Of a stretch of DNA of 64,000 nucleotides, positions 1 to 64,000 are shown one piece after another; position 1 is the first letter of the stretch, and every line of letters begins with the position of its first letter. The position numbers were made by a program, and so were the translations under genes. The notes below the pieces were generated by a model. It searched no databases and was not told the DNA's origin. It saw only the letters and a program-made list of their open reading frames with translations. Source of the stretch: Thermoproteota archaeon (GTDB lineage: Archaea; Korarchaeota; Korarchaeia; Korarchaeales; Korarchaeaceae); NCBI GenBank assembly GCA_027492205.1, contig JAOZFN010000017.1, positions 32,001 through 96,000 of the forward strand. Direction: 5' to 3'.

Positions 1-300
1 GACTCAAGGGTGAGTTCCAGGTTTGGGAGGGCCCCGTTCCTCGCCATAGTCGAGCTGGAGGACGGGGAAATCGGGGGAGTGAGAGTGGTGGAGAACCCCG
101 GCGCCTCGGCCAGGAGCGGCGCGGGGATCAAGGCAGTCCAGAGGCTGCTGGAGGAGGGCGTCAGGGTAGCGGTCGCTGGCGCCTTCGGACCGAACGCCAT
201 GACGGCGCTGGAGGAGCTGGGGATAGAGACCGTAGAGCTCGCTGGTGTCTCGGTCGAGGAGGCCCTGCAGAGGATCCGGACGAGGCTACAGGGCCAATGA
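1..300 (+). CDS. NifB/NifX-family Mo-Fe cluster-binding protein (probably 5'-truncated by the window edge)
   Basis: Motifs SSRFGRAP, VENP, GAGIKAVQ, FGPNA; frame is open from base 1. Confidence 0.85.
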   Translation, partial: DSRVSSRFGRAPFLAIVELEDGEIGGVRVVENPGASARSGAGIKAVQRLLEEGVRVAVAGAFGPNAMTALEELGIETVELAGVSVEEALQRIRTRLQGQ

Positions 301-421
301 GACCTGTAGCGCCCAGAGGAAACTCCTGCAGAGAGATAGGGGCCTGAGATGAGTCGTGAGGCAACAACTTCGGTTCGACGCTTGACTTGACCGACGGGGC
401 GAAAAAAGAGAGATTGGGGGC

Positions 422-643
422 CTACCTCAGGAGCACGTCGTGTCTCAGGGGATGCTTGGTGGCCTGGCTCGCAAGGACGAAGGCGGTCTCTAGGTCCGCC
501 GCCTGGGCGGCGTCGGCGTACCCGTTCCACACCCATCTCACAACAAGCCTTCCCCCGTCGAATCGCATCTCCAAGACTAGAAGGAGCTGACCACCGGCAT
601 AGGGTTGCAGGTCACGTGTGAGCGCTGCAGCGGGAGTTGCCAA
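422..643 (-). CDS. possible small hypothetical protein (~73 aa)
   Basis: TTG at 643 about 20 nt after an AT-rich box (660-667); T-rich tract on the minus strand at ~400-412 after the stop; no family recognised. Confidence 0.3.
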   Translation of the reverse strand: MATPAAALTRDLQPYAGGQLLLVLEMRFDGGRLVVRWVWNGYADAAQAADLETAFVLASQATKHPLRHDVLLR

Positions 644-719
644 TCCCTGACGGTGCGGGAATTTATGGTACTGGGCCTCTGCTGACCCGGCATTCAATTC
701 GCAGATTATTCGAGCCAGT

Positions 720-2636
720 TCAGTATCCACCCTTCGACTCGGACACGGTGCCGTATCCGACGAAGAGTATCCTATCCGGGTCCAGGGCTCTGATCACCTC
801 CCTCCTGTGGGTTACAACCAAGGCGGTTATCCCAGACTCTCTGGCCAGCTTCCCGAAGGCCCTGGCAATCCTCATCGCCGTCAGGGCATCTAGGTGGGCG
901 GCGAACTCGTCAACCAGCAGCACGTTGGGCCTCTCGGCGAGCACGCTGGCCAGCCTCGCCCTCTCCCTCTGGCCCGTGGAAAGCTCGGCGTACCTGGCCC
1001 TGTAGAGGACGGCGTCGGAGAGGCCGCACCTGTTCAGCACCTCGACGGCGGTCCTCTCGTCGCCCAGCCTGGCGTAGACGTGTTCTAGGATGGACTCGTC
1101 TCCAAACCGCGGCTCCCTCTCCCCGGGGATCAGAACGCCCACCCTGGAGTTCTCCGGGGCCCGAACCCTCCCCGCGGTTGGCTCGAACTTCCTCCCCCTC
1201 AGCCCCCCGCAGGCCCCCCAGATCAGCCTGAGCAGCGTGGTCTTGCCGGCCCCCGAGGCCCCGACCACGGCGATCACCTCCCCCGGAGAGATCTCCAGGT
1301 TCACGTTCCTCAGGACCTGCCTCTGTATGACCCTGCTCCTCACCCCAAAGGCTTCCAAGAGGTCCCTGAGCCTATCGGGGAGGCCATCGACGTTCAACTC
1401 GCTCTCGAACACCATGGATACGTCCTCGAGCCTTATGGGACCCTTGAGCCGCTCGACCTGCCCGTAGGTCGGGACGCAGAGCCTGCCGCCGTGCTCCCTG
1501 GCGACGGGGTCGGTCCGCAGGAATCTCTCCAGCGCCTCCCTCCCCTCGTCGGTCAGCGGGTAGTAGAGGACCGGCCTGCCCGAGGCGGTGTCCCAGACGT
1601 ACCTGAAGCCCACCTTCTCGAAGAAGGGGTTGTACCTGGCCATCTGGGCGATGGTCTCGACCAGGTGCTTCCTCCTCCTCATCTCGGGGATCCTGCGCTC
1701 CCGGATCCACTCGTGGGCCGCCCTCACCGAGAGCTGTCCCAGCCCGTCGGACCTGTAGTCCGGGTGCACGACGACCCTCGCCACCCTGGACGCGGCGGCG
1801 TTCGTCCTCCTCAGCGCCTCCGTCTTGACCTCTTCCCAGAGCCTCCTCAGCCCGACTTGAACGCCGTACCTCCTCCTGAGCTCGGCCAGCCTCTCCCTAA
1901 GGAGCTCCTCGGGGTTGTAGACCGGGTGGAACCAGTCCTCCGGGAACACCCTCTCCCTGATGTCCCTCACGATAGAGCCGTCCGGGAGCCTTCGGTGCAT
2001 CTTCGGCACCGGAGGGTCGATCCGCACGTAGGCCACATACTGGGGCTCGTACTCCTCCCTCTCGACGAGTTCTAGAACCAGAAACCTCGAGGCCGGGGTC
2101 GACCCCTTGATCTCCAGTATGTGGACGCGCTCGTCGGTGCCGCAGTTCGGGCACGTGGGCTTCGTGTTGGCCTCCATTATCTCGCCGCAGACGTCGCACC
2201 TCCACAGGGCGACGAGCTCCTTCTCGGAGGCGTAGTGATACTGCTCCAGCTCCGCGACGGCCTCGAAGTCCCTCTCGTAGGCGGCCTCCCTCGCCCTGAT
2301 CTTGTAGGTGTAGACGGGCTCCCCCGTCACCGGGCTCACCCTCTGGGACTCGTGGTGCCTGGAGAAGACCGGCCACGCCTGCACGGGCCCCTCCACGGTG
2401 ACTCTCCACAGGGCGTAGTCGTCGAACCCGAGCCTCGAGCCGTCCCTCAGTAGCCCATTCCTGACCTCCAGCAGGACCGGCTCGCCGGTGTCAAACCACT
2501 GGGCCACCGTCCCGGACATGAGGAGAGAGACCTCCGAGCCGTCGACCTCGACCTGGAGGATCCCGAACCACCTGCTCCTGAAGCGGGGAATCTCGGAGCC
2601 GACCACGCGGCCCCTCAGCTTGGACCTCGACGCCAC
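720..2636 (-). CDS. GNAT acetyltransferase / Zn-ribbon / ABC ATPase fusion (COG2401-like)
   Basis: CDVC..CPNC; GNAT motif RVVVHPDYRSDGLG; Walker A GASGAGKT; LSTGQ signature; Walker B LLVDEF; H-loop. Confidence 0.88.
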   Translation of the reverse strand: MASRSKLRGRVVGSEIPRFRSRWFGILQVEVDGSEVSLLMSGTVAQWFDTGEPVLLEVRNGLLRDGSRLGFDDYALWRVTVEGPVQAWPVFSRHHESQRVSPVTGEPVYTYKIRAREAAYERDFEAVAELEQYHYASEKELVALWRCDVCGEIMEANTKPTCPNCGTDERVHILEIKGSTPASRFLVLELVEREEYEPQYVAYVRIDPPVPKMHRRLPDGSIVRDIRERVFPEDWFHPVYNPEELLRERLAELRRRYGVQVGLRRLWEEVKTEALRRTNAAASRVARVVVHPDYRSDGLGQLSVRAAHEWIRERRIPEMRRRKHLVETIAQMARYNPFFEKVGFRYVWDTASGRPVLYYPLTDEGREALERFLRTDPVAREHGGRLCVPTYGQVERLKGPIRLEDVSMVFESELNVDGLPDRLRDLLEAFGVRSRVIQRQVLRNVNLEISPGEVIAVVGASGAGKTTLLRLIWGACGGLRGRKFEPTAGRVRAPENSRVGVLIPGEREPRFGDESILEHVYARLGDERTAVEVLNRCGLSDAVLYRARYAELSTGQRERARLASVLAERPNVLLVDEFAAHLDALTAMRIARAFGKLARESGITALVVTHRREVIRALDPDRILFVGYGTVSESKGGY

Positions 2637-2681
2637 AGGGTTACGGGGGCCCGAATGCTAAATACTCAGCGGGCTGCGGGC

Positions 2682-4037
2682 TCACCCTACCGCCGATCGC
2701 TCCCCCTGGTCGACTGTGGTCACCCTAACCACGGCGAGGGCGTCCGGGGCGACCTCGGCGAGGGCAGCCTGCACCTCGTGGGCGAGCCTGTTGGCCTCGG
2801 CCAGGCTCATGGATGGGTCGGCCCCCACGGTGACCTCTAGCCTGAACCCTCCGTCCGCGCACCTGACGCTCATCACCCTGGCCCACTTCACGGAGGGGAC
2901 AGATTCGACGGCGCGCCGGACGGCCTCGAGGTCGAGGTCATGCCGAGGCCGCTGGGCGAAGTGGTCTATGTGCGCCACGACCTGTCGGAGCGACAGCTCC
3001 TTAGCGATCTTCTTCTCGACCCTCCGGGCGATCTCGTCAGCCTCACCCAGCCTCAGACTCCCGTCTATCACCAAGTGGAGGGTGAGCCTGTCCCTGCCCG
3101 GTCCGTAAAGCTCTATGGAGTGGGCGCCTATGACCCCGGCCTCGGACTTCGCGATCCTCGCTGCCTTGACCGCCAGGCTCTCACCGGCCGGCCTCACGGC
3201 GAGGGTCACGTCGCACGGGCTGTTGACGATCCTCTCAACGGCCCGATGGGCCTCCATCATCACCCGAGAAGCCTGCTCGGTGGTGAGCTCCGGGTCTACC
3301 CCCACCACCGCGTCGACCAGCACGAGTCGTCCGACCCTCCGGGCCCTTACCCTCTCGACCCGCCTCACGCCGGGCGTGGACGAGAGGGCCTCCCGGATCG
3401 ACTCGACGAGCCACGGATCGATCCTGTCCAGCAGATCGGTGGCCGACCAGTAGGCGACCCTCAGCGTTGACGGCATGATGGCCAGCGAGACCACGATCGC
3501 CGAGGCGGGGTCCAGCCACGGCGCAACCCTGCTGGATATCAGGAGGACTCCGGCGACCACAAGAGTCCTGCCGGCGTCCCAGCCGTAGTTCAGGGCCTCC
3601 GACTGGAGCACCCTGCTCTCCTCGCCCCTGCCGACGGCCCAGAGGGCGGCTGACCTGAAGACGTTGACGACGCTGGTGCCGACTAGGGCCCACAGAGCCA
3701 CAGCGGGCGCGCGGGGCGCCGCGTAGCCGAGGAGGAGGGACCCAGCGCTTCTGAACAGCACGTAGGCCTCGGCCTCGAAGAGGAGGGCCGAGGTGAGGAG
3801 TCCCAGCAGGCTGTCGTACTTGGCGTGTCCGTAGGGGTGATCCGCGTCGGGCGGCCTCCTAGAGAGCCTTATGGCCAAGAGGCTGACCGATGACGTGGCC
3901 ACGTCGCCTAGGGAGTCGACGACCTCCGCTGCAACCATTACGCTCCCAGTGATTAGCTGGACGAACGCCTTCACGGCCACTGTGGCAACTGACACCGCTA
4001 TCGATGCCGCGGCGGCCCTCTCAGCGCGTGTCGACAT
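2682..4037 (-). CDS. cation diffusion facilitator (CDF) transporter with extended C-terminal domains
   Basis: PPDADHPYGHAK CDF motif and TM helices; start reassigned to ATG 4037 because the upstream part of the track ORF is antisense to the SDR. Confidence 0.85.
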   Translation of the reverse strand: MSTRAERAAAASIAVSVATVAVKAFVQLITGSVMVAAEVVDSLGDVATSSVSLLAIRLSRRPPDADHPYGHAKYDSLLGLLTSALLFEAEAYVLFRSAGSLLLGYAAPRAPAVALWALVGTSVVNVFRSAALWAVGRGEESRVLQSEALNYGWDAGRTLVVAGVLLISSRVAPWLDPASAIVVSLAIMPSTLRVAYWSATDLLDRIDPWLVESIREALSSTPGVRRVERVRARRVGRLVLVDAVVGVDPELTTEQASRVMMEAHRAVERIVNSPCDVTLAVRPAGESLAVKAARIAKSEAGVIGAHSIELYGPGRDRLTLHLVIDGSLRLGEADEIARRVEKKIAKELSLRQVVAHIDHFAQRPRHDLDLEAVRRAVESVPSVKWARVMSVRCADGGFRLEVTVGADPSMSLAEANRLAHEVQAALAEVAPDALAVVRVTTVDQGERSAVG

Positions 4038-4095
4038 TCGCTCCGGGCGACGGAGCGGCGGCAGGTTTAAGGGGTTTTCCCCGCGAGTATGAGGC

Positions 4096-4884
4096 GTGGA
4101 CCTGGGTCTCAGGGGCAAGCTGGCGCTGGTGACGGCGTCAAGCAGGGGGATAGGCCGCGCGTGCGCGGAGGCCCTGGCCAGGGAGGGCGCCAGGGTCATC
4201 ATATCCTCCAGGGACGAGGGGGCCCTGAGGCGGGCGGCGCGGGAGATCTCCGCTGCAACCGGGTCAGAGGTCCTGTGGAAGGCGGCGGACCTCACGTCGA
4301 GGGCGGACGTCGAGTCGCTGGCGGACTTTGTGGGGGAGGCAGGCGGGGCGGACGTGTTCGTCTTCAACACGGGAGGTCCCAGGCCCGCGAGGTTCTTCGA
4401 GACGTCGGAGGAGGACTGGTACCACGCGTTCGAGCTCCTCCTGATGAGCGCCGTCAGGCTGACAAGGAGGCTGGCGCCCACCATGATCGAGAGGGGGTGG
4501 GGGAGGATCGTATACGTGACGTCCGTGGCCATAAGGCAGCCGATTCCCGACATAGCCCTCTCGAACGTCGTAAGGATCTCGCTGGCCGGATTGGTGAAGA
4601 CCCTGGCGCTGGAGCTGGCGCCTCACAACGTGCTCGTCAACGGGGTCATGCCCGGCATAACGCTCACCGACAGGGTCAGGCAGCTGGCCGAGGCGAGGGC
4701 GCAGAGGGAGGAGATCACCGTGGAGGAGGCGATCCGCAGGATGACCTCCGGCGTGCCGGTTGGGAGGGCCGCGTCGCCAGAGGAGGTCGCGTGGGTCGTG
4801 GCATTCCTGGCCAGTGAGAGGGCCAGCTACGTGACGGGCGCCATGATCCCAGTGGATGGGGGCAGGATACTCTCCGTGTTCTGA
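4096..4884 (+). CDS. SDR family oxidoreductase
   Basis: TASSRGIG, NTGGP, C-terminal YVTGAMIPVDGG. Confidence 0.92.
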   Translation: MDLGLRGKLALVTASSRGIGRACAEALAREGARVIISSRDEGALRRAAREISAATGSEVLWKAADLTSRADVESLADFVGEAGGADVFVFNTGGPRPARFFETSEEDWYHAFELLLMSAVRLTRRLAPTMIERGWGRIVYVTSVAIRQPIPDIALSNVVRISLAGLVKTLALELAPHNVLVNGVMPGITLTDRVRQLAEARAQREEITVEEAIRRMTSGVPVGRAASPEEVAWVVAFLASERASYVTGAMIPVDGGRILSVF

Positions 4885-4944
4885 GCTCGCCGGTCTCCGG
4901 CGCGGCACGGTTATAGCCAGGCGCGCCGGGCTCTGCAGGGAGAC

Positions 4945-5547
4945 ATGGGCAGGAGGGCCGTCGCCTTCGACTTGGACGGGACGCTGCTGACCCTGCCGGT
5001 ACCCTGGACGGAACTCAAGCTAAAGGTCTCTAAGGCGCTATCGAGGCCGGTTTACAGCTTCAGAGACCTCTTCAGGGAGCTGTGGGGAACCGAGGACTAC
5101 TGGACGGTAAGCTCCATGGTTGAAGAAGCCGAGGTTGAGGCGGTCTCAGGATCGGCTATGTTCTCAGAGGCCAAGACGGTCCTAGGGGGACTCGCCACCA
5201 GGTTTGACATCTACCTGATAACCCTTCAATCGAGGAGGGCGGCAGACGCCGCGCTCAGGTTTCACGGGATCAGGCGGCTGTTCCGGGGGCTCATAACGAG
5301 AGAGGACGGGCCCGACAGGCCCTCACAGGCCAGGGTCCTAGTGAGGCGGGTGGGGCGCGCCGTCTCCCTGGTCGATGATCACCTAGACCAGCTGGTCGAG
5401 GTCCAGGCGGCGGGGCTGGGTCTCAGGGAGATCTGGGTGTGCAGAGAAGGCTCGATAGACTGTGTGAGGAGGGCTGAACGTCTGGGCTTCAGGGGCGACG
5501 TGGTGAGGAGCCTCAGGGAGGTCCCGCTGCTCCTTAGCGGGGGGTGA
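4945..5547 (+). CDS. HAD-superfamily hydrolase
   Basis: FDLDGTL motif I; VDD motif IV. Confidence 0.8.
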   Translation: MGRRAVAFDLDGTLLTLPVPWTELKLKVSKALSRPVYSFRDLFRELWGTEDYWTVSSMVEEAEVEAVSGSAMFSEAKTVLGGLATRFDIYLITLQSRRAADAALRFHGIRRLFRGLITREDGPDRPSQARVLVRRVGRAVSLVDDHLDQLVEVQAAGLGLREIWVCREGSIDCVRRAERLGFRGDVVRSLREVPLLLSGG

Positions 5548-6401
5548 CGGGCCTGATCACGTACATGCTCGAGGCCCTGGCGGCGGCCGTGATCTGGGGG
5601 CTCGTACCCCTCATGATCGAGTTCGCCGTCCGCAGGACCGACCCCGTCTACGTCAACGCGTGGCGCAACGTTGGGGCCGCGGCCGCGCTGATCCCGGTCT
5701 GCGTCTCCGAGGGGGTTCTGGGCATGAGCGCCCGGGCGGCGGCCTTCACGCTGGCCAGCGCGGCCGTGGGTCCGGGAATAGGCCTCCTGGCCTACACGGA
5801 GGCGCTTAACAGAGAGGGCCCCTCCAGGGTAGTACCCATATCCTTCACCTACGTCGTCTGGGCCCAAATGCTGGGAGGGGTCCTCTTCGGGGAGCCCGTC
5901 GGGCCGCTCACCCTGGCTGGAGCCCTCTTGTCTGTCTCGGGAATATGGGTGCTGTCGTCTGGCGGAGAGGCCCCCCGAGGATCCTCGGCCGTTGGACTAG
6001 CCCTCCTGACGTCGGCCTCTTGGGCCCTAGGCGCCGTCCTCTCCAGGGAGGCGTTGTTCTACGCTCACCCGCTCACGGTGGCCGCCTGGAGGGCCGCTGC
6101 GCTGGCGGCGGCCTTCTCAGGCTGGTACGCTCTCCGCGGATCCTCTTTGTCCAGGGACCCCCCGGCGGCGGGGGTCTCGGCGGCCAGCGGCACCTTAGGG
6201 CTGGGGGTGGGGCTCGTACTCTACTACACGGCCATGGAGGTCCTGGGGGTTGGGCCTTCGTCTCTGGCCAGCTCGGTCACACCACTAGTGTCGCAGGTCG
6301 CCGGGAGGCTGGTCAGCGGGGAGCCTCTGAGCGCCAGGATATTAGCGGGCGGGATACTGATCAGCCTGGGGCTCGCCATGGTTGCGCTCCAGCTCACGTG
6401 A
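5544..6401 (+). CDS. DMT/EamA family transporter
   Basis: About 10 hydrophobic helices in two repeats, each ending in GEP; GTGA overlap with the HAD gene. Confidence 0.85.
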   Translation: MTGLITYMLEALAAAVIWGLVPLMIEFAVRRTDPVYVNAWRNVGAAAALIPVCVSEGVLGMSARAAAFTLASAAVGPGIGLLAYTEALNREGPSRVVPISFTYVVWAQMLGGVLFGEPVGPLTLAGALLSVSGIWVLSSGGEAPRGSSAVGLALLTSASWALGAVLSREALFYAHPLTVAAWRAAALAAAFSGWYALRGSSLSRDPPAAGVSAASGTLGLGVGLVLYYTAMEVLGVGPSSLASSVTPLVSQVAGRLVSGEPLSARILAGGILISLGLAMVALQLT

Positions 6402-6438
6402 TCGAGCGAAGGGTTCTTCGCCGGTGAACGCGCGGATA

Positions 6439-6834
6439 TCAGCTGTAGCCGGTCCTCTCCAGTTCTTCTGCGAGCATTCTGCCTATCCTGCTCATCTCAT
6501 ACTTGATCAGTCCCAGCTTGGAGTTCTTTCCGGCCAGCACGACGAGGAGAGCGTCACCATTTACGGGCTTCACTATCACGAATCCCTTGGAGCCGCTCAC
6601 CAGCGCTGTCTCGAACTCCCCCCTGTCCAGCTCGGCCCCAATCTTCTCGGCCACCGAGAGGAGGGCCGCGCTCATTGCGGCCACCCTGTCCTCGTCTGCG
6701 CCTCCTTCCAGAGAAGAGGCCATGATGAGTCCATCGTAGCTCACCAGCGCGGCAGCCTCGACGCCTGGGCAGTCGTAGGCCATGAACCTCAGCAGCCTCT
6801 CCAGCCTCTCGGAGAGGGAGGCCTCCCCGTACAT
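6439..6834 (-). CDS. Roadblock/LC7 domain protein
   Basis: AALVSYDGLIMAS, DRVAAMSAALL, KLGLIKYEM pattern. Confidence 0.9.
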   Translation of the reverse strand: MYGEASLSERLERLLRFMAYDCPGVEAAALVSYDGLIMASSLEGGADEDRVAAMSAALLSVAEKIGAELDRGEFETALVSGSKGFVIVKPVNGDALLVVLAGKNSKLGLIKYEMSRIGRMLAEELERTGYS

Positions 6835-6937
6835 GGAGAATCGCTCCTACCCGAGGCTCGGAAGTGATAAGTTTTACACTCATGAATGGAAGGTCTCGCG
6901 CGCTTGATCCAAATCGAACCTCTCGGGGGCGGGCTGG

Positions 6938-8521
6938 CTAGGAGAGGAGCCTCGTCACCCTGCCCATCCCCTTGGTCCTGCCCTCCCTGAAGAAGAACAC
7001 GTCGCCCTCGTTGATGTACTCCGGCCTGATCTTGAACCTGAAGACGGCCGTGTCAACGTCCCCGCTCCTGAGGACGCCCTTGGTGCAGTAGACCAGCTTC
7101 GCGCTCTGCCTTATGGTCTTGAGCTGTATCACTGGCTCGTAGCCGGGCCTTATCGTGGTGGGGTGGTGGAGGACCCTTATCTTGGCCTCGAACTCCCTCA
7201 CCGCCCTGGGCCTCTCGTTCAGATCGAGGAGGACCATGCCCCTCCGGACCTCGTCGTACTCGACGTTTGCGAGGGCGAATCCGGCCATCTGCCCGGCGAC
7301 CGCCCTCTCAACGGGGAGCCTGTTCACGTGGATCGACCTGACCCTCACCGTCCTGAAGGAGCCGTCGTCGAACGGACCGAGGAGGACCCTGTCTCCCGCG
7401 GACACCGAGCCCGACTCGACCAGCCCGGAGACCACCAGCCCGACCCCGGAGACGTCGAACTTCTCGTCGACGTAACTCAGGAACCTCCCACCCTGCTTCT
7501 CGGACCAGTCCAGCCTGGGCGGGAGCATGTTGATGAAGGACTTCAGGAGGTCGAGGCCCTCGCCCGTGACGTTGGACACCAGGAATATCGGCGCTACCCT
7601 TCCGTGAGGCATGTTCCTCGCCGCCACGGCGGCGTCTCCCGGGGACTTCACGACGAACGGGATCTTGTTGACTCCCGGGAGCTTCAGGTAGGCCTCGATG
7701 TCCCTGAGGGTCCTCCCCAGCACCTCAGGGGGCGCCATGTCGACCTTGGTCACCACCACGAAGACCGGAATCCGGAGGGCGACCGCCATGCCCAGGTGCT
7801 CCCTGAAGCTCCCTATGGGTCCGGCGTTTCCGGCCACGACCATGCAGGCATAGTCTGGGGCGGAGCCCAGGACGCCCCTCATGGTGGTCTTGAGGTAGCG
7901 CTCGTGCCCCGCCAGGTCCACCAGGGTGACGACCTTCGAGGCCCTGAGGTAGACCTGGGCCTCGTCGTAGGCCCCTAGCTCGTCGTTGACGCTCCTCCCC
8001 CTCTCGTCGAACCCCAGGACGTGAAAGGTCACGCTGGAGGACCTGCGGAACTTCAGCTCGTGCAGGTACCTGGCCACCATGCTCATGGCCAGGCCGTCCC
8101 CGTCGTCCAGCTGGCCGTACACCAGGACCCCCTTCAGGGTGGACTTTCCGGCGTCCACGTTGCCGAGGAGGACCACGGAGACCTGTATCGGCGGGGTGTC
8201 GACGGTCCTCCTGATCAGGAGCTCGTAGACGTGCCCCCTCTTGGCCCTCTCCTTCCTCACGACGATGTAGGAGGCGCCGACTATCTCGCAAACCTGCTCC
8301 ATCACCTGGAGGGACCTCTCGGCCTCCTCATCGGTCAGCCCCACCGGCTCTCCGTCGTCCGTCACGCCAAGCTCGTAGAACGCCTCGCCCCCGCCCTCGT
8401 TGAGCCGGTAGTTCAGCTGGGTGGCGAGCTTCTGGACCCTCTCTGGCGTGGAGGGATCGAGCCTGAGCTTGTACTCCACGCAGCCCTCGTCCCTCTCGGG
8501 CTCACGGGCGGGGGGCATCAC
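6938..8521 (-). CDS. GTPBP1-family translational GTPase
   Basis: GNVDAGKST, DLAGHERYLKT, TKVD, EF-Tu-like domains II/III; N-terminal EYKL..GEAFYELGV. Confidence 0.93.
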   Translation of the reverse strand: MMPPAREPERDEGCVEYKLRLDPSTPERVQKLATQLNYRLNEGGGEAFYELGVTDDGEPVGLTDEEAERSLQVMEQVCEIVGASYIVVRKERAKRGHVYELLIRRTVDTPPIQVSVVLLGNVDAGKSTLKGVLVYGQLDDGDGLAMSMVARYLHELKFRRSSSVTFHVLGFDERGRSVNDELGAYDEAQVYLRASKVVTLVDLAGHERYLKTTMRGVLGSAPDYACMVVAGNAGPIGSFREHLGMAVALRIPVFVVVTKVDMAPPEVLGRTLRDIEAYLKLPGVNKIPFVVKSPGDAAVAARNMPHGRVAPIFLVSNVTGEGLDLLKSFINMLPPRLDWSEKQGGRFLSYVDEKFDVSGVGLVVSGLVESGSVSAGDRVLLGPFDDGSFRTVRVRSIHVNRLPVERAVAGQMAGFALANVEYDEVRRGMVLLDLNERPRAVREFEAKIRVLHHPTTIRPGYEPVIQLKTIRQSAKLVYCTKGVLRSGDVDTAVFRFKIRPEYINEGDVFFFREGRTKGMGRVTRLLS

Positions 8522-8540
8522 GGGAGTTGAGGGCTCCGAC

Positions 8541-8933
8541 TTAATAATTGGGGGGTCCAGGCCGGGTCCTCCCCGAGAGGCGCCTCAGCAGGCCCAGGTC
8601 GTCGACGAGCGGCACCCCCCCCACCACGTCGTCGATGACGGGGGCCCCCTTCTCCACCAGCCTCTCGACGTCCTCGGGCCTGAGCGGGATGGGCTCAATC
8701 CCCGGGAGGAGGTGGGGTCGTAGGAGATCGTACCTCTCGAGTGGGTTCTTGGGCAGGGACGGGGAGACTACCAGGACGTCTATGTCACTCCAGGCGTTGA
8801 AGTCACCCCTCGCGGTCGATCCGATCACTATCACGGAGGCGGGACGCACGAGGTCTAGGATGGACTCGGCGAATATCCTGGCCCTCCTCAGCCTCTCTTC
8901 CCTCTCCCTCCTCCTCCTCTCAATGACCCCCAC
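8541..8933 (-). CDS. minimal nucleotidyltransferase (MNT) antitoxin
   Basis: GSTARGDFNAWSDIDVLVV; GTG at 8933 overlaps the HEPN gene. Confidence 0.88.
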   Translation of the reverse strand: MGVIERRRREREERLRRARIFAESILDLVRPASVIVIGSTARGDFNAWSDIDVLVVSPSLPKNPLERYDLLRPHLLPGIEPIPLRPEDVERLVEKGAPVIDDVVGGVPLVDDLGLLRRLSGRTRPGPPNY

Positions 8934-9310
8934 TTCTCCTCGACGAACTCGATCACCCTCCTGGCATAAAAAATGGCCTCCTCCGCCTCCCTCCTCGTGT
9001 AGTACTCGTGGGGGGATCCCTCTGACCACATGTCCGCGTACCTCGGCGCCGTGTAGAATTTGTCCAGCCTCGCGCAGGCATCCCTCACGTCGTCGGGAAC
9101 CTCTCCAATAAGCTCCGAGAGCCTCAGCAGGCTGTGCCCAAAGGCAGGCTGCCCCACGCCCCAGAGGTACGCTTTGAGGGCGTACTCTGCGGCCTGCTGG
9201 GACTTGAAGCAGGCCCAGTTGTAGTCTCCGCCCTCCAGGTCCCTAATGGCTGATCGGAGCGTGTGCCTGGCGCTGCCCATCCAGCGCCTGAACTCCTCCT
9301 CGTCGAACAT
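8888..9310 (-). CDS. HEPN domain protein
   Basis: YNWACFKSQQAAEYALKA, GHSL, LDKFYTAPRY. Confidence 0.9.
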   Translation of the reverse strand: MFDEEEFRRWMGSARHTLRSAIRDLEGGDYNWACFKSQQAAEYALKAYLWGVGQPAFGHSLLRLSELIGEVPDDVRDACARLDKFYTAPRYADMWSEGSPHEYYTRREAEEAIFYARRVIEFVEEKWGSLRGGGGRGKRG

Positions 9311-9407
9311 TCGGGGCGGGTCCCGCCGGCTTCAAAATAGGTGTTTGGTGGGATCCGGGGGGCCTGCGCGGCGGCCGTTATTAGTGGGGTCGGGCGCGAA
9401 CTCAGGG

Positions 9408-11765
9408 ATGGCCACCACACCCTCCGAGGGGAGGGCCGGGAGGTGGCTCTCCAGGCTCCTCCTGCTGGAGCGGCCCGGGGTCGAGATGGTCCGAACCCCG
9501 GAGACGGAGAGGCTCCTCAAGAAGAGGGTGGACGTGCTGGTTCCGGAGTCCGCCAGGCCCCTGGAGGAGGCGGTCCTCCACCACCTGTGCGGAGAGGTCG
9601 TCGACGGGGTTCCCCCGCCTAGGGTCATCGTCCTCCTGGGACCCCTCGGCTCGGGGAAGACGGCGGTGTGCGAGAAGATAGCCCAGGAGGCTGCGGCAAG
9701 GTCGAGGGCGCTGGAGGTCAAGTTCGTGAGCCCCAGCGACGTGTTCAGCAAGTGGTACGGCGAGAGCGAGAGGAGGGTGGCCTCTCTCTTCTCAGTGCCC
9801 AGGGGGAGGAGCAGGCTCGTCGTCTTCGACGACTTCGACAGCTTCGTGTCCGTGGACGTCTCCTCGATGGACCTGGACAGCCCCGGACAGGTCGCCGACC
9901 TCAGGGTGAGGGACGAGCTGGTCCACAGGCTGGACGAGCTCGCCTCTGGGGACGAGGCCATCGTGGTGGTGTTCACAAGCAACTCCGACCGGGTGATCCC
10001 GGACTACAAGAAGAGGGCCAGGATCGTCAGGCTGACGTACAGCAGGGAGGAACTCGTCCAGGTCACGAGGATCCTACAGGAGAGGTATGGGGTCGAGGCG
10101 GACCCCGAGGAGGTGCTGGAGGCCGTGGAGGAGGCCGTCTTCACCCTGGGGTACAGGTACGTGGTACCCGGAGACCTGGAGAACGTCCTCTACTCGGCGG
10201 CCGAGGAGGCGCGGAGGGAGGGGAGGAGGGCGACCATCCAGGACGTCAGGGCGAAGGCGCTGAGCGCGAAGGACTACGCGGAGTCCACCGTCCTTGACGC
10301 GGCCCTCATGATCAAGCCGAAGACCACGCTCAGGGACGTGGGCGGGATGTGGAGGGTGAAGAGGGCCGTCGTCGTTCCCGTGGCCGTGGTGATGATGAGC
10401 CCGAGCGTCGAGGCCCCCAGGGGGATCCTGCTGTACGGCCCGCCGGGCACCGGGAAGACCACGCTGGCCAGGGCCCTTGCCGGGACCTTCAATGCCACCT
10501 TCCTCTACGTCAAGCTGACCGACATATATGGCCACAGGGACCCCCTGAAGGTGCTCAGCGACGTCTTCAGGGAGGCGAGGAAGAGGCAGCCCAGCATCCT
10601 GTTCTTCGACGAGTTCGACGCCATAGCCGCGGACAGGAGGGTCAACCCGGTGGCCGCCAGAATAGTGAACCACCTCCTACAGGAGATGGAGGGGCTCCTG
10701 CAGGGCAGGAACAGGATCATCGTGATAGCCGCCACGAACTTCGTGGAGAGGGTCGACCCGGCGATAATCTCGAGGTTCCAGCCCAACGTGATCTACGTCG
10801 GGCTGCCGGAGACCTACGAGGAGCTGAGGGAGATACACGAGGTCTACGTGAGGAGGTACGGGGCCTCGTTCACGGCCGAGGAGGCTCTCAGGCTGGTCGG
10901 ACTTAGGGTGAGGGTGCCCAGGATGATATCGAGGCTCTACGAGGAGGCCGAGAGGCTCAGGCAGGCGGAGCTCGTCTCGGAGCTCGTGGACGACTGCCTC
11001 CTGGGAGGGATCTTCGAGGAGCACAGGAGGAGGCGGAGGGCCATAGAGGAGAGGCACGGCCGCGGCGACGGATATCCCCTGAGGCTGGAGCACCTGTCAG
11101 AGGCCCTGAGGAGGTTCACCGGTCTGAGCGAGACCCTGAACGCGATCTCCGTCTCGGCCACCCCCGGGGGAGATAGGGTCGTGGGCAGGGCCATGGCCGT
11201 CGCCTCGCTGAGCGACAGCGGCGAGGGGGTGGTGTTCCCTGTCGAGGCGGTCTCATCGACAGAGAGGCGGGGCGTGGAGGTGCTCGGGGCCGACGAGACC
11301 GTCCTGGAGTCGGCGAAGGCCGCTAGGGCCTGGCTCGCCCAGAGGCTGCCGGAGGCCGACAGGCGCGGCTGGACCGTCCAGTTCATCACGCCAGCGGAGG
11401 GATCCCCCCAGAGGCCCTCTGGGCCAAGCGCGGGCCTGGCCATCGCCGTCGCGATGTGGAGCGAGCTCACAGGGACCCCGATCAGGCAGGACGTCGCCCT
11501 ATCGGGCAAGGTCTCCGCCAAGACGGGGGTCGTCGGGCCCGTGGGCGGGTGGGACAGCGCCAACACGGGAAAGATCTCGGCGGTCCTCGCGGCAGACTGG
11601 GTCAGCTGCGTGGTCATCCCGGAGGCTAACAGGTTCGAGTACGGGGTGGAGGTCAGGGAGAACCTTGCCGTGAGGGAGCTGGAAAGGAGGGGCAAGAGGG
11701 TGGTGTTCGTGAGGACCGTTGACGAGGCCATCGAGGTGGCCTCCGGGGGGCGGGGCTCGGAGTGA
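9408..11765 (+). CDS. tandem AAA+ ATPase (CDC48/PAN-like) fused to a Lon-type S16 protease domain
   Basis: D1: GPLGSGKT, SKWYGESE, VFDDFD. D2: GPPGTGKT, FFDEFD, AATN..DPAIISRF. C-terminal GPSAG (Ser), PVGG..GKI (Lys), IPEAN. Confidence 0.85.
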   Translation: MATTPSEGRAGRWLSRLLLLERPGVEMVRTPETERLLKKRVDVLVPESARPLEEAVLHHLCGEVVDGVPPPRVIVLLGPLGSGKTAVCEKIAQEAAARSRALEVKFVSPSDVFSKWYGESERRVASLFSVPRGRSRLVVFDDFDSFVSVDVSSMDLDSPGQVADLRVRDELVHRLDELASGDEAIVVVFTSNSDRVIPDYKKRARIVRLTYSREELVQVTRILQERYGVEADPEEVLEAVEEAVFTLGYRYVVPGDLENVLYSAAEEARREGRRATIQDVRAKALSAKDYAESTVLDAALMIKPKTTLRDVGGMWRVKRAVVVPVAVVMMSPSVEAPRGILLYGPPGTGKTTLARALAGTFNATFLYVKLTDIYGHRDPLKVLSDVFREARKRQPSILFFDEFDAIAADRRVNPVAARIVNHLLQEMEGLLQGRNRIIVIAATNFVERVDPAIISRFQPNVIYVGLPETYEELREIHEVYVRRYGASFTAEEALRLVGLRVRVPRMISRLYEEAERLRQAELVSELVDDCLLGGIFEEHRRRRRAIEERHGRGDGYPLRLEHLSEALRRFTGLSETLNAISVSATPGGDRVVGRAMAVASLSDSGEGVVFPVEAVSSTERRGVEVLGADETVLESAKAARAWLAQRLPEADRRGWTVQFITPAEGSPQRPSGPSAGLAIAVAMWSELTGTPIRQDVALSGKVSAKTGVVGPVGGWDSANTGKISAVLAADWVSCVVIPEANRFEYGVEVRENLAVRELERRGKRVVFVRTVDEAIEVASGGRGSE

Positions 11766-12376
11766 CTAGGAGGGGGCTGGGCGCCCTGATAGCCGCGCTG
11801 GCCTACGCCCTGACCGTCATCCACGTCACGTGGGCGGGCATGACGCACTTCGGCCAGGTAACGTTGGAGCTGGACGCGAGCTCGGAGTCGACTCTGGTAG
11901 TCAGGAACCTGGCCGGGAGGAGCGCTGTCGTGAGGCTCGTCTTCGTGGGGGACAGGAGGATCCAGGTGGGCCGGAACGTGGGTCCTGGGGGCCTGGTGAG
12001 GGTGGACCTGGGTGGGCCGAGCGGAGAGAGGATCCTGGTCGTCACAGATGCCGGGGAGTGGGTGCTGTTCCCCGGGGGAAAGAGGGTGGTGACGAACAGG
12101 CTGACCAGCCAGGCGGCCCTCGTCGTCGTATCGGTCTGGACGCTGTTCCCGCCACTGGTGGTGTTCCTGTGGGAGTACTTCAAGGGGGTGAGGGGGGTAG
12201 CCGCCCCCTACCTCCTGGCCTACGCGCCCACGGCGGCCTCGTGCCTCCACGCCGGAGGGGCCTGGGCGGCCTTCTCTCCCCTGGTGTCGTCCCTGGCGGG
12301 GAGCGCCTCGGCCCTCCTACTGTCGGAGTACGCCAGGAGGAGGTTAATTGTCGAGGAGGGGGCGAGGGAGGGGTGA
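11762..12376 (+). CDS. hypothetical membrane protein
   Basis: N-terminal hydrophobic helix, small beta-rich domain, ~3 C-terminal TM helices; GTGA overlap with the AAA-Lon gene. Confidence 0.7.
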   Translation: MTRRGLGALIAALAYALTVIHVTWAGMTHFGQVTLELDASSESTLVVRNLAGRSAVVRLVFVGDRRIQVGRNVGPGGLVRVDLGGPSGERILVVTDAGEWVLFPGGKRVVTNRLTSQAALVVVSVWTLFPPLVVFLWEYFKGVRGVAAPYLLAYAPTAASCLHAGGAWAAFSPLVSSLAGSASALLLSEYARRRLIVEEGAREG

Positions 12377-12383
12377 GGGTGGG

Positions 12384-13622
12384 TCAGGCCAGGGCCTCGA
12401 GCCTCACCCCCTTGGTCTCCGGGACGGTCCAGATCAGGGCAGCGGCGAGAAGCACAGCCACCGCAGCGGCCATGAGGCCGGCGTTAAACCCGGCAAGGCC
12501 GGCGACGTAGCCCAGCAGGACCGGGGCGGCGAACGAGACGGCCCTAGCCCCGTTGTAGCACAGGGAGGCCCCGGTCGCCCTGACCCTCGTCGGAAAGATC
12601 TCGCCGAAAAGCGCCCCGTAGACCGAGAAGAACCCGCAGGCAAACGTGTTTGCGGCCAGGGCCGCGAATCCCGTAAGCCCGGGCCCGGCTGCCGTCAGCC
12701 CCAGGACCGAGGCGGCGAACATGGCGGCGTAGATGGTGAAGGTCGGCCTCCTCCCGATCCTGTCCGCCGCGACGCCGAAGAGCGCGTGCCCGAACCACCC
12801 AATGAGCCAGGAGGCCCCGACGAAGGTCGCCGACCTGACCATGGACATGCCCTTGACGGTCTCTAGGTAGGCCGGAGCCCAGGACCAGAGCGTGTAGAAG
12901 GCGAACATCCCGAGGGACGCGAGGGCGAGGCCCTTGAGCGTCCTCCCGATCAGGTCCCCGTGGAAGAGCTGGCGCAGGGTGGGCCACCCAGCCTTCTCGG
13001 AGAGCTCGGGCGGGAGTTCGCCCCTATCTTTGGCCCTCTTGTACTCCAGCCAGAGCCTCGACTCGGGCATCTTCCCCCTGACGACCACGAGCAGGAGTAT
13101 GGGGAGTACGGCCACGGCGAATCCCGCCCTCCAGCCGAACCTCGACATGACGAGGGCCGCGTCCGTAGAGGCTATGGCCATGCCTATGGGCCAACCCGCC
13201 TGCGTGAGGCCCACCATGCTTCCCCTGGTATCTGGGGGCCAGACCTCGTTCAGGATCGCCATGCCTAGGCCCCACTCCCCGCCGATGCCCAGGCCGGCCA
13301 CGAACCTGAACAGGGCGACCTCCCAGAGGTTCCCGCTGAGGGCCGTGAGCCCGGTGGCCACGCTGTAGAGGGCAATGTCAAGCATGAGTCCCCTCTTCCT
13401 GCCTATCGCGTCGGCTATGACCCCAAAGAGCACCCCGCCCAGCCCCGTGGCCACCAGCTGCAGCCCGAACACGGAGCCGATGACCGTCTTGGAGACGCCG
13501 AACTCGGCCATCATCTGATTGAGCGCGAAGGATAGGACCGAGAAGTCAAAAGCGTCAAAGGCCCAGCCAGCCACCACGACGAACAGCGTCCAATACCTCT
13601 CAGAGCGGGTGTACTCGGCCGT
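12384..13622 (-). CDS. MFS transporter
   Basis: AFDAFD, ADAIGRK, GIGGEW, ADRIGRR, EIFPTRVRATG, VPETKG; first standard start is 13577 but the frame extends to an ACG at 13622. Confidence 0.9.
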   Translation of the reverse strand, partial: TAEYTRSERYWTLFVVVAGWAFDAFDFSVLSFALNQMMAEFGVSKTVIGSVFGLQLVATGLGGVLFGVIADAIGRKRGLMLDIALYSVATGLTALSGNLWEVALFRFVAGLGIGGEWGLGMAILNEVWPPDTRGSMVGLTQAGWPIGMAIASTDAALVMSRFGWRAGFAVAVLPILLLVVVRGKMPESRLWLEYKRAKDRGELPPELSEKAGWPTLRQLFHGDLIGRTLKGLALASLGMFAFYTLWSWAPAYLETVKGMSMVRSATFVGASWLIGWFGHALFGVAADRIGRRPTFTIYAAMFAASVLGLTAAGPGLTGFAALAANTFACGFFSVYGALFGEIFPTRVRATGASLCYNGARAVSFAAPVLLGYVAGLAGFNAGLMAAAVAVLLAAALIWTVPETKGVRLEALA

Positions 13623-13760
13623 CCCGGGTCACCGGCGCGGTCTTCGGCATTTCAGTTAAAAGTTTGGCCACTTGGGGGCGACCTCGCGGGAGGACACGGG
13701 CCACGCGCGCCCGCCGGAGGCTGGGTAACCTTTTTCGATTCGTCCGGACGTCGGAGTAAG

Positions 13761-14633
13761 GTGCTCGTAAGGCCTCTCGCGTTCGACTCCATGGGCGTCC
13801 GCAGCATGGCCACGTACGTGGAGACGAGGGACGTGAGCCTGCTGATCGACCCGGGCGTGGCCCTGGCGCCGAGGAGGTTCGGCCTGCCTCCCCACGACGT
13901 GGAGAGGGAGAGGCTCAGGAGCCTCGCCAGGGTCATAGAGGAGCACGCCAGGCGGGCCCGGATTCTGGTTGTGACGCACTACCACTACGACCACCACGAC
14001 CTGGGGAGGAGGATACCCCTGGACGTGTACGACGGCAAGCTCGTGTTCGTGAAGCACCCAGAGGAGAACATCAACAGGAGCCAGGCGGTCGTGAGGGCGC
14101 CCAGGTTCCTCAAGGCCATAGAGGGGCGGCCCGAGAGACTGGAGTACGCCGACGGAAGCTACCTGCGCGTGGGCGACACGGAGATCCTGTTCTCTGAGGC
14201 CGTGCCGCACGGGGCGGACTCCAGGCTGGGTTACGTCGTTCAGGTGGCGGTGAAGGAGGGAGACGAGACCTTCCTGTTCACGTCAGACGTCGAGGGGCCC
14301 GCGCTGAGGGAGCAGCTGAGGTTAGCACTCGAGGTGAACCCGACCGTCGCCTACGTGGACGGCCCCATGACCTACATGCTGGGCTTCAAGTACCCCGAGG
14401 AGATCCTGAGGGCGTCGGTCGAGAACCTGCTCAAGCTGATCTCCGAGACCCACCTCCGGACGATCGTCCTGGACCATCACTTCGCCAGGGACCTGGGCTG
14501 CTGGGAGCACCTCTCGGAGGTCGTGTCGGCGGCCAGGGAGAAGGGGGTGAAGCTCATCCTGGCGGCCCAGGAGGCCGGCCAGGACGTCAACATGCTGGAG
14601 GCCCGCAGGCGGGAACTCTACGGTAGGGCCTGA
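13761..14633 (+). CDS. metallo-beta-lactamase-fold hydrolase (UPF0282-like)
   Basis: DSMGVRSMAT, THYHYDH, VPHG, TSDVEG, DHH. Confidence 0.88.
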   Translation: MLVRPLAFDSMGVRSMATYVETRDVSLLIDPGVALAPRRFGLPPHDVERERLRSLARVIEEHARRARILVVTHYHYDHHDLGRRIPLDVYDGKLVFVKHPEENINRSQAVVRAPRFLKAIEGRPERLEYADGSYLRVGDTEILFSEAVPHGADSRLGYVVQVAVKEGDETFLFTSDVEGPALREQLRLALEVNPTVAYVDGPMTYMLGFKYPEEILRASVENLLKLISETHLRTIVLDHHFARDLGCWEHLSEVVSAAREKGVKLILAAQEAGQDVNMLEARRRELYGRA

Positions 14634-14689
14634 TCCCCGGATCGGAGCCCAGATCACCCCTTCCGCGTGCGGAACCTCCCTGCGTCGGG

Positions 14690-15230
14690 CCAGAACCAAC
14701 CTTACCGGCTCTACGGACGCCCCTTCCGGCCGCGTGGAAGGGAACCTCCGCCCTCCTCAGGTCCCACGTGCCTGTCGCTGAACGTCCCCTCCACCGCCCC
14801 GGCCCCGACCACATCGGCCAGTACGAGGGTCATCGCGTCCCACCTGAACGGTCTGGTGCACCCTGCACTCCACCACCCCGAGGGCGTTGTCAAGGGCCGG
14901 CGCGCTCACTTCTCTGGCCCGAGCCGCCCTCCAGCCGACGACCGAGAGCTTGTCCACATCCCTCCCGCTCACCGAGCTCAGGTAGAGGATCTCGTCCACC
15001 TGATCCACGGAGAGAACTCGCAGCGTGAACTCCCCTCGCTCCAGCAGAAGCCCGCGGGTGCAGGACTCCTCGCTCAGGGCAATCGCCACGACCGGCGGCC
15101 CGTCGGACACCGGCGTCACCCACGAGGCCGGCGCGAAGCTGTACTCTCCATCGATGTCTCCGGCTCCCACCAGGACCACAGGCCTCGGGTGCAGCATCCT
15201 CCAGGAGACCTCTGGATCGACCTCCCTCAC
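14690..15230 (-). pseudogene. flavin reductase family protein, frameshifted in the 3' part
   Basis: LHPRPVVLV, ASWVTPVS, SGRDVDK, VECRV; continuations TLVLADVV and WDLRRAEVPFH lie in two other frames (shifts at ~14840 and ~14774); 3' end approximate. Confidence 0.75.
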
Positions 15231-15434
15231 GGCCGCTCCCTGGAGGTTCCCCTCTAGCTACAGTTTAGCGACGCGCCTCGCCAGCAGGGGGCGGGTGAAG
15301 CCGGAGGATGAGCCGACACCATGGCACCAGCGGGGAGCTGCCCCCGGAGGCGGTGACCGAGTGGTCCTCCGGCGACCCCCATCTCCCCAGATTCCGCAGC
15401 GTTCTAGTCTCCGTCTCTAGGCCCTATGCGCGGA

Positions 15435-16133
15435 TCACTCCCTGAGGGGCATCATGACGTCTGGCCTGTTCGAGGCCACCCCGTCGGCCCCCCTCCTCTT
15501 GAGTTCCCTCGCCGTCTCGAGGTCGTCCACGGTCCACGGGACGACCCTCAGCCTCATCCTGTGGGCGAAGGCGATGGCCTTCCCTGTGGCGAGGCGGTAG
15601 TACGGCAGGACGAACTCGCAGCCGAGCTTCTTGGCCCCGACAATCCCGTCGGAGGGCTTGAAGTAGATCAGCCCAATGTGTGCCCCCTCTTCCTCGGCCC
15701 TCACATGTGAAAGGGCGATCTCACTGAAGGAGATGAACAGGACCTCGTCCAGCATCCCCACATCCCTGACCAGCTTCAGGGACGGCAGCGCCGCCTCATC
15801 CACCTTCAGCTCCACGAACAGAATCGCCCTGCCCCTGACCTCGTCGAGGACCTCTTCGAGGGTCGGGATCCTCTCGCCCTGACCGGCGTCAAGCCTTCTC
15901 AGCTCCTCAAGCGTCATCTCCGCCACCTTCCCGGCGCCGTCGGTGGTCCTGTCGACTGTCTCGTCGTGAATGACCACGGGAACCCCGTCGGCCGAGAGCC
16001 TGACGTCGACCTCCACGGCGTCCGCGCCGATCTCCAGGGCCCTCCTGACCGCTCTCACGGTGTTCTCGGGCTCGTAGGCGCTCGCTCCCCGGTGGGCTAC
16101 CACGAAGAACTTGGCCTCCTCGAGCATGAACAC
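15435..16133 (-). CDS. glycerophosphodiester phosphodiesterase
   Basis: AHRGAS, PENT, EVDV, HDETVDRTT, WTVDD. Confidence 0.93.
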   Translation of the reverse strand: MFMLEEAKFFVVAHRGASAYEPENTVRAVRRALEIGADAVEVDVRLSADGVPVVIHDETVDRTTDGAGKVAEMTLEELRRLDAGQGERIPTLEEVLDEVRGRAILFVELKVDEAALPSLKLVRDVGMLDEVLFISFSEIALSHVRAEEEGAHIGLIYFKPSDGIVGAKKLGCEFVLPYYRLATGKAIAFAHRMRLRVVPWTVDDLETARELKRRGADGVASNRPDVMMPLRE

Positions 16134-16178
16134 TCGCGACGCCCCCCGGAGAGACCAGAAAAACGTGAGGTCGCCCCC

Positions 16179-16526
16179 TCACCTGACCGGGATCACCCTT
16201 CCCGCGCGCCTGAGCCAGTCAAGCCCATCGGGGGGGGCTACGTGTATCTCCAAGGGGGCGGCCAGGTCTCCCAGCCTCGAGAAAATCTCCACCCTCAGCT
16301 CAGCCAGCTTGCCCAGCTTCGTTGGAAGCCCTGTCAGAGATCACGAGGACGCCGATGTCGCTCGCCCCAGGAATAGCCCTTCCCCGACCGCCGAGCCGAA
16401 AAGGAACACCCTGACGTTTGGGTAACCAAGAAGATCCCGAGCGATTTCCGCTATTCGAGACGCGTACTCCATGGGACGCTGAAAGTACTCCCTCTCCTTC
16501 TCGACGATCTCTCTCTGTAGATCCAT
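16179..16526 (-). pseudogene. frameshifted MNT nucleotidyltransferase
   Basis: VRVFLFGSAV, SDIGVLVISD and APLEIHV..IPVR* occur in successive shifted frames; DxD reads DIG. Confidence 0.75.
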
Positions 16527-16529
16527 CAG

Positions 16530-16680
16530 GGTTTTTTAGGCACCTCCTCATCCCCTCCAGTAGCTCCTCGTAGGCGCTCAACATATCCCTGACCTCGACA
16601 TCCTGCCTGGCATTCCTGTAGGAGCTGTCTGCTCTTCCTGAGGAACTCGAACTCAGGCACTCCTTCCCTCCTTCCTCCAT
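16530..16680 (-). pseudogene. probable internally deleted HEPN remnant
   Basis: RADSSYRNARQDVE resembles a HEPN first helix joined directly to a last-helix-like VRDMLSAYEELLE; lies just upstream of the MNT. Confidence 0.4.
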
Positions 16681-16767
16681 TATTCTGGATTCGCTATAAC
16701 CATGCCCTTCAGCCCACCCCTCCAGCCCCGGGGAAGTCGGCGCGTGGCGTTCCCGGGTGGAGGTTCC

Positions 16768-17478
16768 TTAGATGCCCAGGTAGTGCTCTCTCACCTTCTT
16801 GTTGCTCGCGACCTCCTCGGAGGTCCCGCTCAGCACTATCCTCCCGTTCTCCAGGACGTACGCCCTGTCGCTGACCCTGAGGGCGACGGGCACGTGCTGC
16901 TCCACCAGGAGTATCGTGACCCCCCTCTCCCTGAGCCTCTGTATCGACCGGAAGACCTTCGACACCAGGATCGGAGCGAGGCCCATGGAGGGCTCGTCGA
17001 GCATCAGCAGCCGCGGGTTGGTGATCATGGCCCTGGCGATGGCCAGCATCTGGGCCTCCCCCCCGCTGAGCGTCCTGGCGACCTGATCCCTCCGCTCCTT
17101 CAGCCTCGGGAAGAGGTCGAAGACCATCTCCAAGTTCTCCTCGAAGCTGTCCCTGCACCTCCTCATGTAAGAGGCCGCCATGAGGTTCTCGAGGACCGTC
17201 AGGTTCGGAAATATCCTCCTGCCCTCAGGTACGAGGGACATCCCCCTCTCCGCCAGCTCCCACGCGGGCAGCCCGGTCACGTCTTCCCCGTAGAAGGTTA
17301 TCCTCCCCGAGAGGGGGGTGAGTATGCCGGATACCGTGTGGAGGGTCGTGGTCTTGCCGGCACCGTTTGGTCCGATTATGCAGACGCTCTCCCCCTCTTC
17401 CACGTGGAACGAGACGTCCCAGAGGACCTGAACCTTCCCGTAGGCCACGTTGAGGTTCTGAACCTCCAGCGCCCTCAT
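16768..17478 (-). CDS. livF: branched-chain amino acid ABC transporter ATPase
   Basis: GPNGAGKTT, VPEGRRIF, LSGGE, LDEPSMGLAP. Confidence 0.92.
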   Translation of the reverse strand: MRALEVQNLNVAYGKVQVLWDVSFHVEEGESVCIIGPNGAGKTTTLHTVSGILTPLSGRITFYGEDVTGLPAWELAERGMSLVPEGRRIFPNLTVLENLMAASYMRRCRDSFEENLEMVFDLFPRLKERRDQVARTLSGGEAQMLAIARAMITNPRLLMLDEPSMGLAPILVSKVFRSIQRLRERGVTILLVEQHVPVALRVSDRAYVLENGRIVLSGTSEEVASNKKVREHYLGI

Positions 17479-18212
17479 ATCACCACCTCCGCTCCGAGGT
17501 AGGCCTCCACCACCTTGGGATCGTGGGCCACCTGCTCGGGCGGACCCTCAGCGATCTTCTCGCCGTAGTGGAGGACGACTATCCTGTCCGAGATCCCCAT
17601 CACGAACCTCATGACGTGCTCGACCACCCAGAGGGTGACCCCCATCTCCCTGTTCACCCTCCTCAGGAGCTCGATGAGGTCGTCCACCTCGCCAGGGTTG
17701 AGACCCGCGGCCGCCTCGTCCAGCAGCAGGAGCTTTGGATCCGTGGCCAGGGCCCTAGCAATGGCGGTCTGCTTGATCTGGACTATGTTGAGGTCCCTGC
17801 AGAGCCTGTCCCTCAGCCTGTCCAGGCCCATGAACTCGAGGATCTCCCTCACCCTCCTCTCGACTTCGGCCTCGTCGGAGAGGCGGTTGTACGCCCCGAC
17901 CCTGACGGCGTCCTCGACGGTCAGCCCCAGGAACGGCTTGACCACCTGGAACGTCCTGCTGATCCCCAGCTTGGCTATCTCGTGTGGTGGCCTTCCTGTG
18001 ATGTCCTCTCCGCGAAATATGACCTTCCCGGAGTCCGGAGGGTAGTATCCGGTGACCACGTTGAAGAGGGTTGTCTTCCCGGCCCCGTTGGGCCCTATCA
18101 TCCCGAGTATCTCCCCCTCGTACACGTCGACGTCCACGCGGTCCAGCGCCACAATGCCGCCGAACCTCTTGGTCACCCCCCTCACCCGGAGGAGGGCCTC
18201 AGCCTCTGTCAA
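17475..18212 (-). CDS. livG: branched-chain amino acid ABC transporter ATPase
   Basis: KRFGG, GPNGAGKTT, RTFQ, LLDEAAAGL, VVEAYLG; TTG start after GGAGGTG. Confidence 0.9.
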   Translation of the reverse strand: MTEAEALLRVRGVTKRFGGIVALDRVDVDVYEGEILGMIGPNGAGKTTLFNVVTGYYPPDSGKVIFRGEDITGRPPHEIAKLGISRTFQVVKPFLGLTVEDAVRVGAYNRLSDEAEVERRVREILEFMGLDRLRDRLCRDLNIVQIKQTAIARALATDPKLLLLDEAAAGLNPGEVDDLIELLRRVNREMGVTLWVVEHVMRFVMGISDRIVVLHYGEKIAEGPPEQVAHDPKVVEAYLGAEVVI

Positions 18213-18213
18213 C

Positions 18214-19212
18214 CTACCCACCTCCCGCCCGTCTCCTGAGCAGGGCCGCCCTGATCCGTCCGTAGAGCCTCTCGTAGGTCTCAGACAGGCCCTCCGGCTT
18301 AAGCAAAACAACGACCGTCAGTATCACGCCGTAGAAGATCAGGTGGATGCCGGGGATCCACCCCCCCAAGGTCGACCTGAGAAGCTCCGATATCGAGTAG
18401 ATGATGAAGGTGGTCGCGGGCAGGCTGTAGATGGACCCCACGCCCGCCCCGCCAACTATGCCGAGGATGGCGACCTGGAGGCTTGTCCAGGTGTCGAAGT
18501 GGTGCGGGTGCAGGTACCCGCTGATCAGGGCGAAGATCCCCCCTATGCAACCCGTGACGAAGGCGTAGATGAGCAGGGCCCTGAGCTTGTACTTCCTCAC
18601 GTCGATCCCCAGTATCTCGGCCGCCTCCTCGTTCTCCCTTATCGCCAGCAGGTAGTAGCCGGTCTTGCTCCTCCTGATCTTGACGTTCAGGAGCAGCACC
18701 ATGACCAGGACGGCCAGCAGGATGTAGTAGTACGGCGCATAGCCCCTGAACCTGAGGTAGTAGAGCTCGCCGTACCTGGCTGGCAGGTACCTCTCCTCCG
18801 GCCCTCCGACCCCCTCCCACACCAGGAAGAGCTTCTGCAGCACGACCACGCTGCTTATCGTCGCCAGGGCGTACCAGGCCTCCTTCAGCCCGAACCTGAA
18901 GGTCGGGTAGCCCACCAGGGCCGCGAAGCCCGCTGCAACCAGCCCTCCCAGCGGTATACCCACCCATGGGGTCACGTCGAGCCTCGTCAGCAGGGTCCCC
19001 ATCGTGTAGGCGCCCAGACCTATGTACGACGCGGCCGCCAGGTCCAGCTGACCGGCCAGGCCTCCGATCACGTTCCACGCCGTCACCAGAGTTGAGTAGT
19101 AGAGGATCCACGTTAGGAGGAGGACGTAGTAGTTGTTCATCCTGACCGCCAGTGGGAGGGCGGCCAGCATGGCCGTCAGCGCGACTATGGGCTTTAGGTC
19201 GGACGCCCTCAT
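18214..19212 (-). CDS. livM: branched-chain amino acid ABC permease
   Basis: WNVIGGLAGQL, AIRENEEAAEILGID. Confidence 0.9.
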   Translation of the reverse strand: MRASDLKPIVALTAMLAALPLAVRMNNYYVLLLTWILYYSTLVTAWNVIGGLAGQLDLAAASYIGLGAYTMGTLLTRLDVTPWVGIPLGGLVAAGFAALVGYPTFRFGLKEAWYALATISSVVVLQKLFLVWEGVGGPEERYLPARYGELYYLRFRGYAPYYYILLAVLVMVLLLNVKIRRSKTGYYLLAIRENEEAAEILGIDVRKYKLRALLIYAFVTGCIGGIFALISGYLHPHHFDTWTSLQVAILGIVGGAGVGSIYSLPATTFIIYSISELLRSTLGGWIPGIHLIFYGVILTVVVLLKPEGLSETYERLYGRIRAALLRRRAGGG

Positions 19213-19214
19213 GG

Positions 19215-20078
19215 CTACCTCCTCCCAAAGAGGCCCCTCGGCTTGACCCAGAGGATCAGGATGAAGAGAGAGTACATCACCGCCAAGCTGGCCCTTGGAT
19301 CCCAGAACGTGATCTCCAGGGCCTCGACCATCCCCAGTATCAGGCCCGACAGGAGGACCCCGCTTACCCCTCCCAGCCCGGCCATGACGACTATTATCCA
19401 GCTTATCAGCCCCCAGGTGAGCCCGGACTCCGGGTTAACCTGCTGGAAGGTCATGATGAAGGCGGCGGCTATCCCGATTATCGCGCAGCCCAGGCCGAAG
19501 GCAAGCGCGAACATCCTCCTGACGTTGATCCCCAGGAGGGAGGCGGCCTGCATGTCGTCACTCGTGGCCCTCAGCGCGAGGCCCAGCCGGGTGTGCGTCA
19601 GGAACCAGTGGAGGGCCAGCATCGTGCCGACGCTTACCAGGGCTGCGGTCAGCCTCGATATGGGCACCACCACGGGCCCCAGGGTCACGCTCCCCCTCAG
19701 CACCTCGTACTGGAGGCCCCTTGGCTGGGCCCTCCACGCCGCCAGGGCGAGGTTCCTGAGGAGTACCATGAGCCCTATCGTGGCCGCTATCTGGGCCAGT
19801 GGGTAGGTGCCGACGATCCGGTCTATGACAAGCTTGTAGACTACTAGCCCGAAGACGAAGTAGATGGGCGCGACGATCAGGGATGTCAGGGAGCCGGGGA
19901 TCGCAAGGTAGAGGCTGATCCAGAAGACCAGGTACATAGCGATCATGACGAACTCGCCGTGGGCGAAGTTGATGATGTCCATGACGCCAAACTGCAGGGC
20001 GAGGCCCAGCGCGACGAGCGCGTAGACGCAGCCCATCAGGATTCCGTTCACTAGGTTCTGCAGGAGCAGCTCGAGCAA
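19215..20078 (-). CDS. livH: branched-chain amino acid ABC permease
   Basis: YALVALGL..INFAHGEF. Confidence 0.92.
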   Translation of the reverse strand: MLELLLQNLVNGILMGCVYALVALGLALQFGVMDIINFAHGEFVMIAMYLVFWISLYLAIPGSLTSLIVAPIYFVFGLVVYKLVIDRIVGTYPLAQIAATIGLMVLLRNLALAAWRAQPRGLQYEVLRGSVTLGPVVVPISRLTAALVSVGTMLALHWFLTHTRLGLALRATSDDMQAASLLGINVRRMFALAFGLGCAIIGIAAAFIMTFQQVNPESGLTWGLISWIIVVMAGLGGVSGVLLSGLILGMVEALEITFWDPRASLAVMYSLFILILWVKPRGLFGRR

Positions 20079-20121
20079 GCTCTCACCTCCGGAAACGGGA
20101 AAAATTGTGGGGAGGGGGGCC

Positions 20122-21459
20122 CTACGGCTTGTACCCCGGTATCGGGAAGATGGGCTCGGCCTGGGCGTACTCGAACGGGTAGACCAGGACGGGCTCCCCG
20201 TTCTGAACCTGGAGGACCACGGCCATCGCGTAGATGTTGTCTCCGTTCGGGCCGAACTTGATGTGTCCGGACGGGTAGGTCTCCGCGGCGGGCCCGCTGG
20301 TTATGTCCAGGGCCAGGAAGGCCTGCCTCAGGTTGTCGGGGTTCAGCGGGTCCTCCGGGAACATCTGGCCCGCCAGCTCGAGGGCCTCCTTGATGGTCCA
20401 GAGGGAGTAGAAGATTATCCCGCCAGCTTCCGTCGGGAGCTTCCCATACCTCTCCTGGAACTTCTGCACTATCTCCCGGTTGTACGGGGTGTTCAGGAAC
20501 GGGTTGTAGCTGTAGGTCTGGGTGAATCCCTCAACGGCCGACCCTGCCGCGCTTATGGAGTCCGGATCGCAGTAGCCGCACCCTCCTGCCCCGGCGACTA
20601 TCATGGGCTTGTAGCCCACCTCCTCCATGGTCGTGGCGATGAGCACGCCGTCGGAGAAGTAGGGCACGGAGATCACAACGTCCGGGTCGAGCTCCATGAG
20701 CCTGCTGACTATCGGGGAGGCGTCGGCTATGTCGTACGGATACTCTATCTGGTCTAGGACCGTCAGGCCGAGGCCTAGCGCCTCGTGATAGGCTCCCAGG
20801 GCCGTGTACCTCCCGAAGACCGAGTCCTCGTTGATGATGACAACCGTCTTGATATCGATCCCCTTTCTCTGGGCAGTCTCGTAAACGAAGTCCATCGCGG
20901 TCTTGCCGTGGATGGACGTCTTCGGGCAGGCCCTGAAGAAGTACTTCCAGCCCTTCTCGCTGAGGAAGTCCACGAGGGCGTCAGCCACCAGTATGACCTT
21001 CTCGCGCTCTGTCACCTCAGCCATGGCCGCCGTGTGCCTGCTGATGTAGGCGCCGATTATGATCGGCGGGTGATACTGGGAGATCAGCTTCTCCGCCGCG
21101 AGCTTCGCCCCCTCGATGCTGTCCTTGGAATCCTCCACAACCAGCTTGAGCTTGGCGCCGCCCAGGGACTTTATTCCCCCCTTGGCGTTGATGTCCTCTA
21201 TGATCAGCTCGGCGGCCTGCTTTGCCTCGATCCCGAAGATGGAGTGGGTCCCACTGAGGGGCTCCACCATCCCTATGACGATCTCCTCTATCTTGGGGGC
21301 CGGCGGTGCTGTCGTCGGGGGTGCGGTCGTCGGGGCAGGAGTTGGCGAGGGAGTTGGGGCCGGCTTCCGCATGTAGAAGGCGGCTAGGGCAACGAGGAGT
21401 ATCAGAACAATCAGGGCCCCCACGAGGATGGTTCTACCGATCCCGGGTCGCCTCCGCAT
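20122..21459 (-). CDS. ABC substrate-binding protein (LivK/LivJ type) with N-terminal anchor and Pro/Thr linker
   Basis: TM helix, PAPTPSPTP linker, PLSG, INAKGGI, YFFR. Confidence 0.9.
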   Translation of the reverse strand: MRRRPGIGRTILVGALIVLILLVALAAFYMRKPAPTPSPTPAPTTAPPTTAPPAPKIEEIVIGMVEPLSGTHSIFGIEAKQAAELIIEDINAKGGIKSLGGAKLKLVVEDSKDSIEGAKLAAEKLISQYHPPIIIGAYISRHTAAMAEVTEREKVILVADALVDFLSEKGWKYFFRACPKTSIHGKTAMDFVYETAQRKGIDIKTVVIINEDSVFGRYTALGAYHEALGLGLTVLDQIEYPYDIADASPIVSRLMELDPDVVISVPYFSDGVLIATTMEEVGYKPMIVAGAGGCGYCDPDSISAAGSAVEGFTQTYSYNPFLNTPYNREIVQKFQERYGKLPTEAGGIIFYSLWTIKEALELAGQMFPEDPLNPDNLRQAFLALDITSGPAAETYPSGHIKFGPNGDNIYAMAVVLQVQNGEPVLVYPFEYAQAEPIFPIPGYKP

Positions 21460-21610
21460 GTTGAATTTTCTTGAAGGTCAGAATCTAATAAACTTTCACG
21501 GCTATCGGAGTCCATAGTTGTCTATACGGGGTGGAATCGCCAATATTTCGATGACATTTATGACTCAAGGAGGAATTTCGGTTAAATAGATCATCCATCA
21601 GGTTCAACAG
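21460..21610 (-). promoter_or_regulatory. AT-rich promoter/regulatory region of the ABC operon
   Basis: Minus-strand GTTTATTA box ~25-30 nt upstream of ATG 21459 within an extended AT-rich stretch. Confidence 0.5.
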
Positions 21611-21785
21611 GTACACTGGTGGCGCTGTTTAGCCGGAGACAGGAAAACTGTGGGAGGGCGAACCCGGCCAGCGTCGGGTGGAAATCTCCTTGGCGCGATC
21701 CGCCGGCCTGACCGCATTTCCCGAGCAGCCCCTCGTGTGAAAGTGCGCGGGAGGTCGACCGGGGTGACAGGCCGGAGGTCGAGCC

Positions 21786-23141
21786 CTAAGCTGACCCCCT
21801 GGGTATCCAAGCCCCGCCGGGGGTCTCCCTGACGACCCGTCCCTCGCGGGCGACGACGGTCCCCCTCAGCACCGTGTAGACCACCCTGCCCCTCAGCCTC
21901 CAGCCGTTAAATGGGGTGAGTGGATGCTTGGCGTACAGCTCCTCGGCACTCACCACCCACTCCCCCCTCGGATCCACGATCGTGAGGTCCCCGTCGCTCC
22001 CGACCGCTATCTCGCCCTTCCTGGGGTGCAGCCCGAAGAGCCTGGCCGGATTCCTGGACATGAGCTCCGGTATCTTGGTTATTGGAAGCCTCCCCCTGAG
22101 CGCCGCGTCTAACATTAGGGGGAGGAACGTCTGGACGGCCGGCACGCCCGAGGCGGCCGACATGATGTCTCCAGACTTCTCCTTGGCGGAGTGAGGGGCG
22201 TGGTCGGACCCCAGGGTCTGGAGGGTCCCGTCGTTGACGGCCCTCCAGAGTTCGGTCTGGTGCCTCGCCTCCCTGACGGGCGGATTCACCTTCATCAGGG
22301 CGCCGTACCTGGGGTAGTCGCCGGCCGAAAGAAGCAGGTAGTGCGGGCAGGTCTCCCCGTGGAGGTCGACCCCGAGGGCCCTGGCCCTCCTAATCGCGTC
22401 AGCCGCCTCTGCCGCCGCCACGTGGACGATCAGGGCCCTGCCCCCGGCCCTTCGCGCAAGGAGCGCGATCCTCTGAACGGCCTCCTCCTCGCAGACCGGC
22501 GGCCTGGATCTCAGGTGTGCCAGCGGATCCCGCCCCCCCGAGGACCTGACTCTCTCGGTGAACCTCCTCACCAAGTCCCAGTTCTCCCCGTGGAACGCCA
22601 CGGTGAAGCCGAGCCTCGAGGACTTCTCAAGCGCCTCGTAGATGGCCCCGTCGCCCGGCGGGGGGATGTTCCCGGTGGTGGGACCTAGGAAGGCCTTGAA
22701 GCCCACGGCGCCCGCCTCAAGCATGCCCTCGAGTTCGTCTAGGTTCTCGTCGTGGAGGACCCCAAGCAGGGCGAAGTCCACGTGCGCCTTCCCCGACAGG
22801 AGGCTCGCCTTGCTCCTCAGCTTGCCCGGGTCCTCGACCGGTGGGAGGGTGTTGGGCATCTCCACGACCGTCGTCACGCCGCCGGCCGCGGCTGCCATCG
22901 TCCCGTGGGTGAAGTCGTCCTTGTACTCCAGCCCGGGCTCCCTCATGTGAACGTGCTCGTCGACGATGCCGGGGAGGACGAGCATTCCAGAGGCATCAAG
23001 GACCTCGTGTCCGGACGACCTGAGCCCCCTGCCCACCCGAACTATCACGCCGTCCTCGATCATGACGTCGGCCTCTCTGGCCCCCTCCGGCGTTACGAGC
23101 GTGCCCCCCCTGACCAGGAGGTCGCCGCCAGGCAATTCCAT
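21786..23141 (-). CDS. cyclic amidohydrolase (dihydroorotase/allantoinase family)
   Basis: LPGIVDEHVHMREPG, GGVTT..MPNT, ETCPHYL, KVNPP, SDHAPH. Confidence 0.92.
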   Translation of the reverse strand: MELPGGDLLVRGGTLVTPEGAREADVMIEDGVIVRVGRGLRSSGHEVLDASGMLVLPGIVDEHVHMREPGLEYKDDFTHGTMAAAAGGVTTVVEMPNTLPPVEDPGKLRSKASLLSGKAHVDFALLGVLHDENLDELEGMLEAGAVGFKAFLGPTTGNIPPPGDGAIYEALEKSSRLGFTVAFHGENWDLVRRFTERVRSSGGRDPLAHLRSRPPVCEEEAVQRIALLARRAGGRALIVHVAAAEAADAIRRARALGVDLHGETCPHYLLLSAGDYPRYGALMKVNPPVREARHQTELWRAVNDGTLQTLGSDHAPHSAKEKSGDIMSAASGVPAVQTFLPLMLDAALRGRLPITKIPELMSRNPARLFGLHPRKGEIAVGSDGDLTIVDPRGEWVVSAEELYAKHPLTPFNGWRLRGRVVYTVLRGTVVAREGRVVRETPGGAWIPRGSA

Positions 23142-23202
23142 CCCTCCGTCAGTCTATCGGAGGTGACCAAGGCTTAATTTAGAGCCTTCTCTCGATCGGC
23201 TC

Positions 23203-25608
23203 GTGAGATCTTTGAGCGCCGAGGGCCGGTTCAGGTTCGTCGGCGTGAGGGTCGGCAGGAAGGACGGGGTCCTGAAGGCCACGGGGAGGGCCACCTACGC
23301 CTACGACGTCTGGCTGCCGGGGATGCTCCACGGGCGCATTCTGAAGAGCCCCTACGCCCACGCCGAGGTCCGCGTTGACGCGACCGAGGCGGAGAGGATG
23401 GGGGCAGTCGTGCTCACCCCGAGGGACGTGCCCGACGTTCTCTTCAACCCGAGGCTGGTCAGCGTGGAGGAGGACACCTTCAAGGACTGGAGGGTCCTCA
23501 CCGACCACCCGAGGTACGTGGGCGAGCCCGTGGCCGCGGTCGCGGCGGCCTCGGAGGAGGCGGCCCAGCGCGCGCTGGAGGCCGTCAGGCTGGAGCCCGT
23601 CAGGGTGTACAGGCCCCTCCTCGACCCGTTCGAGGCCACCAGGCCGGGTTCCCCGGCCATCCACGAGAGGGTCATGAGGGGCGGGGCCTGGGTCGACGTG
23701 GAAGACAACGTCGCCTGCACCCTCGAGTACTCCGAGGGAGACGTCGACCGAGCCCTGTCGGAGGCCGACGTGGTGATAGAGAGGAGGTTCCACACCAACC
23801 GCAGGTACCACCTCCAGCCCGAGCCCAAGGTGGCGGTGAGCAGGCCGGACCCCGACGGCGGCGTCACGGTCTGGACCACGACGCAGACCGTCCACAACAC
23901 CAAGATCCTCATATCGCAGGTCTTCGGGATCCCGCAGAGCAAGGTCAGGGTGAAGAAGGTCTTCCTGGGCGGGGGGTTCGGGTCCAGCATCCACACCAAC
24001 CTCGTGACCCTGGTGGCCGTCGCCCTGAGCAGGAAGGCCAGGAGGCCCGTGAGGATGGCCCTGACGAGAGAGGAGGACATGATGCACGACCACGTCTCCT
24101 TCGAGATGCACATGAGGATCAGGGCGGGGGCGAAGAGGAACGGGAGGCTGTCAGGGGCGGAGTTCGAGAACGTCATGGACATAGGGGCCCACCAAATTCA
24201 ACCCTACCCGCTGCTGGGCACCGCGCTGGGCTGGTTCGTTTCCCTCTACAAGTGGGGGGCCATCAGGTACTTCGGGAGAGCCGTCTACACCAACAAGGTC
24301 CCGAGCTGCGCCCTCAGGGGATACGGGAACCCCCAGGTCACCTGGGCCGTCGAGACCGTCGTGGACGAGCTGGCCGAGGAGCTGGAAATGGATCCCGTGG
24401 AGTTCAGGCTGAAGAACTACGTGGGCAAGGGCGACCTGTTCTGGGGACAGGGGCCCACTGTGAAGAGCATCATCAGGAGCGACGGCGTCCCGGAGCTCAT
24501 GAGGAGGGGAGCGGAGCTCATCGGCTGGAGGAACAGGCCGAGGCCCGGGGAGCAGACCGGCAGGTACAGGCGCGGCATAGGGGTGGCCAGGGGGTTCCAC
24601 ACCTCCGGGGCCGGCGGACCCCTGTCCGGGTCGGTGATCGACTACTCCGGGGCGTTCCTCAAGGTGAACGAGGACGGGAGCGTGGACTACGTCACGGCCC
24701 TGCAGGACCACGGCGGGGGCACGCTGGACGCCCACGCCAAGATCATCGCGGAGGAGCTCTGCATCCCGCTGGAGAAGGTCAACGTGGTCTGGTCGGACAG
24801 CTCCACCACCGTCTACGACGTGTGCACCCACGCCTCCAGGGGCGTGTACGTGGGAGGGGAGGCCGCCAGGAGGGCCGCCAGGGAGGTGAAGAGGAAGATC
24901 CTGGAGTACGCGGTTAGGATCCTGAACGTCGCCGTGGGCCCCGAGGCCCTGAGGATGAGGTACGACGAGGAGTTGAAGGACGCGGTCATCTACGTGGAGG
25001 GTTCAGACGCCCAAACGACCCTAAGCGAGGTGGCCAGGACGGCTTGGCAGAGGAACTGGGGGTCCATCTCGGCGTCGGTGAGCTTCAGGGCCACCGCCGC
25101 ACCTCCAAGCTTCACCGCCTACTTCGTGGAGGTCGAGGTGGACACCGAGACGGGCAGGGTCAGGCCCGTCAGGGTCGTCGCGGGCGCCGACATAGGCACG
25201 GTGATCAACCCCGAGCTGGCGGAGGGGCAGGTGCAGGGCGGATTCGTCATGGGCTGGGGCTGGGCCGTCTTGGAGGACACGCCCTACAACCCGGAGACCG
25301 GGGCGCTGGAGAACATGGGGTTCATCACCGACTACAAGGTCCCCACCGCCGGGGACATACCGCCAATCGAGGACTTCAGGGTGATATTCGCCGACACCTA
25401 CGAGCCAACGGGCCCGTTCGGGGCCAAGGGAATAGGGGAGGCCGCCAGCAACCCCGTCGCGGCCGCCGTGGCCAACGCGATCTACGACGCCATAGGGATC
25501 AGGTTCTACGAGCTCCCGATCACCCCTGAGAGGATACTGAGGGCCCTCAGGGAGAGGGAGCGCCAGGGGCGGGAATCCGCCCAGGAGAGGGGGGGTGGCC
25601 TGAGCTGA
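23203..25608 (+). CDS. xanthine dehydrogenase-family molybdopterin-binding subunit (copy 1)
   Basis: SPYAHA, GGGFG, RGYGNPQ, EGQVQGG, GPFGAKGIGE. Confidence 0.93.
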   Translation: MRSLSAEGRFRFVGVRVGRKDGVLKATGRATYAYDVWLPGMLHGRILKSPYAHAEVRVDATEAERMGAVVLTPRDVPDVLFNPRLVSVEEDTFKDWRVLTDHPRYVGEPVAAVAAASEEAAQRALEAVRLEPVRVYRPLLDPFEATRPGSPAIHERVMRGGAWVDVEDNVACTLEYSEGDVDRALSEADVVIERRFHTNRRYHLQPEPKVAVSRPDPDGGVTVWTTTQTVHNTKILISQVFGIPQSKVRVKKVFLGGGFGSSIHTNLVTLVAVALSRKARRPVRMALTREEDMMHDHVSFEMHMRIRAGAKRNGRLSGAEFENVMDIGAHQIQPYPLLGTALGWFVSLYKWGAIRYFGRAVYTNKVPSCALRGYGNPQVTWAVETVVDELAEELEMDPVEFRLKNYVGKGDLFWGQGPTVKSIIRSDGVPELMRRGAELIGWRNRPRPGEQTGRYRRGIGVARGFHTSGAGGPLSGSVIDYSGAFLKVNEDGSVDYVTALQDHGGGTLDAHAKIIAEELCIPLEKVNVVWSDSSTTVYDVCTHASRGVYVGGEAARRAAREVKRKILEYAVRILNVAVGPEALRMRYDEELKDAVIYVEGSDAQTTLSEVARTAWQRNWGSISASVSFRATAAPPSFTAYFVEVEVDTETGRVRPVRVVAGADIGTVINPELAEGQVQGGFVMGWGWAVLEDTPYNPETGALENMGFITDYKVPTAGDIPPIEDFRVIFADTYEPTGPFGAKGIGEAASNPVAAAVANAIYDAIGIRFYELPITPERILRALRERERQGRESAQERGGGLS

Positions 25609-25655
25609 CCGAGGGAGTTAGGCCTGGGGCCGGGGGCGGTATCCGGGAGCTCCCC

Positions 25656-26555
25656 GTGAACCGGTTCAACACCCACATAATCCCGGTGGCGTTCGAGTAC
25701 CACGAGCCCAGGACGATAAGGGAGGCCCTTGAGCTGCTGGCGAGGTGGGGGGAGGACGCCAAGATACTGGCCGGGGGGACCGACCTCCTGGTGCAGATGA
25801 AGATGCGGAGGGTCGAGCCGAAGTGCCTAATCAACATCAAGGGGATCCCGGAGCTGGACTACATCAGGGAGGGGCCCACGGGCGTGAGGATAGGGGCCGC
25901 CACCCGGCTGAGGAGGCTTGAGAGGAGCGGCGCCATCAAGAGGCTCTTCCCGGCGCTGCACCGGGCGATCAGGTGGATGGCCTCGGTTCAGGTCAGGAAC
26001 ATGGCCACCATAGGGGGGAACCTGTGCAACGCCTCCCCCGCGGCCGACACCGCGCCTCCCCTGATCGTCTACGGGGCGAGGGTAAAGCTCGCCAGCGTCT
26101 CTGGCGAGAGGACCCTGCCCGTCGAGGACTTCTTCACCGGGCCGGGGCAGACGGCCATGAGGCCCGGGGAGATGCTGACGGAGATCTGGATCCCCAGGCA
26201 GCCGGAGGTGACGGGGTCGGCGTTCATCAAGGTGGCGAGGACCGCCATGGACCTGGCCAAGGTGAACGTGGCCGTCGCGCTGACCCTGAAGGGGTGGTCG
26301 GCCTTCAACGTCCGGATAGCCCTGGGCTCGGTGGCGCCAACGCCCATGAGGGCGAGGGAGGCGGAGGCCGCGCTGGAGGGGAGGCCGCCCACCGAGGACC
26401 TGCTGAGGAGGGTCGGGGAGATAGCTTCGGAGGAGATCAGGCCCATCACGGACGTCAGGTCAACCGCCGAGTACAGGCGCGAGGTCACCAAGGTCATCGT
26501 GGCGGACGCCCTCCGCGAGGCTCTCGGGATGGTGAGGGTCGGGGGTGTGGCGTAA
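25656..26555 (+). CDS. XDH/CoxM-family FAD subunit (copy 1)
   Basis: AGGTDL, ATIGGNLCNASPAAD, DVRSTAEYR. Confidence 0.93.
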   Translation: MNRFNTHIIPVAFEYHEPRTIREALELLARWGEDAKILAGGTDLLVQMKMRRVEPKCLINIKGIPELDYIREGPTGVRIGAATRLRRLERSGAIKRLFPALHRAIRWMASVQVRNMATIGGNLCNASPAADTAPPLIVYGARVKLASVSGERTLPVEDFFTGPGQTAMRPGEMLTEIWIPRQPEVTGSAFIKVARTAMDLAKVNVAVALTLKGWSAFNVRIALGSVAPTPMRAREAEAALEGRPPTEDLLRRVGEIASEEIRPITDVRSTAEYRREVTKVIVADALREALGMVRVGGVA

Positions 26556-27070
26556 TGGAGCCCAGGGTCATCAGGTTCAGGCTGAACGGGGAGTGGGTCC
26601 GGCTCAGCGTGATGCCGAACGAGCTCCTGATCAACGTGCTCAGGGAGAAGCTCCACCTCACGGGAACCAAGTACTGGTGCGGAATAGGGGAGTGCGGCGG
26701 GTGCACGGTCCTGCTGGACGGCGAGCCCGTCCTGTCGTGCCTGACCCTGGCCGTGGACGTCGACGGCAGGAAGGTCACCACCATAGAGGGCCTCGCCACC
26801 GGAGAGGACGACCTCACGCCTCTTCAGAGGGCCTTCATAGAGGAGGGGGCGATCCAGTGCGGGTTCTGCACGCCCGGCTTCATACTCACGGCTCAGGCCC
26901 TCCTGAGGGAGAACCCCAACCCCACAGAGGAGGAGATCAGGGAGTACGTCCGAGGGAACCTCTGCAGGTGCACGGGCTACGTCAGCATAATCAGGGCCGT
27001 CAAGAGGGCCGCCTCAGAGGCGGTGAAGTCCCGGAGACCTGGGCCGGCCGCCGGCGCCGCGTCGGGGTGA
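26555..27070 (+). CDS. XDH/CoxS-family 2Fe-2S subunit (copy 1)
   Basis: CGIGECGGC..SC, QCGFCTPG, CRCTGY; ATG overlaps the TAA of the FAD subunit. Confidence 0.93.
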   Translation: MEPRVIRFRLNGEWVRLSVMPNELLINVLREKLHLTGTKYWCGIGECGGCTVLLDGEPVLSCLTLAVDVDGRKVTTIEGLATGEDDLTPLQRAFIEEGAIQCGFCTPGFILTAQALLRENPNPTEEEIREYVRGNLCRCTGYVSIIRAVKRAASEAVKSRRPGPAAGAASG

Positions 27071-27108
27071 CGCGGGCCCCCGTCTCGAGGTGTGGAGAGA
27101 GTCGGGAG

Positions 27109-28044
27109 GTGCGCGAGTTGGGTCTGAAGGGTCGGGACGTGATCTCCGCCCTGGACTTCTCCAGGGCGGAGGTGGAGGAGCTCTTTCGGTTGGCCGAGAG
27201 GCTGAGGGAGGAGATCGCGGAGAGGAGAATCCTGGACTACGCCAGGGGGAGGCTGATGGCCACCGTCTTCATGGAGCCGAGCACCAGGACCAGGCTCAGC
27301 TTCACCTACGCCATGATCAGGCTGGGGGGAGCCGTGGTGGACTTCGGGCCGGAGGCCGCAACCAGCAGGGCGAAGGGGGAGAGCCTGGAGGACTCCCTGA
27401 GGATGGTCGACGGCTACGGTCCGGACGTGATCGTCCTGAGGCAGGGCACCCCGGGCATGGCCGAGAAGGTGGCAGAGGTGTGCGAGGCCCCCGTGATAAA
27501 CGCCGGGGACGGGTGGAACGAGCACCCCACTCAGGCCCTGCTGGACGTCTACACCATCTGGAGGGAGCTGGGCAGGGTCGACGGCGTGACGGTGGGCATA
27601 ATGGGGGATCTGAAGCACGGGAGGACCCCGAGCTCCCTGTCCTACATGCTCTCCCTGTTCGACGGCGTCAAGATCTGGTACATAGCCCCAGACCCCCTGC
27701 AGATCAGGCCCGAGGTCGTGGAGAGGGTAGAGGGCAGGGTCGAGTACTCCAAGACCTCCAAACTTGAGGACGTGATCGAGGAGCTCGACGTGCTCTACGT
27801 GACCAGGCTCCAGAAGGAGAGGTTCCCTGATCCGGAGGAGTACGAGAGGCTGAAGGGGAGCTACAGGGTGGACGCCGACTTCCTGAGAAAGTTCAGGAAG
27901 ATCCCGATCATAATGCACCCGCTGCCGAGGGTGTGGGAGCTCGACGAGAGCGTCGACTCCCTCCCGCAGGCCAAGTACTTCGAGCAGGCCGTCAACGGGA
28001 TGTACGTGAGGGCGGCGCTGGTCAAGGAGATCCTGGGGATCTGA
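27109..28044 (+). CDS. pyrB: aspartate carbamoyltransferase catalytic subunit
   Basis: FMEPSTRT, KGES, HPTQ, GDLKHGRT, TRLQKERF, HPLPR; GTG at 27109. Confidence 0.88.
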   Translation: MRELGLKGRDVISALDFSRAEVEELFRLAERLREEIAERRILDYARGRLMATVFMEPSTRTRLSFTYAMIRLGGAVVDFGPEAATSRAKGESLEDSLRMVDGYGPDVIVLRQGTPGMAEKVAEVCEAPVINAGDGWNEHPTQALLDVYTIWRELGRVDGVTVGIMGDLKHGRTPSSLSYMLSLFDGVKIWYIAPDPLQIRPEVVERVEGRVEYSKTSKLEDVIEELDVLYVTRLQKERFPDPEEYERLKGSYRVDADFLRKFRKIPIIMHPLPRVWELDESVDSLPQAKYFEQAVNGMYVRAALVKEILGI

Positions 28045-28185
28045 ACTCCGGCCGGCCGGTGTCTGGCCGGGGGCCCACCCCTCTCCTCAACTATTTATTG
28101 AAGCCGAGCCCGTTGTTGCCGGATCTGGGCGCCCGAGCTCGCATAGTCGGCCTCGGGCGTCTGACTAGAGGAGGGGCAGGTTGAC

Positions 28186-29058
28186 ATGCTGCCCGAGTTC
28201 GAGTATCACAGGCCAGCCTCTCTAGAGGAGGCCGTCAGGCTCCTCTCGGAGCTCGGTCCTGACGCCAAGGTGATCGCCGGGGGGACCGACCTGGTAGTGA
28301 AGATGAGGGCCGGGCTGGTGAGCCCGAGGCACGTCGTCGACCTGAGCAGGCTAACCGAGATTCGGTTCATCAGGGACGAGGGGGACCGGCTCAAGATAGG
28401 GGCCGGGACCACCCTGTGGGAGATAGAGAACTCCAGGGAAGTCGCCCGCGGGGTCCCGGTCCTCCGGGAGGCCGTCGAAGAGATGGCGAGCTGGCACGTC
28501 AAGACCACCGCCACCATAGGAGGGAACCTGTGCAACGCCTCCCCCGCGGCCGACGCCGCGCCTCCCCTGATGGTCCACGACGCCACGCTGGTCGTCGTCG
28601 GCCCGGAGGGGAGGAGAGAGGTTCCAATCGGTGAGTTCTTCACGGGACCCGGTCAGACGGTCCTGGGGGTGGGAGAGATCTTGGCGGAGGTGGTCGTCCC
28701 GAAGATGCGCCGAGGGCAGGGGGCGGCCTTCGAGAAGCTCACGGTGAGGGAGGGGGCCCTGTCAATAGCGTCCGCCGCCGCCCTAGTCGAGATCTCCGGC
28801 GGGCGCTTCGTCGACGCGAGGGTTGCGCTCGGGGCCGTGGCCCCGACGCCAATAAGAGCCCTTAAGGTCGAGAGGGCGCTTAAGGGGCGGCCGGCCACCA
28901 GGGAGATCCTGAGAAGCGCCAGCAGAGAGGCCAAGGCTGACATCAAACCGATAACCGACGTCCGGGGGTCGAGGGAGTACAGGGAAGAGATGTCGGTGGT
29001 CCTGGTGAGGCGGGCCCTTGAGAGGGCCGTCGAGAGGGCGGGGGGTGCCTGGGCTTGA
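28186..29058 (+). CDS. XDH/CoxM-family FAD subunit (copy 2)
   Basis: AGGTDL, TIGGNLCNASPAAD, DVRGSREYR. Confidence 0.93.
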   Translation: MLPEFEYHRPASLEEAVRLLSELGPDAKVIAGGTDLVVKMRAGLVSPRHVVDLSRLTEIRFIRDEGDRLKIGAGTTLWEIENSREVARGVPVLREAVEEMASWHVKTTATIGGNLCNASPAADAAPPLMVHDATLVVVGPEGRREVPIGEFFTGPGQTVLGVGEILAEVVVPKMRRGQGAAFEKLTVREGALSIASAAALVEISGGRFVDARVALGAVAPTPIRALKVERALKGRPATREILRSASREAKADIKPITDVRGSREYREEMSVVLVRRALERAVERAGGAWA

Positions 29059-29552
29059 GGGCCGGGGGAGGCGGGATCGTCGTGAGGTTCACCCTCAACG
29101 GCCGGGAGGTGGAGGTGACCACCAGGCCCAACGCCACGCTGCTGGACCTTCTGAGGAACGAGCTGAAGATCCTCAGCGTGAGGCGGGGCTGCGAGACGGG
29201 TGAGTGCGGGATGTGCACGGTGCTGGTGGACGGCCTCCCGGTAAGGTCGTGCCTGATGCTGGCCCCGCAGGTCGACGGGAGGAGCGTCACCACGGTCGAG
29301 GGCGTCGGAGACCCGGAGAGGCTGCACCCCGTTCAGGAGGCATTTGTGGAGGCCGGGGCCGTGCAGTGCGGGTTCTGCACGCCCGCCATGGTCCTCACGG
29401 CCAAGGCCCTGCTCGACCGGGATCCGAACCCGGACGAGCGCACGGTGAAGGAGGCCATCCTCGGCGTGCTCTGCAGGTGCACCGGGTACGCCAAGATAGT
29501 CAGGGCCGTGAGGCTGGCGGCCGAGAGGGTGGCGGGGGGTGTGAGGGAGTGA
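29055..29552 (+). CDS. XDH/CoxS-family 2Fe-2S subunit (copy 2)
   Basis: CETGECGMC, QCGFCTP, CRCTGY. Confidence 0.93.
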   Translation: MRAGGGGIVVRFTLNGREVEVTTRPNATLLDLLRNELKILSVRRGCETGECGMCTVLVDGLPVRSCLMLAPQVDGRSVTTVEGVGDPERLHPVQEAFVEAGAVQCGFCTPAMVLTAKALLDRDPNPDERTVKEAILGVLCRCTGYAKIVRAVRLAAERVAGGVRE

Positions 29553-31882
29553 GCTCGAGCTCCGTACTGGAGGAGATTCGGAGGGCAGAGGAGTTCCTGG
29601 TCGTGGGCAAGGGAGTCAGGAGGATCGACGCCCTGGACAAGGTCACCGGGAGGGCCAGGTTCACGGGCGACTTCGTCCTGAAGGACGCCCTCCACGTCAG
29701 GCTGGTGAAGAGCCCCATACCCCACGGGAGGATCATCGAGATAGACGCCGAGAGGGCCCTTAGCCTGGGCCCCGTCCGCTTCTTCACGGCCGCGGACATT
29801 CCTGGGGAGAACCAGGTGGGCTACGCCCTGCCGGATCAGCCCCTCCTGCCCGCGGACAAGGTCAGGTACGTCGGAGAGCCGGTCGCCCTCGTGGCGGCCC
29901 CCGACGAGGACCTCGCCGAGAAGGCCGCCGAGCTCGTGGAGGTGAGGTACGAGGAGCTCCCGGCAGTGTTCGACCCGCTCGAGGCGATGGAGCGGTCCGA
30001 CGTGCTGGTGCACGAGGACAGAGGCACGAACATAGCCGAGATGACCAGGGTGAGGAAGGGGAACGTTGAGAGGGGCTTCGAGGAGTCCGACGTCGTCGTG
30101 GAGAACACCTACAGGACCGGCCACCAGGAGCACGCCCCCTTGGAGACCGAGGGGGCCGTCGCCATACCGGACACCCAGGGGGGCGTCACCGTCATCGCCT
30201 CCATACAGTACCCGCACCTCTGCCAGAGGATCACGGCGAGGGTCCTGGGGCTGCCCCACAGCATGGTCAGGGTCGTCCAGCCCTACGTCGGCGGGGGGTT
30301 CGGCGGGAAGGACGACATGGGTCCCGTAGTGAGCGCCATGGCCGCGCTGGTGGCCTTCAAGACCGGCAAGCCGGCCGTGCTGGTCTACAGCCGGAGGGAC
30401 AGCTTCACCTCCACCTGCAAGAGGGACCCGTCGGTCGTCAGGTACAAGACGGGCGCCACAAGGGACGGGAGGCTGAAGGCCATCGAGGTCCAGATAATAC
30501 TCGACTCGGGGGCGTACGCGAACAGGGGACCGTACGTCCTCTGGAGGGCGACGATGCACGCGGGCGGGCCCTACGAGGTACCGAACGCCAAGGTCGACGG
30601 CTTCCTGGTCTACACCAACAAGGTGTTCGAGGGGTCCTTCAGGGGGTTCGGGAACCCCCAGGTCCAGTTCGCGGCCGAGAGCCAGCTCGACGAGCTGGCC
30701 GAGAGGCTGGGCATGGATCCGCTGGAGATAAGGCTCAAGAACCTGCTGAGGCCCGGGAGCAGGACCATAACCGACCAGCTCCTGGAGTCCTCGGTCGGGA
30801 TCTACGAGGCCGTCAAGCTCCTGGGAGAGAAGACCGGGTTCAGGGCGAAGTGGCGCGAGTACAGGAGGGAGAGAGCTGGCAGGGTGAGGAGGGGGATAGG
30901 GATAGCCTGCGGCTACCACGGGATAAGCACCAGCAGGGGGGTGCCGGACTGGTCCAACGCCACCGTCATACTCGGGAGGGACGGGAGCGTCACTGTGGAG
31001 ACGGGCATATGCGAGATAGGCCAGGGCAGCTGGACGGCCCACGCCCAGATAGCTGCGGAGGTGCTGGGCGTGCCGGTGGAGAGGGTCAAGGTGGTCGGGG
31101 GGACCAGCGACGCCCCCGACACCGGGGCGACGCACGCGTCCAGGGGGTCGAGCATAGGCGGGATAGGGGTGTACGTCGCGGCGAGGAGGCTGAGGGAGAG
31201 GCTGGCGGATGCGGCCGCCAGGCTGCTGGAGTGCGACCCCTCTGACGTGGAGATCAGGGAGGGCAGGGCGTTCCGCAGGGACAACCCAGACGACTACGTG
31301 GAGTGGGAGGAACTCGTCCAGGCGGCCTACGGCATGGGCTACGAGATGAGCGCCACCGGCTACTTCTTCCTCCCGAAGGGCAAGTTCGACATGGAGAGGG
31401 GTCTGGGGTACGCGTACCCGGCGTTCAGCTACATCGCCAACGTGGCGGAGGTGGAGGTGGACCTGGAGACCGGCAAGGTCAGGGTCGTGAGGGTCTGGCC
31501 GGCCCTCGCCGCCGGGAGGATCCTCAACCCGGTGCTGGTGGAGGGGCAGATCGAGGGGGCCATCGCCCAGGGAATGGGATACGCGCTGACCGAGGAGCTG
31601 AAGTTCGAGGATGGGCGCATCCTGAACCCGAACTTCACGGACTACCTGATCCCGACATCGCTAGACGTGCCGGAGGTGGAGGAGCCGATATACGTGGAGG
31701 ACCTCTACGAGTACGGGCCGTTCGGTGCCAAGGGAGTCGGGGAGATGGCGCTGATCCCGACGCCGGCGGCCATAATGAACGCCGTGAAGAACGCGACGGG
31801 CGTCAGGATAACTGAGATCCCGGCCACCCCCGAGAAGGTTTACTTCGCCCTGAGGAGGGCGGGGGTGGTAGCCGGAGAGTGA
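29549..31882 (+). CDS. xanthine dehydrogenase-family molybdopterin-binding subunit (copy 2)
   Basis: RIDALDKVTG, GGGFGGK, FRGFGNPQ, GPFGAKGVGE; GTG at 29549. Confidence 0.93.
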   Translation: MSSSSVLEEIRRAEEFLVVGKGVRRIDALDKVTGRARFTGDFVLKDALHVRLVKSPIPHGRIIEIDAERALSLGPVRFFTAADIPGENQVGYALPDQPLLPADKVRYVGEPVALVAAPDEDLAEKAAELVEVRYEELPAVFDPLEAMERSDVLVHEDRGTNIAEMTRVRKGNVERGFEESDVVVENTYRTGHQEHAPLETEGAVAIPDTQGGVTVIASIQYPHLCQRITARVLGLPHSMVRVVQPYVGGGFGGKDDMGPVVSAMAALVAFKTGKPAVLVYSRRDSFTSTCKRDPSVVRYKTGATRDGRLKAIEVQIILDSGAYANRGPYVLWRATMHAGGPYEVPNAKVDGFLVYTNKVFEGSFRGFGNPQVQFAAESQLDELAERLGMDPLEIRLKNLLRPGSRTITDQLLESSVGIYEAVKLLGEKTGFRAKWREYRRERAGRVRRGIGIACGYHGISTSRGVPDWSNATVILGRDGSVTVETGICEIGQGSWTAHAQIAAEVLGVPVERVKVVGGTSDAPDTGATHASRGSSIGGIGVYVAARRLRERLADAAARLLECDPSDVEIREGRAFRRDNPDDYVEWEELVQAAYGMGYEMSATGYFFLPKGKFDMERGLGYAYPAFSYIANVAEVEVDLETGKVRVVRVWPALAAGRILNPVLVEGQIEGAIAQGMGYALTEELKFEDGRILNPNFTDYLIPTSLDVPEVEEPIYVEDLYEYGPFGAKGVGEMALIPTPAAIMNAVKNATGVRITEIPATPEKVYFALRRAGVVAGE

Positions 31883-31889
31883 TCCCCGC

Positions 31890-32153
31890 GTGATCAGGGT
31901 CAGAGTCCGCTTCTACGCCGGACTGAGGCACCGCGTCGGCGTGAGCGAGGTCACGCTTGAGCTGCCTGGTGGGGCGAGGGTGGAGCACGCCGTGGATGAG
32001 CTGGCCAGGATGTTCCCGAGGGCGCTGAGGAGGATGAAGGCCCTGATGGGATACGCCTACTGGGTCGCCAAGAACGGGCTCCAGGTCTCCCTGGGGGCCG
32101 AGCTGAGGGACGGGGACGAGCTCGTGGTGTTCCCGCCGATATCGGGGGGCTGA
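31890..32153 (+). CDS. MoaD/SAMP ubiquitin-like sulfur carrier
   Basis: VRFYA..., LRDGDELVVFPPISGG C-terminal diglycine. Confidence 0.92.
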   Translation: MIRVRVRFYAGLRHRVGVSEVTLELPGGARVEHAVDELARMFPRALRRMKALMGYAYWVAKNGLQVSLGAELRDGDELVVFPPISGG

Positions 32154-32419
32154 ACAGGCTCAGCGACGGGCCCCGGAAGGCGAGCCCGGGGGGTGGGAGG
32201 CGAGCATATCGTCCCATCACGCCGAGCGCGGAGACTTGAGTCGGAAATGGCGAAAGACCCGATGTCTGAGATGATGTAGGCGGGTGCCGCGGATCGTGGG
32301 GCCTGGTCTGGCCAGTTGAGGGCCTCTGGGTCTTCATGACACCGGTGGATCTCAGCCGTCTCAGCGGCAGGCGGGCGTGGGCTGAAAGCCAGAAGAGGCC
32401 GAGGCACTCGATCCAGGGA

Positions 32420-32525
32420 GGGCTCCGTGAAGGCGTCCCCCTCCCCCGAGCAGGTCGGAGATCTCCTCGGGGTCCACGTCGCAGGTCAAGAGCCCGGTCG
32501 GGGGCTGCCCAGCGGGCTATCGGAG
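32420..32525 (-). pseudogene. remnant of a PIN/VapC C-terminus
   Basis: Minus strand reads LLTCDVDPEEISDLL, matching LLTCDSDHEGISDLL of the PIN gene at 37391-37843. Confidence 0.5.
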
Positions 32526-32728
32526 GGTCCGCGCGCGGAAGGGTCGGTGTCGGGGGGTAACGCGGGTCCCCCCCGGGGGTCTGAACTCACAAGGCGAAGT
32601 CCTTCGCCAAGCCCTGGCTACGCCTCTCCGCCACATTGGAACGCGGGACTTCCCCCGTCGGCCCTCCGGTCGGGCGGGCTCAGTAAAATTTTATTGTCCA
32701 GATGGGATTACCGGATTGGTGGTACCCT

Positions 32729-32953
32729 GTGAGTATTACCGTCTCCGCCAAAGTGGAGAGGGGCGTTGTAGAGAGGGCGAAGAAGTACGGGATAAACATA
32801 AGCGAAGTCATGAGAGAGGCTCTAAAGAGGGAGGTGGAGAGGAGGGAGAGGGAATACCTCCTAAAGAGGTTGAGAAAGGCCGGCGAGATACTAGAAAAGA
32901 TCCCCCCAGGGGAGATAGTCGAGGTCGTGAGGAGAAGCAGGGATGAGGGATGA
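32729..32953 (+). CDS. VapB-type antitoxin (RHH/CcdA-like)
   Basis: ITVSAKV..AKKYGINISEVMREAL; ATGA overlap with the PIN gene. Confidence 0.88.
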   Translation: MSITVSAKVERGVVERAKKYGINISEVMREALKREVERREREYLLKRLRKAGEILEKIPPGEIVEVVRRSRDEG

Positions 32954-33387
32954 GGGCCCTGTTTGACGCCTCCGCCCTGATAAACCTGGTGAGAGATAGG
33001 AAGGATGGGTGCCTGGACCTGCTGGAGGGCGGCGCGATACTCTCCCTGACCCCATACGAGGTTGGGAATGCCCTGTGGAAGGAGGTCCATTTGAAAGGCA
33101 ACTTGAACCCAGAGGAGGCCAGGTACCTGCAGGAGACCTTTGAACTCCTGTTCGGGAGGATGGAGGTGATAAAGCCCTCCGCGTGGCGGGAGGTGCTCGA
33201 CCTGGCTGTGAGGGCGGGCATCACATTTTACGACGCTGCCTACGTGGCGGCGGCGATGGAAAGGGACCTACCTCTGGTCACGGACGACGAGAGACTCGTC
33301 AAGAGGATCAAGGGCGGGGGGCTCCTGAAGGAGAAGGGGAGAGCCGTGAAGATCCTCCCGTCAAACGAGATCGATCGCGTGGGGTAG
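32950..33387 (+). CDS. VapC PIN-domain toxin
   Basis: FDASAL, YEVGNALWK, TFYDAAY, LVTDD. Confidence 0.92.
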   Translation: MRALFDASALINLVRDRKDGCLDLLEGGAILSLTPYEVGNALWKEVHLKGNLNPEEARYLQETFELLFGRMEVIKPSAWREVLDLAVRAGITFYDAAYVAAAMERDLPLVTDDERLVKRIKGGGLLKEKGRAVKILPSNEIDRVG

Positions 33388-33800
33388 AGACGTCCCGAGA
33401 TCCCCCCTGCCCCTGAGCGTACTCCGATCCCGAAGTCGACTACCGGCTTGAGGCCCGCGGCCACCTCCACGCGCGCTGCCAACCATGGCCCCGCCCGACG
33501 GGCGGAGGAGGGACACCGAGGTGCCCGTCTCCGGCGGACCAAGCTTGGAGTAGCGCCCGCCATGCCCATCACGGGCGGCCTTGGATCTGATACGCTGCCG
33601 CCTTAGAGGGAGTTGAGGTCGACGCCCCTCCATCCCAGGAGGGCGCCGCAACCTCGTCCGCTCCGGCCAGCACGCCCCACCCAGAGCATCCCCCTTGTCT
33701 TTACCCGAGGAGGCCCTCGCAGCAATCTCAGCAGCTGCCCTGGGGTTCTTGGATATCATTCGCCTCGGGCGCGCGCCACTGGGCGCGTGGGCAGAGCGAT

Positions 33801-34409
33801 CTACAAGATCTCTCCCTTCGCCCTCTTCAGGTCCTCGAGGCTGTCCACGTCGAACAGCACCTCCCTCTCTCCAACGGGGACCCTCAGAATCTCTCCCCTG
33901 TGCCTCCGGACGACCGCCTTCAACCCCATCGTGTCCTCGTCGATCTGGAGGATCTCGGGGATCAGGGAGCGGTCGAACAGTATGGGGTGTCCCGACCTCC
34001 CGGCGTGTGACGCCACGGCTATCCTCGGCCTGCGGCGGGCGTAGGCCATAATGACCTCGTCTATCGCGCGGGGAGATATGAAGGCGACATCGGCGGGGAG
34101 CACGGCCACGGCCTCCGCTTCCTCGGAGGCCGAAGCCACACCGACCCTCACGGAGCTGGACATGCCCTCGCTGTATGCCGGGTTCCTGACGATCCTCAGC
34201 CTCTCGTCCCGGATGTCGGAGATCTCTCCCTCCACGAGTTCTGCCTGGTGCCCCGTGACCACGATGACCTCAGAGGCCAGCGACGCGAGGGCCGTCTCAA
34301 CGACCCTCCTGATGAGGGACTTGCCCCCGACCCGGAAGAGCAGCTTGTTCCCGGCCTCGAACCTCTTGGACTCACCCGCGGCGAGCACCACGAGGGAGAC
34401 CCTGGGCAC
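33801..34409 (-). CDS. molybdenum cofactor cytidylyltransferase-like NTP transferase (MocA family)
   Basis: LAAGESKRF..NKLL, GMSSS, GHPILF, DVD; XDH context. Confidence 0.88.
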   Translation of the reverse strand: MPRVSLVVLAAGESKRFEAGNKLLFRVGGKSLIRRVVETALASLASEVIVVTGHQAELVEGEISDIRDERLRIVRNPAYSEGMSSSVRVGVASASEEAEAVAVLPADVAFISPRAIDEVIMAYARRRPRIAVASHAGRSGHPILFDRSLIPEILQIDEDTMGLKAVVRRHRGEILRVPVGEREVLFDVDSLEDLKRAKGEIL

Positions 34410-34419
34410 GTCGGACCCG

Positions 34420-35670
34420 TCACGCCCCTCCCCAGAGCCCCCTCCCGGCGTAGATCACCACCTCCTCGCCAGCCTCCAGCCTCAGGATCCCCTCGGGGAT
34501 CTCCACGAAGCCGTCGGACTCCACAACAGGGCGGCGGCAGAAGCTCGGCGCCTTGATGGGGACCACCTCCTCCCCCTCCAGCCTAGCGAACACGATCCTC
34601 CTGAACGGGGCGTACCTCTCGTCCCCAACCGGGGCCCTCAATCTCCCCCGCCCGACCTCGACCCTGGCCTCCGGCGGGAGGCCGGCCATCGCCCTCACCA
34701 GGGGGAGGAGCACGTACACCAGGCCCGCGATCATGGACTGATAGTGGCCGGCGAGCAAGACCACCGGCTTCCCCCCGACGAACGCCGCGCTCGTCACCCG
34801 CCCGGGCTTGAGCCTGAGCCCCCGAAACGCGGGCTCGAATCCGTCCATCGACTTGAGGGTCGTCCACACGTAGTCCCACCGGCCGATAGACGTCCCGCCT
34901 ACCGTGACAACGACGTCGGCCGCGCTCAGGGCCTGCTGGAGCACCTCCCCTATCTCGTCCGGGTCGTCTGGGGCGATCGGCATCCTGAGGGGGTCTCCCC
35001 CGTTCCTCCTGACGGCCTCCCCCACTACAGCGTGCCTGACCTCCAGCTTAACCCCCGAGGCGCGACCGGGGTCGGGAGAGTAGCTCAGCTCACTCCCGAC
35101 GGGCACTATCGCCACCCTCGGCCTCCTGGAGACCCTGACCGAGTGAAACCCCAGATCGGCCAGAAGGTCCAGGTGCCTGGGCTCCACCAGCTGGCCGGAC
35201 CTGAGCACCACCTGCCCCGCCCTCACGTCGGCCCCGGCCTGCAGCACGTTCCTTCCGGGCCGGACAGGAGACCTGACGACTATGCGACCCACCTCCCTGG
35301 GGACCGACTCCACCGGGATGACCGAGTCGGCCCCCTCAGGCAGGTAGGCGTCCGTGGCGACGTAGAAGGCGCAGCCGGGCTCCAGGCGACCGGGATCCTC
35401 TCCAATTCGAACCTCTCCGGTCACTCGGATCCTCACAGGGCTGTCCGGACTGGCGCCGGAGGTGTCCGCCGACGACACCGCGTAGCCGTCGAAGAGGGAC
35501 GTGGGCCTCCTCGGGACGTCCCAAGGGGCCCTCAGGTCCTCCGCAGAGACCCTACCGACGGCATCCGCCAGTGGGACCTCCTCCACCTCCGTCGGCCGGG
35601 CCCCGGACAGGAGGGCGTCGAGGGCCCGGTCGAGCGGGGAGTACCTGAAGAGCTTCTCCCTGAGGCTCAA
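34420..35670 (-). CDS. moeA: molybdopterin molybdotransferase
   Basis: GRVSAEDL, FDGYAV, GSEL, GGTSIG..D, LKPGR. Confidence 0.88.
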   Translation of the reverse strand: MSLREKLFRYSPLDRALDALLSGARPTEVEEVPLADAVGRVSAEDLRAPWDVPRRPTSLFDGYAVSSADTSGASPDSPVRIRVTGEVRIGEDPGRLEPGCAFYVATDAYLPEGADSVIPVESVPREVGRIVVRSPVRPGRNVLQAGADVRAGQVVLRSGQLVEPRHLDLLADLGFHSVRVSRRPRVAIVPVGSELSYSPDPGRASGVKLEVRHAVVGEAVRRNGGDPLRMPIAPDDPDEIGEVLQQALSAADVVVTVGGTSIGRWDYVWTTLKSMDGFEPAFRGLRLKPGRVTSAAFVGGKPVVLLAGHYQSMIAGLVYVLLPLVRAMAGLPPEARVEVGRGRLRAPVGDERYAPFRRIVFARLEGEEVVPIKAPSFCRRPVVESDGFVEIPEGILRLEAGEEVVIYAGRGLWGGA

Positions 35671-36527
35671 TCCGAACCCCTCTCCAGCGCATCTATCATC
35701 CCGTCGGCCACCGACATAGACCCGGGGGGCCGGACCCCCTTAACCACGGCCAGCATCTCCGCGACGACGCTGACGGCCACCTCACCGGGCGTGTCCGAGC
35801 CGAGGTCGAGCCCGGACGGCACCCTCAGGACCCCCTTGAGTCTGGAGAAGTCGAGCCCCTCGTCCCTGAGCCTGGTCAGCAGCTTCCCACCCTTAGTCCT
35901 GCTTCCCAACAGGCCGACGTATCTCGGGAGCCTCTCGAGGCCGCACAGGAACCGAAGCACCCTGTACTCCACGTCCGGCTCCCCGTGGGCTATGAAGAGG
36001 AGATCCTCCGGGCCCGGAGGGTCCCTCGCGAGGCCGTCAACGGGATCGCCGACCCTCAGCTCAGCCCCCGGAAACCTCTCTGGAGTGGCGGTCTCCGGGT
36101 GGTCGTCCACCACCACGGATCTCCACCCCAGGACCCGGGCCACCCTGTGGACGTGGAGGGCCACGTGCCCGGACCCCACGAGGAAGAGCCTCGGGTCCGG
36201 CACCAGCACGTCGATGAACACCGCCGACTCGCCCCCGCACAGGTGGCCGGTGCCTATGGACCCGGGGGAGCCGGACTCCGTGAAGCTGAACCTGAGGAGC
36301 CTGGGCCTGCCGTCCTGGAGCGCCTCCCTCGCCGCCTCGACGACCATCCTCTCGAACTCCCCTCCCCCGAGGGTCCCGAAGACTCCGCCCTCGAGCACGG
36401 CCAGCTTGGCCCCAGGATCCCTGGGGCCGGAGCCCACCTTCTCCACGACGGTGCAGAGCGCCACCCGCCTGCCCCTGCTCAGCTCTCGGGCCGCCGCCGC
36501 GAGGACGGCTGGATCTCCGGCCGGCAT
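35667..36527 (-). CDS. XdhC/CoxI accessory protein
   Basis: GSGPRDPGAK, GTLGGG, CGG, GSGHVA, YVGLLGSR, TPGEVAVS. Confidence 0.92.
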   Translation of the reverse strand: MPAGDPAVLAAAARELSRGRRVALCTVVEKVGSGPRDPGAKLAVLEGGVFGTLGGGEFERMVVEAAREALQDGRPRLLRFSFTESGSPGSIGTGHLCGGESAVFIDVLVPDPRLFLVGSGHVALHVHRVARVLGWRSVVVDDHPETATPERFPGAELRVGDPVDGLARDPPGPEDLLFIAHGEPDVEYRVLRFLCGLERLPRYVGLLGSRTKGGKLLTRLRDEGLDFSRLKGVLRVPSGLDLGSDTPGEVAVSVVAEMLAVVKGVRPPGSMSVADGMIDALERGSD

Positions 36528-36604
36528 CTACCGGAGGAAGAGGCGGTCAAATATTATCCTGAGAGGGGGCCCGCGCAGGCCGGGAGGGCTGGTTCGCCAG
36601 GGGG

Positions 36605-37342
36605 TCACCTCCCGAGGGGGCACCACCTCCTGAACCCGAGGAGCGCCTCGGCTGAGGCGCCGGTGACGCCGTAGAGCACTATCTTCTCTGAGGGGGCGGA
36701 GATCAGGTCGTCGAGAGTGCCGTTGGCCACCACGCTGCTGGTCACGAGGGCGAGGTCGGCCCACTGGACGGCCTCCCCGTCCGAAGATTGGGGCTCCACC
36801 TCGACGCCCTCGACCATCTTCCCGACGTTCCTGGGGTTCGCGTCGGTTATCCTCAGGCGGGTCCAGCCGAGCGTCCGGGCCAGGGAGCGGGCCATGGCCG
36901 GCTGGTACCCTATCAGGGCCACCCTCTCGACGCCGAGGCCAGATACCCACTCGGCCAGCCTCTCGGCGCACCTCCACGGGTCCTCGTCCCTGCAGTGGAC
37001 GGTCCTGTCCGCGAGGCCCAGCGCCCGAACCAGTGCGTTGGACGTCGCCACCAAGATCGCTCTCAGGCTGAGGTCTGAGGCGTCGAGCTCAAGGACCTCG
37101 CCCAGGGTCCCGGAGAACTCCCAAGGGTGTCCGGTGAAGGCCTGTCCCCTGGCGCCGAGGACCGTCGCCTCGACCAGCCTCTCCTCACCCCGGGCGAGGG
37201 GGAACTCCGGGCTCCCGGGGTCACCGATGGCCTCCTTCGGAGAGAGGGGGTGGGCTCTCACCTCTACCCTCTCGCCCCCAAGGCCCCTCGAGGCGACCAG
37301 ATCTCTGAGCCTCCCCCTCAGGAGATCGACGAGGCACCCCAT
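36605..37342 (-). CDS. DUF364-like Rossmann-fold protein
   Basis: GARGQAFT, TVHCRD, VALIGYQP, SSVVANGT, C-terminal RWCP. Confidence 0.7.
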   Translation of the reverse strand: MGCLVDLLRGRLRDLVASRGLGGERVEVRAHPLSPKEAIGDPGSPEFPLARGEERLVEATVLGARGQAFTGHPWEFSGTLGEVLELDASDLSLRAILVATSNALVRALGLADRTVHCRDEDPWRCAERLAEWVSGLGVERVALIGYQPAMARSLARTLGWTRLRITDANPRNVGKMVEGVEVEPQSSDGEAVQWADLALVTSSVVANGTLDDLISAPSEKIVLYGVTGASAEALLGFRRWCPLGR

Positions 37343-37390
37343 CCACGGGCCGAGTGGTCCAGACCCGGATAAATGTAGGCTGCCGGAAGC

Positions 37391-37843
37391 TCACGACCGT
37401 CGAGGAGTTCCTCGGGGGGAGGGCTCGACGAACACCACCTCTATTCCCTCGCTCGCCAGGAGATCTGAGATCCCCTCGTGGTCGGAGTCGCAGGTGAGGA
37501 GCCTGGCCGGGGGATCGGGGGAGCACGCTATCAGCAGGTCCAGGTCGGGGACCTCGATTCCCCTCTCCTCTGCCCTGGCCCTGACTCTAGCCGCCAGGTC
37601 GACCGCCCTCCTGGTCAGCGGGGCGACGGAGATCCACCTCAGCGTCCTCTGGATCCACAGGAGTTCGCTCGAGTCCCCCTCGCTCGGAGCGCGTGGTAGG
37701 CCCCCGCGAGCAGCTCATACTCCGTCAAAACTGAGATTAGGATATCTCCCGCCCCCCTCTGCGGCCCTCCTGAGGGACTCGGCAGCCTTGGACCTTCCCC
37801 TCCTCAGCTCGAGCAGGAAGGACGTGTCTAGGAGGAGGTTCAA
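37391..37843 (-). pseudogene. VapC PIN toxin with two compensating frameshifts
   Basis: LLDTSFLL and DLLIA..LLTCDSD share a frame; the middle ISVLTEYELL is in another frame between G-runs at ~37755 and ~37677, leaving TGA at 37715. Confidence 0.8.
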
Positions 37844-38064
37844 GCTTCCACCCTGAGGCCGAAGCCCTCCCTCAGCTCCCTGGCTATCCTCTCGATCTCC
37901 TCGACTCCCTCCAACCTCCTGGACTCCTCTATGATGCGCTCGACCCTGAGATCCACCCTCGATCGGATGAGCTCGTCTATGACCTGGGAGAAGCTCCTGC
38001 CTCCGGCTCCCTTGAGGGCCACGAGCTTCCTGTAGACCTCGTCGCTCACGGTTATGGTCTTCAT
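37840..38064 (-). CDS. VapB-type antitoxin
   Basis: MKTITVSDEVYRKL..SFSQVIDELI. Confidence 0.9.
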   Translation of the reverse strand: MKTITVSDEVYRKLVALKGAGGRSFSQVIDELIRSRVDLRVERIIEESRRLEGVEEIERIARELREGFGLRVEA

Positions 38065-38163
38065 CTCTTCGTGTGTCGTACATTATGGAACATAAGCCAT
38101 GTGCGAAGGGGTGGACGCCCCGCCACGCGAATTATATCTCGCGGGGGAGACGGGATTCTAGCA

Positions 38164-38769
38164 GTGCGCGGCAAAAGGTTGCCGAGAGATTTCTTCTGCA
38201 GGGATCCGGTGACGCTGGCCGTTGACCTCCTGGGCAAGCTCCTGGTCCACGAGTCTCCAGAGGGCAGGACCTCCGGCATAGTGGTGGAGACGGAGGCCTA
38301 CCTCGGGAGGGAGGACAGGGCGTCGCACGGGTACGGGGGCAGGAGGACCCCCAGGATGGAGCCCCTCTACGGGCCGTGCGGGCGCGCCTACGTCTACGTG
38401 GTCCACGGGAGGCCCCTGCTGAACGTTGTTGCCGGACCGCCCGGGGAGCCCACGGCCGTCCTGATCAGGGCGCTGGAGCCCAGGGAGGGAATTGAGCTCA
38501 TGGCCAGGAGGCGGGGGGTGAGGGTGGAGAGGGCTTCAGACCTGAAGAAGCTCTGCTCCGGGCCGGGGAGGCTCACCCAGGCCATGGGAATAACGAGGGA
38601 GCACAACGGCGTGGACCTGGTGGAGGGGCCGCTACGCTTCGAGGACGTGGGGTACGAGGTCCGCGAGGTCGTGAGGAGGCCAAGGGTCGGCGTGGACTAC
38701 GCGGGCGAGGACGCGCTAAGGCCCCTCAGGTTCTACGTCGCGGGGAGCAGGTTCGTGTCGAGGAGGTGA
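38164..38769 (+). CDS. mpg: 3-methyladenine DNA glycosylase (AAG/MPG family)
   Basis: IVVETEAY, ASH, AYVY, VLIRALEP, SGPGRL, RVGV. Confidence 0.93.
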   Translation: MRGKRLPRDFFCRDPVTLAVDLLGKLLVHESPEGRTSGIVVETEAYLGREDRASHGYGGRRTPRMEPLYGPCGRAYVYVVHGRPLLNVVAGPPGEPTAVLIRALEPREGIELMARRRGVRVERASDLKKLCSGPGRLTQAMGITREHNGVDLVEGPLRFEDVGYEVREVVRRPRVGVDYAGEDALRPLRFYVAGSRFVSRR

Positions 38770-38918
38770 GCGAGCTACCGGCGGACCGTGTGGGACGGTC
38801 GGGCGGAGGGTGGGTGAGGGCAGGGTTGCCGCGGCGCTCCCCGGATTGTGGGGGCTAGGTTGGGGCTCCTTGGAGCCAGCGGTGTGCCGGAATTGGTTAT
38901 CAGCTCTGCCGACCCCCG

Positions 38919-40813
38919 CTAGGGATTTGAGATCGGAGGTATCTTACACTCCAAGATTCCGAGGGCGAAGCGCCTGGTCTCCCCCTCCATCCCCAGAGCC
39001 CTGAGCTCGTGGATCATGCGGGCGGCGCCGAAGGGTTCGGCCTCCCTGGAGAGCCTGTCCAGGAACTCCAGGGCCTCCCCCTCCATCCCCAGAGCCCTGA
39101 GCCAAGAGACCAGGAGGGCGGCGCGGGGGGCCGAGACTCGAAATTCATTCTCCCCCTCCGAGCCTGGAGCTGGAGTTCGATCTCTCCGCTTCAAGACATC
39201 CGTCATGACGCACGTCAGCACCCTTAGCGCCAGTGGGCTGTCCGCAGATTCTCCAACCAGGTAGTCCGCGGGGGGCCTAGCCCCTCCGACCCTGGCGGCG
39301 CTCCTCCAGACCTCCAAGAGGAAGCTCTCCTCGCCCCAGTCTCCCGGGGGAGGTGAGGCCTGAGCTCCCCATGCCGCACACCCCTCAGGAGGAGCCTGGC
39401 GTACTCCTTGTGGTAGAGGACGTGCTCGAACCTGCCCCCGGGTCCGTGGACCCTCTGCAGATACCCCCTCTCCGCGAGCCAGTCCAGCCCTGACTCAACG
39501 CGGCCGAGCGCAGTCTCCCTCTCCTCCTCACGCAGGAGGGGTCTCAGGGCCTCCCTCACCACGAGAGCGTCGAAGGGGGCCTGGAAGGTGTACAGCGCGG
39601 CGGCCACCAGCAGGACGAGCGCCCTGGGCCAGTTCTCTAGCCTGCCCTCCATGACCCCGGAAATCTCTTCCAGAACGCGCCTCTCCAGGGACTCCCTCAC
39701 GTCCTCAGGAGATTCCAGCGCGGGCCTCTCCCCGCTCCTAACGAGCTCGGCCATGAAGAGGGGGTTGAAGCCGGCCCCCTCCACCAGGTTGGCGACCTCC
39801 CGGTCGCTCAGCTCCCACCCCCGCCGCCGGGTCAGCCACCTGGCGAATCTCTCGAGTTCCCCCCTCTCGATCCTCAGGCTTAACTCGCCCACCGCCCCGA
39901 GGGGATTCTCCCTCTCCCAGGGACCCACCAGGCTCCTCCTGGTCCCGGCGACGGCGACGGCCCCGGCCCTCCTGATCCTGGCGAAGGCGGCCGCCACGTC
40001 CCCCGGGGCGGCCTCGGCCCTGTCCAAGATGAAGACCATCCTCCTCACCAGGCTCCTCCCCACCCTCCCCTCCAGCGCATCCTCGAGCCTCCTCCTCACC
40101 TCCCCGACGTCGACGCTGGCCAGTTCCGCTCGGCCCACCTGGGCGTTCACGTAGAACACCAGCCTGCCCTTGATCGTCAGCTCCCAGCCGGCCGTCGCGA
40201 GTGAGTAGGTCTTGCCCGAGGCCGCGGGCCCTATCAGGATGAGGCTCTCCCCCCTCTCCGCCCTCCTCAGCACCTCGTCCACGGCGGGCCACCTGTAGAC
40301 CCTCCCAGCCGCCAGGTCGGCCAGGGATGGGAGACCCCTGCCCCCCTCTGCGAGCGCGGTGACGAGAGGCGCGAAGGGGACCTCAAGCAGCTCGTGGACC
40401 GCCCTCACGACGCCCTCCCCCGAGACCCGCGCCCCGGCCTCCTCGCAGGCAGCCAAGACCGCTGAGGCCAGGGCCAGCTTCCCCAGGGCCTTGGCCGCGT
40501 CCTCCCTCTCCTCAAGCTCCTCGGCACCCTCCAAGATCGAGAGGAACCTATCCCAGAGTTCGCCCAGGCTCTCCCCGTCCGCCGCACCCTCTCGGATGGT
40601 GGCAAGTATGGACCCGGCCTCCTCCAGCTCCCGTCCGCGGAGCGAGGACAGCTCCCTCAGTATCTCGATCTCTCTGTCCTCGAACATCCCGGGGAGCGAA
40701 TCTATTAGGCTGGACAGCCTCCCGTGGAACTCCGCCAGGTCGTTGACCGAGCCCATAAGCTCGGTCGCCCTAAGGAATCCGATCAGGGCCAGGGAGAGCA
40801 GACCCTCCAGCAA
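38919..40813 (-). pseudogene. STAND-like P-loop NTPase, frameshifted near 39340
   Basis: Walker A GPAASGKT, Walker B VFILD, GFNPLF (GxP-like); C-terminal part continues in ORF 38919-39317; TTG at 40813 follows a TTATA box. Confidence 0.55.
38979..39102. repeat. 28-bp exact direct repeat, period 96 nt
   Basis: ctccccctccatccccagagccctgagc at 38979-39006 and 39075-39102, encoding LRALGMEGE twice. Confidence 0.9.
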
Positions 40814-41155
40814 CCCAGACCCGGGACCGCCGAGAAAGGTATAAGGTTGTGGCCGGCGCCCGCAGGCGCCGGCCGCGGGGTCAGGTGGTGTTGGGGGAGA
40901 GTCGCCCGCCTCGCGCGTACGGAGTCTCCCGACGGCGATCCCGGGCGCCTTCCCGCCTGGCGTCCGGGTCGGGGGCGCGGCGATTGCGCCGTCGATCACC
41001 CGCCACAGGGGTCACGAGGGTTCCCTGGGCCGACCGGGCCTCACGACCGTGAGAGGATCACTCCCTGCCGCCAGCCTCCAAGGGAGGCCTGCGTCGATCC
41101 GATTCCAGGGGGCCGCGCGCAATCTTTATCTTCACAGAATGCACATAACTCACAG

Positions 41156-41443
41156 ATGGCGAATATCACGCTGAGCATTCCGGAGGACCTCTACCGGCTG
41201 ATGAAGAGGTACAAGAGCATCAACTGGTCCGAGATCGCCAGGAGGGCGATAGTCAGGGAGGTCCTCTACAGGAAGGCGCGGGACGAGGGGCTCACCCTGA
41301 GGGAGCTCGACATGCTCTTGGACGTCAGCGGGATACCCCTGACCGGCGAGAGGCCGACGGTTGGCGAGGGGGAACTCCAGGATAGGCTGATGAGGAGGGA
41401 GCGGAGGAGGATGGAGGGGCTGAGGGAGGGGGTTCCATCGTGA
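41156..41443 (+). CDS. RHH antitoxin (VapB-like)
   Basis: MANITLSIPEDLY..INWSEIARRAI; TTTATC box ~26 nt upstream. Confidence 0.88.
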   Translation: MANITLSIPEDLYRLMKRYKSINWSEIARRAIVREVLYRKARDEGLTLRELDMLLDVSGIPLTGERPTVGEGELQDRLMRRERRRMEGLREGVPS

Positions 41444-41778
41444 CCGTCCTCGACACCTCGTCCGTCATATCGCGGGTCAGGAGGGGGGTCGAGGTCTGGG
41501 AGAACGTCACCACGATCGCCCTGATCGAGTACCCGCCGCTCAGGGGATACGAGAAGTTTCGGGGAACGATCTACTTCGCCTCTGAGGAGGATCAGCTGCT
41601 CGCCGCGAGCCTTCAGGAGAGGCTCAGGAGGGTGGGCAGGCCCATGAGCGCGGCAGACCTGCTGGTGGCGGCCATCTGCATCAACAGGGGCGAGGAACTC
41701 GTGACGAGGGACGAGAACTTCCTCGCGCTGGCGGAGGCTGAACCCTCCCTCAGGGTGAGGGTGGAGCACGAGCGTTAG
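41440..41778 (+). CDS. VapC PIN-domain toxin (short archaeal type)
   Basis: VLDTS, IEYPP, ADLLVAA, LVTRDENF. Confidence 0.9.
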   Translation: MTVLDTSSVISRVRRGVEVWENVTTIALIEYPPLRGYEKFRGTIYFASEEDQLLAASLQERLRRVGRPMSAADLLVAAICINRGEELVTRDENFLALAEAEPSLRVRVEHER

Positions 41779-42125
41779 AGGTGCGCAGCGCCAGAGGCCC
41801 CGCAGAGCCGGGCATAAGCCTCTGAGGCGGGGCGGATCTCCAACCGGCTCTGGCGGACTCGTCACCGTGTCGGGATGCCGACGGTGGATGCCGAGTGGGA
41901 ATGAGAAAAGAAAAGTAAAACTCATCTAGCTAGGGCCCGCCCACGGGCGGCGTGGGAGGGTGCGTCGAGGAGGGGGTCCCCGGTTCGCGTGGCGCTCGCT
42001 GAATCGCAAGTCGACAGGTGCCCAGCCAGCGCCTACTGACCCGGGAGGGGCGACCTCCCGATCCGTCAGGCCCTCTCTTCTCGGCCGGGGACTGGGCTTC
42101 GGGTAGACCTGCGGGGGGGCGACGA

Positions 42126-43010
42126 TTGCGCGAGGGGGGCGTCGCCGGGGTAAGGGTGAGGTCGGTCCTGAACAGGCACAGGAGGAGGGACGACTGGTTC
42201 CTCGACGAGTACTCCGTGAACCCCTACTACGGTTGCCCCCTCTCCTGCGTGTACTGCTACACCAGGGGGACGAAGTACGGCTCCTCGCCACCAGGGGAGG
42301 TCAGGGCCAAGGTGAACGCCCACGAGGTTCTGGCCAGGCAGCTCAGGGCGGAGGCCAGGGCTGGGAGGAGGGGCTTCATAGCGCTGGGGACGGCGACGGA
42401 GCCCTACATGCCCGCCGAGGCCGACCTCAACCTGACCAGGCGGTGCCTGGAGGTGATCTCCTCCCTGAGGTTCCCGGTGCACGTGCTTACAAAGTCCGAC
42501 CTCGTGCTGAGGGACGCCGACCTGCTGCGGGAGGCGGCCGAGAGGGCGATCCTCCCGCCGGACCTGAGGGGGAGGGTCAGTGGGGCCGTCGTGACCGTCT
42601 CCATCTCGACCCTCGACCCGGAGGCCGCGAGAGCGTTCGAGCCGGGCGCGCCGCCGCCAGAGCGTAGGTTAGAGGTCGTGAGGGGGCTATCTGAGGAGGG
42701 GGTCGCCGCCGGGGTGGCCTTCATCCCGGTCCTCCCTGGCATCTCGGACGGCGAGGGGGAGATCGACCGCATGGTGGAGGCGGCGGCGGAGGTCAGGGCG
42801 AGCCACGTCTTCGTCGGCGCCCTGACCGTCCCAGGGGCCGTCAGGAGGGCGGTCGAGGGCTTGGTCTCCCGGAGGTTCCCGGAGCTCCTGCCATCCTACA
42901 GGGGGCTCTTCTCCTCTGGCCCATATCCACCGGGCGGCTACCAGGCTAGGCTCGACAGGATGGCGAGGGAGGCCTGCAGGAGGCACGGCGTCCGATACAT
43001 GCTCCTCTGA
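42126..43010 (+). CDS. radical SAM protein (SplB-related family)
   Basis: VNPYYGCPLSCVYCY, TEPY, LTKS, EPGAPPP..R; start approximate. Confidence 0.88.
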   Translation: MREGGVAGVRVRSVLNRHRRRDDWFLDEYSVNPYYGCPLSCVYCYTRGTKYGSSPPGEVRAKVNAHEVLARQLRAEARAGRRGFIALGTATEPYMPAEADLNLTRRCLEVISSLRFPVHVLTKSDLVLRDADLLREAAERAILPPDLRGRVSGAVVTVSISTLDPEAARAFEPGAPPPERRLEVVRGLSEEGVAAGVAFIPVLPGISDGEGEIDRMVEAAAEVRASHVFVGALTVPGAVRRAVEGLVSRRFPELLPSYRGLFSSGPYPPGGYQARLDRMAREACRRHGVRYMLL

Positions 43011-43218
43011 TCCCCCGCCCCCGACGCAGGGACGACCAAGAGGGCCCCTCAGGGTCCCCGAGGCGAGGCTCCCCGATCGGCCCTCAATCATAGGACACGC
43101 GATCACGGATTAATAGTTCAGTCAGCGGGGGCCGACCCGAAAACACATCTCAGCGCCCGGCAGAGCCCGCGGTACGGTCAGAGCGGCCCGCTCATCTCCC
43201 TTGATCTCGTCGAACCCG

Positions 43219-43578
43219 CTAGTCGGGCAGGCTCTCCTCCACGAGCCTGATGAGCCTACTGGCCTTCTCCAAGGCGTCCTCCGCCTCCTCCCTCGAGAAG
43301 CTGTAGGGCCTGTGGTCGGCGGTCTTCCTCCTGACGAACAGGTCCAGGTAGTCTCGCCTGGCCCCCTCGGCCCTCTCCCTCCCAACCCTCACCTCAAGGG
43401 TCCTCTTGAGGGCGTTGGCAATCTTGTCGTCCTTCGTGGTCCTCAGGCCCCTCACCCGGTGCTCGACCGTGAGCCTCACCGCGAAGTAGGCGGCCGAGAC
43501 CGCCTTGTTGTAGTTCCCGTGGAGCAGGTCGTCCTCGGCCTCCTTCAGGAGGATCCTAGCCTTCTCGGCCTTGTCCAA
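43219..43578 (-). CDS. HEPN domain toxin
   Basis: YNKAVSAAYFAV; RKTADH fits the R-x4-H RNase motif. Confidence 0.85.
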   Translation of the reverse strand: MDKAEKARILLKEAEDDLLHGNYNKAVSAAYFAVRLTVEHRVRGLRTTKDDKIANALKRTLEVRVGRERAEGARRDYLDLFVRRKTADHRPYSFSREEAEDALEKASRLIRLVEESLPD

Positions 43579-44137
43579 TCAGAACTCTCCCCCCGGCCGC
43601 CATGAACAGCTCCAGGACGTCCTCCTCCCCCTCGGAGGCCAGGAGCGGGTTGATCCTCTCCCCGACCTCCGAGGCCAGCCTGGCCACGAGCTCAAAGTCC
43701 CCGGGCCTGACCTCCCTGAGCACCACCAGGACGTTGCTCTGGTAGACCTCGGCCTCCGGGTCCGGCAGGGCCACGACCCTGACCAGCCTGCCCCCGAGGG
43801 CCTCACTCAGTCTACTCGCGAACTTGAGGTCCTCGCCCGACCAGGCCGACCCAGCCTTGCCTGCCAGAATGAACAGCTCCAGGACGTCCTCCTCCCCCTC
43901 GGAGGCCAGGAGCGGGTTGATCCTCTCCCCGACCTCCGAGGCCAGCCTGGCCACGAGCTCAAAGTCCCCGGGCCTGACCTCCCTGAGCACCACCAGGACG
44001 TTGCTCTGGTAGACCTCGGCCTCCGGGTCCGGCAGGGCCACGACCCTGACCAGCCTGCCCCCGAGGGACGCCTCGAGCCTCGAGGCGAAATCCATAACGG
44101 CCCTCCTCCACTCCCTAGAGGAGGAGAATTCTACCAC
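43556..44137 (-). CDS. tandem duplicated MNT-like protein (putative antitoxin)
   Basis: Two FASRL..LGGRLVRVVAL..SNVLVVL units; overlaps the HEPN start; start approximate. Confidence 0.7.
   Translation of the reverse strand: MVEFSSSREWRRAVMDFASRLEASLGGRLVRVVALPDPEAEVYQSNVLVVLREVRPGDFELVARLASEVGERINPLLASEGEEDVLELFILAGKAGSAWSGEDLKFASRLSEALGGRLVRVVALPDPEAEVYQSNVLVVLREVRPGDFELVARLASEVGERINPLLASEGEEDVLELFMAAGGRVLIGQGREG
43602..44067. repeat. 199-bp identical direct repeat, period 267 nt (in frame)
   Basis: 43602-43800 equals 43869-44067 base for base. Confidence 0.95.
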
Positions 44138-44239
44138 GATGGGGAGCACGGGCCCCCTGGGGGGCTCGAAATAAAAAGGAGCGGCCGGCGGTCGAAGCTC
44201 TAGAGACGGTTCGCGCCTCTTTACCCCCCAGCGGATCAC

Positions 44240-44475
44240 GTGCGACAAACATCACGCCCGGTATACCGGAGGAGCTGTACAGGCTTGTCGAGGAGAACGG
44301 GAGCGTCGACTGGCGTGAGGTGTCAGGGAGAGCCGTGGTCAGGGGGCTCCCGCACGAAAGCGCAAGACGAGGGTTCCACGCTGAGGAAGCTTAACCTGCT
44401 GCCGGGGACCAGTGGAACAGGCCCCACTGGAGGTCGCCGACTGAGGGCGAGGGGGTCCGTGGGAGGATTTCTGAG
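44240..44475 (+). pseudogene. degenerate paralog of the 41156 antitoxin
   Basis: TNITPGIPEELYRL..SVDWREVSGRAVVR, then shifted KAQDEGSTLRKL, versus ANITLSIPEDLYRL..SINWSEIARRAIVR..KARDEGLTLREL. Confidence 0.75.
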
Positions 44476-44747
44476 CTCGGGTGTGGGCCTCCCGGTGTCG
44501 CTTCTGGGTACCGCCTTAAGGGCGGGGTCAGACGCAACAGTTGACTTGACCACTTTACCTTTCCGCTTTATTGTTGATAGGTGAATCCGCCGAAGTAGTT
44601 AGGGAGACAGCCTCATTCGAAGCGTCGGACTTTGAGGCGCCCCCACAGACACATCTCCGAGGGATCCGGAGACCCGCCGAGGCGGCCGTCGAGATTCCTC
44701 CGACAAACTTAAAATGTAAGAAAAGTAAGATTTGTTGGAGTCTGCTC

Positions 44748-45014
44748 ATGGGAGAGAGGGGCGAGTGCGCGAAGAGGAGGATCGTGTACGGGGTCGTCAC
44801 GGTGAGTTCGAAGGGCCAGATCTCCATACCGGTGGCTGCCAGGGAGGACCTCGACATCAAGGAGGGAGACCAGCTGCTGGTTCTCAGGAGGAGGGACGAC
44901 GCCGGCCTCGTCCTGATAAAGCTGGACGCGATGGACGAGCTCATGAGCAGGCTCCAAGAAGACGAGGAGTTCTTCCTCAGGCTGAGGAGGTTGAGGGGTG
45001 ACAGTGGTGAGTGA
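44748..45014 (+). CDS. AbrB/MazE/SpoVT DNA-binding protein
   Basis: VTVSSKGQISIP..REDLDIKEGDQL. Confidence 0.9.
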   Translation: MGERGECAKRRIVYGVVTVSSKGQISIPVAAREDLDIKEGDQLLVLRRRDDAGLVLIKLDAMDELMSRLQEDEEFFLRLRRLRGDSGE

Positions 45015-45150
45015 GAGGAGGTACACATGCAAGGACTGCAAGCACTACAGGCCCATAGACGAGGAGAGGGGGGACTGCTTCGGGCACGTGGTACCAGCGG
45101 ATATGCCCGTCGAGAATTGCCCGGCAAAGGCATTTGAGCCGAGAGAGTAG
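45007..45150 (+). CDS. small four-Cys protein (47 aa), BssC/TutF-like putative Fe-S protein
   Basis: Manual translation MSERRYTCKDCKHYRPIDEERGDCFGHVVPADMPVENCPAKAFEPRE; GGGGTGA upstream; overlaps the AbrB end. Confidence 0.75.
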   Translation: MSERRYTCKDCKHYRPIDEERGDCFGHVVPADMPVENCPAKAFEPRE

Positions 45151-45279
45151 CTCAAACTCCTGCCAGACTCGGTACCCCTCCCCACCCAATTTTTCGGCGG
45201 CGAAGCTAGGGAGATCACCTAGGTCCCCTTCACTCATGGGATGTAAGTTAATTATGGTAGTATGGTGAGTAACTTACTG

Positions 45280-45552
45280 ATGAGCGGGGGGAAGGTACGG
45301 ACCAGCGTGTACCTCGATAGAGAGGTCTGGGAGGCCTTCAAGGCCGCGGCTAGGATGAGGAGAGTTGAGGTCAGCCGGCTGCTGGAGGAGATACTCAGGG
45401 AGGAGGTTGTGATGGGCCTGGAGGGGGCCCTCATAGACCTGGCCGGTGAGATCGACTATGAGGTTGACTTCGAGCCCGTCAGGCCCTCGGCCCCGGTGAG
45501 CCCGCTGGTTAGGGAGATGAGGGATGCCAGGGCCGGTGGTGTACCTGGATAG
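45280..45552 (+). CDS. RHH/CopG antitoxin
   Basis: KVRTSVYLDREVWEAFK..VSRLLEEIL..LVREMRD. Confidence 0.85.
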   Translation: MSGGKVRTSVYLDREVWEAFKAAARMRRVEVSRLLEEILREEVVMGLEGALIDLAGEIDYEVDFEPVRPSAPVSPLVREMRDARAGGVPG

Positions 45553-45979
45553 CAGCGCCTGCATCAAGAGGTACGTCCTGGAGGAGGGGAGTGAGGAGGC
45601 GCGGAGGGCATACCTTAGGGCGTACTCCGGCGAGGTCACCCTCTCCATGAGCCTCTGGAACGTGGGAGAGGTGCTGGGCGCGCTGGACAGGGCCCTCAGG
45701 CGGGGGAGGCTCGACGCCGCGGCCCACTCGACGGCCCGCTCCCGCTTTCTCTCAGAGACCCTGAGGTTGTGGAGGCTCGGGGCTATGTCCCTGGTGCCGG
45801 TCAAGTTGTCGCTGCTCGCGGAGAGCTGGAGGGTACTGGAGAGGCGGCACCTGTACGTCGCGGACGCCCTCCAGATCTCCACCGCAAAGCACGTGCGGGC
45901 GGAGCTGCTCCTCACGGGGGACTCCAGGCTTGCAGAGGCTGCGGAGGCCGAGGGGGTGCCGTCCAGGGTTCTCGGCTGA
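45524..45979 (+). CDS. VapC PIN-domain toxin
   Basis: YLDSSACIKRYV.EEGS, ADALQISTA, LLTGD. Confidence 0.92.
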   Translation: MPGPVVYLDSSACIKRYVLEEGSEEARRAYLRAYSGEVTLSMSLWNVGEVLGALDRALRRGRLDAAAHSTARSRFLSETLRLWRLGAMSLVPVKLSLLAESWRVLERRHLYVADALQISTAKHVRAELLLTGDSRLAEAAEAEGVPSRVLG

Positions 45980-45988
45980 ACTCCCGGC

Positions 45989-46750
45989 TCACCCGACCTT
46001 GGCCAGCTCCTCCCTTGCCAGCTGGACCATCCTCTCCGCCGACCTTATCTTGGCCTTCGCCAGCATCTCCTTGCCCCTCTTCAGGGCGTCGTCGGCCTCG
46101 TCCAGGAGCTCCAGGGCCTTCTCGTACCTGGCCCTAGCCCTCTCCACGTCCTTCCCCTCAGAGTCGAGCAGGTCTATCTCCTCGCCCACCGTCACCGCCT
46201 CGGCGTAGACCTCCTCCAGGCGCTCCTTCAGCTCTCTCTCCTCCCTCCTCCTCGCCTCCTTGGCCGCCTCCTTACCCCTCTGGATCTGCCTGAGCTCCTC
46301 CTCCACGCTCCTGATCGCTCGGGCGAGGAGTCTGGAGAAGTCGGTGGCGTCGGCCATCGCGGTCTCGAACCCGTCCTTGAGGCCGTAGGCCCCTCCGACG
46401 ACGGCCCCCGTCAGGGCGCTCTTGATGCTGTCCACGTCGCCGCCAAGCAGGCCGCTCGCGAGGCTGGCCAGGCCGCCTCCTGTTATCGCCCCCCAGAGGG
46501 ACTTCCTGACTATACCCCCTCCCTCGACCTGGTAGACAACCTTGATGTCCCTGTCGACCGGGGCAGCCACGAGCGTTCCCCTCTCGTCCATGTAGCGGAC
46601 CCTCATCCGGGCGAAGTCCTCGGAGATCTCCTTGTCCGATATGGCCGTGCCCTCCATGGCGAGGTGCGTCATGAGCCTCTCGACGAAGCTCTCGAAGTAC
46701 TCGCTCAGATCTTGAACGTAGTAGTAGAACGAGTCGACCTTGTAGCTCAT
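45989..46750 (-). CDS. hypothetical protein with a Gly-rich hydrophobic hairpin and C-terminal coiled coil
   Basis: Host-like codon usage; TTTAAA box upstream; GAITGGGLAS..GAVVGGAYG. Confidence 0.75.
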   Translation of the reverse strand: MSYKVDSFYYYVQDLSEYFESFVERLMTHLAMEGTAISDKEISEDFARMRVRYMDERGTLVAAPVDRDIKVVYQVEGGGIVRKSLWGAITGGGLASLASGLLGGDVDSIKSALTGAVVGGAYGLKDGFETAMADATDFSRLLARAIRSVEEELRQIQRGKEAAKEARRREERELKERLEEVYAEAVTVGEEIDLLDSEGKDVERARARYEKALELLDEADDALKRGKEMLAKAKIRSAERMVQLAREELAKVG

Positions 46751-46836
46751 ACGCCGAACTCTCGTTCTGCAGATTTAAACGCACTGGACGCCCGATCTAG
46801 CCTCAGAGTCGGCGACCGACCCGGCTTTTCGAACGG

Positions 46837-48069
46837 CTAGCCCTCGGGGAGCAGGCCAATCTCCCTGAGCTGTGACAGGGTCCTCTCCCTGAGCTCCGCG
46901 GTCGTAGGCAGGTCGGCGACCAACCGCCCGCCCTCGAGGAACTTCACGTAGGCCGGCTCGGCCCTCGCTCCGCAGTCCGGGCAGGTCGGGGGGTCCGAGC
47001 CCTTTGGCAGAACGAAGTACCTGAGGCAGCCGGGGCACCTGAAGACGTCCTTCGCCCCGGACTTGATCCCCCTCTTGGCCCTGGGCTCCCCCTCCACCTC
47101 GACCACGTCCATGCCGAAGTCCACGGGGTCGGCCCCGCAGATCCTGCTTCCGACGCCGAAAGCGTCGGCGCCCGCCCTCGACAGGCTCTCAACCGAGACC
47201 TCGTCCAGTCCGCCGGACACGAATATCTTGACGTGCTTGTAGCCCCTAACGTCGAGCTCCCAGCGGACCTCCCTCACAATCTCCTCCATCCTCCCCCTCC
47301 TGGAGGAAGGCGTGTCCAGCCTGACGCCGTAGAGCCTCTCCCCGAGCGCCTCTGCGGCCTTGATCGCCTCGGTCTTCTCGTCGCAGAGCGTGTCGACGAG
47401 GGCTATCCTGGGCACGTCCTCCGGCACGGCCTCGTCGAATGCCCTCCAGGCCCTCACCTGGTCGCCTGCTATTATGATGAGGGCGTGCGGCATCGTGCCG
47501 ACGGGCTTGAAGCCGAGCTCCTCGACCAGTATGCCGGATGAGCCGTCCAGGCCGCCGATCAGGCCGGCCCTCTCGATCGCGAGGGAGATGGCCGGGTGGT
47601 TCCTCCTTATGCCGAAGTTGACGACCGGCTTCCCGCCGGCCGCGACCTTCACGTGCGCCGCCGCCGTTGCGACGCCGGACATGGAGCAGAGGAAGCCGAG
47701 GAGGGACGTCTCCAGCGGGCCGAACTCGGAGTAGGGCCCCTCAATCCTCACGACGGGCAGGCCGGGCTCGAAGACGCTGCCGTCGGGCAGGGCGTAGAGG
47801 TCGACCCTCCTGCCCTCCAAGAGCCTGACGACCTCCTCCACTCCGGCCAGGACGCCCCACTCGAACCTGCCGCCTCTCCTGGACCTCGGAAGGCTCCGGG
47901 CCGCGATCTCGGCCACCACCCTGGTGTCCTCCAGGCCCAGGTGTCTGAGGGTCTCCATCGTCCTGAGGAAGTAGACGTCCACGACCTTCCCGGCCTTGAT
48001 CTCCTCACCGGACACGACGTAGAACGGCCTACCCTCGCGGTCACCCTCGGGGTCGGGCATCTCCATCAC
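46837..48069 (-). CDS. pncB: nicotinate phosphoribosyltransferase
   Basis: DVYFLRT, FGIRR.HP, GTMPH, VRLDTPSSRRG, SGGL, FGVG; C-terminal CxxC..CxxC. Confidence 0.92.
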   Translation of the reverse strand: MMEMPDPEGDREGRPFYVVSGEEIKAGKVVDVYFLRTMETLRHLGLEDTRVVAEIAARSLPRSRRGGRFEWGVLAGVEEVVRLLEGRRVDLYALPDGSVFEPGLPVVRIEGPYSEFGPLETSLLGFLCSMSGVATAAAHVKVAAGGKPVVNFGIRRNHPAISLAIERAGLIGGLDGSSGILVEELGFKPVGTMPHALIIIAGDQVRAWRAFDEAVPEDVPRIALVDTLCDEKTEAIKAAEALGERLYGVRLDTPSSRRGRMEEIVREVRWELDVRGYKHVKIFVSGGLDEVSVESLSRAGADAFGVGSRICGADPVDFGMDVVEVEGEPRAKRGIKSGAKDVFRCPGCLRYFVLPKGSDPPTCPDCGARAEPAYVKFLEGGRLVADLPTTAELRERTLSQLREIGLLPEG

Positions 48070-48137
48070 CGCCGCGGCTCCCGGGTTCGATATAACGTTC
48101 CCAACCCCTCACTCCGGAGGCGTTAATACTGTGTCCC

Positions 48138-48959
48138 ATGAGGGGCGGTCCGATGCCGCGGGTAACCCTCGCCGACCTAGAGCTCAGGTGGCAAGAGGTC
48201 GCGGACGAGATATCCTCGTTCTGCGGGAGGATGGTGGAGTCCGCGGGGGCCGAGGGCGCGGTCGTGGGGCTCAGCGGGGGGGTTGACTCCGCGCTCACGG
48301 CGGCCCTCCTCGCCAGGGGGCTGGGGAGCGAGGCCGTGACGGCGGTGATAATGCCGGAGGAGGGGGTGACCCCGAGAGAGGACGTCGAGGACGCGGCGGC
48401 CCTCGCGGAGGCCCTGGGGCTCAACGTGGAGTGGGTGGACATAACACCCATAGTGGCCGAGTTCGAGAGGCTCCTCCCGCCAGGGGACAGGATTAGCAGG
48501 GCCAACGTAAGGCCCAGGGTCAGGATGACGATCCTCTACTACTTGGCGAACTCCAGGAACCTGCTGGTCGCGGGGACGGGGGACAGGAGCGAGATCGAGA
48601 TCGGGTACTTCACCAAGCACGGGGACGGCGCCGCGGACTTCCTGCCGATCGCGGACCTCTTCAAGACGCAGGTGAGGGAGCTGGCCAGGTACCTCGAGAT
48701 ACCCGAGGAGATAGCTTCAAAGCCCAGCTCTCCCAGGCTTTGGCCGGGGCAGACGGCGGAGGGTGAGCTCGGTGTGAGCTACGAGCAGGTGGACCTCGTG
48801 CTCCACGCGCTGCTGGACCTCAACATGGAGCCCAGGGAGATCTCGGAGGCAGCCGGAGTTGAGGAGGCCGTCGTCAGGAGGGTCATAGAGCTGAGGGAAA
48901 GGAGCTGGCACAAGAGGAACCCGCCTCCCTTCCCGGTGGTGAGGCACCTCAGGCCGTAG
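48138..48959 (+). CDS. nadE: NH3-dependent NAD+ synthetase
   Basis: GLSGGVDS, RVRM, GYFTKHGDG, DLFKTQV, LWPGQTAE. Confidence 0.95.
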   Translation: MRGGPMPRVTLADLELRWQEVADEISSFCGRMVESAGAEGAVVGLSGGVDSALTAALLARGLGSEAVTAVIMPEEGVTPREDVEDAAALAEALGLNVEWVDITPIVAEFERLLPPGDRISRANVRPRVRMTILYYLANSRNLLVAGTGDRSEIEIGYFTKHGDGAADFLPIADLFKTQVRELARYLEIPEEIASKPSSPRLWPGQTAEGELGVSYEQVDLVLHALLDLNMEPREISEAAGVEEAVVRRVIELRERSWHKRNPPPFPVVRHLRP

Positions 48960-49329
48960 TCTGATCGGATGTTCGGGGTGGTTGTGTCCGGGTGGAACGC
49001 TCTGGGCTTCCCTCCAGCGGAGAACGAATTGTCCGGGACGCTAAATAGCCTCAGGCTTCCCCAGGATCTCAGGTGAAGTGGACGAGAGGAGGTAGAAGGG
49101 GACGCATGCGGCTGAGCGGGAGTAGGGCCATGCTCGGGCCCGGTAAGCCCGCCGTCGAGCGCGTTGGGCTCGGTGAGCGGCTCCGGAGGATGTTTAGGCA
49201 CCGCCGGGGCCGCAGCTAGGCCCTCCCTTCCCTGCCAACGCCTGATTCATCTGACGTCGCGGGGCCCCCGCGCAGGCGGCGCGCCGCTGGCGCCGCTTTA
49301 ATCTCTGCCCCCTAGGACTCCACGGGGCG

Positions 49330-50754
49330 ATGTCTGACACCGTAGAGCTGGGGGCCTACCTCGATTCAGAGGAGCCCTGCGAACTGAAGATATCCAAGCT
49401 CATGACGGGCCGCACGGCCGTAATAGCCAAGACCGGCTACGGAAAGTCGTGGACGCTCAGGAGGGTGGCCGAGCAGCTCCTCGACGCCGGCTACCCCCTT
49501 GGGATAATCGACCCCGAGGGAGAGCACGTCAGCCTGGCCGACGAGTACGAGATGCTCGTGGTGTCCCCCAAGGGAGACGTGGACCTCGCGGGCGGGGGCT
49601 CGGTCAAGAGGCTCGCCAAGGCGGCGGTCAGGGGGGTGAGCTTCGTCCTCGACCTCTCCATGTACGTGTCCAAGCCAGACGTTGCTGCTGGGCTCGTCTC
49701 AGACCTGATCAGGGAACTCATGGAGCAGAAGGACAGCGGCTTCCTCGTCATGATCGACGAGGCCAGGGAGCTCGCCCCCGAGAGGGGGGCAAAGAGCCAG
49801 CTCGGCAAGTACGCCTCCCAAACCGAACTCTGGGTCAACACCCTCGCCACCAGGGGTAGGAAGAGGGGCGTGGGCCTACTCTTCACGACCCAGAGGCCCC
49901 AGCTCGTCTCCAAGACCCTCCTGAGCCAGGCAGAGAACAAGATCGTCCTGAGGGTGGAGTACAACGCGGACGTCGGCGTAATCAGCAGGTTCCTGGGGCT
50001 GGACAGGGAGGTCACGAGGAGGATAAAGCAGCTGAACCCCGGAGAGGCCTACGTCGAGGGGCCCTTCGTCGACAGGCCGGGGTTCGTGAAGGTCGGCCCT
50101 GTGAAGACCGCCCACCTGGGCACCACCCCGCTCGTCAAGCCGAGGCCTCCTCCCAGCCTGGCGGAGGTGGTCTCCTACATCACGTCCGACGTCTCGGCTC
50201 TGATGGAGGGTCGGGCGGCGCCCGAGCGTGGGGAGGTAGCGGCGCCCGAGGGGAAGGGTCAGCCCAGGGAGAGGGAGGGGTTTGAGCCCAGGGAGGCCAG
50301 AAAGGCAAGGGGGAGGGGGGGCGGGGAGGCCGCCAAGCGCAGGCCGGGCCTAGAGGCAGCCTGGGAGATGCCCAGCGACAGACTCGAGTCGGAGGAGCTG
50401 GCGGAACTCGTGAAGAGGAGGAACGAACTCAGGAGGATGCTCGAGCTCCTCGAGGAGTCCAGGGGGGAGATGCGCGAGGAGGTCTACGAGTTCCTGAGGG
50501 AGGAGTACGAGGAGGCGCTCGGAGAGGTCGAGAGGAGGATCGAACCGTTCAGGAGGGAGGCCAGGATCTCCGAGCTGATAATAGAGGCCGCTCTCCAGGA
50601 CAGGCAGCTGAGGCTGAGGTTTCTCGAGGAGTCGAGCGGGGGCGCCCTGGGCGCGCTGAGGAAGTGGTTCGAGAGTAGAAGGCTTCATAGCGAAATTCAG
50701 ACCCTCTCCGAGAAGCTCGAGAGAGTGAGGGGTATCCTCGAGGAGCTTTCGTGA
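49330..50754 (+). CDS. HerA/DUF87-family ATPase with C-terminal coiled coil
   Basis: AKTGYGKS, IIDPEGEH, IDEA, RGRKRG, TQRP. Confidence 0.88.
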   Translation: MSDTVELGAYLDSEEPCELKISKLMTGRTAVIAKTGYGKSWTLRRVAEQLLDAGYPLGIIDPEGEHVSLADEYEMLVVSPKGDVDLAGGGSVKRLAKAAVRGVSFVLDLSMYVSKPDVAAGLVSDLIRELMEQKDSGFLVMIDEARELAPERGAKSQLGKYASQTELWVNTLATRGRKRGVGLLFTTQRPQLVSKTLLSQAENKIVLRVEYNADVGVISRFLGLDREVTRRIKQLNPGEAYVEGPFVDRPGFVKVGPVKTAHLGTTPLVKPRPPPSLAEVVSYITSDVSALMEGRAAPERGEVAAPEGKGQPREREGFEPREARKARGRGGGEAAKRRPGLEAAWEMPSDRLESEELAELVKRRNELRRMLELLEESRGEMREEVYEFLREEYEEALGEVERRIEPFRREARISELIIEAALQDRQLRLRFLEESSGGALGALRKWFESRRLHSEIQTLSEKLERVRGILEELS

Positions 50755-50764
50755 GTTCGAGAGG

Positions 50765-53700
50765 TCAGACATCGACCGCGAGCTTTGAGAGCACCTGCGC
50801 GGGGTCGAACATCTCCCTGGACCTCACGGCGGCCTCCTCCACGTAGAACCTGATCGCTAGCTTCAGGGAGCCGTCGTCGATCTTTATTGGATCCTCCGAG
50901 TCCTCGGCGAAGTACCTCATGAGCGCCAGTGCCGAGGCGAGCTGTATCGCCCTTACCTCAAGCCTCGGAGAGAACCCCGGCCTGTCTCCAGGAATCTCAG
51001 ATAGGACGGCGTCCCTAGCCCTGGAGACGGCCTCGTAAACCCCCTCGTCCACCACGACCGGCCTCTCGGCCAGCCTGCCCCTCACGAGCGGGTGGCCAGT
51101 CTCGGCCGCGTGGACCAGCGTGAGGTGGGCCCTGAGCGTCTCGGAGCCCTCCAGCCTCACCCTCCCGAGGGCCATCTCCATCTGCCTCCTGGCTATCTCC
51201 ACGTACCTCTCCTTGGTCATGCGGTGGAGCCTGCAGAGCATCCTCTCCTCGATGGCGTTGAAGTTGGGGTCTGACACGGTCACCTCGTACCCCCTGAGTC
51301 CGACCCTGGTGTTGTACGCCACGCTGAGGAAGCATGTGAATCTATAGGGCCCTATGGTCCTGCGGGCGGTCTCGTACCTTATGGTCCCGTGCTCCATGGC
51401 CAGCTTCAGGGCCTCGACCATTCCAGAGTTGTGGACGAGTATGGCGTTGGCGAAGAAGTTCCGGTTGCCCGGCACGGCGATATCGTAAACCCGGAATCTA
51501 CCCTTAAGAACCCTCTTCTCGGCAATCCTCTCAAAGATAAGGGGGCCCATCGCAAGCCGCTCGGCGAGCTGAAGGGCGTGACCACTTAAATCCTTAGAGG
51601 AGAGCCTCTTTAAGACCAGAACATACTTCTGGACCCCCCTCTTACTGATGGCGCCTCCCCCGCCACTTTCCCACCTTAGCAGGCTGCTGTCTGGAATCGC
51701 TCTACGCATCTCTGATCGGGAGACCCCAGCACTCTCCCTTGCGGATATCAAGATAGGGGCTGCCACCTCGAGTGGGATCGTCCTAGTCTTGGTTCTGGGG
51801 GCCCCCCTATATCTTTCAAGTAGAGATCTCAGCTTAGACGACTTTCTACTTGAGAAGAAGCCGATCTCCTCAGAAAATCTGATTATGCTGTCCCTGTCAG
51901 CTATTTCCACCGTATAGAGTCCGTCAGACGACCTGTAGATCCTCGAGGTGACACCGAATCGGTGGAGTAGTAGGTGAACCTTGAGGGCCAGCGTGCCACT
52001 CGTGGTGCTCAAGGCCACCCTGCCGCCGTAGGGTCGCCTGATGTGAACCGTGCCGTCTGTATCAAAGAGCCCCCTGAGCAGCTCCCTAACGTGGGCCTTT
52101 GGCATCCTCAGAACGCGCGACGGTATGTCAACGCTCCTGGCCTTCTTCCCCGCGGGCACACCAAATCTTTCGAGCAGGGTCGCAAGGACAGAGTTGTTTA
52201 CGTACAGTGTACCTCCCTCATCCACGTAGCCTACACCGAAGTTCTCCCTAACTATCCTCAGGCACCTCTCAACGACGTCGGGATCCGTGGGGCAGTAAAG
52301 CCTGACTCTCCTCCTCTGGTTTATCGTGCCGTCTCCCATAACGGCCCCGACGAAGTACATGAAGGTTGGATGAACCTCTTTGGGCAAACTTAGCTCGCTG
52401 CTCGCTTTTGAGGCGCTCTCTACAAAGTCCAAGACGTCGAATTTCAGCCCGAGTTCAAAGGCCAACCGGCGGAGGGTCCTTAGGGGGACGGAGCACCTGC
52501 CGGTGATGTACGAGTAGAGCGTCGTGTACTTTATACCGAGCTTTGACGAAAAGGTCTTCAAATTACCATACTTTTCTACGGCTATTTTTCGCAGATTTTC
52601 GAGAAACTCCGACTTGACCTTAACGTTCACGTCGTCAGGCAGAAAGTCGGTGAACCTCTGCCTCCCCCCATCGGCGGCTATCAGCTCAGGAATGGTCGCC
52701 AGAGAGATCACGTAATCTCCAACCTCAAACTCTCTGGCCGGCTTCCACACGATCCCCCCGCTTGTCATAACTGGGAGGGGGTGATCTTCTGTCAGCCTCA
52801 GCACCTTACCACTCTCCGTTCTCAGCTCTATTACCCTGTCAACCTCCCGAGCGCTGAAGTCTGCTATCCTGACGGCCTCCAGCTCGAGCGTTTGCGGGTT
52901 CACCGTGAGGACCTCTAACTGCTCCCTCCTCTCGACCAGCTCTCCGATCGGAACTAAACCCCCGTCGGCAGCAAGCACCAGTGAGTCGTACGTCAAGCAG
53001 TAGCGAAACCAGTCGTTGAACTCGGGGACGATGAAGTTGTACTTGAGGCCCTCGTAGGCCTGGCCGAGGCGGATAAACTTGGCCGGGGTCATGCCCCCGC
53101 AGTACCTGTTCCTCCCGGGGAGGCCGTGAGGAGGTATCGCCCTCCGCTCGTCTCCCAGGATCATCGTCGCTATGGAGAAGCTCTTCCCGGTGCCGGGCTC
53201 CCCGAAGAGCGCCAGGTTGAAGCCGGTCCTCATGGTCACCGTGCCGGTCGCTGCTGAGACGACCGGCGCGTCGGCTATGGAGTACTGCTGGGCCAAGGCC
53301 AGCAGGATGTCGTAGTAGAGGAGGTCGCCGAACGTGGACCTGAGGCGGCCGGCGAGGGTCGTGGAGGAGAAGACCCTCCCGAACTCCACGACCTCCTCGA
53401 ACCTCTTCTCCAGGGCCTCCCTGAGCGCGGCCTGGAACTCGGCCTCCATCCCCATGATCTCCGGCATCTCCGACCTGGCCGCCGGGTCCATGCGCCTGTA
53501 CCTAGAATTCAGCTCCTCCACGGCGTCCTCGACGGGCTTCTTGGCTTCCTCCAGCCTGCAGATCCTGCCATCCGGCATTCTGGCGGCGAGGCCTAGGTCC
53601 AGAAGCCACCTCAAGAACTCCTTCGAGTAAGGGATGCCCCTCACCTTCAGCTTGGCTGAGAACTCCCTCTCAGTGAGGCCGTCGTCGGCGCCCATTAGGA

Positions 53701-54031
53701 TCTCCAGGGCCCTGACGGCCGACTCACCCCAGACCCTCGCGGTCTCCACCACGGCCTCCCGAATCTCGTCCCACGAACTACCCTCCACCAGCTCGGAGCC
53801 CCTCACCGTGTAGAACCTTCCGCTGAACCTGAAGTCAGGTCCAGGTCCCAGGTCTCGGAGGAACTCCCTGAGCTCCTCGGCGGTTATGGATCTGGCTGAG
53901 CTCCACGCCTTCTCATCGTCCACCTCCCGCCCGAAGTAAGCGGCGGCCCTCTTGATGATCATGTACCGCTCCCACGCCTTCGTCCCCCTCCTCCTAGACG
54001 ATCTCCCGCGGCGCCCGATTAGCGGGGGCAT
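50765..54031 (-). CDS. MCM-like AAA+ ATPase of unknown function, intein-containing
   Basis: LALFGEPGTGKS, FIVPEFND (Walker B-like), LKLAMEHGTI, SPRLEVRAIQLA (sensor-2-like); GGAGGTG leader before ATG. Confidence 0.75.
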   Translation of the reverse strand: MPPLIGRRGRSSRRRGTKAWERYMIIKRAAAYFGREVDDEKAWSSARSITAEELREFLRDLGPGPDFRFSGRFYTVRGSELVEGSSWDEIREAVVETARVWGESAVRALEILMGADDGLTEREFSAKLKVRGIPYSKEFLRWLLDLGLAARMPDGRICRLEEAKKPVEDAVEELNSRYRRMDPAARSEMPEIMGMEAEFQAALREALEKRFEEVVEFGRVFSSTTLAGRLRSTFGDLLYYDILLALAQQYSIADAPVVSAATGTVTMRTGFNLALFGEPGTGKSFSIATMILGDERRAIPPHGLPGRNRYCGGMTPAKFIRLGQAYEGLKYNFIVPEFNDWFRYCLTYDSLVLAADGGLVPIGELVERREQLEVLTVNPQTLELEAVRIADFSAREVDRVIELRTESGKVLRLTEDHPLPVMTSGGIVWKPAREFEVGDYVISLATIPELIAADGGRQRFTDFLPDDVNVKVKSEFLENLRKIAVEKYGNLKTFSSKLGIKYTTLYSYITGRCSVPLRTLRRLAFELGLKFDVLDFVESASKASSELSLPKEVHPTFMYFVGAVMGDGTINQRRRVRLYCPTDPDVVERCLRIVRENFGVGYVDEGGTLYVNNSVLATLLERFGVPAGKKARSVDIPSRVLRMPKAHVRELLRGLFDTDGTVHIRRPYGGRVALSTTSGTLALKVHLLLHRFGVTSRIYRSSDGLYTVEIADRDSIIRFSEEIGFFSSRKSSKLRSLLERYRGAPRTKTRTIPLEVAAPILISARESAGVSRSEMRRAIPDSSLLRWESGGGGAISKRGVQKYVLVLKRLSSKDLSGHALQLAERLAMGPLIFERIAEKRVLKGRFRVYDIAVPGNRNFFANAILVHNSGMVEALKLAMEHGTIRYETARRTIGPYRFTCFLSVAYNTRVGLRGYEVTVSDPNFNAIEERMLCRLHRMTKERYVEIARRQMEMALGRVRLEGSETLRAHLTLVHAAETGHPLVRGRLAERPVVVDEGVYEAVSRARDAVLSEIPGDRPGFSPRLEVRAIQLASALALMRYFAEDSEDPIKIDDGSLKLAIRFYVEEAAVRSREMFDPAQVLSKLAVDV
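51428..52999 (-). mobile_element. intein (524 aa) with LAGLIDADG homing endonuclease
   Basis: Starts CLTYDSLV; block B LTEDHP; YFVGAVMGDG and LRGLFDTDG; VYDIAV..NFFAN..VHN followed by Ser; visibly more AT-rich than the flanks. Confidence 0.95.
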
Positions 54032-54056
54032 GGGGGCACCTCCAGCAGTCCTGGGG

Positions 54057-55328
54057 TTAAGGGGTCCCGCAGACTGGTGGAGAACTCAGCAGGCCGTCGG
54101 ATCCGCCGGTCGTGAACCAGACGCTGGCGAACATGGACTCCCCTCCGTCGTCCACGGGGATCTCGCACGTGAAGGTCTCGCCGTCCGCGGTCTCCATCCT
54201 GGCGGACTTCCAGCCCCCCTCGGCGGAGGCGTACCAGAGGTTTACGTTCCTCACCACCGCGCCGTTGCCGGACACCCGGACTGAGACCCTGTAGACGTCG
54301 CCCTCGCGGTTCACCGAGAGTTCCCCTATCTCCGGGAGGGGGCTCCCGACGATGACGTGCTTGAGGAACGCCCTCCAGGCCGCGCTGGCCTGGGCGAGCG
54401 TCGCGTTCTCAAATCCCTCCATCTCTCCCGGGACTATGGATATCGTGGTGGCCCTCGCGCTCCTGAGCGCCCCCTCGACCTCGCAGGCGCTGAAGGCGTC
54501 CACGGAGACCATCACCGAGAGATTGGCGGCGTCGAGCAGGCCGACGGGGTTGTAGAACCTCATGATCTTCTCCTGCGTCTCATCGGAGATCGACCTGACC
54601 GCCTCCAAGACCTCGGGCGAGCAGCCCCCGCCGGACTGGAGGTCCCAGGCCACCGGGTCCCTGAGCTGGACCGCCACTATCCTCGGGTCGGCAGCCGCCG
54701 CCACGGCCGCGGCCCAGCCAGAGATCCCCCTGCCCGAGACCACGAACCTCGTGGGGTGGGCCGGGCTGACTGTGTTCACCAGCGTGGCCGCCCGCATTAT
54801 GGCAGCGGCCATCGCGTGGAGCAGGAAGTCTTCGTCGGATCCCGATGGGCCGAGGCTCTGGATCGACTGAAGGACCGCCGAGAACTTTCCTTCCGGGGTG
54901 AGCCCGGGCGGGAGGTCGTAGAGGAGCAGAACCGGTACTCCGGACTCGGCGGCGGCCCTCAGGCCGAACATCTCCAGGAACTTGTCGTTGGCCTCGTCGG
55001 GCTCGGCCACCACTATGGCCGCCGCGTCGGAGCTGGCCCCCATGGGCTCGACCAGGACGGCGCGGTGGGTCCACACGAGCCCGCCCCACCGCACGCTGTT
55101 GAATCGGAGGACCGTTATGGTGAACCCCATGTCCTGGTAGAGGTAGGGCTCGCTTGTGCCGATCACGATCCGCAGCGTCTCGTTTCGGAGTATCTCGCTC
55201 ATGTCGAAGGGGGGTGCTGAGGCCGCTCCGATGCCGCCCCGTCGGGGCCACAGGAGGAATGCCGCGATGGCGGCGACGGCTATCAAGACGACGGCCGCCG
55301 CCGCGAGGGAAGTCCGCATCTCGCGCAT
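54057..55328 (-). CDS. membrane-anchored PqaA-like alpha/beta-hydrolase-fold protein
   Basis: N-terminal TM; VRWGG..WTH; TRFVVSG..GW..ADPRIVA; C-terminal beta domain (VNLWYA). Confidence 0.6.
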   Translation of the reverse strand: MREMRTSLAAAAVVLIAVAAIAAFLLWPRRGGIGAASAPPFDMSEILRNETLRIVIGTSEPYLYQDMGFTITVLRFNSVRWGGLVWTHRAVLVEPMGASSDAAAIVVAEPDEANDKFLEMFGLRAAAESGVPVLLLYDLPPGLTPEGKFSAVLQSIQSLGPSGSDEDFLLHAMAAAIMRAATLVNTVSPAHPTRFVVSGRGISGWAAAVAAAADPRIVAVQLRDPVAWDLQSGGGCSPEVLEAVRSISDETQEKIMRFYNPVGLLDAANLSVMVSVDAFSACEVEGALRSARATTISIVPGEMEGFENATLAQASAAWRAFLKHVIVGSPLPEIGELSVNREGDVYRVSVRVSGNGAVVRNVNLWYASAEGGWKSARMETADGETFTCEIPVDDGGESMFASVWFTTGGSDGLLSSPPVCGTP

Positions 55329-55360
55329 CCCCGGCGGCGGGCGTATAAAGCCGTCACCCC

Positions 55361-56164
55361 TCATCCTCGGGAGATCCGCCTGGCCACCTCCAGGAGCCCC
55401 TTGGCGGTCTCCGACGGCAGGCCTAGGCGCTCGAGTTCCCGCTCACTCGCCCTCGACAGTTCGTCTACCGTAACTATCCCGGCCTGAACGAGCGTTCGGA
55501 TTGCGACCTCGGGGCCTTGCAGGGCGGTGACCGGGTAGAGTCCCTTGAGGTCTATTAGTTCCCTCAGGCTGGCCCCAGGCGGTCCATCCCACCACGTGAC
55601 CTTCAGTCCGACGCACTGTGCGTACCTGCGTGCCGCCTCCGTGATCCGCGTGTTGGTGATCAGCCAGGGCTCGTCGAAGTACCTTTCCAGGTCTAGGAAC
55701 CTGGCGTACGTGTACATCGCGGGCTTGAGGTCCGTGTAGATCCCTCGAGAGTTGTGAAACTTGCACTCCACCATCACCCTCATGCCATCGACCTCGAGAG
55801 CGACGTCCACCTCCTGATCTACGCACTTGCCCCTGAAGACATGGCCCACGTGCAGAACCCTGTAGCCGTGAGCCTCGAGAACCCTAGCCACGTACCGCTC
55901 GAAGGGGTATCCCGTCGGCCCCAGTCTCATGATGGCCCTCTTGAGGTCGTACCTGGCAGCCGCGTCGTGCCTCTCCAGGGACCTTAGGGCCTCTAACGCC
56001 ATCTCGAGCAGCTCTCGCGTCGTGATGCCATCGTAAGCCTTGGAGGCGACCCTGCGAACAACCTCGTCCGCGAGTTCTCGGTCGGCCCCGGCCCGCATCA
56101 GGGTCTTCCTCAGCTTGGACGGGTCGAACTTCTCCAGCCTCCCGTCCCACTTCCTGACCCTCAT
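55361..56164 (-). CDS. ATP-cone + Mrr-like PD-(D/E)XK nuclease + HhH-like domain protein
   Basis: VRKWDGRLEKFDPSKL (ATP cone); GYPFE, EVDV..VECK, ITNT. Confidence 0.85.
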   Translation of the reverse strand: MRVRKWDGRLEKFDPSKLRKTLMRAGADRELADEVVRRVASKAYDGITTRELLEMALEALRSLERHDAAARYDLKRAIMRLGPTGYPFERYVARVLEAHGYRVLHVGHVFRGKCVDQEVDVALEVDGMRVMVECKFHNSRGIYTDLKPAMYTYARFLDLERYFDEPWLITNTRITEAARRYAQCVGLKVTWWDGPPGASLRELIDLKGLYPVTALQGPEVAIRTLVQAGIVTVDELSRASERELERLGLPSETAKGLLEVARRISRG

Positions 56165-56212
56165 CGAGGCCCGCCTCCTGAGGGGGGACGCAGGTGACCC
56201 GCCGCGGCCGGC

Positions 56213-56608
56213 TCAGGAGGACTTCGATTCGGCGTGTGAGCGCTCCCTGAAGTCCCTCGCGAGTGTAGCCGAGAATATTATGAGCGAGCTGAGCCTGTCC
56301 GGGTTTATCGAGTCCCCCCAGACCTCCCCAGAGATCAACAGGTCGCCTGCGGGGTCGCAGCCGTACTTCACGTGGCTGAGCCCTGGGTTCTGCTCCAGCA
56401 GCCACCTCTCAAAGCCTGAGACGGGAGTCGGGGGGTCGGTATTGGCATATATTTCGACGCGGCTCCTATCCTCGTCTATGACCAGGAACACCCTAACCGC
56501 GTACTCGTCGAGCCCGAAAACCACGAGAAACGTGCCCTCCTCCGGTTCGACGAACTTCAGCTCGGACTGCTCGAGGCAGGATCGCACGTGATCGACCAGC
56601 GAACCCAT
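56213..56608 (-). CDS. YbjN-like (T3SS-chaperone fold) protein
   Basis: WLLEQN..VKYGCDPAGDL pattern; ATG at 56608. Confidence 0.6.
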   Translation of the reverse strand: MGSLVDHVRSCLEQSELKFVEPEEGTFLVVFGLDEYAVRVFLVIDEDRSRVEIYANTDPPTPVSGFERWLLEQNPGLSHVKYGCDPAGDLLISGEVWGDSINPDRLSSLIIFSATLARDFRERSHAESKSS

Positions 56609-56690
56609 GTAGCAACCACCACTGCGCCTAGAAGAGTTGAGAAGCCTGAGCTTTAATCGTTTCAGTCCGGAGAGGCGGGGGGAGGCAGGA

Positions 56691-57104
56691 TTGCCGCCGG
56701 AGGTCTCCGAGATAGTGATCCCGGCCGAGCTTCTCGACGGGCTAATCCGGGAGCTGACGAGCGCCTCTGTGGAGAAGGCGGCGCTTCTCTTCGGCAGGTT
56801 CGCCGACAGAGAGGCCAGGGTGACCAGGGGGGTCGTGGCGAAGAACGTCGAGGAGTCGCCGACCCGCTTCATCGTCGACCCGGCATTCCTCCTCAGGCAG
56901 CTTCAGGAGGCGGACGAGCGGGGGGAGGAGCTGGTCGGCGTGATCCACTCTCATCCGGCCCCCGCCCGTCCCTCCGAGGAGGACCTCAGGTTCATGGAGG
57001 TCAACCCGGTCGTGTGGATCATAGCGTCCTCAACGACCGGCGAGATCAGGGCCTACCAGCTGGCCATCGGGCGCCTGAGGGAGGTCCGGATAGTCCGGGC
57101 CTGA
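56691..57104 (+). CDS. JAB/MPN+ (JAMM) metalloprotease
   Basis: E..HSHP-x-PSEED JAMM motif. Confidence 0.9.
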   Translation: MPPEVSEIVIPAELLDGLIRELTSASVEKAALLFGRFADREARVTRGVVAKNVEESPTRFIVDPAFLLRQLQEADERGEELVGVIHSHPAPARPSEEDLRFMEVNPVVWIIASSTTGEIRAYQLAIGRLREVRIVRA

Positions 57105-57109
57105 CCCGC

Positions 57110-57748
57110 TCACCCCGACGCCAGGATCTCCCCCACCCAGTCGACCACGGCGGAGTGCACCATCTCCGCCGCCACGCCCGCTATGATGATGGCCATGAAC
57201 CTCCCGAGGGCCCTGGTCCCGTTGACGCCGAGGACCCTCACCAGCTGGAGAGAGTGCTTGAGGAGGATGTAGGTGACTCCAACGACCAGGGCTATCGCCG
57301 CCAGGAGCACCGCGGTCCCCTCGATGCGACCGCCCACCTCGGAGGGCAGGGTGGCCGAGAGGACGAGCACGGTCGTTATGGTGCCGGGGCCGACCAGGAG
57401 GGGGGTGGCCAGCGGAACCACAGCGAGCTCCTCCTTCTCCACCTCCCTGGTCCTGGGGACGCCCTTCAGCATGTCCACCGAGAGCACCATGAGCAGCACC
57501 CCGCCGCCCAGCTTGAGTCCAGAGACGCTGAGGCCCATGAAGGTCAGGAACTCCCTCCCAACTAGGGCGAAGGACGCCATGAGGGTGAATATCGTCACCG
57601 AGGCTGTCTTCACTATGGCCCTCCTCTCGGACAGGCTCAGCCCCTCGGTGAGGCTCAACATCGTCGGTATGACGCTCGGGGGGTTCAGTATGGCGAATAT
57701 CTGAACAGAAGAGATCCCCACCAACCTCGCCAGCTCGAGCGGGTCCAT
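57110..57748 (-). CDS. MarC family membrane protein
   Basis: FAILNP, VVPLATPLLVGPGTITT, LGRFMAII. Confidence 0.93.
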   Translation of the reverse strand: MDPLELARLVGISSVQIFAILNPPSVIPTMLSLTEGLSLSERRAIVKTASVTIFTLMASFALVGREFLTFMGLSVSGLKLGGGVLLMVLSVDMLKGVPRTREVEKEELAVVPLATPLLVGPGTITTVLVLSATLPSEVGGRIEGTAVLLAAIALVVGVTYILLKHSLQLVRVLGVNGTRALGRFMAIIIAGVAAEMVHSAVVDWVGEILASG

Positions 57749-57860
57749 CCAGTCGTCCCCCCGCGCGCCGGTTAAGGCGGTTGCGCCGACGAGGGACGGC
57801 TCAAACTTATTGCCCGCCTGGGGCGGACAGACGAGATCGAACTTGGACGTCAGGCTCACC

Positions 57861-58886
57861 ATGTTGGGGCTGGCGATGGTGGCCCTGGCCGTGGCCCTCG
57901 CCCCTGTGGGGCCCCAGCGGCAGGTCCCGAGAGCGACGCCAGGCGCGACGGAGGCCCCGCCAACCCCGGTGGAGGTCCAGGCGGACAAAATCAGGGAGAG
58001 GGATCCGATAGAGGTCACGGTCAGGCAGGCCGTCCTGATCGAGAACCCGCTGAACGAGAGCGTCACGGGGTACGTGTACATGTCGATACCCATCAACGGC
58101 TCTCACCAAGAGGCTTACCTGGCGGACGCGCCGCCCGGGACAACGGTCCAGATCGACGACGAGGGGAACCCCTACCTCGTGATTGAGATGGAGCTCGGGC
58201 CCGGGGAGAGGACCTGGGTGAACGTGACGGTTAAGGTCGTGCTCAGGCCTTACGTAGTAAGCTGGGTGGCGTCCAGGCGGCAGTGGCCCCCACTGAACGT
58301 GACCAGCCTCTACACCGGGAGGACGACTTTCTGGGACACCTACAACGAGACGCTGAGGCGGCTGGCTTTCGACGTCGCCGGATCCGACGACGACCCCTAC
58401 CTAATAGTGAAGAGCCTGGCCCACTGGGTGTCGGGTCACCTAGACTACAACGTCAGGTTCGACAGACTCGGGTCCGACGGCGCCGTGAGGCGGGAGAGGA
58501 CGGGTCTCTACGTGTACGGCGACTGCACCGAGGTTGCAGACGTGTTCGTGACCCTCGCCAGGATCCTGGGCATTCCATCGAGGACGGCCTACGGCATAAT
58601 GAGGCTCAGGCCCTCAGCTACCTACTGGGCGAACCTCACGTCTCGCGACTACAGGGAGTGGACCGGCCACGTGTGGCCACAGGTCTACATCGAGCCGCTG
58701 GGCTGGGTGGATGTCGAGATGCTGGAGGGAGGCGCGCCCAAGGTTGGGGACTACTCGTGGAGGCACGTCGTCTACGGGATAGAGGCCAGGAAGTTCATGG
58801 GATCGGACTTCCTCGGGGCGTTCTGCAGGACCAGCTTCGGCAGCGAGCCGCTCTACCTGGAGGTAACGATCTCGGAGGGGTGGTGA
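57861..58886 (+). CDS. secreted/anchored transglutaminase-like domain protein
   Basis: Signal peptide; GDCTE..LARILGIPSR, HVW, GWVD (Cys-His-Asp triad); start approximate. Confidence 0.88.
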   Translation: MLGLAMVALAVALAPVGPQRQVPRATPGATEAPPTPVEVQADKIRERDPIEVTVRQAVLIENPLNESVTGYVYMSIPINGSHQEAYLADAPPGTTVQIDDEGNPYLVIEMELGPGERTWVNVTVKVVLRPYVVSWVASRRQWPPLNVTSLYTGRTTFWDTYNETLRRLAFDVAGSDDDPYLIVKSLAHWVSGHLDYNVRFDRLGSDGAVRRERTGLYVYGDCTEVADVFVTLARILGIPSRTAYGIMRLRPSATYWANLTSRDYREWTGHVWPQVYIEPLGWVDVEMLEGGAPKVGDYSWRHVVYGIEARKFMGSDFLGAFCRTSFGSEPLYLEVTISEGW

Positions 58887-60008
58887 ATGCCGAAGAAAGC
58901 CAGAGGAGTGAAATCGCGGAGGGGCGCGGCCCTCCTCGCGACAGCGATCCTCGCGCTGTCGCTGGCGGGTCTTCGGCCGACCTCCTGCCAGCCCATCTGG
59001 ATCGGCCTCAACTTCGAGGTTCGACTGAGGGCCGACGGAACCGCCGTCGTGATCATCAGGGAGCACCCGTTCGCCCTCAACGGGACGAGCCTCTTCGGAG
59101 ACCAGGAGGTCCTGCTCAGGATGCTCCAGGAGGCGGAGGTCAATCGGGTGTACGCCGCCCTGATGTTCGCCTCCTCACCGGAGCACATCGAGACCGAGCT
59201 CCTGGGCCCGCCTGAGATCTCCCAGAACGAGACGGTCCTGGCCGACCCGCTGAACAGGGGGAGGATGGTCGAGTACGGGTGGGCCGTGGTAACGAGGATC
59301 CTCGTCAACCTTTCGACCGCCGAGTACGTCCGGGACCTGGGCGGCGGGAGGTACGAGATCAAGATCGTGGATCCGTTCACCGCCAGGGACCCCAGGAGCT
59401 GGATAGACGTCCTGAAGATCTCGTGGGACGAGGGAGTGGAGGTGCTGAACGTCGAGTGGGTCCCCAGCTCAGCCTCAGGCCCGACTGAGCGGGGAGACGG
59501 GTACCTCCTCTGGCTCAACTACAACGAGCCTTCCGCCCCGGACGCCTACGTACTGACCGCGCGCCTCCCCGGCCTGACGGTCGCCCCTCCCCCCGGGCTC
59601 TCCGTCAGGTTGGAGGCCAGCAGGGTGGGCGACGTCGTCGAGGTCAGGGTGTCCTCCGACCGAGTGAAGTACGCGGTGGTCAGGATAGTCGGCCCCGGCG
59701 AGGATCAGGCCAGGGGCGTCTCGCTAGACGTGGGAGGGTGGAGAACCGTCAGGTTCTACGCAGGCGCCCGCGACCTGAGGGCGGAGGTCTACGTCGGCGG
59801 CAGGAAGGTCGCCGAGGCGCCCGTCAGCGAGGGCCCCCCCACGGGAGTGGGTGGGGAGAGCCCGAACGCCTCTCAAGGCCCTTTGCCGGCCCTCCTGCTG
59901 GTGCTTGGCATCTTGACCTTCTTGGCTGGTCTCAGTCTCGGCGGGAGGGGTCGCAGGGAGAAAGAGGAGGGCCGGTTCGGCTGGCAGGTGGCCTGGGAGA
60001 CCTGGTAG
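58887..60008 (+). CDS. hypothetical surface protein (signal peptide and C-terminal TM anchor)
   Basis: Basic-hydrophobic N-terminus, beta-rich body, C-terminal TM; abuts the transglutaminase gene. Confidence 0.75.
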   Translation: MPKKARGVKSRRGAALLATAILALSLAGLRPTSCQPIWIGLNFEVRLRADGTAVVIIREHPFALNGTSLFGDQEVLLRMLQEAEVNRVYAALMFASSPEHIETELLGPPEISQNETVLADPLNRGRMVEYGWAVVTRILVNLSTAEYVRDLGGGRYEIKIVDPFTARDPRSWIDVLKISWDEGVEVLNVEWVPSSASGPTERGDGYLLWLNYNEPSAPDAYVLTARLPGLTVAPPPGLSVRLEASRVGDVVEVRVSSDRVKYAVVRIVGPGEDQARGVSLDVGGWRTVRFYAGARDLRAEVYVGGRKVAEAPVSEGPPTGVGGESPNASQGPLPALLLVLGILTFLAGLSLGGRGRREKEEGRFGWQVAWETW

Positions 60009-60020
60009 GCGACTCCCGCC

Positions 60021-60653
60021 CTAAGGCCTCGGGGAGTTGATCAGAGCCTGCCGATCGTCCTCAATGAACTGAAGGAGCGCCGCCAGGGCGAGGGGGTACA
60101 TCCCCTCCCCGACCTCCGAGATCACGCACTCCGCCAGCTTGGGGACCCACCTCAGCAGGTGCCTCTCCAGCAGGGAGAGCTGGGACCTGATCAGGGACTC
60201 GACCCTCCCCCTGTCCGCCGATGCGTCGGCCATCTCCTGCTGGTAGGCCAAGACGTACATGAGGCCCAGCTGACCCGGGAGCGAGTCCAGGTCCAAGCTC
60301 TCCACTCCAGCGGACCTCGCGAGCTCCGAGAGCGCGAGCTGAGAGTACTCACCCGACTCCACAAAGGCGGACTCTCGAGGTCTACACCTCTCGGAGGCGC
60401 GTTCTCTCTCCTCCGTCAGTCTCGACACGGATGGTTGATCAACGACGAACCTCGTGATCAGCTCCCTCAGGGGGCCCGTCCTATAGCCCATCGACTCAAG
60501 CGCCCCCATCGAGCGACCGAGGGACTCCACCACCCAAGAGACGTCCCGGTCGGGCTCCTCCCTCAGATCGCCGACAAGAGCCGACAGGGCAGCGTAAACC
60601 TCGGCCCTGGCCGCCGAGAGACCCGGGGGCCAGGCCGCCCTCCCTGAACCCAT
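60021..60653 (-). CDS. TorD/DmsD-family molybdoenzyme chaperone
   Basis: PRESAF, DSLPGQLGLM (degenerate DH..EL), LERHLLRWVP, Y..LA. Confidence 0.7.
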   Translation of the reverse strand: MGSGRAAWPPGLSAARAEVYAALSALVGDLREEPDRDVSWVVESLGRSMGALESMGYRTGPLRELITRFVVDQPSVSRLTEERERASERCRPRESAFVESGEYSQLALSELARSAGVESLDLDSLPGQLGLMYVLAYQQEMADASADRGRVESLIRSQLSLLERHLLRWVPKLAECVISEVGEGMYPLALAALLQFIEDDRQALINSPRP

Positions 60654-60713
60654 CCCGGATGCCGATCGGCGAGACGTTAAAACGAGGCGGCGGCGCCAAG
60701 CCCCGGTGGTCCC

Positions 60714-61376
60714 TTGGTCCTCGGTCTCGCCGATCTAGCCGCGGCCCTAAGCGAGCTGGTGAGCTCCTCGCCAGACCTCACCTCGGGCCTCGTCAGGGAG
60801 GAGGGGGACGGGGAGTTCCTGGTCGCGTTCGACGTCAGGTGGTCCGCTCTAGAGGACCCGGAAGGTGAGCTCAAGGAGTTCGAGGCGGCGTACCTAGGCC
60901 ACCGGGTCGTGGGCAGGGGGACCGAGGGCAGGGAGGACGCCTGGATAATCGTCAGGTCGGACTTCGGCGAGCTTGAAGACCTACTGGAGAGGATCAGCGA
61001 GCGAGGGGACGTAGTCGGGGTCCTTTCGGTGAGGGGGAACTCTGTGGAGGTCGTCGTCTACCCGCAGCGGGCGGCCAGCGCCGCAGCCGTGGGGCTCGCC
61101 GGGGAGCTGGTCGAGGCTCTGCTCGAGAGGCTGGGCTGGCCCGAGGGGGTCTTCTACAGCCTGATAGGATACGAGGTCATCCCTGGCGGGCTGAGGCTCC
61201 ACGCTTCCCTGGCGGTCGACGAGTGTCCCTCCCGGGTGATCCACGAGCACGGGGAGGACCACGCGCACGGGCGAGAGAGCGGGGCGCGTGATGGACAGGC
61301 CGACTATGGGGGACGGGGCGACGAGCCTGGCTCAGGTGTCGGGGGCGTCCTGCTCCCTGGGGGGTGGCCCGACTGA
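60714..61376 (+). CDS. hypothetical protein with a His-rich segment
   Basis: Host-like codon usage; HEHGEDHAHG near the C-terminus. Confidence 0.6.
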   Translation: MVLGLADLAAALSELVSSSPDLTSGLVREEGDGEFLVAFDVRWSALEDPEGELKEFEAAYLGHRVVGRGTEGREDAWIIVRSDFGELEDLLERISERGDVVGVLSVRGNSVEVVVYPQRAASAAAVGLAGELVEALLERLGWPEGVFYSLIGYEVIPGGLRLHASLAVDECPSRVIHEHGEDHAHGRESGARDGQADYGGRGDEPGSGVGGVLLPGGWPD

Positions 61377-61921
61377 TGGATCTGTCCCACCTCGTCGGGG
61401 TTCTCAGGAGGCTCTCGGAGGATCCCGGAGTGGTCTCGGCCACCCTGGATCTCGGCCTGCGGAGGATAACCGTCGAGGTCAGGCTTCCAGACCTGGCTCC
61501 AATGCTCGAGTCGGCTGCCGAGGAGTACAGAGCCATGGGGTGGCGGGTTGACTTCGATCTCAGCGGGGACTCGCCTACCGTCGTCGTTAGGGCTCCCCGG
61601 GGAGAAGTCGGTCGGGTCCTCTCCCTGGCCAAGGGAAGGGGCGACTCGGTTCTGGAGGTTAGAGTCTCCCCCGGCGGCTCCCGGGACGTCGAGGTGAGGG
61701 TTGAGGCGTCTGGGGCCACAATCGGCGAGGTGGCCGCGGTCGAGGCCAGGGAGGCGCTGAGAAGGGCCGGTCTCCCCGGCGCCGACGGCATGCCCGCCGA
61801 GCTTGAGACTGTCACGAGGGACGCTCGCGTCCCCGTGTTCCTGCCAACGGAGACCGGCAGCACCCGCGGCCTCGTCGCCGCCGTCTCGGTGTGCCTCCCG
61901 CCGAGGATCGGAGAGTCCTAG
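61376..61921 (+). CDS. hypothetical protein
   Basis: TGATG overlap with the upstream ORF; host-like codon usage. Confidence 0.6.
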   Translation: MDLSHLVGVLRRLSEDPGVVSATLDLGLRRITVEVRLPDLAPMLESAAEEYRAMGWRVDFDLSGDSPTVVVRAPRGEVGRVLSLAKGRGDSVLEVRVSPGGSRDVEVRVEASGATIGEVAAVEAREALRRAGLPGADGMPAELETVTRDARVPVFLPTETGSTRGLVAAVSVCLPPRIGES

Positions 61922-61926
61922 GGGGG

Positions 61927-63057
61927 CTACCTCCTCCCCAGCCTGCCGGCGAGCCTCTTGGCGACCGCCAGGGGAACCCTGGTCCACACCCACCTCCAGA
62001 ACTCCCGGAACTCCAGCTCCCCGACGTTGGCGAGGGTGTACCTCCTCGCTATCTCCGGGTCCGACACCATGTAGTCGTAGAACCTCCTCATCCTCGGCAG
62101 GACCACGTTGGCCGCCTTGGCCCTGAGCTCCAAGTCCTGAAGCAGCGGCTCCAGTAGTCTCTCGTAGAGGCCGGGATCTCCGCTGAGGACGGCCTGGGAC
62201 GCGGCCCGAGCGCTCACCAGCGCCTGGTATATGCCCTCTCCGGTGAGGGGGTCGGCGAGGCCCGCGGCGTCGCCCACCAGGAGCACCCTCCCGGACGCGA
62301 GCCGCCTGCTCCGGCCAATGGGTATGACGCCGTACTCCACCGGCGTGTCCAACCTGAGGCCCAGCGACCTCACGTGCCTCTCCAGGCGACCCTTCAAGTT
62401 CTCCATGAGGGGGAGCATTCCCCCAACGCCCACGTTCACCCTCCCGGAGAGGGGGAAGGCCCAGCCGTACCCCCCGCGGGGGACGGCGTCCATCTGGAAC
62501 AGGGCCACGTCGTAGCCTCCCGAAGGCCTCGACTCGACCGCCGCGATGAGTTCCCCCGGCGGATAGCCGGACCTCAGCCCGACCCACCTCCCGACCGAAC
62601 CGGCCACGCCGTCGGCGCCGATCACCCAGTCCGCCGAGTACGCGTTCCGTCGCGTCCTCACCACCAGCCCCTCTCCCCCGGGGGACACCCCGATCGCCGG
62701 CTCCCCGTCCAGGAACTCCGCACCCTCCGCTTCGGCCCAGCGGGCCAGCGAGGCGTCGAAGTCGGCCCTGTCGACCGTGGCGATCACCCAGGGGTTGTGG
62801 AACACCTCCACGGAGCGACCCCACCCCCGAACCAGGACCCTGTCCAAGAGCCTCTGGATCGGGAGCTCCGACCGGTGGAAGCCGAACTCCTCCAGCAGCC
62901 TCACGGTCTTCAGCGTCAGGCCGCCCCCGCACGGCTTGTTCCTTGGGAACCTGCGCATCTCTAGTAGGAGCACCCTCAGGCCAGACCTTGCCAGCAGGGC
63001 CGCCGAGGCGCTTCCGGCGGGACCCGCGCCGACCACGGCGACGTCGAATCGTCTCGT
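61927..63057 (-). CDS. geranylgeranyl reductase family flavoprotein
   Basis: FDVAVVGAGPAG, KPCGGG, GADG, GYGWAFP, VGDAAG..PLTGEGI; 5' end uncertain (see findings). Confidence 0.92.
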   Translation of the reverse strand, partial: TRRFDVAVVGAGPAGSASAALLARSGLRVLLLEMRRFPRNKPCGGGLTLKTVRLLEEFGFHRSELPIQRLLDRVLVRGWGRSVEVFHNPWVIATVDRADFDASLARWAEAEGAEFLDGEPAIGVSPGGEGLVVRTRRNAYSADWVIGADGVAGSVGRWVGLRSGYPPGELIAAVESRPSGGYDVALFQMDAVPRGGYGWAFPLSGRVNVGVGGMLPLMENLKGRLERHVRSLGLRLDTPVEYGVIPIGRSRRLASGRVLLVGDAAGLADPLTGEGIYQALVSARAASQAVLSGDPGLYERLLEPLLQDLELRAKAANVVLPRMRRFYDYMVSDPEIARRYTLANVGELEFREFWRWVWTRVPLAVAKRLAGRLGRR

Positions 63058-63095
63058 GGGCGCTCAACCTCCCCCGTCACTTCGCCCCAACCGCG

Positions 63096-63803
63096 TCACA
63101 GGCCCAACTCCTCCAGGACCTCCTCGAGCCGCGCCCTGATCTCGGCCTGGACCTCCTCTACGCCCCTCTCCCTGCCGCCTTCCACCTCGTCGACCTCGAT
63201 GACCGTGACCCCCTCCGCCCTGAGGTCGTCCAGGAGCCTCCTGAAGTTCCGATAGGTCTCCATGAGGTCGGCCCTGTTCTCGTAGATCTGCCACGTCCAC
63301 CTGGACCTCCTTATCCGCGAGGCCGAGACGTCCGGGGGAACGTCCAAGTAGACCACCACGTCCGGGAGCGGGGCGTACCTGTTCACCTCCCTCACCCAGT
63401 CGAGATCCACGCTCAGGGAGAGGGTACCAACGTCCCTTCCGCCCTGGTAGGCCATGGAGGAGATCACGTACCTGTCCGAGATGACCACGTAGCCCTCCTT
63501 GAGGGCCGAAAGGATTCCCCTGTGCCTGGCTCCCGGGCCGTAGGGATCCTCGTAGAGGTGGTAGAGCCTGTCCGCCGCGAAGAGGAGGGCCATCACGTGG
63601 GGGTAGGGGGTTATGTTTACCTGCCTGCTCATTATCCCCCTGAGGAGGAAGCCTATCATCGACTCGGTGGGCTCCTTCGTGAGGAAGACCTTCTCTAAGC
63701 CCTTCTCCTCGATCAACCACTTCTCAACGAGTCTGGAGTGGGTGGTCAGCCCGGCGCCGTCTATCCCCTCAAAGGCTATGAAGAGACCCTTCCAATCCCC
63801 CAT
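63096..63803 (-). CDS. tmk: thymidylate kinase
   Basis: FIAFEGIDGAG.TT, KEPT, LFAADR, SDRY..SSMAYQ. Confidence 0.92.
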   Translation of the reverse strand: MGDWKGLFIAFEGIDGAGLTTHSRLVEKWLIEEKGLEKVFLTKEPTESMIGFLLRGIMSRQVNITPYPHVMALLFAADRLYHLYEDPYGPGARHRGILSALKEGYVVISDRYVISSMAYQGGRDVGTLSLSVDLDWVREVNRYAPLPDVVVYLDVPPDVSASRIRRSRWTWQIYENRADLMETYRNFRRLLDDLRAEGVTVIEVDEVEGGRERGVEEVQAEIRARLEEVLEELGL

Positions 63804-63816
63804 CGACGCACCTCCC

Positions 63817-63863
63817 GTCGCCGGGTCCCGCCCCATTAATGAATTTCTCTCGGACCCGGCGAC
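63817..63863. repeat. 12-bp perfect inverted repeat enclosing an AT-rich box upstream of tmk
   Basis: gtcgccgggtcc (63817-63828) and ggacccggcgac (63852-63863) around a loop containing cattaatgaatttc. Confidence 0.8.
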
Positions 63864-64000
63864 CTCGAATCTGAGGAGCTGCGATCTTGATGGGGATCGG
63901 GCCAATGCTGGCACACGGCTTTGAGCTGTCAGCCCGCGTCCTACGCCAGCTAGGCGGAAGCCCCTTTCGTCGGCCCGCGAGGATCAAGTGGTTTGAATTT

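Follow-up and report, generated by a model that had tools for sequence, protein, structure and literature searches.

An archaeal gene joining two classical AAA modules to a Lon-type protease domain, with a coupled membrane protein gene

The DNA analysed here (the window, a stretch of 64,000 nucleotides from a Korarchaeia contig) contains a reading frame which raises the question whether one chain can unite a tandem AAA unit of CDC48-like appearance and a Lon-type Ser-Lys protease, and how such an enzyme, having no membrane segment of its own, would be brought to the membrane. In the original prediction, made from the letters alone, the product was proposed to be a new AAA+ protease recruited to the membrane by a separate anchor or adaptor. 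The evidence collected below is best explained, and in our judgement probably so, by a divergent member of an archaeal family of AAA-AAA-Lon ATP-dependent proteases with a membrane partner in trans. The features of the locus are the following.

9311-12393, plus strand: two-gene cassette that behaves as a presence/absence unit (alignment to genome G001)
9378-9383, plus strand: TATA-like box TTATTA, about 28 nt 5' of the ATG, read from the sequence, in surrounding DNA of 66% GC
9408-9590, plus strand: short N-terminal region of the protease, residues 1-61 (alignment A1)
9591-10277, plus strand: D1 AAA module, residues ~62-290 (Pfam, alignment A1, motif script)
10305-10979, plus strand: D2 AAA module with lid, residues ~300-524 (Pfam, family models, alignment A1, motif script)
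10980-11174, plus strand: helical linker joining D2 to the protease domain, residues ~525-589 (model helices 530-550, 560-571, 574-583)
11175-11765, plus strand: Lon (S16) proteolytic domain and stop codon (Pfam Lon_C, structure profile matches)
11762-12376, plus strand: gene of the 204-aa membrane partner, its GTG start overlapping the protease stop (GTGA), read from the sequence

The protease reading frame (9408-11765, plus strand, 785 aa) begins with the ATG at 9408 inside a frame which is open over 9246-11765. This start is supported because the ortholog in genome G004 begins at the corresponding residues (MSTTPSKG versus MATTPSEG) and an AT-rich box lies upstream, with a counterpart in G004, TTATAA, about 31 nt 5' of the ATG. 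Read against the usual position of the archaeal TATA box, the placement of this element suggests a leaderless or short-leader protease transcript. The preceding part of the open frame (9246-9407) was rejected as coding, since it overlaps a HEPN gene on the opposite strand and is not conserved in G004. Residues 1-61 are a truncated counterpart of the ~100-aa N-terminal extension of other family members, whose motif W..R..R.L..PLL..YR is reduced in the window and in the P0002 cluster to the short remnant GRWLSRLLLL (alignment A1). In the AlphaFold2 model of the protease (mean pLDDT 80.1 for the whole chain) residues 1-26 have pLDDT below 50, and helices are predicted at 10-18, 31-38, and 47-61.

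Pfam finds two AAA stretches (PF00004) and one Lon_C domain (PF05362) in the chain, which together with the motifs and with contigs bridging the junctions bears out the predicted composition of the 785-aa frame. In D1 the motifs located by script are Walker A GPLGSGKT (residues 78-85), the pore loop KWYG (115-118), and Walker B LVVFDDFD (137-144), where the DD at 141-142 takes the place of the DE of most relatives, as had been noticed from the sequence; in addition, position R202 is occupied by Lys. In D2 the best Pfam AAA stretch covers residues 340-459, and the CDC48, PAN, and CdvC models match 282-483. This module has Walker A GPPGTGKT (344-351), Walker B ILFFDEFD (397-404) with DE at 401-402, sensor-1 N444, and an unusual pore loop DIYG (372-375). 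Thus, the original description of D2 as having an intact DE and an intact second region of homology (SRH) holds for the first and fails for the second, in which Ser (AIIS-RF) occupies the first arginine-finger position and R456 alone is retained (alignment A1). As judged from these motifs, the motor could be weakened by the DD in Walker B of D1 and, in D2, by the absent first arginine finger and the odd pore loop, a point against the best explanation. The linker that follows has the family consensus P..Y.L.L.HF..A. No transmembrane segment was found in the protease by Kyte-Doolittle analysis, in agreement with the prediction, the top 19-residue mean being 1.33 at a threshold of 1.6.

The proteolytic domain was matched by Lon_C at residues 607-752 with 44.7 bits against a cut-off of 21.1. 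When the family profile of this P domain was compared with LonB and LonA structures, E-values ranged from 1e-34 to 1e-26, including 3.5e-34 for LonB 3k1j and 3.3e-32 for 1z0w, and the Ser674 of GPSAG (residues 672-676; nt 11427-11429) and the Lys722 of TGKIS (residues 720-724; nt 11571-11573) align with the dyad positions of the LonB chains. Both residues had been pointed out beforehand, and both are conserved in alignment A1, where all 20 sequences have Ser674 and 19 of the 20 have Lys722. Together with the Pfam domains, this dyad alignment supports the view that a type II classical AAA unit is fused in cis to a Lon Ser-Lys domain. In LonA and LonB, according to a passage of PMC9569914, the catalytic Ser and Lys have exactly 42 residues between them, that is, they are 43 positions apart. 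In the window protease the spacing is 48 residues against 43 in known Lon, which counts against an active Lon-type protease as the best explanation.

The supposed novelty of the architecture did not survive comparison with databases, where it is widespread. Two AAA modules with Lon_C are carried by 18 of 21 checked relatives from a representative search. At least 18 clusters at 50% identity have this build, with records in Bathyarchaeia, Marsarchaeota-like archaea, Nitrososphaerales, and Micrarchaeota; the source records name these proteins only "AAA family ATPase" or similar. A search of the literature found no published description of the AAA-AAA-Lon family, so that the claim that no characterised family has the same build stands to that extent. 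Membership of the window protease, which carries the full-length AAA-AAA-Lon_C in one chain, is apparent from the score of 767 bits obtained with the profile of A1, the alignment that defines the family, over positions 55-881 of 895. In the tree that compared the window and the family with six CDC48s, the split between family and CDC48s received 100/100 support, and the window was nested inside the family (94/93 and 88/85 support), its branch having a length of 2.0 substitutions per site. According to these sequence comparisons, the window protease is to be regarded as a fast-evolving, divergent offshoot of a widespread unnamed archaeal family, from which its clade departs by the downstream position of the partner, the loss of the N-terminal extension, and the DD in Walker B of D1.

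The label "CDC48-type D1-D2" likewise stands for appearance and fails for ancestry. In the domain tree the D1 and D2 of CDC48 form one clan (support 100), instead of each joining its namesake in the family, and the family D1s form a separate clan (support 99), so the tree does not support descent of the family from the CDC48 D1-D2 pair; this was a quick tree with long branches, which had no PAN, FtsH, or Vps4 rows. As to the other archaeal Lon protease, a search for canonical LonB (TIGR00764 above the cut-off) gave no hit in any of 20 genomes from the phylum-level group of the window or in any of four genomes containing distant family members. A second Lon_C gene of the window genome was considered as LonB and rejected, because its sequence is that of a secreted or anchored Lon_C protein without ATPase.

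The GTGA overlap with a gene for a 204-aa membrane protein, read in the original prediction, is present in the sequence. The partner has hydrophobic segments at residues 4-27 and 116-139, and its predicted model contains TM1, an eight-stranded ectodomain, and three more helices, giving four long helices in all. It is kept downstream of the protease in G003 and G004, partners in the window clade being 204-209 aa long, and its overlap with the protease stop measures 4 nt both in the window and in G003, compared with 23 nt in G004. Its best-conserved stretch (residues 126-154) comprises the end of TM2, a short loop, and the start of TM3. Relatives of this protein are few, only three clusters in a search of 5.8 billion proteins; there was no match to Pfam or NCBIfam, as was also the case for the partners of other clades, none to PADLOC, no usable match in the Atlas, and none in a Foldseek search of the model against PDB at E <= 1e-3. 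The best PDB hits, archaeal type IV pilins 8fk7 and 6nav (E ~4e-3), were discarded as kin, since the likeness is one of generic helix-plus-beta-sandwich form.

Among the relatives, a membrane protein of ~240-300 aa lies immediately upstream of the protease in 27 of 33 full-length loci. In Nitrososphaerales, Marsarchaeota-like, and Bathyarchaeota records an upstream same-strand frame of 239-285 aa with two C-terminal hydrophobic segments was found in 18 of 23 full-length loci, and in the nearest clade an overlapping upstream membrane frame was found in 10 of 10 full-length metagenome loci, nine of them being of 268-296 aa. Only two of 23 loci with enough upstream DNA, L095 (Micrarchaeota) and L102, had no partner by the set criterion. 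Of the queries used for loci, the whole-family alignment drew mostly CDC48-like loci through generic AAA motifs, the search with the window protein alone was likewise generic except for the 98% ortholog L178, and the nine-sequence P-domain alignment (A2) was too diverse, so that the closer three-sequence one (A3) was used. The window lacks the usual upstream same-strand partner and retains a translationally coupled membrane partner. Therefore the expectation that the membrane gene would be conserved beside homologs is right for a membrane neighbour and wrong for the 204-aa gene itself, in place of which distant homologs carry a different, upstream partner without detectable similarity to it; as a test of the original idea, the absence of this gene beside homologs weighs against it in the letter and not in the spirit. 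No homology between the window partner and the upstream partners of other clades was detected (hhalign probabilities 0.07-0.11%), and for this reason the role of the latter is not simply transferable to the former. Across the family, a membrane protein is nevertheless encoded beside the gene as a rule, in keeping with a separate anchor or adaptor.

The best reading of these data is a membrane-associated, self-compartmentalised ATP-dependent protease, for which we infer the hexamer, the proteolysis, the partner binding, and the substrates. By analogy with type II AAA unfoldases and Lon, six chains would assemble into a D1 ring and a D2 ring, stacked on a Lon chamber; the aromatic pore loops would grip the substrate, unfold it, and thread it into the chamber, where Ser674 and Lys722 would cut it. 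In the window clade D2 is probably the main ATP hydrolyser, because its Walker A, Walker B, and sensor 1 are intact, and D1 probably serves mainly to bind nucleotide and hold the ring, because of the Walker B DD and the Arg-to-Lys change. The co-translated 204-aa protein would tether the protease to the membrane or deliver substrates to it, a role suggested by the lack of a membrane segment in the protease itself and by comparison with the N-terminal membrane module of FtsH and the LonB insert, which are provided in cis.

Another reading, which we consider rather unlikely, is that of an active soluble ATP-dependent protease whose neighbour is a substrate, sensor, or regulator, for example, a surface-exposed receptor that is cleaved cytoplasmically or gates the protease. 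The rapid evolution of the partners agrees with it (43% identity between window and G004 against 75% for the protease; dN/dS 0.34), as do the poor or absent alignability of partners of different clades and the extracellular beta-rich domain predicted for each of them. Furthermore, very little of the window partner is predicted to be cytoplasmic, which speaks for this reading and counts against the best explanation; as the window protease also lacks the conserved N-terminal extension of its relatives' chains, a surface for docking is not evident. However, tight translational coupling and near-universal adjacency in distant lineages suggest a stoichiometric complex, in Bathyarchaeota/Marsarchaeota-type partners it is the C-terminal TM hairpin with its short loop and not the ectodomain that is best conserved, and a pure substrate would need no co-inheritance as an indel unit.

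Such co-inheritance is seen in the sister genome G001, of the same genus and 96% complete, which is without exactly this 3.1-kb two-gene cassette: its flanks align at 90% and 94% identity, and in place of the cassette the HEPN start and the MFS stop are set apart by ~60 nt. The two genes are thus inherited as a unit, and the protease, found in three of 43 genomes of the phylum-level group, all of one genus, is dispensable within its own genus. It may be asked whether the cassette is an accessory and possibly conflict-related element (a defence or stress island), perhaps being lost, instead of a part of housekeeping proteostasis, and to us this seems improbable. The clean presence/absence polymorphism within one genus, the very long window branch, the degenerate D1 motifs, and the lost N-terminal extension would agree with it, and so would the HEPN-nucleotidyltransferase pair adjoining the cassette in the window (Pfam) and the fact that the best PADLOC matches of D2 are IetA ATPase models. 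Yet that pair is missing at the G004 locus, where the cassette is present, and present in G001, where the cassette is absent, so the two are not linked, and the PADLOC matches are confined to the generic AAA core, while the IteA model of NCBIfam reaches 84 bits against a cut-off of 510; a defence identity based on the IetA or TRIP13 matches was rejected on the same ground. Moreover, against the G004 ortholog dN/dS was 0.14 for the protease and 0.07 for the flanking MFS gene, so that the protease is under purifying selection and therefore maintained, the GC content of the cassette resembles that of its flanks, and the family seems vertically conserved in lineages other than this one, with 61-64% identity across Bathyarchaeota records.

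An origin of the fusion in faulty assembly or gene calling, as a chimera of CDC48-like and Lon genes, is virtually excluded, since its sole argument is a metagenome-type assembly in 17 contigs, and the same continuous frame recurs in G003 (98% identity), in G004 (76%), in five members of cluster P0002 from ENA, Logan, and NCBI, and in dozens of distant-relative loci including the complete genome L099. In addition, contigs of ~95% identity from two other studies, covering 9300-11392 (X1, record 1) and 9858-12400 (X2, record 9), jointly bridge the D1/D2, D2/Lon, and protease/partner junctions. No RNA run was among those listed as containing the stretch; the DNA runs contained at most 0.20 of the sampled words, their source being a strain of ~95% identity.

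It is a tentative proposal that the family represents a third kind of archaeal energy-dependent protease beside the proteasome and LonB, namely, a double classical AAA ring fused to a Lon chamber and acting at the membrane via an exchangeable separate partner. On this proposal the window would be an example of complete exchange of the partner, the 204-aa protein of this lineage, encoded downstream, having taken the place of the ancestral one encoded upstream, and also of a D1 reduced to a structural ring; in lineages without LonB the machine would be the membrane quality-control protease. Bathyarchaeia and Nitrososphaerales, where the family is common, are abundant in sediments and soils. To our knowledge, all characterised AAA+ proteases have either a single ring fused to the peptidase, as in Lon and FtsH, or an unfoldase of one or two rings docked to a separate peptidase, as in ClpXP, ClpAP, and PAN or Cdc48 with 20S. 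The combination of two classical rings with a fused Lon chamber and a separate membrane gene is a different build, which would make testable how two rings feed a fused chamber, why D1 can degenerate, and by what means a protease is recruited to the membrane in trans. The window offers a natural experiment of this sort, having a shortened enzyme, a different partner, and a sister genome without just these two genes.

Several known systems share a part of this build. FtsH has a classical AAA module fused in cis to a protease, as here, and works at the membrane, and its topology of TM, ectodomain, and second TM resembles the separate partner of the window protease. It differs in that a single AAA module is combined with a zinc M41 peptidase and with membrane helices in the same chain; among the Pfam families listed for the window protease there was no match to PF01434 (FtsH M41), and the TIGR01241 score was 96.4 bits against a cut-off of 600.

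LonA, LonC, and LonBA share with the window protease the single chain of ATPase and protease, and the GPSAG (Pro-Ser) in its P domain is like that of LonA, but none has two classical AAA modules. LonA has one Lon-type AAA+ module and a LON N domain (PF02190); the latter was not matched by the window protease in the 25 best Pfam families out of 39, and the LonA model TIGR00763 gave 64.5 bits against a cut-off of 608. The ATPase of LonC is inactive. According to the title of PMC3391209, LonC is devoid of ATP-powered unfolding activity, and LonBA is described in PMC9569914 as found so far only in firmicutes.

The tandem classical D1-D2 is shared with Cdc48/VAT/p97 (TIGR01243), as is a D1 pore loop of the KW[YF]G type, and these proteins are the best whole-chain structural match: when the model was compared with PDB by Foldseek, p97/VCP, Cdc48, and Rix7 were the best matches, with ~570-628 aligned columns. 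In archaea, as stated in a section of PMC3493965, Cdc48 feeds the 20S proteasome in trans. The window protease ends in the Lon domain and not in an HbYX tail, CDC48_N (PF02359) and CDC48_2 (PF02933) were absent among the Pfam families listed for it, its D1 and D2 are not each orthologous to those of CDC48 in the domain tree, and the TIGR01243 score was 154.2 bits against a cut-off of 802.65.

Archaeal LonB (MEROPS S16; Thermococcus onnurineus 3k1j, Archaeoglobus fulgidus P domain 1z0w) also unites ATPase and Ser-Lys peptidase in one chain; it gives the best P-domain sequence match, and a membrane location is presumed for both. According to the pertinent part of PMC9569914, the LonB chain contains a single Lon-type AAA+ module, which carries a membrane insert of its own, and an Asp precedes the catalytic Ser. 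In the window protease the P domain is preceded by two classical AAA modules instead of a single Lon-type one, the membrane part is a separate gene, Pro stands before the Ser (GPSAG, the LonA-type motif), and there are ~4-5 extra residues before the Lys; the TIGR00764 score was 44.6 bits against a cut-off of 516.6. Thus, by Pfam domains and family-model scores the protein lies outside LonA, LonB, CDC48, PAN, and FtsH, as was originally proposed, its AAA modules being matched best by the CDC48, PAN, CdvC, and FtsH models and its P domain being the best stretch of the Lon models.

The reading frame of the protease is open from 9246 to 11765 on the forward strand and encodes 785 amino acids from the ATG at 9408. 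This ATG was taken as the start because the stretch 9246–9407 overlaps an HEPN gene of the opposite strand, the ortholog in the same-genus genome G004 starts at the matching residues, and a TATA-like box (TTATTA, 9378–9383) lies about 28 nt upstream in DNA with 66% GC; G004 carries TTATAA about 31 nt 5' of its own ATG, and archaeal TATA boxes usually occupy a position at about this distance. Pfam recognizes in the product two AAA stretches and one Lon_C domain, and the best NCBIfam matches are CDC48, PAN, CdvC and FtsH models at residues 282–483, all far under the cut-off, with the Lon models matching mainly in the C-terminal domain. The genes and the script-located motifs of the two AAA modules (D1, D2) and the Lon domain are as follows.

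8541–9029, minus strand: nucleotidyltransferase ORF, between the GTPase gene and the cassette of protease and membrane partner
8888–9310, minus strand: HEPN gene, in the same interval
9246–11765, forward strand: open frame of the protease, ATG at 9408
11762–12376, forward strand: 204-aa membrane partner, GTG start
Residues 78–85: D1 Walker A, GPLGSGKT
Residues 115–118: D1 pore loop, KWYG
D141, D142: D1 Walker B, FDDFD
Residues 344–351: D2 Walker A, GPPGTGKT
D401, E402: D2 Walker B
N444: D2 sensor 1
R456: D2 arginine
Ser674: catalytic Ser of the Lon domain, GPSAG
Lys722: catalytic Lys of the Lon domain, TGKIS

The original prediction was confirmed as to the domains of this frame, the DD of the D1 Walker B, the Ser and Lys motifs, the absence of a membrane segment (no hydrophobic segment of the protease reaches the transmembrane threshold) and the GTGA overlap of the protease stop with the partner's GTG. 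Its description of D2 as having an intact DE and SRH held for D401/E402 but not for the first arginine-finger position, which is Ser, and has to be corrected further for the pore loop of D2, which reads DIYG, an unusual sequence.

An artefact origin of the fusion is ruled out, since the same frame is present in the same-genus genomes G003 and G004 (98% and 76% identity) and in a protein cluster whose five members come from three sources, and since contigs of two other studies, at about 95% identity, bridge the D1/D2, D2/Lon and protease/partner junctions. In comparison with G004 the dN/dS values were 0.14 for the protease, 0.34 for the partner and 0.07 for the flanking MFS gene, at dS of 1.3–1.6, which is near saturation. 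The depth of contigs from other runs rises 10- to 30-fold at 10340–10547, over the D2 Walker A region, and these are short pieces of AAA genes of other organisms rather than copies of the protease gene; word-based run searches were likewise dominated by the D2 Walker A motif.

The protease had been proposed as a new architecture, and this claim needs changing, as the build is already present in databases. In a word-indexed search only two of the best 120 matches had a comparable architecture, the remainder being AAA matches, and an exhaustive search of representatives gave about twenty, of 860–1070 aa, aligned over most of the protease. Two AAA domains and Lon_C at E ≤ 1e-6 are directly observed in 18 of the 21 representatives checked, the exceptions being P0167 with a degenerate protease domain in which Arg replaces Lys, P0260 (630 aa), in which two AAA domains but no Lon_C were matched, and the four-AAA protein P0194. 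In databases the family proteins bear the names "AAA family ATPase", "SpoVK/Ycf46/Vps4 family" and "transitional endoplasmic reticulum ATPase". Their loci were found in Nitrososphaerales (L087–L089, L091, L094, with three further records titled "archaeon"), in Micrarchaeota (L095), in Marsarchaeota and "Thermoproteati archaeon" records including a complete genome (L099), and in 12 Bathyarchaeota records with 61–64% identity to the representative P0150. Conservation is equally evident: in the family alignment of 20 sequences the D1 Walker A, D141, the D2 Walker A, D401/E402, T443/N444, R456 and Ser674 are invariant, and Lys722 is kept in 19. A literature search, with subscription journals and supplements outside it, gave no description of a tandem classical AAA unit fused to Lon_C. 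In the accessible text of the respective papers, tandem-AAA-Lon_C is not among the Lon_C architectures listed by a 2008 survey (PMC2605481), the Lon subfamilies given in 2022 are A, B, C and BA (PMC9569914), and a paper of 2012, devoted to the AAA proteins of archaea, mentions PAN, CDC48, AMA and MBA (PMC3493965).

Several variants were encountered in these searches. In P0197 (1261 aa) an intein containing a LAGLIDADG domain separates D2 from the Lon domain, and P0192 (1120 aa) has an additional BSP-type peptidase domain at the C-terminus. Among P0139–P0147 and P0006–P0008, the top-scoring representatives are giant proteins of 1278–2124 aa with 4–6 AAA-like stretches, and several proteins of 1133–1188 aa, named FtsH at source and containing PF01434, match 49–62% of the query; the latter may be tandem-AAA zinc proteases, parallel in build to the protease described here.

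As regards ancestry, family (20 members) and CDC48s (6) were separated with 100/100 support in a careful tree, in which the window protein and its clade cluster P0002 fell within the family (94/93 and 88/85 support), at the end of a branch 2.0 substitutions per site long; the exact place is unsure because of the unusual amino-acid make-up of the window row. In a quick domain tree (20 family D1, 20 family D2, 6 CDC48 D1 and 6 CDC48 D2, without PAN, FtsH or Vps4 rows) the family D1s formed one clan with support 99, and D1 and D2 of CDC48 formed one joint clan with support 100 beside the family D2s. Grouping of D1 with D1 and D2 with D2 was not recovered in this tree, thus the designation "CDC48-like" is fair for the look of the protein, but its descent from a CDC48 D1-D2 pair is without support in these data.

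Near the window the protease gene is sparsely distributed. The family profile detected it in 3 of 43 genomes within one phylum-level group, all of the window's genus (the window's own genome, G003 and G004), and did not detect it in the same-genus genomes G001 (96% complete) and G002 (72% complete). In G001 the flanks of the cassette are alignable with 90% and 94% identity, and about 60 nt, with the start of the HEPN gene on one side and the stop of the MFS gene on the other, stand in place of window 9311–12393; protease and partner thus come and go as one unit. The GC content of the cassette is no different from that of its flanks. The neighbouring HEPN and nucleotidyltransferase genes (8541–9310) make a toxin-antitoxin-like pair, which is absent at the G004 locus, where the cassette is present, and present in G001, where the cassette is absent, so the two indels are independent.

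Genetic linkage to a membrane-protein gene is observed in most relatives. The 26 loci L087–L112, 23 of which have a full-length protease ORF, were scanned by script for ORFs that directly adjoin the protease gene on its own strand. Among these 23, 18 have an upstream ORF (239–285 aa) whose C-terminal part contains two hydrophobic segments, and in 16 of them there is an N-terminal one as well; L108 has a hydrophobic ORF of 109 aa, upstream DNA was too short to judge in L088 and L111, and no partner was found by the scan criterion in L095 and L102. The gaps between partner and protease were -277 to +37 nt, the negative values arising partly because the script takes the longest ORF. In the P0158 clade, to which the window is closest in the tree (11 metagenome loci, 10 with a full-length protease ORF), an overlapping upstream membrane ORF is present in 10/10, nine of 268–296 aa and one of 172 aa. 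By sequence comparison the upstream partners of different clades are no more than weakly alike: those of Bathyarchaeota/Marsarchaeota type reach an hhalign probability of 81% (E 1.2e-5, 33 columns) against the P0158 clade and 10.7% against Nitrososphaerales, and a Pfam search gave no family for any. Of the 13 invariant positions in the Bathyarchaeota/Marsarchaeota type, 6 lie beside the short loop that connects the last two hydrophobic segments. At L096–L099 (Marsarchaeota-type) the protease stop has a 4-nt overlap with a further gene, encoding 90–246 aa, and no such small 3' gene was seen in most Bathyarchaeota loci scanned.

In the window clade the partner gene lies downstream, encodes 204–209 aa and has an overlap of 4 or 23 nt with the end of the protease gene. 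Its profile found three clusters only among 5.8 billion proteins and no similarity to the upstream-type partners (hhalign probability 0.07–0.11%), so that the expectation of a membrane gene conserved beside homologs holds for a coupled membrane protein but not for the 204-aa gene itself, which is a different gene or one diverged past recognition. The partner model (mean pLDDT 66.5; beta domain 79–89) comprises helix 3–29, eight strands between 33 and 112, and helices 114–141, 144–163 and 173–203; window and G004 partners share 43% identity overall, with the best-conserved stretch at 126–154, around the loop after TM2. What the window clade thus keeps is the general trait of a membrane protein that has an ectodomain and is coupled to the protease in translation.

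The window's genome contains one further Lon_C gene (contig C9, locus L177, 1216–3159), encoding 647 aa with a signal-like N-terminus, a long helical region, Lon_C with GGPSAG, a C-terminal hydrophobic tail and no ATPase, which looks like an ATP-independent extracytoplasmic Lon-like peptidase. The LonB model TIGR00764, searched in 24 genomes, was above cut-off in 0/20 genomes sampled from the phylum-level group (G000–G012, G025–G031) and in 0/4 genomes with distant family members (G052–G055), a small sample in which absence from an incomplete genome is no proof; it was above cut-off in the one outgroup genome sampled and matched weakly 641–695-aa frames of several relatives. The AAA-AAA-Lon gene itself is the sole TIGR00764 match in three of those four genomes, and the fourth has a further 652-aa frame with 160 bits. 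A complementary distribution of LonB and the AAA-AAA-Lon family is possible.

The AlphaFold2 model of the protease, built with the family alignment, has a mean pLDDT of 80.1, and in a Foldseek search of the PDB it matched p97/VCP, Cdc48 and Rix7 best, over about 570–628 columns. In its overall build the protein is therefore a classical AAA unit of type II, to which a helical linker and then a Lon domain are joined. We infer that the protein is most likely a hexameric, self-compartmentalised ATP-dependent protease, in which D2 probably powers translocation, while D1, in which Walker B reads DD and Lys stands at the Arg202 position, probably serves as an assembly ring that binds nucleotide; p97 and NSF are known to have rings specialised in this way. 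The membrane partner would bind the protease, probably tethering it or presenting its substrates. The profile of the protease domain matches best LonB structures (3k1j, 3.5e-34; 1z0w, 3.3e-32) and next LonA (7p6u, 2.3e-29), with Ser and Lys aligned to the Lon dyad positions and about four extra residues preceding the Lys. At the catalytic Ser the protease reads Pro-Ser, the motif of LonA, and not Asp-Ser, the motif of LonB (PMC9569914, PMC2605481).
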